Source: an uncultured Alphaproteobacteria bacterium
GTDB taxonomy: Bacteria > Pseudomonadota > Alphaproteobacteria > RF32 > CAG-239
Assembly: GCA_910585375.1 (NCBI GenBank)
Contig: CAJUCZ010000036.1
Coordinates: forward strand, 1-12,071
Length of the DNA stretch: 12,071 nucleotides
Direction of reading: 5' to 3'
Part shown: in pieces, positions 1 to 12,071 of the stretch
Layout: the number at the start of each line of letters is the position of its first letter
Position numbering within the stretch: the stretch's first letter is position 1
Notes under the pieces: generated by a model
What the model was told of the DNA's origin: nothing
Database searches by the model: none
What the model saw: only the letters and a program-made list of their open reading frames with translations
Made by a program: the position numbers and the translations under genes

Positions 1-1
1 T

Positions 2-673
2 ACGTCTTTAACGTCTTCATCCTACGGCACGAACGGTACCGACGGCTGCGAGTATACCTGTTATTACACCTGCAACCCTAACTGCCCGTCTGGCACATCA
101 ACATCAAACCCCGGAGGCTGCGGCGGGTCGACCAAAAATGGGTGCGGGGATAAAACCTGTTATTACCCATATGTCAGCTGTTGTTCGGAAACCTGTCCGT
201 CTTCTCATCCGTACAGCAATTGCGATTACGGTTATACCAGCATCACCGAAAATGAGTGCGGGACTAAAAAGTGTTATGCCTGCCGACCAGAACCGGGACC
301 TATTGTAAAAACATATTGCTCAGGAAATATGATGTATGAGGATTATAACTATGGAGGAAGCTTTATTGGTGTGATTGTAAATAACCGTATTATACGTAAA
401 GACATTGTGTATAATCGTCGTTCTAATTGTGTATCAAGCTGTACAAGCAGTGTTAAAGCTAACCTAAATTGGAGAATCCCGTCTTCTAATGAAGTGTTGG
501 AATTGCGTTGTGCCATTACAGCAATGGGGGGGCCAATTGACGATACTTACTGGTACGATGGAAATTCTGTTGACGGCGTATGGCTGTTTGGGGATCAGCG
601 AGATAATAATCCTGATAAATATGATATGTATAATGACAACAGCAATTATTGTACCTGTGTATCGGATTTGTAA
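2..673 (+). CDS. Cys-rich protein, 5'-truncated by the window edge, with a C-terminal DUF1566/Lcl-like (C-type-lectin-related) domain
   Basis: Frame 2 has no stop codon from nt 2 to the TAA at 671-673, so the ATG at 329 in the ORF track is internal. The N-terminal part has repeated [G/E]-C-x3-4-[T/K]-C-Y-[Y/A] modules (DGCEYTCYYTC, NGCGDKTCYY, NECGTKKCYAC). The C-terminal part has NWRIPSSNEVLEL and a YW..(n)..VW.F..(n)..K..(n)..C.CV pattern that resembles DUF1566. A strong hairpin terminator follows. Confidence 0.6.
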   Translation, partial: TSLTSSSYGTNGTDGCEYTCYYTCNPNCPSGTSTSNPGGCGGSTKNGCGDKTCYYPYVSCCSETCPSSHPYSNCDYGYTSITENECGTKKCYACRPEPGPIVKTYCSGNMMYEDYNYGGSFIGVIVNNRIIRKDIVYNRRSNCVSSCTSSVKANLNWRIPSSNEVLELRCAITAMGGPIDDTYWYDGNSVDGVWLFGDQRDNNPDKYDMYNDNSNYCTCVSDL

Positions 674-711
674 AAAAGAACCCCGCCTTTGTGACGGGGT
701 TATGTTTTTTT
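672..711. terminator. Bidirectional rho-independent terminator between the convergent DUF1566-like gene and pyrG
   Basis: Stem AACCCCG (679-685) pairs with CGGGGTT (695-701) around a 9-nt loop. An A-run (672-677) lies upstream and a T-run (705-711) downstream, so the hairpin has a U-tract on either strand. Confidence 0.8.
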
Positions 712-712
712 A

Positions 713-2371
713 TTAAATCAACCGGCTTTTGTCAATAGCCGCTTTTACGAACGACACAAACAGCGGTGCCGGCGCAAAAGGTTTGGATTTTAATTCCGGA
801 TGGAACTGTACGCCGATAAACCACGGGTGGTTCGGAATTTCGACAATCTCAGGGAGTTTGCCGTCCGGAGATTTGCCTGAGATAATCATTCCGGCCTGAT
901 TCAGCTGGTTTTCATATTTCATATTGACTTCATAACGGTGACGGTGGCGTTCCGAAATCTTAGCAGCTCCATAGACTTTGCTGACCAGACTATCCGGAGC
1001 CAAAACGCATTCATAAGCGCCCAACCGCATGGTTCCGCCCAAGTCTCCGTCTTTATGGCGGATTTGTTTGGCTCCGTCTTTATCCCATTTGGTCATCAGG
1101 CCGACAACGGCTTCGCAATCTTGTCCGAATTCGGTCGTACCGGCATTGGTTACGCCGCAGACGTTGCGCATAGTTTCAATAACAGCCATTTGCATACCGA
1201 AGCAAATTCCCAAAAACGGAATTTTATTTTCACGGGCGTAACGAATAGCTTTGATTTTGCCGTCCGTACCGCGGCAGCCGAAGCCGCCAGGAACCAATAT
1301 GCCGCTGACATCGCCGAGTTGTTCGGCAACATCTTCATTTTCCAGAGCTTCCGAATCAATCCATTTGATTTTGACCTTATGTTTATTGGCAATGCCGCCG
1401 TGCGTCAGGGCTTCGCCCAAAGATTTGTAGGTATCGAGCATCTGGGTATATTTGCCGACTACCGCAATATTGACTTCCCCTTCGGGATGAGTAATCGTTT
1501 CGACGATATGTTCCCATTTGCTCAAATCCGCCGGTTTGCTGTCTATGCCGAAGTATTTGCAGACCTGAGCGTCCATGCCTTCATGAGAATAAGCCAGAGG
1601 AACGGCATAAATACTTTTGGCATCAAGCGCGGCAATGACGTTTTCTTCTTTAATGTTACAGAACATGGCGATTTTGCGTTTTTCGTTCTGCGGGATTTCT
1701 ATCTGCGAGCGGCAGAGCAGCATATCAGGCTGAATTCCGTATTCCTGCAATTGTTTGACCGAGTGCTGGGTCGGTTTGGTTTTCAGTTCGCCGGAAGCAT
1801 TAATAAACGGCAGCAGCGTGACATGGATAAACATGACGCGGTCGCGCCCCAAATCATAAGAAGTCTGGCGGATGGCTTCCAGAAACGGCTGACCTTCAAT
1901 ATCACCGACCGTACCGCCGATTTCGCACAACACAAAATCTTCATCATGAATGTCTGATTTGATAAATTCTTTAATCTCATTTGTCACATGCGGAATAACC
2001 TGAATTGTGGCGCCGAGGTAATCGCCGTGACGTTCTTTGTCCAAAACGCGCTGATAAATTTTGCCGGAAGTGACGCTGTCGGTTTTGTGGCAGGATATGC
2101 CGGCAAAGCGTTCATAATGCCCTAAGTCCAGATCGGTTTCGGCACCGTCGTCGGTTACAAAAACTTCACCGTGCTGATAGGGGCTCATTGTTCCGGGGTC
2201 TACGTTCAGATAAGGATCAAGCTTGCGCATTCTGACTTTAAAGCCACGCGCCTGCAGCGTTGCCGCCAGAGAAGCTGAGGCCAGACCTTTTCCCAGAGAG
2301 GAAACCACGCCGCCGGTAATGAAGATAAATTTTGTTTTCGGATTTAAATTTGCTTGGGTGTTATCAGACAT
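713..2371 (-). CDS. pyrG: CTP synthase (glutamine-hydrolysing)
   Basis: 552 aa. The N-terminus [16 protein letters not shown] and the motifs [15 protein letters not shown] and [22 protein letters not shown] mark the synthase domain. The C-terminal GATase domain has GICFGMQ and the [12 protein letters not shown] motifs. The SD-like AAGGAAG lies upstream of the ATG at 2369-2371. Confidence 0.97.
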
Positions 2372-2418
2372 TTTTCTTCCTTATTTGAACATATTAACTT
2401 GTGCTTTTTAAAGTGACA

Positions 2419-2443
2419 AAGGCGCTGTCGGAACAAGCGCCTT
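2419..2443 (-). terminator. Intergenic hairpin between secG and pyrG (possible weak terminator or attenuator)
   Basis: 8-bp stem AAGGCGCT (2419-2426) pairs with AGCGCCTT (2436-2443) around a 9-nt loop. On the transcribed minus strand the trailing U-tract is interrupted (TTGTCACTTT), so termination is probably partial. Confidence 0.4.
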
Positions 2444-2464
2444 ATTTTTATTGTCTTTTTTCAT

Positions 2465-2797
2465 TTATTTACCTGCTGCAGGAACTTCAGGAGCCTTATC
2501 AGCCTCTGTTGCCTGTACAGGAACAGTCTGCTCTATCGAATCGATCAGCGACTTTTTAGGCGCGCTGTGCCCTTTATAATAAAGAGACAGAGAAATACTG
2601 GTGATAATGAAAATTGTTGCAAGAATTGCGGTCAGACGGGTCAGAAAGTTTCCGGTTCCGCGGGCGCTTAAAAAGCTGCTGGCGCCGGAACCGCCGCCAA
2701 GGCCGTCCAAAGCACCGCCTTCAGAACGTTGCAATAAGATGATGGCAACCAGAAAGATTGCGACCAACAAGTGAATTACGAGTAAAATTGTTCCCAT
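2465..2797 (-). CDS. secG: Preprotein translocase subunit SecG
   Basis: The sequence MGTILLVIHLLVAIFLVAIILLQRSEGGALDGLGGG...FLTRLTAILATIFIITSISLSLY shows the typical two-TM SecG with its LLQ..kG.G..G signature. I prefer the start at the ATG at 2795-2797 (110 aa). It is preceded by GGAAAGGAAG and lies 16 nt after the tpiA stop. The ORF-track start at 2857 would overlap tpiA by 44 nt. Confidence 0.9.
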   Translation of the reverse strand: MGTILLVIHLLVAIFLVAIILLQRSEGGALDGLGGGSGASSFLSARGTGNFLTRLTAILATIFIITSISLSLYYKGHSAPKKSLIDSIEQTVPVQATEADKAPEVPAAGK

Positions 2798-2813
2798 GTT
2801 TCTTCCTTTCCGA

Positions 2814-3578
2814 TTAGCAGCAGCCGGCGTTTTTGGCAATAGAGATAAAATCTTCAACCTTCAGGCTGGCACCGCCGATGAGCGCGCCGTCGACATCGGG
2901 CAAAGACAGAAATTCTTTGGCATTGGCGGGTTTGACCGAACCGCCGTACAAAATGCGCATTTTATTGGCATTGCCTTTGCCGAGCTTTTTAGCCAAAACT
3001 TTGCGTACGGCAGCATGAACTTCCTCAACATCCTGCGCCGTCGGGGTTTTGCCCGTTCCGATAGCCCAGACAGGTTCATAAGCGATGACGGTATTGGAGG
3101 CATCGGCATTGTCGGGAACGGAACCCAGAATCTGAGAAGAGCAAACGTCAATGGTTTTGCCCGAATCGCGTTGTTCCAAGGTTTCGCCGATGCAGATAAC
3201 GGCTTTCAGTCCGGCTTCATAAGCGGCAACGGCTTTTTTGTTAATCAGTTCGTTGCTTTCATTATGGTCGGCACGTCTCTCGGAATGGCCGAGAATCACA
3301 TATTGGCAGCCGGCGTCTTTGAGCATGGCCGGGCTGACATCGCCGGTATGCGCACCCTTAACGTTGAAATGGGCGTCTTGCGCACCGAGAGCAACCTTGG
3401 CGCCGCGCAGGGCTTTTTTAACGGTTGTCAGCAGCGTAAACGGCGGACACACCAGAAATTCGCAGGAGGGTTTGCTCATTTTTTTTACTTCGGCGGCAAT
3501 TCCTTTTGCCAATTCAGTACCTTCGGCCAGCAGGCAGTTCATTTTCCAGTTGCCGGCAATCATTTTTTTTCTTGCCAT
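2814..3578 (-). CDS. tpiA: Triosephosphate isomerase
   Basis: 254 aa. Canonical TIM motifs are present: IAGNWKMN, VILGHSERR, ICIGE, AYEPVWAIGTG and YGGSV. Confidence 0.96.
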   Translation of the reverse strand: MARKKMIAGNWKMNCLLAEGTELAKGIAAEVKKMSKPSCEFLVCPPFTLLTTVKKALRGAKVALGAQDAHFNVKGAHTGDVSPAMLKDAGCQYVILGHSERRADHNESNELINKKAVAAYEAGLKAVICIGETLEQRDSGKTIDVCSSQILGSVPDNADASNTVIAYEPVWAIGTGKTPTAQDVEEVHAAVRKVLAKKLGKGNANKMRILYGGSVKPANAKEFLSLPDVDGALIGGASLKVEDFISIAKNAGCC

Positions 3579-3690
3579 AATTTGTTTTCCTCTTCAAATT
3601 TTATTAAAAATTTTCAATTTGCTTTCCTTTTAGCACAGCAAATTATATTTTTCCAGTAGAAAAAACTTTTCAACACTAATATTTATACGA

Positions 3691-3720
3691 TTGCATATAT
3701 TATTAAAATTGCATTATAAT
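3691..3720 (+). promoter_or_regulatory. Candidate sigma70-type promoter for the ppiD-like gene, within the AT-rich divergent tpiA/ppiD intergenic region
   Basis: TTGCAT (3691-3696), an 18-nt spacer, then TATAAT (3715-3720), about 40 nt upstream of the ATG at 3760. This is a pattern match only. Confidence 0.35.
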
Positions 3721-3759
3721 TGCGCCAGCTTAATTAATATATAAATAAGGTCAGAAAAA

Positions 3760-5640
3760 ATGATTGGAAAAATTAGAAGTATTCAGGACTCTTGGGTGAT
3801 GAAGCTGATTTTGATTCTTACGGCCCTGAGTTTTATGTCCCTCTTCGGCGTCTCCGGCTATTATGCCACGGCGGCCAACAACAAGCCGGTGATTAAGGTA
3901 GACGATATTGAGATTACCCAAAGCCAGATTATGAACGAACTGAACAGCGAACTCCAAAAAGCCAAGTCTTTGTTCGGCGAGAATCTGGACGTCAATGAAA
4001 ATATCCGCAACGCCTTGTTGCAGGGGATTATCCAAAAAGAGCTTTCCAATGCCATTTTGCAAAAAACGGCTCAGGACAACAATGTTTATATCAGTGACGA
4101 GCTGATTAAGAAGATTATTTCTTCCCAGCCTGAGTTTATGGACGAGAACGGCAAATTCAGCGTTCAGCGGATGCGCCGGATTTTGGCCTCGGTCGGTATG
4201 AGCGAGCAGGAATATATTCAGTCACTGCGCCGTGATATTGAGAAAATCCACCTTGTTTACAATATGGTGGACGGCGTTACCGTACCCGAATTTATGGCTG
4301 ATTATCAATATAAGCTTGATAATCAGAAAAAAGTTTTCAAATTTATCAATATTGATCCGGAACAGATGAAAATTGACCGCAAAATTTCGCAAGACGAGAT
4401 TGAGCAGTATTACAACGATTTTGCCGCCCAATTCATTGAACCGGAGAATCGGGATGTTTCTTTCATCAGCATTTCCAGTGCCGATGCCGCCGGAAAGGTT
4501 TTGATTTCCGATGAAGACATCAAAGCCTATTATAACGAAAACATCAAACAGTTTGAAGTTCCGGAAAGCAGAAACATTCTGCAAATGGTCTTTTCAAACA
4601 AAGATGACGCAGAAAAAGCTTATGCCCAATTGAAAAACGGCGCGGATTTTTATGCTGTTGCCAAGAAAGAGGCTAATCAGGACAAAGCCGCCACGGAGCT
4701 TGGTTTTGTGGAAAAAGACATGCTTATCGGCAATATGGGCGATGTGATGTTCAGCCTGAAGAAAGGCGAGATTTCCGAACCGGAAGAATCCGAATACGGC
4801 TGGCATATCATGAAAGTGGCTGACATCCGCCCGATGCAGAAGACATCTTGGGAAAAAGCCAAGGCTAAAATTGTTGAGGTTTTGCGCCGCGAGCAGTCTG
4901 ATGAAGCTGCCGGCGACCTGATTGCAAAAATTGAAGACGAAGCCGGTGCAGGAAAATCTTTGGCCGAAATAGCAAAAGGCCTGAACGTACCACTTTTGAA
5001 AGTTGAAGGGCTGCAGGAAGACGGTAAAGCCAAGACGATGCCAAAGAGTTTTGAAAAGCTTGTGGCTTCACCTGATTTTATTGATGCGGCATTTTCTTAT
5101 AATCAGGATGAAACCAGTCAGGCGGTTGAGACTGATGACGGTTTTGTCTTTGTTAATGTTGACAAGATTACGGAACCGCACCAGAAAGCCATGGACGAGG
5201 TTGTGCCGGAGATTGAAAAGATTTGGGCCGGCAATGAAAAGAACGCCATTGCACAGGAAGTTGTCAACGATGTACTTCATGACGTGGAAAACGGTGATAA
5301 GATTGAAGACGTAGCCAGACGTTTCGGACTGAAGCTTCAGACGACGGCTCCGTTAAAAAAATCTGACACATTTGACGGTTTCTCCGCCCTGCAAATGCAG
5401 GAACTGTTCAGAGAGAACATCGGAACGCCGAAAGTCATCGGCGATGACATGCGTCAGGTGATTGTGGTACCGGTAAAAGTTATTAACAGTTCGGACAAGC
5501 TGACAGAAAGCGAGAAAAAAGACATTTTGCGCAAGGCACAATTTGAGACCTCGCAGGAAATGGCTCAACAGCTGATTAATGATTACGGTTCAAACTACCG
5601 GATTAAGATTAAATATAAGGCCGTTGGCATTATAGACTAA
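3760..5640 (+). CDS. ppiD: PpiD-like periplasmic chaperone / parvulin-type peptidyl-prolyl isomerase (SurA-N domain, N-terminal membrane anchor)
   Basis: 626 aa. The N-terminus has the IQDSWVMKLILILTALSFMSLFGVSGY anchor, followed by a long helical chaperone region. A central parvulin/rotamase-like segment is present (NILQMVF...GADFYAVAKK...LGFVEKDML...GEISEPEESEYGWHIMKV). Its position divergent from tpiA matches the usual alphaproteobacterial arrangement. Confidence 0.85.
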   Translation: MIGKIRSIQDSWVMKLILILTALSFMSLFGVSGYYATAANNKPVIKVDDIEITQSQIMNELNSELQKAKSLFGENLDVNENIRNALLQGIIQKELSNAILQKTAQDNNVYISDELIKKIISSQPEFMDENGKFSVQRMRRILASVGMSEQEYIQSLRRDIEKIHLVYNMVDGVTVPEFMADYQYKLDNQKKVFKFINIDPEQMKIDRKISQDEIEQYYNDFAAQFIEPENRDVSFISISSADAAGKVLISDEDIKAYYNENIKQFEVPESRNILQMVFSNKDDAEKAYAQLKNGADFYAVAKKEANQDKAATELGFVEKDMLIGNMGDVMFSLKKGEISEPEESEYGWHIMKVADIRPMQKTSWEKAKAKIVEVLRREQSDEAAGDLIAKIEDEAGAGKSLAEIAKGLNVPLLKVEGLQEDGKAKTMPKSFEKLVASPDFIDAAFSYNQDETSQAVETDDGFVFVNVDKITEPHQKAMDEVVPEIEKIWAGNEKNAIAQEVVNDVLHDVENGDKIEDVARRFGLKLQTTAPLKKSDTFDGFSALQMQELFRENIGTPKVIGDDMRQVIVVPVKVINSSDKLTESEKKDILRKAQFETSQEMAQQLINDYGSNYRIKIKYKAVGIID

Positions 5641-5648
5641 CCTTGGAT

Positions 5649-5680
5649 AAAGCCCTGCCCCGAGCGGGGCTTTATTTTTT
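5649..5680 (+). terminator. Rho-independent terminator of ppiD
   Basis: GCCCC (5657-5661), GAGC loop, GGGGC (5666-5670); an alternative pairing is AAAGCCC/GGGCTTT. Followed by TTTATTTTTT. Confidence 0.8.
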
Positions 5681-5737
5681 GTAAAAAACGCTTGCCAAAT
5701 AAAATTATTTGGTTATGGTATTGGTGTTTGGTTGAAT

Positions 5738-5814
5738 CGGGGTATGGCTCAGCCTGGTAGAGCGCTTGCTTTGGGAGCAAGATGTCGTGGGTTCGAATCC
5801 CGCTGCCCCGACCA
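5738..5814 (+). tRNA. tRNA-Pro (anticodon UGG), CCA-encoded
   Basis: Acceptor stem CGGGGTA (5738-5744) pairs with TGCCCCG (5804-5810), followed by discriminator A and CCA (5812-5814). The D-arm is GCTCAGCCTGGTAGAGC. The anticodon arm is CTTGC-TTTGGGA-GCAAG, giving anticodon TGG. The T-arm is GTGGGTTCGAATCCCGC. Confidence 0.93.
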
Positions 5815-5821
5815 ATAAAAA

Positions 5822-5846
5822 GGGTGCATGAAGTGCACCCTTTTTT
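5822..5846 (+). terminator. Rho-independent terminator after tRNA-Pro
   Basis: GGGTGCA (5822-5828), loop TGAAG, TGCACCC (5834-5840), then TTTTTT (5841-5846). Confidence 0.8.
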
Positions 5847-6119
5847 GTGGTTTCGGAAAGCCGATGACCGGTAAGGCCGGCAGCGTTCAATTTACTCAGT
5901 GCCGCGGAAAAATCCGACGTTTATATAATCTTTTTTTTAGTTCATTTCAGAAAGCTGTTCAGCAGCCGGTTGTTTTTTATTGCTTGTTTTATTTATTCGT
6001 TATATCTTATTTTATCTTTATTCAGAAAGGGCATGATTTTGCAGGGGTATAATTTAAGCCGCAATAAGAGTTTACGGCTTCCGAAGATTATAGAGAACGA
6101 AGCTGGTGTTCTTAATACC

Positions 6120-6635
6120 ATGGACGATTTGTTTGCAACACGTCAGGCATCGGCTCTGGCAGCAGACAAGAAATTTCCGAAAAAGATTGTTGACAGAGAA
6201 GAAAACGATTATGACGCCGAGTTGGAGAGGGTTTTGAAACTGCCTGAAAGCGCAAGTGAGCTGGTTGTGATTACCAAGGCGAAAAAACTCGGCGCTTATA
6301 CGATTGCGATAACGGCCAAGTCGCCGGCAAAGTTTCGCGGCGTGTTTGTCAGCCGAATGCAGAATTTTTGTCTTGACGCCGTGCAAAATATGCTGAATGC
6401 CAATTTTATCCGCGCGGAAGACGAGAAAAGCAAAGAACAGCGGGAAAAGTTTCAGGCAGATGCAATTATCTGCTTGAAAATGCTGGCATATATTGCCATG
6501 GTGGCGGAGAACGCCGGTTGTATTTTGAAAAGACAATACAAACAAATTGCATTACAAGCCGGTGAAACAATAAATCTGGCTCTGGCCTGGAAAAAGAGCG
6601 ATGATGAAAAATGGAGGAATAAGAAAGAGATTTAA
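6120..6635 (+). CDS. avd: Avd-like accessory variability determinant (basic four-helix-bundle protein)
   Basis: It lies immediately upstream of the TR and RT, the canonical avd position. It is helical and basic, and its C-terminal pattern ...IALQAGETINLALAWKKSD... resembles the ...IAEVGRILGSWIARVN... C-terminus of Bordetella phage bAvd (recalled from memory). The start is uncertain: ATG 6120 gives 171 aa, ATG 6033 gives 200 aa, and the ORF-track start 5970 gives 221 aa. None has a strong SD. Confidence 0.7.
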   Translation: MDDLFATRQASALAADKKFPKKIVDREENDYDAELERVLKLPESASELVVITKAKKLGAYTIAITAKSPAKFRGVFVSRMQNFCLDAVQNMLNANFIRAEDEKSKEQREKFQADAIICLKMLAYIAMVAENAGCILKRQYKQIALQAGETINLALAWKKSDDEKWRNKKEI

Positions 6636-6676
6636 AACCGAAAGGTTTTGAATGAGGGAAGACTTGTAAATGCCTT

Positions 6677-6787
6677 ATTTGGTCGGCGTCCGCTAATAAT
6701 AACGGGAATGTTCGCACCGTGAATAATAACGGAAACAAGAACTATAATAACCCCAATAAACGAAAGGACGCCGTTCGGCCCGATTTG
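6677..6787 (+). repeat. DGR template repeat (TR)
   Basis: This 111-nt repeat matches 8318-8428 at a constant offset of +1641 with no indels. Read in the VR frame it gives IWSASANNNGNVRTVNNNGNKNYNNPNKRKDAVRPDL, with 12 AAY codons. It is non-coding here; the overlapping 6719-7039 ORF is a read-through artefact. Confidence 0.93.
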
Positions 6788-7047
6788 CTTTTGAAGGGAA
6801 ACATAAAAATTGCGTCAGGCAAAGCCGCAAGTTTCCGGAAAACAAGCCTGTTTACGGTTTTTATGCAAGAACCGTCCGTGCTGAAAGCAAAGGAAGTTTT
6901 CTCTTTTCCGGCCGCTGCGGGGGAATATACCATGCGGAGGAAGAAACAAAAACAGCAAATGTTTTATGAAATACCACATACGTTGACGCAGTTTTGTTTT
7001 AATGTATTATCGGGTATTTCTTTTTTTATCCGGAGATAAGACAACGC
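6788..7047 (+). ncRNA. TR-RT spacer, probably part of the DGR template RNA (Sp-like region)
   Basis: About 260 nt of non-coding sequence lie between the TR and the RT start. In the BPP-1 DGR the equivalent spacer belongs to the TR RNA and supplies the cDNA priming site. No structure was confidently identified by eye. Confidence 0.45.
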
Positions 7048-8115
7048 ATGAATCTGAGCAAAATATTTTCATTTGAAAATCTGTTGGAAGCCCACAAACT
7101 GTGCCGAAGGAGCAAACAACACAAGCGGGGCGCCATTATGTTTGAGATTGAACTCGGCCGCAACATTGCCAAACTGACAGAAGAGCTGGCTAATAAAAAA
7201 TACAAATTGGGGAAATACAGGCCATTTACCATCTTTGACCCTAAAAAGCGCCTGATTGAAGCCCTGCCTTATAAAGACAGGGTGGTTCTGATGTGTTTTT
7301 GCCGGTATGTGCTTGAACCGCGGCTGGACTGCCGGCTGATTTTTGATAATGCCGCATCAAGAAAAGGCAAAGGTCCGGAATTTGCCATTGAACGCCTTTG
7401 TTGCTTTATCCGCAAACTTTATTGTCAGAAACCTAATGAAGATATCTATTTTTTGAAATGCGACATAGCGAAATACTTTCAAAACATCAATCATACGATA
7501 TTGTTGGAAAAACTACGGCGATGCGGCTTTTCTGACGATGAGATGTGGTTTATGGAGCTGGTTATCCGCTCGCACGGCGAAACAGGCGTTCCGCTCGGAA
7601 ATCAGACAAGCCAGTGGTTTGCCCTGCTCTATCTGGATGAGATTGACCGTCTGATAAAAGAACAACTGCGCGCTCCGTTTTATATCCGTTACATGGACGA
7701 TTTTGTTTTGTTAAGCAGGGATAAGGCCTTTTTGCAGCGTTGCCGGAATGAAATCGGCCAGACCTGCCGTGAGAGTCTGAAATTACAGCTGAACAACAAA
7801 ACGCAAATCGGACGGCTGAAAGACGGACTGGATTTTCTTGGATATAATTTTAAGCTTACGGACACCGGAAAGATTCTTAAAAGCCTGCGCGCCTCGGCCC
7901 GCCGCCGGCAACGGCATTATATTAAGATGATTGCCCGTTATTATTTACAGGACGTGCTTGACGATGAGTATCTTAATGTCCGTTTTAATGCGTTTAAAGC
8001 ACATATGAAAGGGACTTCGGACTGGAAATTTGTACGTGACCGGCTAAACAGCCTGAAAAGGAAAAAACGACTGATGAAAAAAAACGAAGATAAAAAATCC
8101 TTGCCCGTTTGCTGA
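7048..8115 (+). CDS. DGR-class reverse transcriptase
   Basis: 355 aa. RT motif 4 is LGNQTSQ (7594-7614), the [I/L/V]GxxxSQ signature that separates DGR RTs from retron and group II RTs (QGxxxSP). The catalytic YMDD is at 7690-7701. No maturase/X, endonuclease or RNase H domain is evident. Small size and position next to the TR fit a DGR RT. Confidence 0.95.
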   Translation: MNLSKIFSFENLLEAHKLCRRSKQHKRGAIMFEIELGRNIAKLTEELANKKYKLGKYRPFTIFDPKKRLIEALPYKDRVVLMCFCRYVLEPRLDCRLIFDNAASRKGKGPEFAIERLCCFIRKLYCQKPNEDIYFLKCDIAKYFQNINHTILLEKLRRCGFSDDEMWFMELVIRSHGETGVPLGNQTSQWFALLYLDEIDRLIKEQLRAPFYIRYMDDFVLLSRDKAFLQRCRNEIGQTCRESLKLQLNNKTQIGRLKDGLDFLGYNFKLTDTGKILKSLRASARRRQRHYIKMIARYYLQDVLDDEYLNVRFNAFKAHMKGTSDWKFVRDRLNSLKRKKRLMKKNEDKKSLPVC

Positions 8116-8155
8116 AAGTGTAGTATTATTAGTGGTAACTAATGGAGGAACTCTA

Positions 8156-10129
8156 ATGAATACAACATTATTGACAGAAGATCAAATCTGGGGAGACCAA
8201 GCTCTGGATGTTATGAAAAAGTACGGACTCAAAACGGCATTGACCGATTTGGCAATAGTTTTGGGCGGTTTAATGAGTCGCACAAACACAACCTCCGAGG
8301 GTGAACGTTCCGGTTACATTTGGTCGGCGTCCGCTAATTCTTACGGGAGTGTTCGCACCGTGAGTACGTACGGAGACGAGAGCTCGTCTGACCCCTCTGA
8401 GCTTAAGGACGCCGTTCGGCCCGCTTTGTCTCCATCCGAAACATCTAAAATCCGTCCGAACGCAGTGAGGACGCTGAGATTGCCCGAAGGGCAATTGCTT
8501 GAAATTTGCGAATTCGGGGCCTATCCCCAAGATATTGTTTCGAAAAAAATTTCGAAAAATCTGGAAAATTCTTACCAAAAAAGAAGTCTTAAAACAACCG
8601 GAAATTCCTATACTTTCGACAATGCCGGCCTGACCGATTACTCTGCTCCTTTTCAACCTAAAACTTATCAGGAATACGAGGATTCGTCTTCCGGAAAAAG
8701 ATATGTCCGCGTTGAAGGCAAGCCCGCCGATAAGGATTCGATTCTTTCCGACGGGACGCTTGTTCAGAACGGAGAGGCTTATTGGCTGGAGGTCAAGCCG
8801 ATTGAATGGCTGAAAGATCCGAGTGGCGTCTGGGTGGCGAAAAAAGCCCTTTTCTCCGGTATACAATTTGATTCTAACAGCAACTATGACAGCAATTTCT
8901 CTCAAACTGACATGAAGCAGTATCTGGACCGCTATTTCTCAAAGGAAATGCAGGCATCCCGCGATTATTCCGCAAGCCGCAGCCGCAATGCCGACGTTTC
9001 CGAAGAAAAAAGCTTTACGCCCAAACCACCCTCGGCCAGGCAGAAGAAATACGGTATTCAGGTTGTGGACGAACCGATGACGGTTAAAGACCAGATTGAC
9101 TTTTATGTGCAGAACGGCATGTCTTTTATGCTGCACGGGCCTTCCGGCGTCGGAAAGACCGCAAGGGTGGAAGCCATTGATCCTGATCTGACTGCCGTAC
9201 CGTTATGGAACGGCGTTCTGCCTGAAGACGTGGTCGGAAAGGTTCGCTATCCGGACGGGAAAACAGGCCTGCCAGACGAGAACAAGTCCGGCGGGGAATG
9301 GATCGCACCGGATTGGTATGTGGAATTGTGCAAAAAATGCGAGTCGGAGCCGGATAAAAACCATGTTTTGTTTATTGACGAGGTCACTAATGCCCGCCCG
9401 ACAACGCAAAGTCTGATTTTTCATATTACGTTGAAAAAATCCATCAGTCCCAGTAAAGGCAAGCTGCCTTCCAACGCTGTGGTCGTATTGGCAGGAAACA
9501 GCAAAGAAGAATCCGGTGCGGCGTATAATATGCCGGAACCGTTATTCCGCCGGATGTGCGGGCATATTTATCTGGAAGCAAATGTGCCGGAATGGCTGGA
9601 ATGGGCCAGCGAAAAGAGTCGGAAGCACCCCGAAGATCCGGAACGTCTGAACATTCACCCGCTGGTGTCTTCTTTTGTCGGAACTTACGGGCGTCAGGTT
9701 TTCTATTCTTCTTATGATGAGGAAAACCCGCAGCAGTGGGCAATGGATCCGCGCGGATGGGAACAGGTTTCGGACATTATTTATGACAACAAAGGCATTA
9801 TCCGGCGCGAATTGCTGGAAAGCAAAATGGGTAAGGAACTGGCAGCCAATCTGCTGGCTTATGCAAAAAATCCGCCGCTTTCACTGGAAGAAGTAATTAA
9901 CGGCGAATACTCGGAACGTGACATTCCGTCCGGAAACGATGCCCGTTTGGCATTGACGCTCAGCCTTCGCCATGTGGACGACCGGCAGGTCGGAAAAGTC
10001 AGGGATTTTATTCGGGAAAATCTCGGGCGGGAAAACGAGGCCGTCTTTGATTCTTTCTGGATTGGCAAAGATGACGAGAGGGCTTTGCTGATTGCCCGTC
10101 AGAAACAATTTAGAAACGCAGGGAGGTAA
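8156..10129 (+). CDS. DGR target protein: N-terminal hypervariable ligand-binding-type domain fused to a MoxR/AAA_5-like AAA+ ATPase
   Basis: I prefer the start at ATG 8156, which has GGAGG at 8144-8148, 7 nt upstream; the ORF-track GTG at 8132 has no SD. The protein is 657 aa. The VR encodes residues 55-91. ATPase motifs are Walker A GPSGVGKT (9137-9160), Walker B VLFIDE (9365-9382), sensor-1-like VVLAGN, and PLFRRM in the position of the MoxR ALLDRF arginine. No signal peptide or TM segment is seen. Confidence 0.85.
   Translation: MNTTLLTEDQIWGDQALDVMKKYGLKTALTDLAIVLGGLMSRTNTTSEGERSGYIWSASANSYGSVRTVSTYGDESSSDPSELKDAVRPALSPSETSKIRPNAVRTLRLPEGQLLEICEFGAYPQDIVSKKISKNLENSYQKRSLKTTGNSYTFDNAGLTDYSAPFQPKTYQEYEDSSSGKRYVRVEGKPADKDSILSDGTLVQNGEAYWLEVKPIEWLKDPSGVWVAKKALFSGIQFDSNSNYDSNFSQTDMKQYLDRYFSKEMQASRDYSASRSRNADVSEEKSFTPKPPSARQKKYGIQVVDEPMTVKDQIDFYVQNGMSFMLHGPSGVGKTARVEAIDPDLTAVPLWNGVLPEDVVGKVRYPDGKTGLPDENKSGGEWIAPDWYVELCKKCESEPDKNHVLFIDEVTNARPTTQSLIFHITLKKSISPSKGKLPSNAVVVLAGNSKEESGAAYNMPEPLFRRMCGHIYLEANVPEWLEWASEKSRKHPEDPERLNIHPLVSSFVGTYGRQVFYSSYDEENPQQWAMDPRGWEQVSDIIYDNKGIIRRELLESKMGKELAANLLAYAKNPPLSLEEVINGEYSERDIPSGNDARLALTLSLRHVDDRQVGKVRDFIRENLGRENEAVFDSFWIGKDDERALLIARQKQFRNAGR
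8318..8428 (+). repeat. DGR variable repeat (VR) inside the target gene
   Basis: Cognate of TR 6677-6787. There are 23 mismatches in 111 nt, 20 of them at TR adenines (20 of the 38 TR adenines differ). It encodes IWSASANSYGSVRTVSTYGDESSSDPSELKDAVRPAL. The GC-rich 3' block AAGGACGCCGTTCGGCCCG (8405-8423) is identical to the TR and could serve as an IMH. Confidence 0.93.
8479..8495 (+). promoter_or_regulatory. Hairpin downstream of the VR (candidate DGR target-recognition hairpin/cruciform)
   Basis: ATTGCCC (8479-8485), GAA loop, GGGCAAT (8489-8495). It begins 51 nt after the end of the VR, inside the coding sequence. Confidence 0.4.
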
Positions 10130-10131
10130 GT

Positions 10132-10512
10132 ATGAACAATAAAAAAATGCTGTTTGAGCAGGTATTGGACAACAATCCCCGGCATCCGGTTATTTTGGCC
10201 GGAAATACGGAGCTTTCCCTGCCCTCCTGCGTATTCATGCCGGCGGATATTGCCGAACGGGAACTGTTTATTCCGTCTGACTGGAGCAAGGCGCTTGACT
10301 TCGAGGCACAAAGGGGAAAAGCTTATCTTTTGATTGAAGGGTTGGACAAGTTGGCACCGGCGCAGCAAAGAAAATTTTGTATGCTTTTGAAAAACCGGCG
10401 GGCGGGAAATTACAAGCTGCCCGACAATGTCAGCATTGTTATTCCGGTTGCCGACAAATCAGGCCTGTCTGCAGAGATACTATCTCTTTCATTGTTATGG
10501 GACGTTGAATAA
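10132..10512 (+). CDS. Small P-loop-less AAA-like protein (degenerate paralogue of the upstream ATPase core)
   Basis: 126 aa. GGGAGG (10121-10126) precedes the ATG at 10132, 2 nt after the upstream TAA. By eye, YLLIEGLDKLAPAQQRKFCMLLKNRRAGNYKLPDNVSIVIPVA aligns with VLFIDEVTNARPTTQSLIFHITLKKSISPSKGKLPSNAVVVLAGN of the ATPase. Where the P-loop would sit it has VILAGNTELSL, with no GxxGxGK[ST]. Confidence 0.6.
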   Translation: MNNKKMLFEQVLDNNPRHPVILAGNTELSLPSCVFMPADIAERELFIPSDWSKALDFEAQRGKAYLLIEGLDKLAPAQQRKFCMLLKNRRAGNYKLPDNVSIVIPVADKSGLSAEILSLSLLWDVE

Positions 10513-12071
10513 TGCATGCGGACAATAATGACATTGATTATATCAGGGAGCGGGTTCTGCGGAAATTTCCGCTGCTCGGCGTGACGATGTCTGCATTGAA
10601 CACAGTGGCCGATGACAATATCGGCACAGCAGCAACGGACGGGCACACCGTTTATTATTCTCCAAAGTTTTTCGCACCACTTTCCGATGATGAAAAAACT
10701 TTTATTTATGCGCATGAGGTTATGCATGTGGCTTTTAATCATATTCTGCGCAGCAAGGACAAAAAACAGCGTTTGTGGAATACGGCAACGGATGCCGTCA
10801 TCAACCAGATTCTCAAAAACGAAGAATTGCCGATGATTGACGGCGGCGTAGATATGGCCGAAGCTGTCAATAAATCTGCCGAAGAAATGTATGAAAGGCT
10901 TCTCAAAGAACAGGAAGAAAAAGAAAAAGAAAAAGATAAAGATAAAAATCAACAACAGCAAGATGAAAGCCATTCCGCACAACAGCCTGAGGACGGCAAA
11001 CAACAGCAAAATGCGCCTCGGCCTCAGGATGATAATCAGCCGGAGCCAAAACGTCCTCAAGAACAGGAAAATAATGACGGAGACGGAGAAGAAAGCGAAC
11101 AGGCCGGGCATGACAATCATAATATTTGGAAAAAAGCCGTAGAAAAGGCTGAAAAAGAAAAACAGCAGCAAGAAGATCAACAGAAAGGAAATTCTCCAAC
11201 ACAGAAGCAGGAGAAATCCGGACAAAGTCTTTTGGACAAGTTGAAAGACTTATTTAAAAAGCCGGAAAAGCCTGCTGATACAGATAAGTCAGAAAGCCAG
11301 ACACCACAGACAGGAAGCTCTGACGGCGCTGACAGTCCGCGTTCCAAAGACAATGAGAGTGTTTATGAAAAAAGGTTTGGCGAAGATAACCGTCAGGAAC
11401 GTAAAAAACAGGCAGAACAAATCCGCAAGGCTTTACAGCAACATAAAAATGAAATTATTAAAGCGCAATCCGAAGAATATTCTTTTGGCAACGTCGGAGA
11501 GGCCAAGGCTGTCACAGACTGGAAAAAACTTTTAAAAAAGACAATCGAAAAAGAAGAAGACCGATGGTCTTACCGTCGTTCCGGTGCCGACAACGATTAT
11601 ATGGCCCGTGTGGAAGAACTGGAAGAAGAGAATTTGTCGGAAACTGAAGTTATGCTGGATGTCAGCGGATCGGTTGACGAAGGTATGCTTAAAGAATTTT
11701 TACGGCAGCTCAAGCCTATTTTAAAGACTTCAAAACTTAAGGTCGGATGTTTTGATCACCGGATTTTTGGTTTTAAGGAGATTAAAAATAATCATGACAT
11801 TGACAATTTCAGTGTTCCGGGCGGCGGCGGAACGAATATTGATCAGGCCGTACGGGCGTTTTCCAAGAAAAAAGAAGTCAACAAGATTGTTTTTACGGAT
11901 GGTTATTCCCATGATATGCCGCGGCAGGATTTGAAAAATACGAATGTCATATGGCTTATTTATGACAACAAAAATTTTAATCCGGTTTGCGGAAAAGTGA
12001 TTTATGTCGATCGTGCCAAACTTGGCCAGAATTATATCAAAAATGCCTATTTTGCAAGAGGCGGCAGATAA
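10512..12071 (+). CDS. Putative Zn-metallopeptidase (HExxH, DUF2201_N-like) - acidic/Q-rich linker - VWA-like domain (DUF2201-like) protein
   Basis: 519 aa. The start overlaps the upstream stop (TAATG at 10510-14). The N-domain has GTAATDG...YYSP and HEVMH (10713-10727), followed by NTATDAVIN. The C-domain has the MIDAS-type DVSGS (11658-11672), GGGGTN and VFTDGY...VIWLIY. The stop TAA falls at the last bases of the window. Confidence 0.85.
   Translation: MHADNNDIDYIRERVLRKFPLLGVTMSALNTVADDNIGTAATDGHTVYYSPKFFAPLSDDEKTFIYAHEVMHVAFNHILRSKDKKQRLWNTATDAVINQILKNEELPMIDGGVDMAEAVNKSAEEMYERLLKEQEEKEKEKDKDKNQQQQDESHSAQQPEDGKQQQNAPRPQDDNQPEPKRPQEQENNDGDGEESEQAGHDNHNIWKKAVEKAEKEKQQQEDQQKGNSPTQKQEKSGQSLLDKLKDLFKKPEKPADTDKSESQTPQTGSSDGADSPRSKDNESVYEKRFGEDNRQERKKQAEQIRKALQQHKNEIIKAQSEEYSFGNVGEAKAVTDWKKLLKKTIEKEEDRWSYRRSGADNDYMARVEELEEENLSETEVMLDVSGSVDEGMLKEFLRQLKPILKTSKLKVGCFDHRIFGFKEIKNNHDIDNFSVPGGGGTNIDQAVRAFSKKKEVNKIVFTDGYSHDMPRQDLKNTNVIWLIYDNKNFNPVCGKVIYVDRAKLGQNYIKNAYFARGGR

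Follow-up and report, generated by a model that had tools for sequence, protein, structure and literature searches.

A recently active diversity-generating retroelement directed at the N-terminal domain of a predicted MoxR-like AAA+ ATPase in an uncultured gut alphaproteobacterium

A reverse transcriptase gene flanked by two copies of an imperfect direct repeat raises the question of whether this locus of an uncultured gut alphaproteobacterium is a genuine diversity-generating retroelement (DGR), whether it has been active recently, and which protein it diversifies. The window, i.e. the whole stretch of DNA analysed, comprises 12,071 nucleotides of contig CAJUCZ010000036.1 (assembly GCA_910585375.1), and all features discussed below are located on its forward (+) strand. 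A sequence-only reading had described a complete DGR whose adenine-mutagenesis signature it called textbook. This overall reading is supported, and every defining DGR feature testable here was found.

A repeat finder run on the window locates a 111-nt direct repeat in two copies of 79% identity, the template repeat (TR, 6677–6787) and the variable repeat (VR, 8318–8428). Base-by-base comparison aligns both copies without gaps, with 23 mismatches, and 20 of these are located at TR adenines (6698, 6699, 6701, 6708, 6723, 6726, 6728, 6734, 6737, 6741, 6744, 6746, 6747, 6749, 6755, 6756, 6758, 6760, 6763 and 6783). Repeat boundaries, mismatch count and adenine positions agree exactly with those read from the sequence earlier. 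The three remaining mismatches (T6727>G, T6745>G, G6762>T) each have a mutated A beside them. TR contains 38 adenines in 111 nt, and changed positions amount to 20/38 A versus 3/73 non-A (Fisher p = 5.9e-9), so that pairwise alignment bears out both the repeat and its adenine enrichment. Read in the VR frame, TR displays 12 AAY codons; other A-containing codons are AAG (twice), AAA, TAT, CGA, GAC, GAT, GGA, ACC and ATT, of which AAG and AAA may yield stop codons. TR and VR peptides differ in 16 of 37 residues. Both the AAY and the amino acid counts had been given before, and the earlier estimate of about 1.3e14 protein variants is arithmetically correct (12 AAY codons with 15 amino acids each, 15^12 = 1.3e14).

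One of the twenty adenine positions has to be interpreted differently. The TR 3′ end (6765–6788) is IMH*-like, with the GC-rich sequence GGACGCCGTTCGGCCCG followed by ATTTG, and the VR 3′ end (8406–8429) is IMH-like and situated within coding sequence. A6783 of TR is C in every VR (C8424 in the window), and this identical A-to-C difference is present in 13/13 related loci whose TR and VR ends were examined. It is therefore a fixed IMH*/IMH-type difference between TR and VR and not a random mutagenesis event; the earlier list stands as to positions, but not as to A6783 being a product of mutagenesis. A hairpin (ATTGCCC-GAA-GGGCAAT, 8479–8495) located 51–67 nt past VR, inside coding sequence, is a candidate retrohoming-enhancing element and may play a role in this process. 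It is shared with loci L002 and L003, and in L004 it reads CCTGCCC-GAA-GGGCAGG, with two pair changes that are both compensatory and synonymous. The stem is only 7 bp long, the hairpin is missing or altered in several related loci, and in another clade the VR end directly adjoins a different hairpin.

The DGR reverse transcriptase (RT; 7048–8115, 355 aa) carries both LGNQTSQ and YMDD in its translation, as had been noted. It matches Pfam RVT_1 and phrog_1423 (E = 3.5e-94), and its best PDB sequence match is 8ub7_A, the RT of a Bordetella phage DGR (E = 4.4e-33), with group II next (1.5e-11). This nearest solved relative, together with the xGxxxSQ motif, supports the earlier assignment to the DGR RTs. 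NCBIfam group II and Drt3a models match the RT below threshold and PADLOC DRT models also match its RT domain, which could be taken to suggest that the repeat arose by chance or duplication beside a non-DGR RT (group II, retron, Abi or DRT). However, every NCBIfam match is far under its cutoff, the Bordetella phage DGR RT is far nearer than group II, retron, Abi or DRT RTs (closest by 20 orders of magnitude in E-value), and the adenine bias (rounded, p = 6e-9), the LGNQTSQ motif and the adjacent Avd likewise speak against it. We regard this explanation as refuted, with a negligible residual probability.

The Avd-like accessory gene (6033–6635, 200 aa) is predicted to encode a conserved N-terminal extension and a C-terminal four-helix bundle. 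Its protein matches the PHROG family "Avd protein of DGR" (E = 8.8e-14), and 30 of 31 members of its family match Pfam bAvd (PF22296), the window's own protein staying below the Pfam threshold (E = 0.013). The AF2 model resembles 4dwl (bAvd, TM 0.76) and 8ub7_B. Based on family-level Pfam matches, PHROG and predicted fold, the gene is assigned as an Avd homologue, located immediately upstream of TR. The upstream Avd-like protein of the sequence-only reading is thus retained, but its start at 6120 is not; the additional N-terminal stretch is kept by relatives and a 200-aa protein of identical sequence has been recorded, hence the start is placed at ATG 6033.

Between avd and RT, a structured non-coding DGR RNA region (6636–7027) comprises an upstream hairpin, TR, a 260-nt spacer and a terminal hairpin (6968–7020), followed by a T7 run. 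RNAalifold predicts 90 pairs in the TR-spacer RNA of 7 loci, one helix being overlapped by a promoter-like site. Compensatory double changes occur in 31 of the 90 pairs, compared to 11.5 ± 2.4 in shuffles (0/500 reach 31) and 3–11 with partners slid; the TR-spacer RNA displays covariation.

The adenine-specific signature is accompanied by evidence of recent activity in the population. Another assembly (L001) shows only 28 differences from the window across 6313 nt, every one of them at 8339–8406 inside VR; 24 of these 28 are at TR-adenine positions, and its TR is identical to that of the window. A 90% cluster of near-identical target proteins contains at least 8 different VR peptides. More than 13 related loci keep the same TR-to-VR geometry, some with mismatches at A only (15/15, 22/22, 23/23, 25/25), and the geometry is also kept in metagenome loci and a Bacilli genome bin. 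A decaying relic with old TR/VR differences might be suspected from the 3 of 23 mismatches outside adenines and from VR stop codons in several related assemblies. These stops are located exactly at TR AAG or AAA positions, however, and are therefore products of activity. The relic explanation is moreover contradicted by two assemblies that share their TR and differ only in VR over 6.3 kb, by the many VR variants inside one 90% cluster, and by RT, Avd and target genes that are all intact; we consider it highly improbable. Hence, the repeats together with RT and Avd constitute a genuine and recently active DGR.

The target gene (8156–10129, 657 aa) starts with an ATG after GGAGG and encodes a variable domain (aa 1–270), a low-complexity linker, and a predicted MoxR-like AAA+ module (aa ~294–657) with Walker A (GPSGVGKT) and Walker B (VLFIDE) motifs. 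The Walker motifs are invariant, and AAA_5 is found in 29 and AAA_3 in 28 of 32 family members; the window target itself remains below the Pfam threshold for AAA_5 (19.7 bits, cutoff 22) and matches the phrog_1297 ATPase (E = 5e-36). This family-level evidence identifies the C-terminal part as a putative MoxR-like AAA+ ATPase. Signal peptide or membrane segment were not found in the target and ATP is needed, so the protein would act in the cytoplasm.

The N-terminal domain (8156–8965, 270 aa) is predicted to form one compact alpha/beta unit (AF2 pLDDT 94.5, pTM 0.92). VR encodes residues 55–91 of the target, and about 17 rewritten codons (residues 61–85) map to loops and short strands of the AF2 model. 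The domain has no match in PDB and BFVD by Foldseek, or in Pfam and PDB sequences. It is present in 2472 representative clusters. In a homologue, ankyrin repeats replace it on a ~80% identical ATPase module, as expected of a swappable binding module. The sequence-only reading overlooked the position of VR in the N-terminus of a MoxR-like ATPase; its term "textbook" fits the mutagenesis signature, but not the target.

The target is followed by a conserved 126-aa protein (p126; 10132–10512) and by a partner protein (10512–12071, 519 aa). The p126 protein is found by tblastn in most of 36 genome loci and is missing in several; it has no match in Pfam, NCBIfam, PADLOC or PHROG. The partner is predicted to combine a zincin-like metallopeptidase (HEVMH at residues 68–72), an acidic low-complexity linker and a C-terminal VWA-like domain (DVSGS), and it matches Pfam DUF2201_N (E = 6e-29), DUF2201 (E = 3e-12) and phrog_1314 (E = 4.6e-66). 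It is located downstream of the ATPase in 34 of 37 loci compared; in the three loci without a match (L010, L036, L037), the ATPase match stops only a few bases short of where the stored locus ends. The ATPase/p126/DUF2201 module is found in nearly all 36 genome loci, with the ATPase in 36/36 and DUF2201 absent only from the three cut-off loci. Many relatives of this three-gene module have no DGR within 6 kb, so the module works without diversification.

By comparison of related sequences, positions 6033–12071 can be regarded as a self-contained and conserved five-gene cassette, which recurs in gut Alphaproteobacteria and a Bacilli genome bin. Its left border in the window is a tRNA-Pro(TGG) gene (5738–5814; ARAGORN and Rfam), followed by a terminator-like hairpin (5817–5845; terminator scan); the close relative L003 has its cassette flanked by tRNA-Pro(TGG) and a tRNA-Arg. 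Overall, the cassette is found at tRNA genes in differing genomic contexts.

Compared to the DGR of phage BPP-1 (avd-TR-brt, target mtd), the window shares an Avd accessory protein of four-helix-bundle type, an RT with the I/LGxxxSQ motif whose best solved relative is the BPP-1 enzyme, a structured spacer RNA after TR, adenine-specific mutagenesis with a TR rich in AAY codons, a GC-rich 3′ end at which TR and VR differ, and a hairpin downstream of VR. In contrast to BPP-1, the order avd-TR-RT-target places the target gene downstream, the locus is part of a chromosome rather than a phage, the target is a predicted cytoplasmic AAA+ ATPase and not a phage tail fibre, and a C-type lectin fold is not detectable in the variable domain. 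VR is located at residues 55–91 of 657 and not C-terminally, which places IMH and hairpin inside the coding region. VRs at the N-terminus are rare, with 3 cases among 372 in one survey (Wu et al., 2018, PMC5758913). They resemble the window in the position of VR, and the IMH must then overlap coding sequence; of the three targets, the survey's main text names only a ribosomal protein S3-like protein of a CPR organism, and it describes none as an AAA+ ATPase with its VR at the N-terminus.

Based on this dataset, we consider it very likely that, within the cassette, an active DGR diversifies the domain with which a cytoplasmic MoxR-like AAA+ ATPase begins. We infer priming and retrohoming from homology to BPP-1: an RNA spanning TR and the conserved structured 260-nt spacer would be made downstream of avd, RT and Avd would copy TR into cDNA with misincorporation opposite adenines, and the cDNA would replace VR towards the 5′ end of the target gene. 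The GC-rich 3′ end, where TR and VR differ at one fixed base (A6783/C8424), would determine the direction, and the hairpin 50 nt deeper in the coding sequence may help. The target's function as a whole we infer as follows. Through the variable domain, the ATPase would recognise its ligand or substrate, and together with the metallopeptidase-VWA partner and the small conserved protein it would form a chaperone/co-chaperone or protease-activating machine. The most likely ligand would be a component of phages or other mobile elements.

A specific version of this functional part would be an anti-phage or anti-mobile-element sensor, the variable domain binding invader proteins in the cytoplasm and thereby activating ATPase and metallopeptidase-VWA partner, with degradation of the invader or abortive infection as the output. 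DGRs diversify sensors of MoxR-vWA conflict systems, known by comparative genomics from cyanobacteria and Thiohalocapsa PB-PSB1 (VMAP ternary systems (Kaur et al., 2020, PMC7159879; Dore et al., 2024, PMC10907252)). These systems likewise link a DGR with a MoxR-type AAA+ ATPase and with a vWA protein plus peptidase, and their diversified domain is viewed as an intracellular sensor, as proposed here. However, their VR falls in a C-terminal C-type lectin/FGE-like domain carried either by the vWA protein or by a separate target, MoxR is separate and invariant and not fused to the variable domain, and the hosts are multicellular, whereas those of the window family are unicellular gut bacteria. In the present case, neither VMAP domain nor death-like adaptor was found, and the peptidase, here of zincin type, is part of the vWA protein. 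The cytoplasmic, ATP-dependent target, the two or three paralogous variable-domain copies on some contigs, and the location at tRNA genes and, in the Bacilli bin, near conjugation genes (typical of mobile accessory cargo) are consistent with a sensor. On the other hand, effectors of the VMAP, TIR, caspase or nuclease type are absent. Since PADLOC defence models match neither target, p126 nor partner and the cassette's neighbours in the window are housekeeping genes, a conflict or defence role is proposed by analogy only, and we hold it as a tentative but real possibility.

Alternatively, ATPase and metallopeptidase-VWA partner may be an assembly chaperone derived from a phage or conjugative element, whose client-binding domain the DGR diversifies in the interest of that element, for instance as a means of overcoming host defences or of adjusting to new hosts, and not for cell defence. 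Both proteins match phage families (phrog_1297, phrog_1314), and group 2.2 jumbo phages encode the same architecture, a MoxR-like ATPase beside a vWA protein with N-terminal metallopeptidase, with a proposed role in virion assembly (Iyer et al., 2021, PMC7824862). For that pair, DGR and variable N-terminal domain are unreported, and the window cassette differs by the additional 126-aa gene between ATPase and partner. In the Bacilli genome bin (L121), the cassette adjoins TrbL, PrgI, VirB4-like and CHAP genes, and gut DGRs are known as conjugative-element cargo in Bacteroides; these ICE-borne DGRs act on surface pilus adhesins, whose C-terminal C-type lectin heads they diversify (bioRxiv 10.1101/2024.11.15.621889). 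However, variable-domain relatives were not found in 2.9 million viral contigs, and the window and close relatives have no phage or conjugation genes around the cassette, which makes this explanation appear unlikely.

The mechanism is that of an ordinary DGR, and the target is unusual and uncharacterised: a small N-terminal domain of a putative cytoplasmic ATPase is hypermutated, instead of the C-terminal end of a protein from a phage or the cell surface. If the variable domain acts as recognition module, the DGR would therefore reprogram which intracellular protein this ATPase machine binds.

The left part of the window carries, according to ORF listing and Pfam, pyrG (713-2371, minus strand), followed in the listed order by secG and tpiA on the same strand, and a PpiD-like rotamase (3760-5640); a tRNA scan places tRNA-Pro, accompanied by a terminator-like hairpin, at 5738-5814. 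Five plus-strand genes take up the remainder of the window downstream of tRNA-Pro: an avd-like gene for 200 amino acids (6033-6635), a reverse transcriptase (RT; 7048-8115), the 657-aa target protein (8156-10129), a 126-aa protein (p126; 10132-10512) and a 519-aa partner protein (10512-12071), with a highly conserved non-coding stretch of 412 nt between avd and RT. In L003, a locus from a close relative, the five genes sit between tRNA-Pro and tRNA-Arg, and the flanks differ in other loci. By base composition the cassette is indistinguishable from its flanks.

The sequence-only reading of this cassette as a DGR was right, and there is nothing out of the ordinary in a genuine DGR as such. What is unusual is the target, with an N-terminal variable repeat, a domain of unassigned fold and a cytoplasmic MoxR-like ATPase, within a compact and mobile five-gene cassette. 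The template repeat (TR, 6677-6787) and the variable repeat (VR, 8318-8428) were found independently by a repeat finder as a 111-nt direct repeat, and base-by-base comparison returned the 23 mismatches listed before, 20 of them at the same TR adenines. Changes affect 20 of the 38 TR adenines and 3 of the 73 other bases (p = 5.9e-9), and hence are almost confined to TR adenines, as is characteristic of DGRs. The three non-adenine mismatches in the window (T6727G, T6745G, G6762T) each lie beside a mutated adenine. Taken with a further difference at VR position 24 of L001, an overlapping assembly from another run, these sites (VR 8368, 8386, 8403) amount to three T-to-G and one G-to-T change, all directly beside mutated adenines and twice in the context ATA>CGT; they may reflect occasional misincorporation beside adenine sites.

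One of the listed adenines requires a different interpretation. Position 6783 (A, against C8424) is indeed a mismatch; as a mutagenesis event it does not hold, for the same A/C difference is fixed in 13 loci. In these loci, which carry a DGR, the TR 3' end reads ...CCCGATTTGC and the VR 3' end ...CCCGCTTTGC, and a GC-rich stretch precedes A6783/C8424. Since each of these two ends reads alike across the 13 loci, A6783/C8424 is a fixed difference between TR and VR, presumably of IMH*/IMH type, the candidate directional elements at their 3' ends.

The first base of the VR is also the first of a codon in the 657-aa ORF. Read in this frame, the TR contains 12 AAY codons, as counted previously, and the TR and VR peptides differ at 16 of 37 residues. 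The earlier expectation of diversity without stops is correct for the AAY codons and needs amendment for the TR as a whole, which also holds AAG and AAA codons that can yield stops. Since the window TR has two AAG (6737-6739, 6764-6766) and one AAA (6758-6760), a share of retrohoming events in the window must make null alleles. Several assemblies display TAG or TAA in the VR exactly at TR AAG or AAA sites; related assemblies with stop-carrying VRs include L058 (6163-6272), L112 (3700-3809) and L067 (6157-6277). Two of these loci, L058 and L112, have a TAA in frame in the TR itself, and copying it unmutated would therefore inactivate the target. Among database proteins nearly identical to the window target, several are annotated with starts downstream of the VR.

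Comparison with L001 (a Logan assembly), which overlaps the window at 5759-12071, bears on the activity of the element. The two differ at 28 positions, all within 8339-8406; the TR is identical, the remaining ~6.2 kb is without difference, and 24 of the 28 differences fall at TR-adenine positions. Grouped at 90% identity, the target falls into a cluster of 49 sequences, and the full-length members read contain at least 8 distinct VR peptides in an otherwise constant protein, the variation sitting at codons with adenines in the TR. Together, the comparisons display a VR that changes while the TR stays constant, as expected of a DGR. This is evidence for ongoing mutagenic retrohoming about as near to direct as sequence data permit, and the DGR mechanism is well supported.

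The reported motifs LGNQTSQ and YMDD are present in the RT translation. Among all solved structures, the best match of the RT is chain A of 8ub7 (E = 4.4e-33, residues 4-293), which is the RT of the Bordetella-phage DGR ribonucleoprotein. The next structure matches are a group II maturase (1.5e-11) and retron, Cas-RT, DRT and Abi-type RTs (1e-4 to 1e-8, retron ~1e-6). The phage RT family phrog_1423 is matched at E = 3.5e-94, and the NCBIfam group II, Drt and retron models matched only far under their cutoffs. Motif and structure-match scores together point to an RT of the DGR clade with the [I/L/V]GxxxSQ motif.

The Avd-like protein proposed upstream of the RT is backed by PHROG, by family-level Pfam matches and by fold. 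The gene matches phrog_3206 ('Avd protein of DGR') at E = 8.8e-14. Taken alone, the window protein is sub-threshold for Pfam bAvd (PF22296; E = 0.013) and NCBIfam DivGenRetAVD (0.0024); bAvd is matched by 30 of 31 Avd homologues, at best with 1.3e-6. A search of PDB profiles with the Avd alignment from the loci gave no match. The AlphaFold model of the family, taken from database homologues, displays a C-terminal four-helix bundle, with best PDB matches to the S23/IVS family (2gsc, 2rld), the Avd chain 8ub7_B and bAvd 4dwl (TM 0.76 on target, probability 1.0). The start of the gene had been placed at 6120. Because relatives keep ~45 further N-terminal residues, and an identical protein of 200 aa exists in the databases, the real start is the ATG at 6033.

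For the non-coding stretch between avd and RT, RNAalifold predicts 90 pairs across seven loci, 31 of them with compensatory double changes; column shuffles give 11.5 +/- 2.4 (the observed value being reached in 0 of 500) and partners slid by 1-3 columns give 3-11. In one of three such pairings, the two conserved TR ends come together (6680-6688 with 6769-6777). In the other two the spacer is one partner, joined by the 3' end of the TR (6780-6791 with 6884-6893) and by a segment lying upstream of the TR (6654-6665 with 6894-6905). A terminator-like hairpin at 6968-7020 followed by T7 forms the 3' end. The long-range helices of this non-coding RNA (6636-7027) are strongly supported by covariation. 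An Rfam scan of the window returned the tRNA only and no match for the TR-spacer RNA. Just upstream of the RT, at 6983-7010, lies a promoter-like TTGACG-16-TATTAT that is conserved across loci and overlaps one predicted helix, and conservation near this site may be partly transcriptional. A second promoter-like hexamer pair is found at 8101-8129, just upstream of the target gene.

On the VR side, a hairpin ATTGCCC-GAA-GGGCAAT lies at 8479-8495, fifty nucleotides further into the target coding sequence. It is retained in L002 and L003, two related loci, and reads CCTGCCC-GAA-GGGCAGG in a third (L004), where the two changes are compensatory and synonymous. Loci of a second clade have a different 7-bp hairpin adjoining the VR end, and some loci lack a perfect hairpin. 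As a candidate DGR cis element, the hairpin is suggestive rather than established. The target gene also contains an AT-rich perfect palindrome, TTTCGAAAAAAATTTCGAAA, at 8538-8557, which is present in L003 and absent from L002 and L004.

Surveys of known DGRs describe a near-universal target layout, with a C-terminal VR in a C-type lectin fold, mostly in surface or virion proteins. VRs are nearly always C-terminal and systematically found in C-type lectin folds, for which a need of the cis elements for an intergenic site has been suggested as the reason (PMC8144416); in another survey 87% of VRs lie at the gene end (PMC11661182). Wu et al. list three N-terminal VRs among 372 DGRs, and remark that the IMH of an N-terminal VR must be constrained by coding sequence (PMC5758913). 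The cassette in the window departs from this layout, and the family it belongs to is abundant and clearly active: both the VR and the elements that flank it lie in the 5' part of a gene of 2 kb. The VR covers residues 55-91 of 657 and not the C-terminus of the target, and its N-terminal placement is common to all related loci. In an alignment of 32 homologues, a hypervariable patch stands out from its conserved scaffold (W.AS....V..V...G.........R..A.RPALP) within a protein that is otherwise well conserved.

The N-terminal 270 residues (N-domain) are modelled by AF2 as a single compact alpha/beta unit (pLDDT 94.5, pTM 0.92). Foldseek comparison of this model with PDB and BFVD gave nothing better than E = 0.08 (TM ~0.15-0.19), and Pfam and PDB profile searches with the domain gave no match beyond weak or noise hits. 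The N-domain may be a scaffold other than the C-type lectin fold. On the other hand, the first ~95 residues of the model are predicted to follow a beta-alpha-alpha-beta-strand order, which could represent a minimal C-type lectin-like fold. The W-S-A-S...VR.V...G...VRP pattern of the target resembles DUF1566-type VRs. A circular permutation of DUF6273, suggested by the motifs FGxYPQ, PIEW, WxxS and VRPAL, was considered and rejected: 0 of 20 members match the Pfam model at E up to 1, and the best E of an artificially permuted sequence is 0.1.

The C-terminal part of the target (~294-657) is a MoxR-type AAA+ core with Walker A (GPSGVGKT), Walker B (VLFIDE; hhhhDE) and an RR pair as arginine finger, all invariant among the 32 homologues. 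AAA_5 is detected in 29 of 32 and AAA_3 (MoxR family) in 28 of 32 members, the window protein alone being just under the Pfam cutoff, and phrog_1297 ('ATPase') is matched at E = 5e-36. PDB searches with the ATPase, as single sequence or profile, returned weak or noise matches only, the family profile giving a weak match to MoxR-like 2r44 (E = 0.01). Two database homologues of the target carry the JGI name 'MoxR-like ATPase'. The target has neither a signal peptide nor a membrane segment, and as an ATPase it must act in the cytoplasm. Two genes downstream, the 519-aa partner is a VWA protein: an N-terminal zincin-like metallopeptidase (DUF2201_N, HEVMH) is joined by a long acidic linker to a VWA-like domain (DUF2201, DVSGS), and the protein matches phrog_1314. 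The linker (window 10900-11200) is a long low-complexity stretch rich in E/K/Q/D, encoded by purine-rich short repeats (families D1, D3). A literature search on DUF2201 gave nothing relevant. The small protein p126 is kept in most related loci and has no Pfam match even at E up to 10, nor any in NCBIfam, PHROGs or PADLOC. PADLOC likewise gave nothing for target, p126 or partner at E up to 0.01, and the RT matches its generic RT models only.

The distribution of the cassette was compared by tblastn across 36 related genome loci, all but a few from gut or rumen Alphaproteobacteria bins. The ATPase is found in all, DUF2201 in all but three cut-off loci, and Avd and RT in ~13; p126 is absent in several. 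Counted over 37 loci, DUF2201 is found in 34, and in the three without a match (L010, L036, L037) the ATPase match runs to within a few bases of the locus end. The first 85-118 ATPase residues are absent in some loci. In the database homologue P0109 (869 aa, NCBI) ankyrin repeats replace the whole N-terminal region, and the ATPase module is ~80% identical from residue 294; the target N-terminus thus behaves as an exchangeable binding module.

The same five-gene cassette occurs in a Bacilli bin (L121; GCA_017941985.1, JAGAVI010000069.1, 7001-12965), with Avd, TR, RT, N-domain-ATPase, a small protein and DUF2201. Its target is 35% identical over the full length, with the VR at residues 67-100 and 7 of 9 mismatches at A. 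The genes for TrbL (TrbL_2), PrgI, VirB4-like, SSB and CHAP proteins adjoining this cassette indicate a conjugative element. This suggests either cross-phylum spread on conjugative elements or mis-binning. A phage origin was considered as well and rejected; viral contigs scanned for the N-domain yielded no match.

Searched among 1.84 billion proteins (E up to 1e-3), a profile of the N-domain (residues 1-270) recovers 2472 representative clusters, of which many short matches may be contig-end fragments. Some proteins consist of the domain by itself or of tandem copies, others have it before or after the same ATPase, and further ones combine it with other extensions. Of 80 metagenome loci, mostly from human gut, four contain the ATPase, and most encode the N-domain with an unrelated C-terminal part of ~150 residues. 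This second, commoner architecture, of 412-465 aa, is seen in human gut metagenome contigs L042, L051, L055, L073, L087, L091, L096 and L106. Up to three N-domain paralogues are found per contig, and one DGR may serve several targets in trans. Three of the metagenome loci (L058, L078, L112) carry avd, RT and TR, and here too the distance from start codon to VR is 157-162 nt. It is thus the domain, rather than the ATPase, to which the DGR is tied, and the N-terminal VR position is constant in the family.

MoxR-vWA 'ternary' conflict systems with a DGR are known from multicellular bacteria; in these, the lectin domain that is diversified forms the C-terminal end of either the vWA protein or a separate target, and the MoxR protein is invariant (PMC7159879, PMC10907252). 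The VMAP ternary systems (Kaur et al. 2020) differ in their third component, which has a VMAP domain that was not found here, and in carrying the diversified lectin/FGS domain on the vWA protein, whereas the VR of the window is on the ATPase. In jumbo phages, a MoxR protein paired with a metallopeptidase-vWA protein is a probable chaperone and co-chaperone with proteolytic processing (PMC7824862). Within our incomplete coverage of the literature, no DGR that diversifies the N-terminus of an ATPase with a metallopeptidase-vWA partner is described; catalogues may hold such loci unannotated.

Judged from its architecture and these analogies, the DGR would retarget an ATPase/peptidase machine to new intracellular ligands, probably of invader origin. 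A wider proposal, which we regard as tentative and rather doubtful, sees in the N-domain a DGR scaffold other than the C-type lectin fold and in the cassette a programmable machine for intracellular recognition, where hypermutation of ~17 residues would redirect the MoxR-type AAA+ remodeller, along with its zincin-VWA partner, towards cytoplasmic proteins not bound before. The cassette provides a compact five-gene system for asking what cellular DGR targets recognise and how a MoxR / VWA-peptidase machine picks its clients, and engineered intracellular binders that can be retargeted could be developed from it. If the N-domain were merely a lectin-like head at the other end of the protein, the family would still document that VR position is no mechanistic constraint. 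If the wider proposal is true, DGR cis elements would be shown to work inside coding sequence, removing the presumed limit of VRs to the C-terminus, and unicellular gut bacteria, together with the conjugative elements that carry the cassette, would gain a way, anticipatory and antibody-like, to bind and process the proteins of invaders.

Follow-up and report, generated by a model that had tools for sequence, protein, structure and literature searches.

Published targets of DGRs include sensors in MoxR-vWA 'ternary' conflict systems as well as cytoplasmic NTPase-linked lectins (PMC7159879, PMC8195603, PMC10907252). In the former (2020, PMC7159879; Dore et al. 2024, PMC10907252), a reverse transcriptase (RT), Avd and a template repeat (TR) hypermutate a predicted cytoplasmic protein in its lectin-type domain; a MoxR-class AAA+ ATPase, a VWA domain and a peptidase act together with this protein, and antigen sensing was proposed. 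The diversified C-lectin/FGS domain, of an FGE-sulfatase-type scaffold, occupies the C-terminus of either the vWA protein or a distinct ATPase-adjacent protein, and a VMAP protein carries a trypsin or caspase as the peptidase. Multicellular cyanobacteria, Chromatiales and actinobacteria are enriched for such systems. STAND/NACHT-FGS fusions (PMC8195603, PMC10907252) and the AAA/midasin-like fusions of CPR bacteria with CLec or unclassified variable repeats (VRs; PMC5758913, summarised in PMC10907252) carry a P-loop NTPase and a DGR-diversified domain on one polypeptide, with the NTPase upstream and the VR C-terminal. N-terminal VRs occur in tentaclins (PMC10743442), and the VRs of phage DGRs lie at the C-terminal end of DUF6273 (PMC11792537, PMC10743442). 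Group 2.2 jumbo phages were earlier reported to encode a MoxR and metallopeptidase-vWA pair (Iyer et al. 2021, PMC7824862), in which a MoxR-type ATPase adjoins a protein with N-terminal zincin and C-terminal VWA; virion assembly was proposed, and no DGR, variable head or small intervening protein was described.

Here we analysed a 12,071-nt stretch of DNA from an uncultured alphaproteobacterium (the window). It contains a probable variant of the published DGR and MoxR-vWA 'antigen sensor' conflict systems, with the presumed sensor joined directly to the ATPase and a zincin of the VWA protein as the presumed effector. An initial annotation had treated DGR targets as surface proteins with C-terminal VRs, a view that is out of date (PMC7159879, PMC8195603, PMC10907252, PMC5758913, PMC10743442), and had overstated the novelty of the locus: the literature already describes DGR lectin sensors in MoxR-vWA systems, NTPase-lectin fusions, N-terminal VRs and MoxR/metallopeptidase-vWA pairs.

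Cassette and genomic setting

The following features were located at the left border and in the DGR part of the cassette:

5738..5814, + strand: tRNA-Pro(UGG), left border of the cassette (ARAGORN; Rfam tRNA, 66 bits)
5817-5845: strong terminator-like hairpin after tRNA-Pro (terminator scan, 13-bp stem)
6033-12071, + strand: whole cassette, with Avd-like gene, TR, DGR RT, 657-aa target with VR, 126-aa protein and DUF2201_N/DUF2201 zinc-peptidase-VWA protein
6033..6635, + strand: Avd-like DGR accessory gene (phrog_3206 'Avd protein of DGR', E = 4e-13; start at 6033 inferred)
6677..6787, + strand: TR, direct repeat of the VR (38 adenines, 13 AAY codons)
7048..8115, + strand: DGR RT, 355 aa (RVT_1, E = 1e-18; phrog_1423, E = 3.5e-94; YMDD and LGNQTSQ motifs in the translation)

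The C-terminal ~125 aa of the Avd-like protein correspond to the Avd four-helix-bundle part and are preceded by a conserved ~75-aa N-terminal extension; matches to NF033474 and PF22296 were both weak. Within the 221-aa ORF, conservation begins at residues 17-29 (15 loci compared). The closest phage RTs were gut-phage DGR RTs, including that of phage nd12 (36.7% identity, E = 9e-65).

Whereas the published conflict systems are enriched in the groups named above, the type seen in the window occurs in gut Alphaproteobacteria: at least 14 other MAGs (species-level) had the same cassette, with the order of RT, Avd and TR/VR kept and nearly all TR/VR mismatches at TR adenines. Across species the cassette lies in varying genomic contexts and loci, often beside tRNA genes. 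In a genome ~95% identical to the window (locus L003) it is found between tRNA-Pro and tRNA-Arg, synteny being kept over the ~5% sequence divergence. Among syntenic loci the Avd-TR-RT module was polymorphic for presence or absence; it comes and goes as one unit, and in related species it is wholly lost. The cassette is not set in a defence island: its neighbours were genes for housekeeping or the cell envelope. Neither the 6-kb cassette nor the DNA directly adjoining it in L003 contained an integrase gene or genes for phage structure or conjugation, and the compared neighbourhoods held no conserved candidate client gene beside the operon. The family is nearly absent from viral contigs (one weak match in 2.9 million).

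Variable repeat and signs of activity

8318..8428, + strand: VR, residues 55-91 of the target, a 111-nt direct repeat of the TR at 6677-6787
8405..8428, + strand: GC-rich constant 3' end of the VR, putative IMH (19 identical bases, then a TR-A/VR-C difference at 8424)
8454..8472, + strand: conserved hairpin GTCC-GA-AC-GCA-GT-GA-GGAC, 25 nt 3' of the VR, within the target coding sequence

TR and VR differed at 23 positions over 111 nt, 20 of them TR adenines and 3 elsewhere. The adenine-linked mismatches fell mostly in AAY codons, at codon positions 1 and 2. With its 20 variable codons the VR can encode about 10^20.7 possible peptides, and 3 codons can mutate to stop. Between the window and L003, 16 of the 111 VR positions differed, against a single one of 111 in the TR. 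In three clusters of proteins at least 90% identical, the VRs of the full-length members shown all differed between constant flanks, with one exception (P0154 and P0160 of cluster 3 share an identical VR). Frame-broken VRs were present in many assemblies. The window holds a complete chromosomal DGR (Avd-like protein, TR and RT); since VRs differ within these clusters between constant flanks, it is active in natural populations. The N-terminal head is rewritten by adenine-specific mutagenic retrohoming at about 20 codons, which fall in its loops and short strands.

The A (TR) versus C (VR) difference at the VR 3' end was fixed in 13/13 loci compared; we infer the putative IMH role of this segment from established DGR knowledge. 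The hairpin 3' of the VR was found in all 16 loci with an adjacent RT versus 3 of the 11 loci without. It displayed compensatory changes in four of six pairs, 97% of cells were paired, and 0/500 shuffles matched the covariation score; it represents a putative DGR target-recognition stem-loop. The initial annotation had proposed DGR hypermutation of the N-terminal domain of a MoxR-like ATPase, with the VR at residues 55-91 of a 657-aa protein. We recovered the same VR, along with every other sequence feature it had stated, and confirm a genuine DGR whose VR falls in the N-terminal domain of a protein with a MoxR-class AAA+ ATPase as its C-terminal half. The hairpin tracks with the presence of the RT.

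Target protein

8156..8959, + strand: target head domain, residues 1-268, compact alpha/beta (AF2 pLDDT 92.4, pTM 0.89)
8960..9022, + strand: disordered head-to-ATPase linker, residues 269-289 (pLDDT < 50 in both models)
9023..10129, + strand: MoxR-class AAA+ ATPase module, residues 290-657 (Foldseek; phrog_1297, E = 5e-36)
9137-9160, + strand: Walker A, GPSGVGKT at residue 328
9365-9382, + strand: Walker B, VLFIDE at residue 404
Residue N448: sensor 1, within VVLAGN at residue 443
Residues 465-466: RR, within PLFRRM at residue 462

The 657-aa target ORF starts at ATG 8156, with GGAGG 8 nt upstream. Its head domain had no structural match in PDB or BFVD (Foldseek) and no match in 50,697 phage genomes, and the head itself remained below every Pfam threshold. 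A head-domain profile search yielded 2470 cluster representatives. Among these relatives, DUF6273 matches span copy junctions, and the VR part corresponds to the C-terminal end of DUF6273. The head appears to be a remote, circularly permuted relative of DUF6273, a C-lectin-like scaffold; what the initial annotation had called a recognition head would accordingly not be an unknown module, this scaffold being known from gut-phage DGRs. Some proteins consist of the head domain alone, without variation, and lie in housekeeping contexts.

The gut-phage DUF6273/C-lectin-like targets, tentaclins and Mtd-like proteins (PMC10743442, PMC11792537, bioRxiv 10.1101/2024.10.15.618418) share with the window a related VR scaffold with the VR at the DUF6273 C-terminal end, and the gut-phage DUF6273 DGRs also a related RT and the gut habitat. 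However, the phage targets carry Ig-like domains and serve the virion in receptor binding or decoration, whereas the head described here sits on a cytoplasmic ATPase, and its apparently permuted domain carries an inserted beta-rich segment. It also differs from the FGE-sulfatase-type domains of the published conflict systems, being DUF6273-like, N-terminal and ATPase-fused. Relative to the NTPase-lectin fusions the order of NTPase and VR is reversed, and the ATPase is MoxR-class with a dedicated VWA-peptidase partner.

All four AAA+ motifs of the initial annotation were found at the residues listed, and Walker A, Walker B, sensor 1 and the RR motif were invariant in 38 homologues. Pfam did return AAA matches (AAA_5, E = 3e-4; AAA_3; AAA_16), but all were under the gathering score; the protein is a MoxR-class AAA+ ATPase on the strength of phrog_1297 and the structure search. 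Best Foldseek matches were CbbQ2 (6l1q) and NorQ (9qh4/9qh9), with E = 7e-9 to 1e-7 and TM ~0.6 normalised to target, and included NorQ bound to the NorD VWA domain; NtrX, dynein and McrB followed. NorQ-NorD and CbbQ-CbbO are solved MoxR-VWA complexes and have a partner with a MIDAS VWA in common with the window. Sequence identity of NorQ and CbbQ to the window ATPase is, however, 12-15%, and both complexes act as maturation/activase chaperones of a single, fixed enzyme client and lack a peptidase and a diversified domain. The ATPase family has interchangeable N-terminal domains, for example ankyrin repeats and other heads. Phage homologues exist for the ATPase (phrog_1297) and for the zincin-VWA protein (phrog_1314), with distant 'MoxR ATPase' matches in myoviruses.

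Partner proteins and localization

10132..10512, + strand: conserved 126-aa protein, translationally coupled on both sides (orthologues between ATPase and DUF2201 in > 25 loci)
10512..12071, + strand: zincin-peptidase/linker/VWA protein, 519 aa (PF13203 DUF2201_N, E = 6e-29; PF09967 DUF2201, E = 3e-12; phrog_1314, E = 4.6e-66)
Residues 13-186 of this protein: DUF2201_N part, HEVMH at residue 68 (10713-10727)
About residues 140-360: K/E/Q/D-rich low-complexity linker (by composition)
Residues 380-499: DUF2201 VWA domain, MIDAS DVSGS at residue 383 (11658-11672)

The tight coupling claimed for the three genes was reproduced at both junctions: TAA 10127-10129 is followed by ATG 10132 with GGGAGG ahead, and the 126-aa and zincin-VWA genes overlap as TAATG at 10510-10514. 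The 126-aa protein had no match in Pfam, NCBIfam, PHROG or PADLOC. Its earlier designation as a 'mini-AAA' finds a weak hint in an hhalign comparison with ATPase residues 380-453 (E = 0.068, probability 0.8); the protein may represent the Walker B-to-sensor-1 part of a degenerate AAA+ domain that lacks a P-loop. For the third gene, the Pfam matches agree with the metallopeptidase and VWA motifs noted initially, and HExxH and DxSxS were kept in 24/24 orthologues. In the published conflict systems a trypsin or caspase is carried by VMAP; here a zincin is fused to the VWA protein, and no VMAP-type third component was detected. PADLOC defence models matched none of the three proteins.

The ATPase, the 126-aa protein and the zincin-VWA protein revealed neither a transmembrane segment nor a signal sequence (maximum Kyte-Doolittle 19-residue means of 1.05-1.17, no signal-like N-terminus), in agreement with the first reading of the DNA. 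The target ATPase and its partners are therefore predicted to be cytoplasmic.

Discussion

By analogy with NorQD and CbbQO, the ATPase would form a hexameric ring bearing six copies of one hypervariable head, and the ring would engage the partner VWA domain as in NorQ-NorD and CbbQ-CbbO. The ligand of the heads would be cytoplasmic, most plausibly a phage protein or one from another invader, and its binding would trigger ATP-driven remodelling of the VWA-peptidase partner, so that proteolysis is switched on or directed. The system may act as a sensor or as a programmable remodeller or protease. That the heads sense an invader and steer the peptidase is the reading we favour, with about even confidence. 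DGR-diversified intracellular sensing has a precedent in concept (PMC7159879, PMC8195603, PMC10907252). We count in its favour the conflict-type behaviour of the locus, namely the presence or absence of Avd-TR-RT, the shifting contexts near tRNA genes and the swappable ATPase N-terminal domains. Classical MoxR-VWA pairs serve as maturation chaperones and not in immunity, which counts against sensing, as do the flanks of housekeeping and cell-envelope genes, the absence of PADLOC matches for the three proteins and the lack of a detected VMAP-type component.

Alternatively, this could be a client-specific MoxR-VWA chaperone or maturation system, comparable to NorQD, CbbQO, RavA-ViaA or phage virion assembly, whose head recruits an endogenous client while the DGR only tunes the contact or lets it drift. 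We regard this as unlikely. The nearest structures are maturation chaperones, both proteins have phage homologues, a role in virion assembly was proposed for the phage MoxR/metallopeptidase-vWA pairs (PMC7824862), and housekeeping-like neighbourhoods as well as non-variable stand-alone heads in housekeeping contexts fit such a role. But a single conserved client is hard to square with a repertoire of ~10^20 variants that changes from almost every sampled strain to the next; moreover, no candidate client gene is conserved beside the operon and the family is nearly absent from viral contigs.

We consider it quite improbable that the cassette is a mobile module, selfish or offensive, that stems from a phage or genomic island and whose head tracks variable host or competitor proteins (in counter-defence or addiction, for example) and does not serve cell defence. 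The gut-phage affinity of the RT, the kinship of the VR scaffold to phage DUF6273 targets, the flanking tRNA genes with loci differing between species, and gain or loss of the DGR module as a unit would suit it; yet mobility and structural genes are missing from the cassette and its L003 borders, viral contigs gave a single weak match and phage genomes none for the head, and the locus is syntenic across about 5% divergence. A decaying relic, with historical VR variation and a target no longer mutated in this strain, is very improbable: the three mismatches off adenines, the frame-broken VRs and the loss of Avd-TR-RT in related species point that way, but the window retains an intact RT, Avd, TR, IMH-like end and hairpin, and VRs vary against a conserved TR among members at least 90% identical.

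We found no published description of a head fused to the ATPase together with a zincin-vWA partner in unicellular gut bacteria. If the heads do sense invaders, the DGR would provide these bacteria with a heritable, re-drawable repertoire of specificities. The cassette represents a new layout of a published idea, that of bacteria hypermutating intracellular sensors.

The cassette carries a complete DGR

The cassette at window 6033-12071 lies on the plus strand, is tightly packed from about position 6033 to the window end and comprises an Avd-like gene, a template repeat (TR), a DGR RT, a 657-aa target protein with the variable repeat (VR, residues 55-91), a 126-aa protein and a DUF2201 protein. 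The element is a genuine DGR: TR/VR pair, RT, Avd, an IMH-like end and a stem-loop are all present. The motifs, gene junctions and coordinates of the initial annotation were all reproduced in the sequence.

Features of the cassette and its left border (window coordinates)
5738-5814: tRNA-Pro, with a strong terminator after it
start near 6033, plus strand: Avd-like gene, upstream of the TR; start suggested by conservation across loci
6677-6787, plus strand: TR
8318-8428, plus strand: VR
8454-8472, plus strand: hairpin, 25 nt past the VR, within coding sequence; recognized by covariation and co-occurrence with the RT

TR and VR form a 111-nt direct repeat with 23 mismatches. Twenty of the 23 fall at TR adenines, chiefly at positions 1 and 2 of AAY codons, and the same adenine bias was seen in 14 further loci. 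The three non-adenine differences (window 8368, 8386 and 8403; TR 6727, 6745 and 6762) are T to G twice and G to T once, each with a mutated adenine beside it. With 20 variable codons, the theoretical VR repertoire is about 10^20.7 peptides. The VR sits on the ATPase polypeptide, and the VWA protein carries no TR-related repeat. Located between TR and VR, the 355-aa RT matches RVT_1 (Pfam) and phrog_1423 (E 3.5e-94). Its translation contains YMDD and LGNQTSQ; DGR RTs typically have [I/L]GxxxSQ. The Avd-like protein matches phrog_3206, 'Avd protein of DGR' (E 4e-13), and gave weak matches only to the NCBIfam and Pfam Avd models. Its N-terminal extension of about 75 residues (window 6033-6254) is conserved across 14 loci and has no family match.

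At its 3' end the VR matches the TR exactly over a GC-rich stretch. Next comes an A in the TR against a C in the VR, a difference shared by all 13 loci compared, as expected for an IMH/IMH* boundary. The hairpin downstream was found in all 16 RT-linked loci versus 3 of 11 RT-less loci (L001, L009 and L041). Compensatory double changes occur in four of its six pairs, 97% of cells in the comparison are paired, and neither shuffles nor slid registers approach the observed covariation score. Changes at the covarying bases alter the protein (N/S together with V/A), which places the constraint on the nucleic acid itself. The DGR of BPP-1 has a target-recognition stem-loop, and by this likeness we infer that the hairpin is a putative homing signal.

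The variable repeat is diversifying across genomes

Scanning one genome per species yielded 75 related loci, mostly from MAGs of gut Alphaproteobacteria and Clostridia. The order Avd-TR-RT-target-small protein-DUF2201 is kept in at least 14 alphaproteobacterial loci, and a further locus has its RT at a distance of 7 kb. All of these loci have a TR/VR pair of 110-122 nt at the same target site, with mismatches nearly all at TR adenines. At about 95% identity and with conserved synteny, locus L003 differs from the window at a single TR position of 111 and at 16 of the 111 VR positions.

We then listed the members of three protein clusters (at least 90% identity) and compared their VRs. Among full-length members all VRs were different, except for one identical pair (P0154 and P0160), and one member, P0125, has the same VR as the window. 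Sequence differences within the clusters fall exactly in the VR, and its flanks (…W[ST]AS… and …RPALPPSE…) do not vary. This VR variation among members at 90% identity or more, with TR and flanks constant, indicates that diversification is ongoing.

Many near-identical homologues were called as N-terminally truncated genes of 549-592 aa because their reading frame is broken inside the VR (P0124, P0128, P0130, P0131, P0135-P0137, P0139, P0141-P0145, P0147, P0148, P0151 and P0159; P0147 is a 214-aa fragment). The VR of L003 (L003 10150-10290) has two 1-nt insertions relative to its own TR, and three TR codons (75, 82 and 84) are able to mutate to stop. Frame-broken VRs may represent real off-state alleles that the DGR itself generates; alternatively, heterogeneous VRs may have been misassembled.

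The head is probably a remote relative of DUF6273

The VR-containing head (target residues 1-268) gave a compact AF2 model (pLDDT 92.4, pTM 0.89), followed by a disordered linker (residues 269-289) and the AAA+ module. Foldseek searches of the head model against PDB and BFVD returned no match better than E 0.1, and its fold is therefore not assignable by structure. Likewise, no match was obtained against Pfam (E <= 10), against PDB sequences by profile, or against phage genomes. A new fold is not proposed, given the probable remote homology to DUF6273. The head-only profile recovered 2470 cluster representatives out of 1.84 billion, in which head relatives are partnered with ankyrin, MORN, DUF4116, LRR or AAA domains, or stand alone. 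DUF6273 (PF19789) was matched by 4 of 54 multi-domain profile-level relatives (best E 2e-7). In the homologue P0181, the segment equivalent to the VR aligned with DUF6273 positions 114-171 of 172, and in tandem-copy relatives the DUF6273 match straddles copy junctions, joining the end of a copy to the beginning of its successor. For these two reasons the head appears to be a remote, circularly permuted DUF6273-like domain with an extra beta-rich insert. The phage RTs nearest to the window RT are gut-phage DGR RTs, including that of phage nd12 of the tentaclin study, which is consistent with a DUF6273-like head.

Some short stand-alone head matches proved to be contig-end fragments; others are genuine proteins of 269-286 aa (P0177 at L080 6001-6810, P0185 at L083 1171-2031) encoded among housekeeping genes (pheST, rplT, recA). 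Eight contigs carry the same P0177 sequence, which is thus apparently not diversified. Homologue P0109 has ankyrin repeats where the head would be. A related target at the end of a contig (L079 4925-6979) follows ORFs of 122 and 63 aa, with no space between them for an RT gene; this may be an alternative arrangement of the cassette.

A MoxR-class ATPase with a peptidase/VWA partner

The initial annotation had described the target as a MoxR-like AAA+ ATPase. Structure and motifs bear this out, whereas the Pfam models AAA_5 (19.7-21.1 bits, cut-off 22) and AAA_3 (16.5-18.5 bits, cut-off 27) both scored below threshold. Foldseek gave 355 PDB matches to the ATPase module (residues 290-657) at E <= 1e-3, and the best 50 of the 355 are all P-loop/AAA+ ATPases. 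The best 18 are CbbQ2 and NorQ (E 7e-9 to 9e-7), followed by NtrX, dynein and McrB; these best matches include NorQ bound to the NorD VWA domain. A profile match to the MoxR-like structure 2r44 had E 6e-4, and the match to phrog_1297 E 5e-36. All 38 homologues compared keep the Walker A, Walker B, sensor 1 and arginine motifs unchanged. Taken together, the structural matches, phrog_1297, the invariant motifs and the sub-threshold Pfam scores justify its assignment as a predicted, divergent member of the MoxR class.

The ATPase gene adjoins that of a predicted VWA partner with a MIDAS motif. The proposed metallopeptidase/VWA nature of the third gene product held up in the Pfam HMM check, as both PF13203 DUF2201_N (101.9 bits, gathering score 23.2) and PF09967 DUF2201 VWA-like (47.1 bits, gathering score 26.4; E 3e-12) exceeded their thresholds. 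All 24 DUF2201 orthologues compared retain HExxH and the DxSxS MIDAS motif, on either side of a variable low-complexity linker. Around HExxH, DUF2201 residues 39-83 (window 10626-10760) show weak likeness to the minigluzincin MJ1213 (4qhf, E 0.08), the only PDB match to the peptidase and a hint at a minigluzincin-like core.

Across Alphaproteobacteria and Clostridia, the 126-aa protein has both a conserved place in the locus and a conserved sequence. It has no Pfam match at E <= 10, and its PDB profile matches are noise. We tried it as a 'mini-AAA' and rejected this identity, since the hhalign alignment to the Walker B-to-sensor-1 region of the ATPase was non-significant (E 0.068, probability 0.8); the idea is kept as a lead only. 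A sequence scan of the three downstream proteins detected no TM or signal-like segment, reproducing the earlier observation.

Genomic context and mobility

Housekeeping genes (pyrG, secG, tpiA and a PpiD-like isomerase) occupy the left side of the window. The cassette occupies differing chromosomal sites, often near tRNA genes. In L003, tRNA-Pro and tRNA-Arg bracket it (L003 7461-7537 and 14042-14118), and in other species it adjoins Pro(GGG), Met and Leu tRNA genes (loci L001, L004, L006 and L009). No integrase was seen near tRNA-adjoining cassettes, and no phage genes surround the cassette in the window or L003. We rejected a prophage origin because viral collections are essentially without relatives (IMG/VR viral contigs gave one weak partial match to the family profile) and what follows the cassette in L003 is non-phage (genes for an ABC transporter and glycosyltransferases).

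The 2.9-kb Avd-TR-RT module shows precise presence/absence in otherwise syntenic loci (L005 versus L001, L008 versus L009). Targets without an RT still carry a VR, about 80% identical to the TR of a relative. Several Clostridia MAGs (loci L038, L046, L051-L053 and L060) have tandem or multiple ATPase and head-like copies within a single locus, some without a nearby DUF2201 gene.

Window 1-673 (plus strand, frame 2, open at the window edge) encodes the C-terminal part of a Cys-rich protein with the tail …NLNWRIPSSNEVLEL…YWYDGNS…NNPDKYDMYNDNSNYCTCVSDL, which we take to resemble a DUF1566/C-lectin-type domain ending in an N/D/Y-rich stretch. No repeat in it is related to the TR of the cassette, and Pfam gave no match at E <= 0.01. 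L003, though otherwise syntenic, has nothing corresponding to window 1-625.

Relation to known systems

Several component ideas are already in the literature: MoxR-vWA ternary systems with lectin domains diversified by a DGR, together with the 'antigen sensor' idea (PMC7159879, PMC10907252), NTPase-lectin DGR targets likened to adaptive receptors (PMC8195603), AAA/midasin-linked DGR targets in CPR bacteria (PMC5758913), DUF6273 domains with N-terminal VRs (PMC10743442) and MoxR paired with metallopeptidase-vWA proteins (PMC7824862). In the VMAP ternary system (Kaur et al. 2020), the third component has a VMAP domain, whereas here the sole third gene encodes the 126-aa protein without a Pfam match (VMAP models possibly lie outside the Pfam set). 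That system also has its variable FGS/C-lectin domain on the vWA component; in the cassette, the ATPase polypeptide bears the VR. We also rejected an identity with 'Ig1/Ig2' (Wu et al.), classes with N-terminal or internal VRs, because they are viral tail-fibre clusters. Searches for DUF2201, for DGR with MoxR and for DGR with VWA and metallopeptidase found the exact architecture undescribed in the literature covered, outside which lay most subscription journals and supplementary target tables. In that literature we found no description of what is apparently a new assembly in unicellular gut Alphaproteobacteria: a MoxR ATPase bearing a DUF6273-like head at its N-terminus, joined by a small putative adaptor and, as putative effector, a zincin-VWA protein, without VMAP.

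Possible function and significance

Our data show adenine-directed rewriting of head loops, the predicted competence of the MoxR-class ATPase, and intact peptidase and MIDAS sites. The ATPase would assemble as a hexamer, on whose ring the VWA protein may dock as in NorQD, and ligand binding by the heads would activate the zincin or direct it to its target. VR variation is so extensive and so strain-specific that it speaks against one endogenous client and in favour of a role in conflict. Direct backing for such a role was not obtained: the three operon proteins matched no defence model in PADLOC and no NCBIfam model, and the examined loci showed no defence-island context. In a specific version, which we consider rather unlikely, the cassette would be a DGR-programmed 'intracellular antibody-protease': a MoxR hexamer would show six hypermutable heads (repertoire ~10^20) and capture foreign cytoplasmic proteins, and the VWA-tethered zincin would cleave them or trigger proteolytic abortive infection. 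If true, this would give unicellular gut bacteria heritable, anticipatory protein-recognition immunity, independent of nucleic-acid memory.

DGR-diversified intracellular sensors have hitherto been proposed from comparative genomics only, mostly in multicellular cyanobacteria and purple sulfur bacteria, which are large and hard to handle and have sprawling multi-gene loci. The cassette is 6 kb, self-contained and without membrane components, recurs in many gut species and has abundant natural VR variation. It is therefore a clonable test case for whether hypermutated lectin heads recognize invader proteins and how they are coupled to a MoxR motor and protease, and its appeal is mainly that of a compact experimental model. 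Putative DGR homing signals (IMH and hairpin) can lie within the 5' part of a large gene's coding sequence and co-evolve with it, the gut-phage receptor-binding DUF6273 scaffold appears to have ATPase-fused cytoplasmic relatives, and DGR-MoxR systems extend beyond multicellular bacteria.
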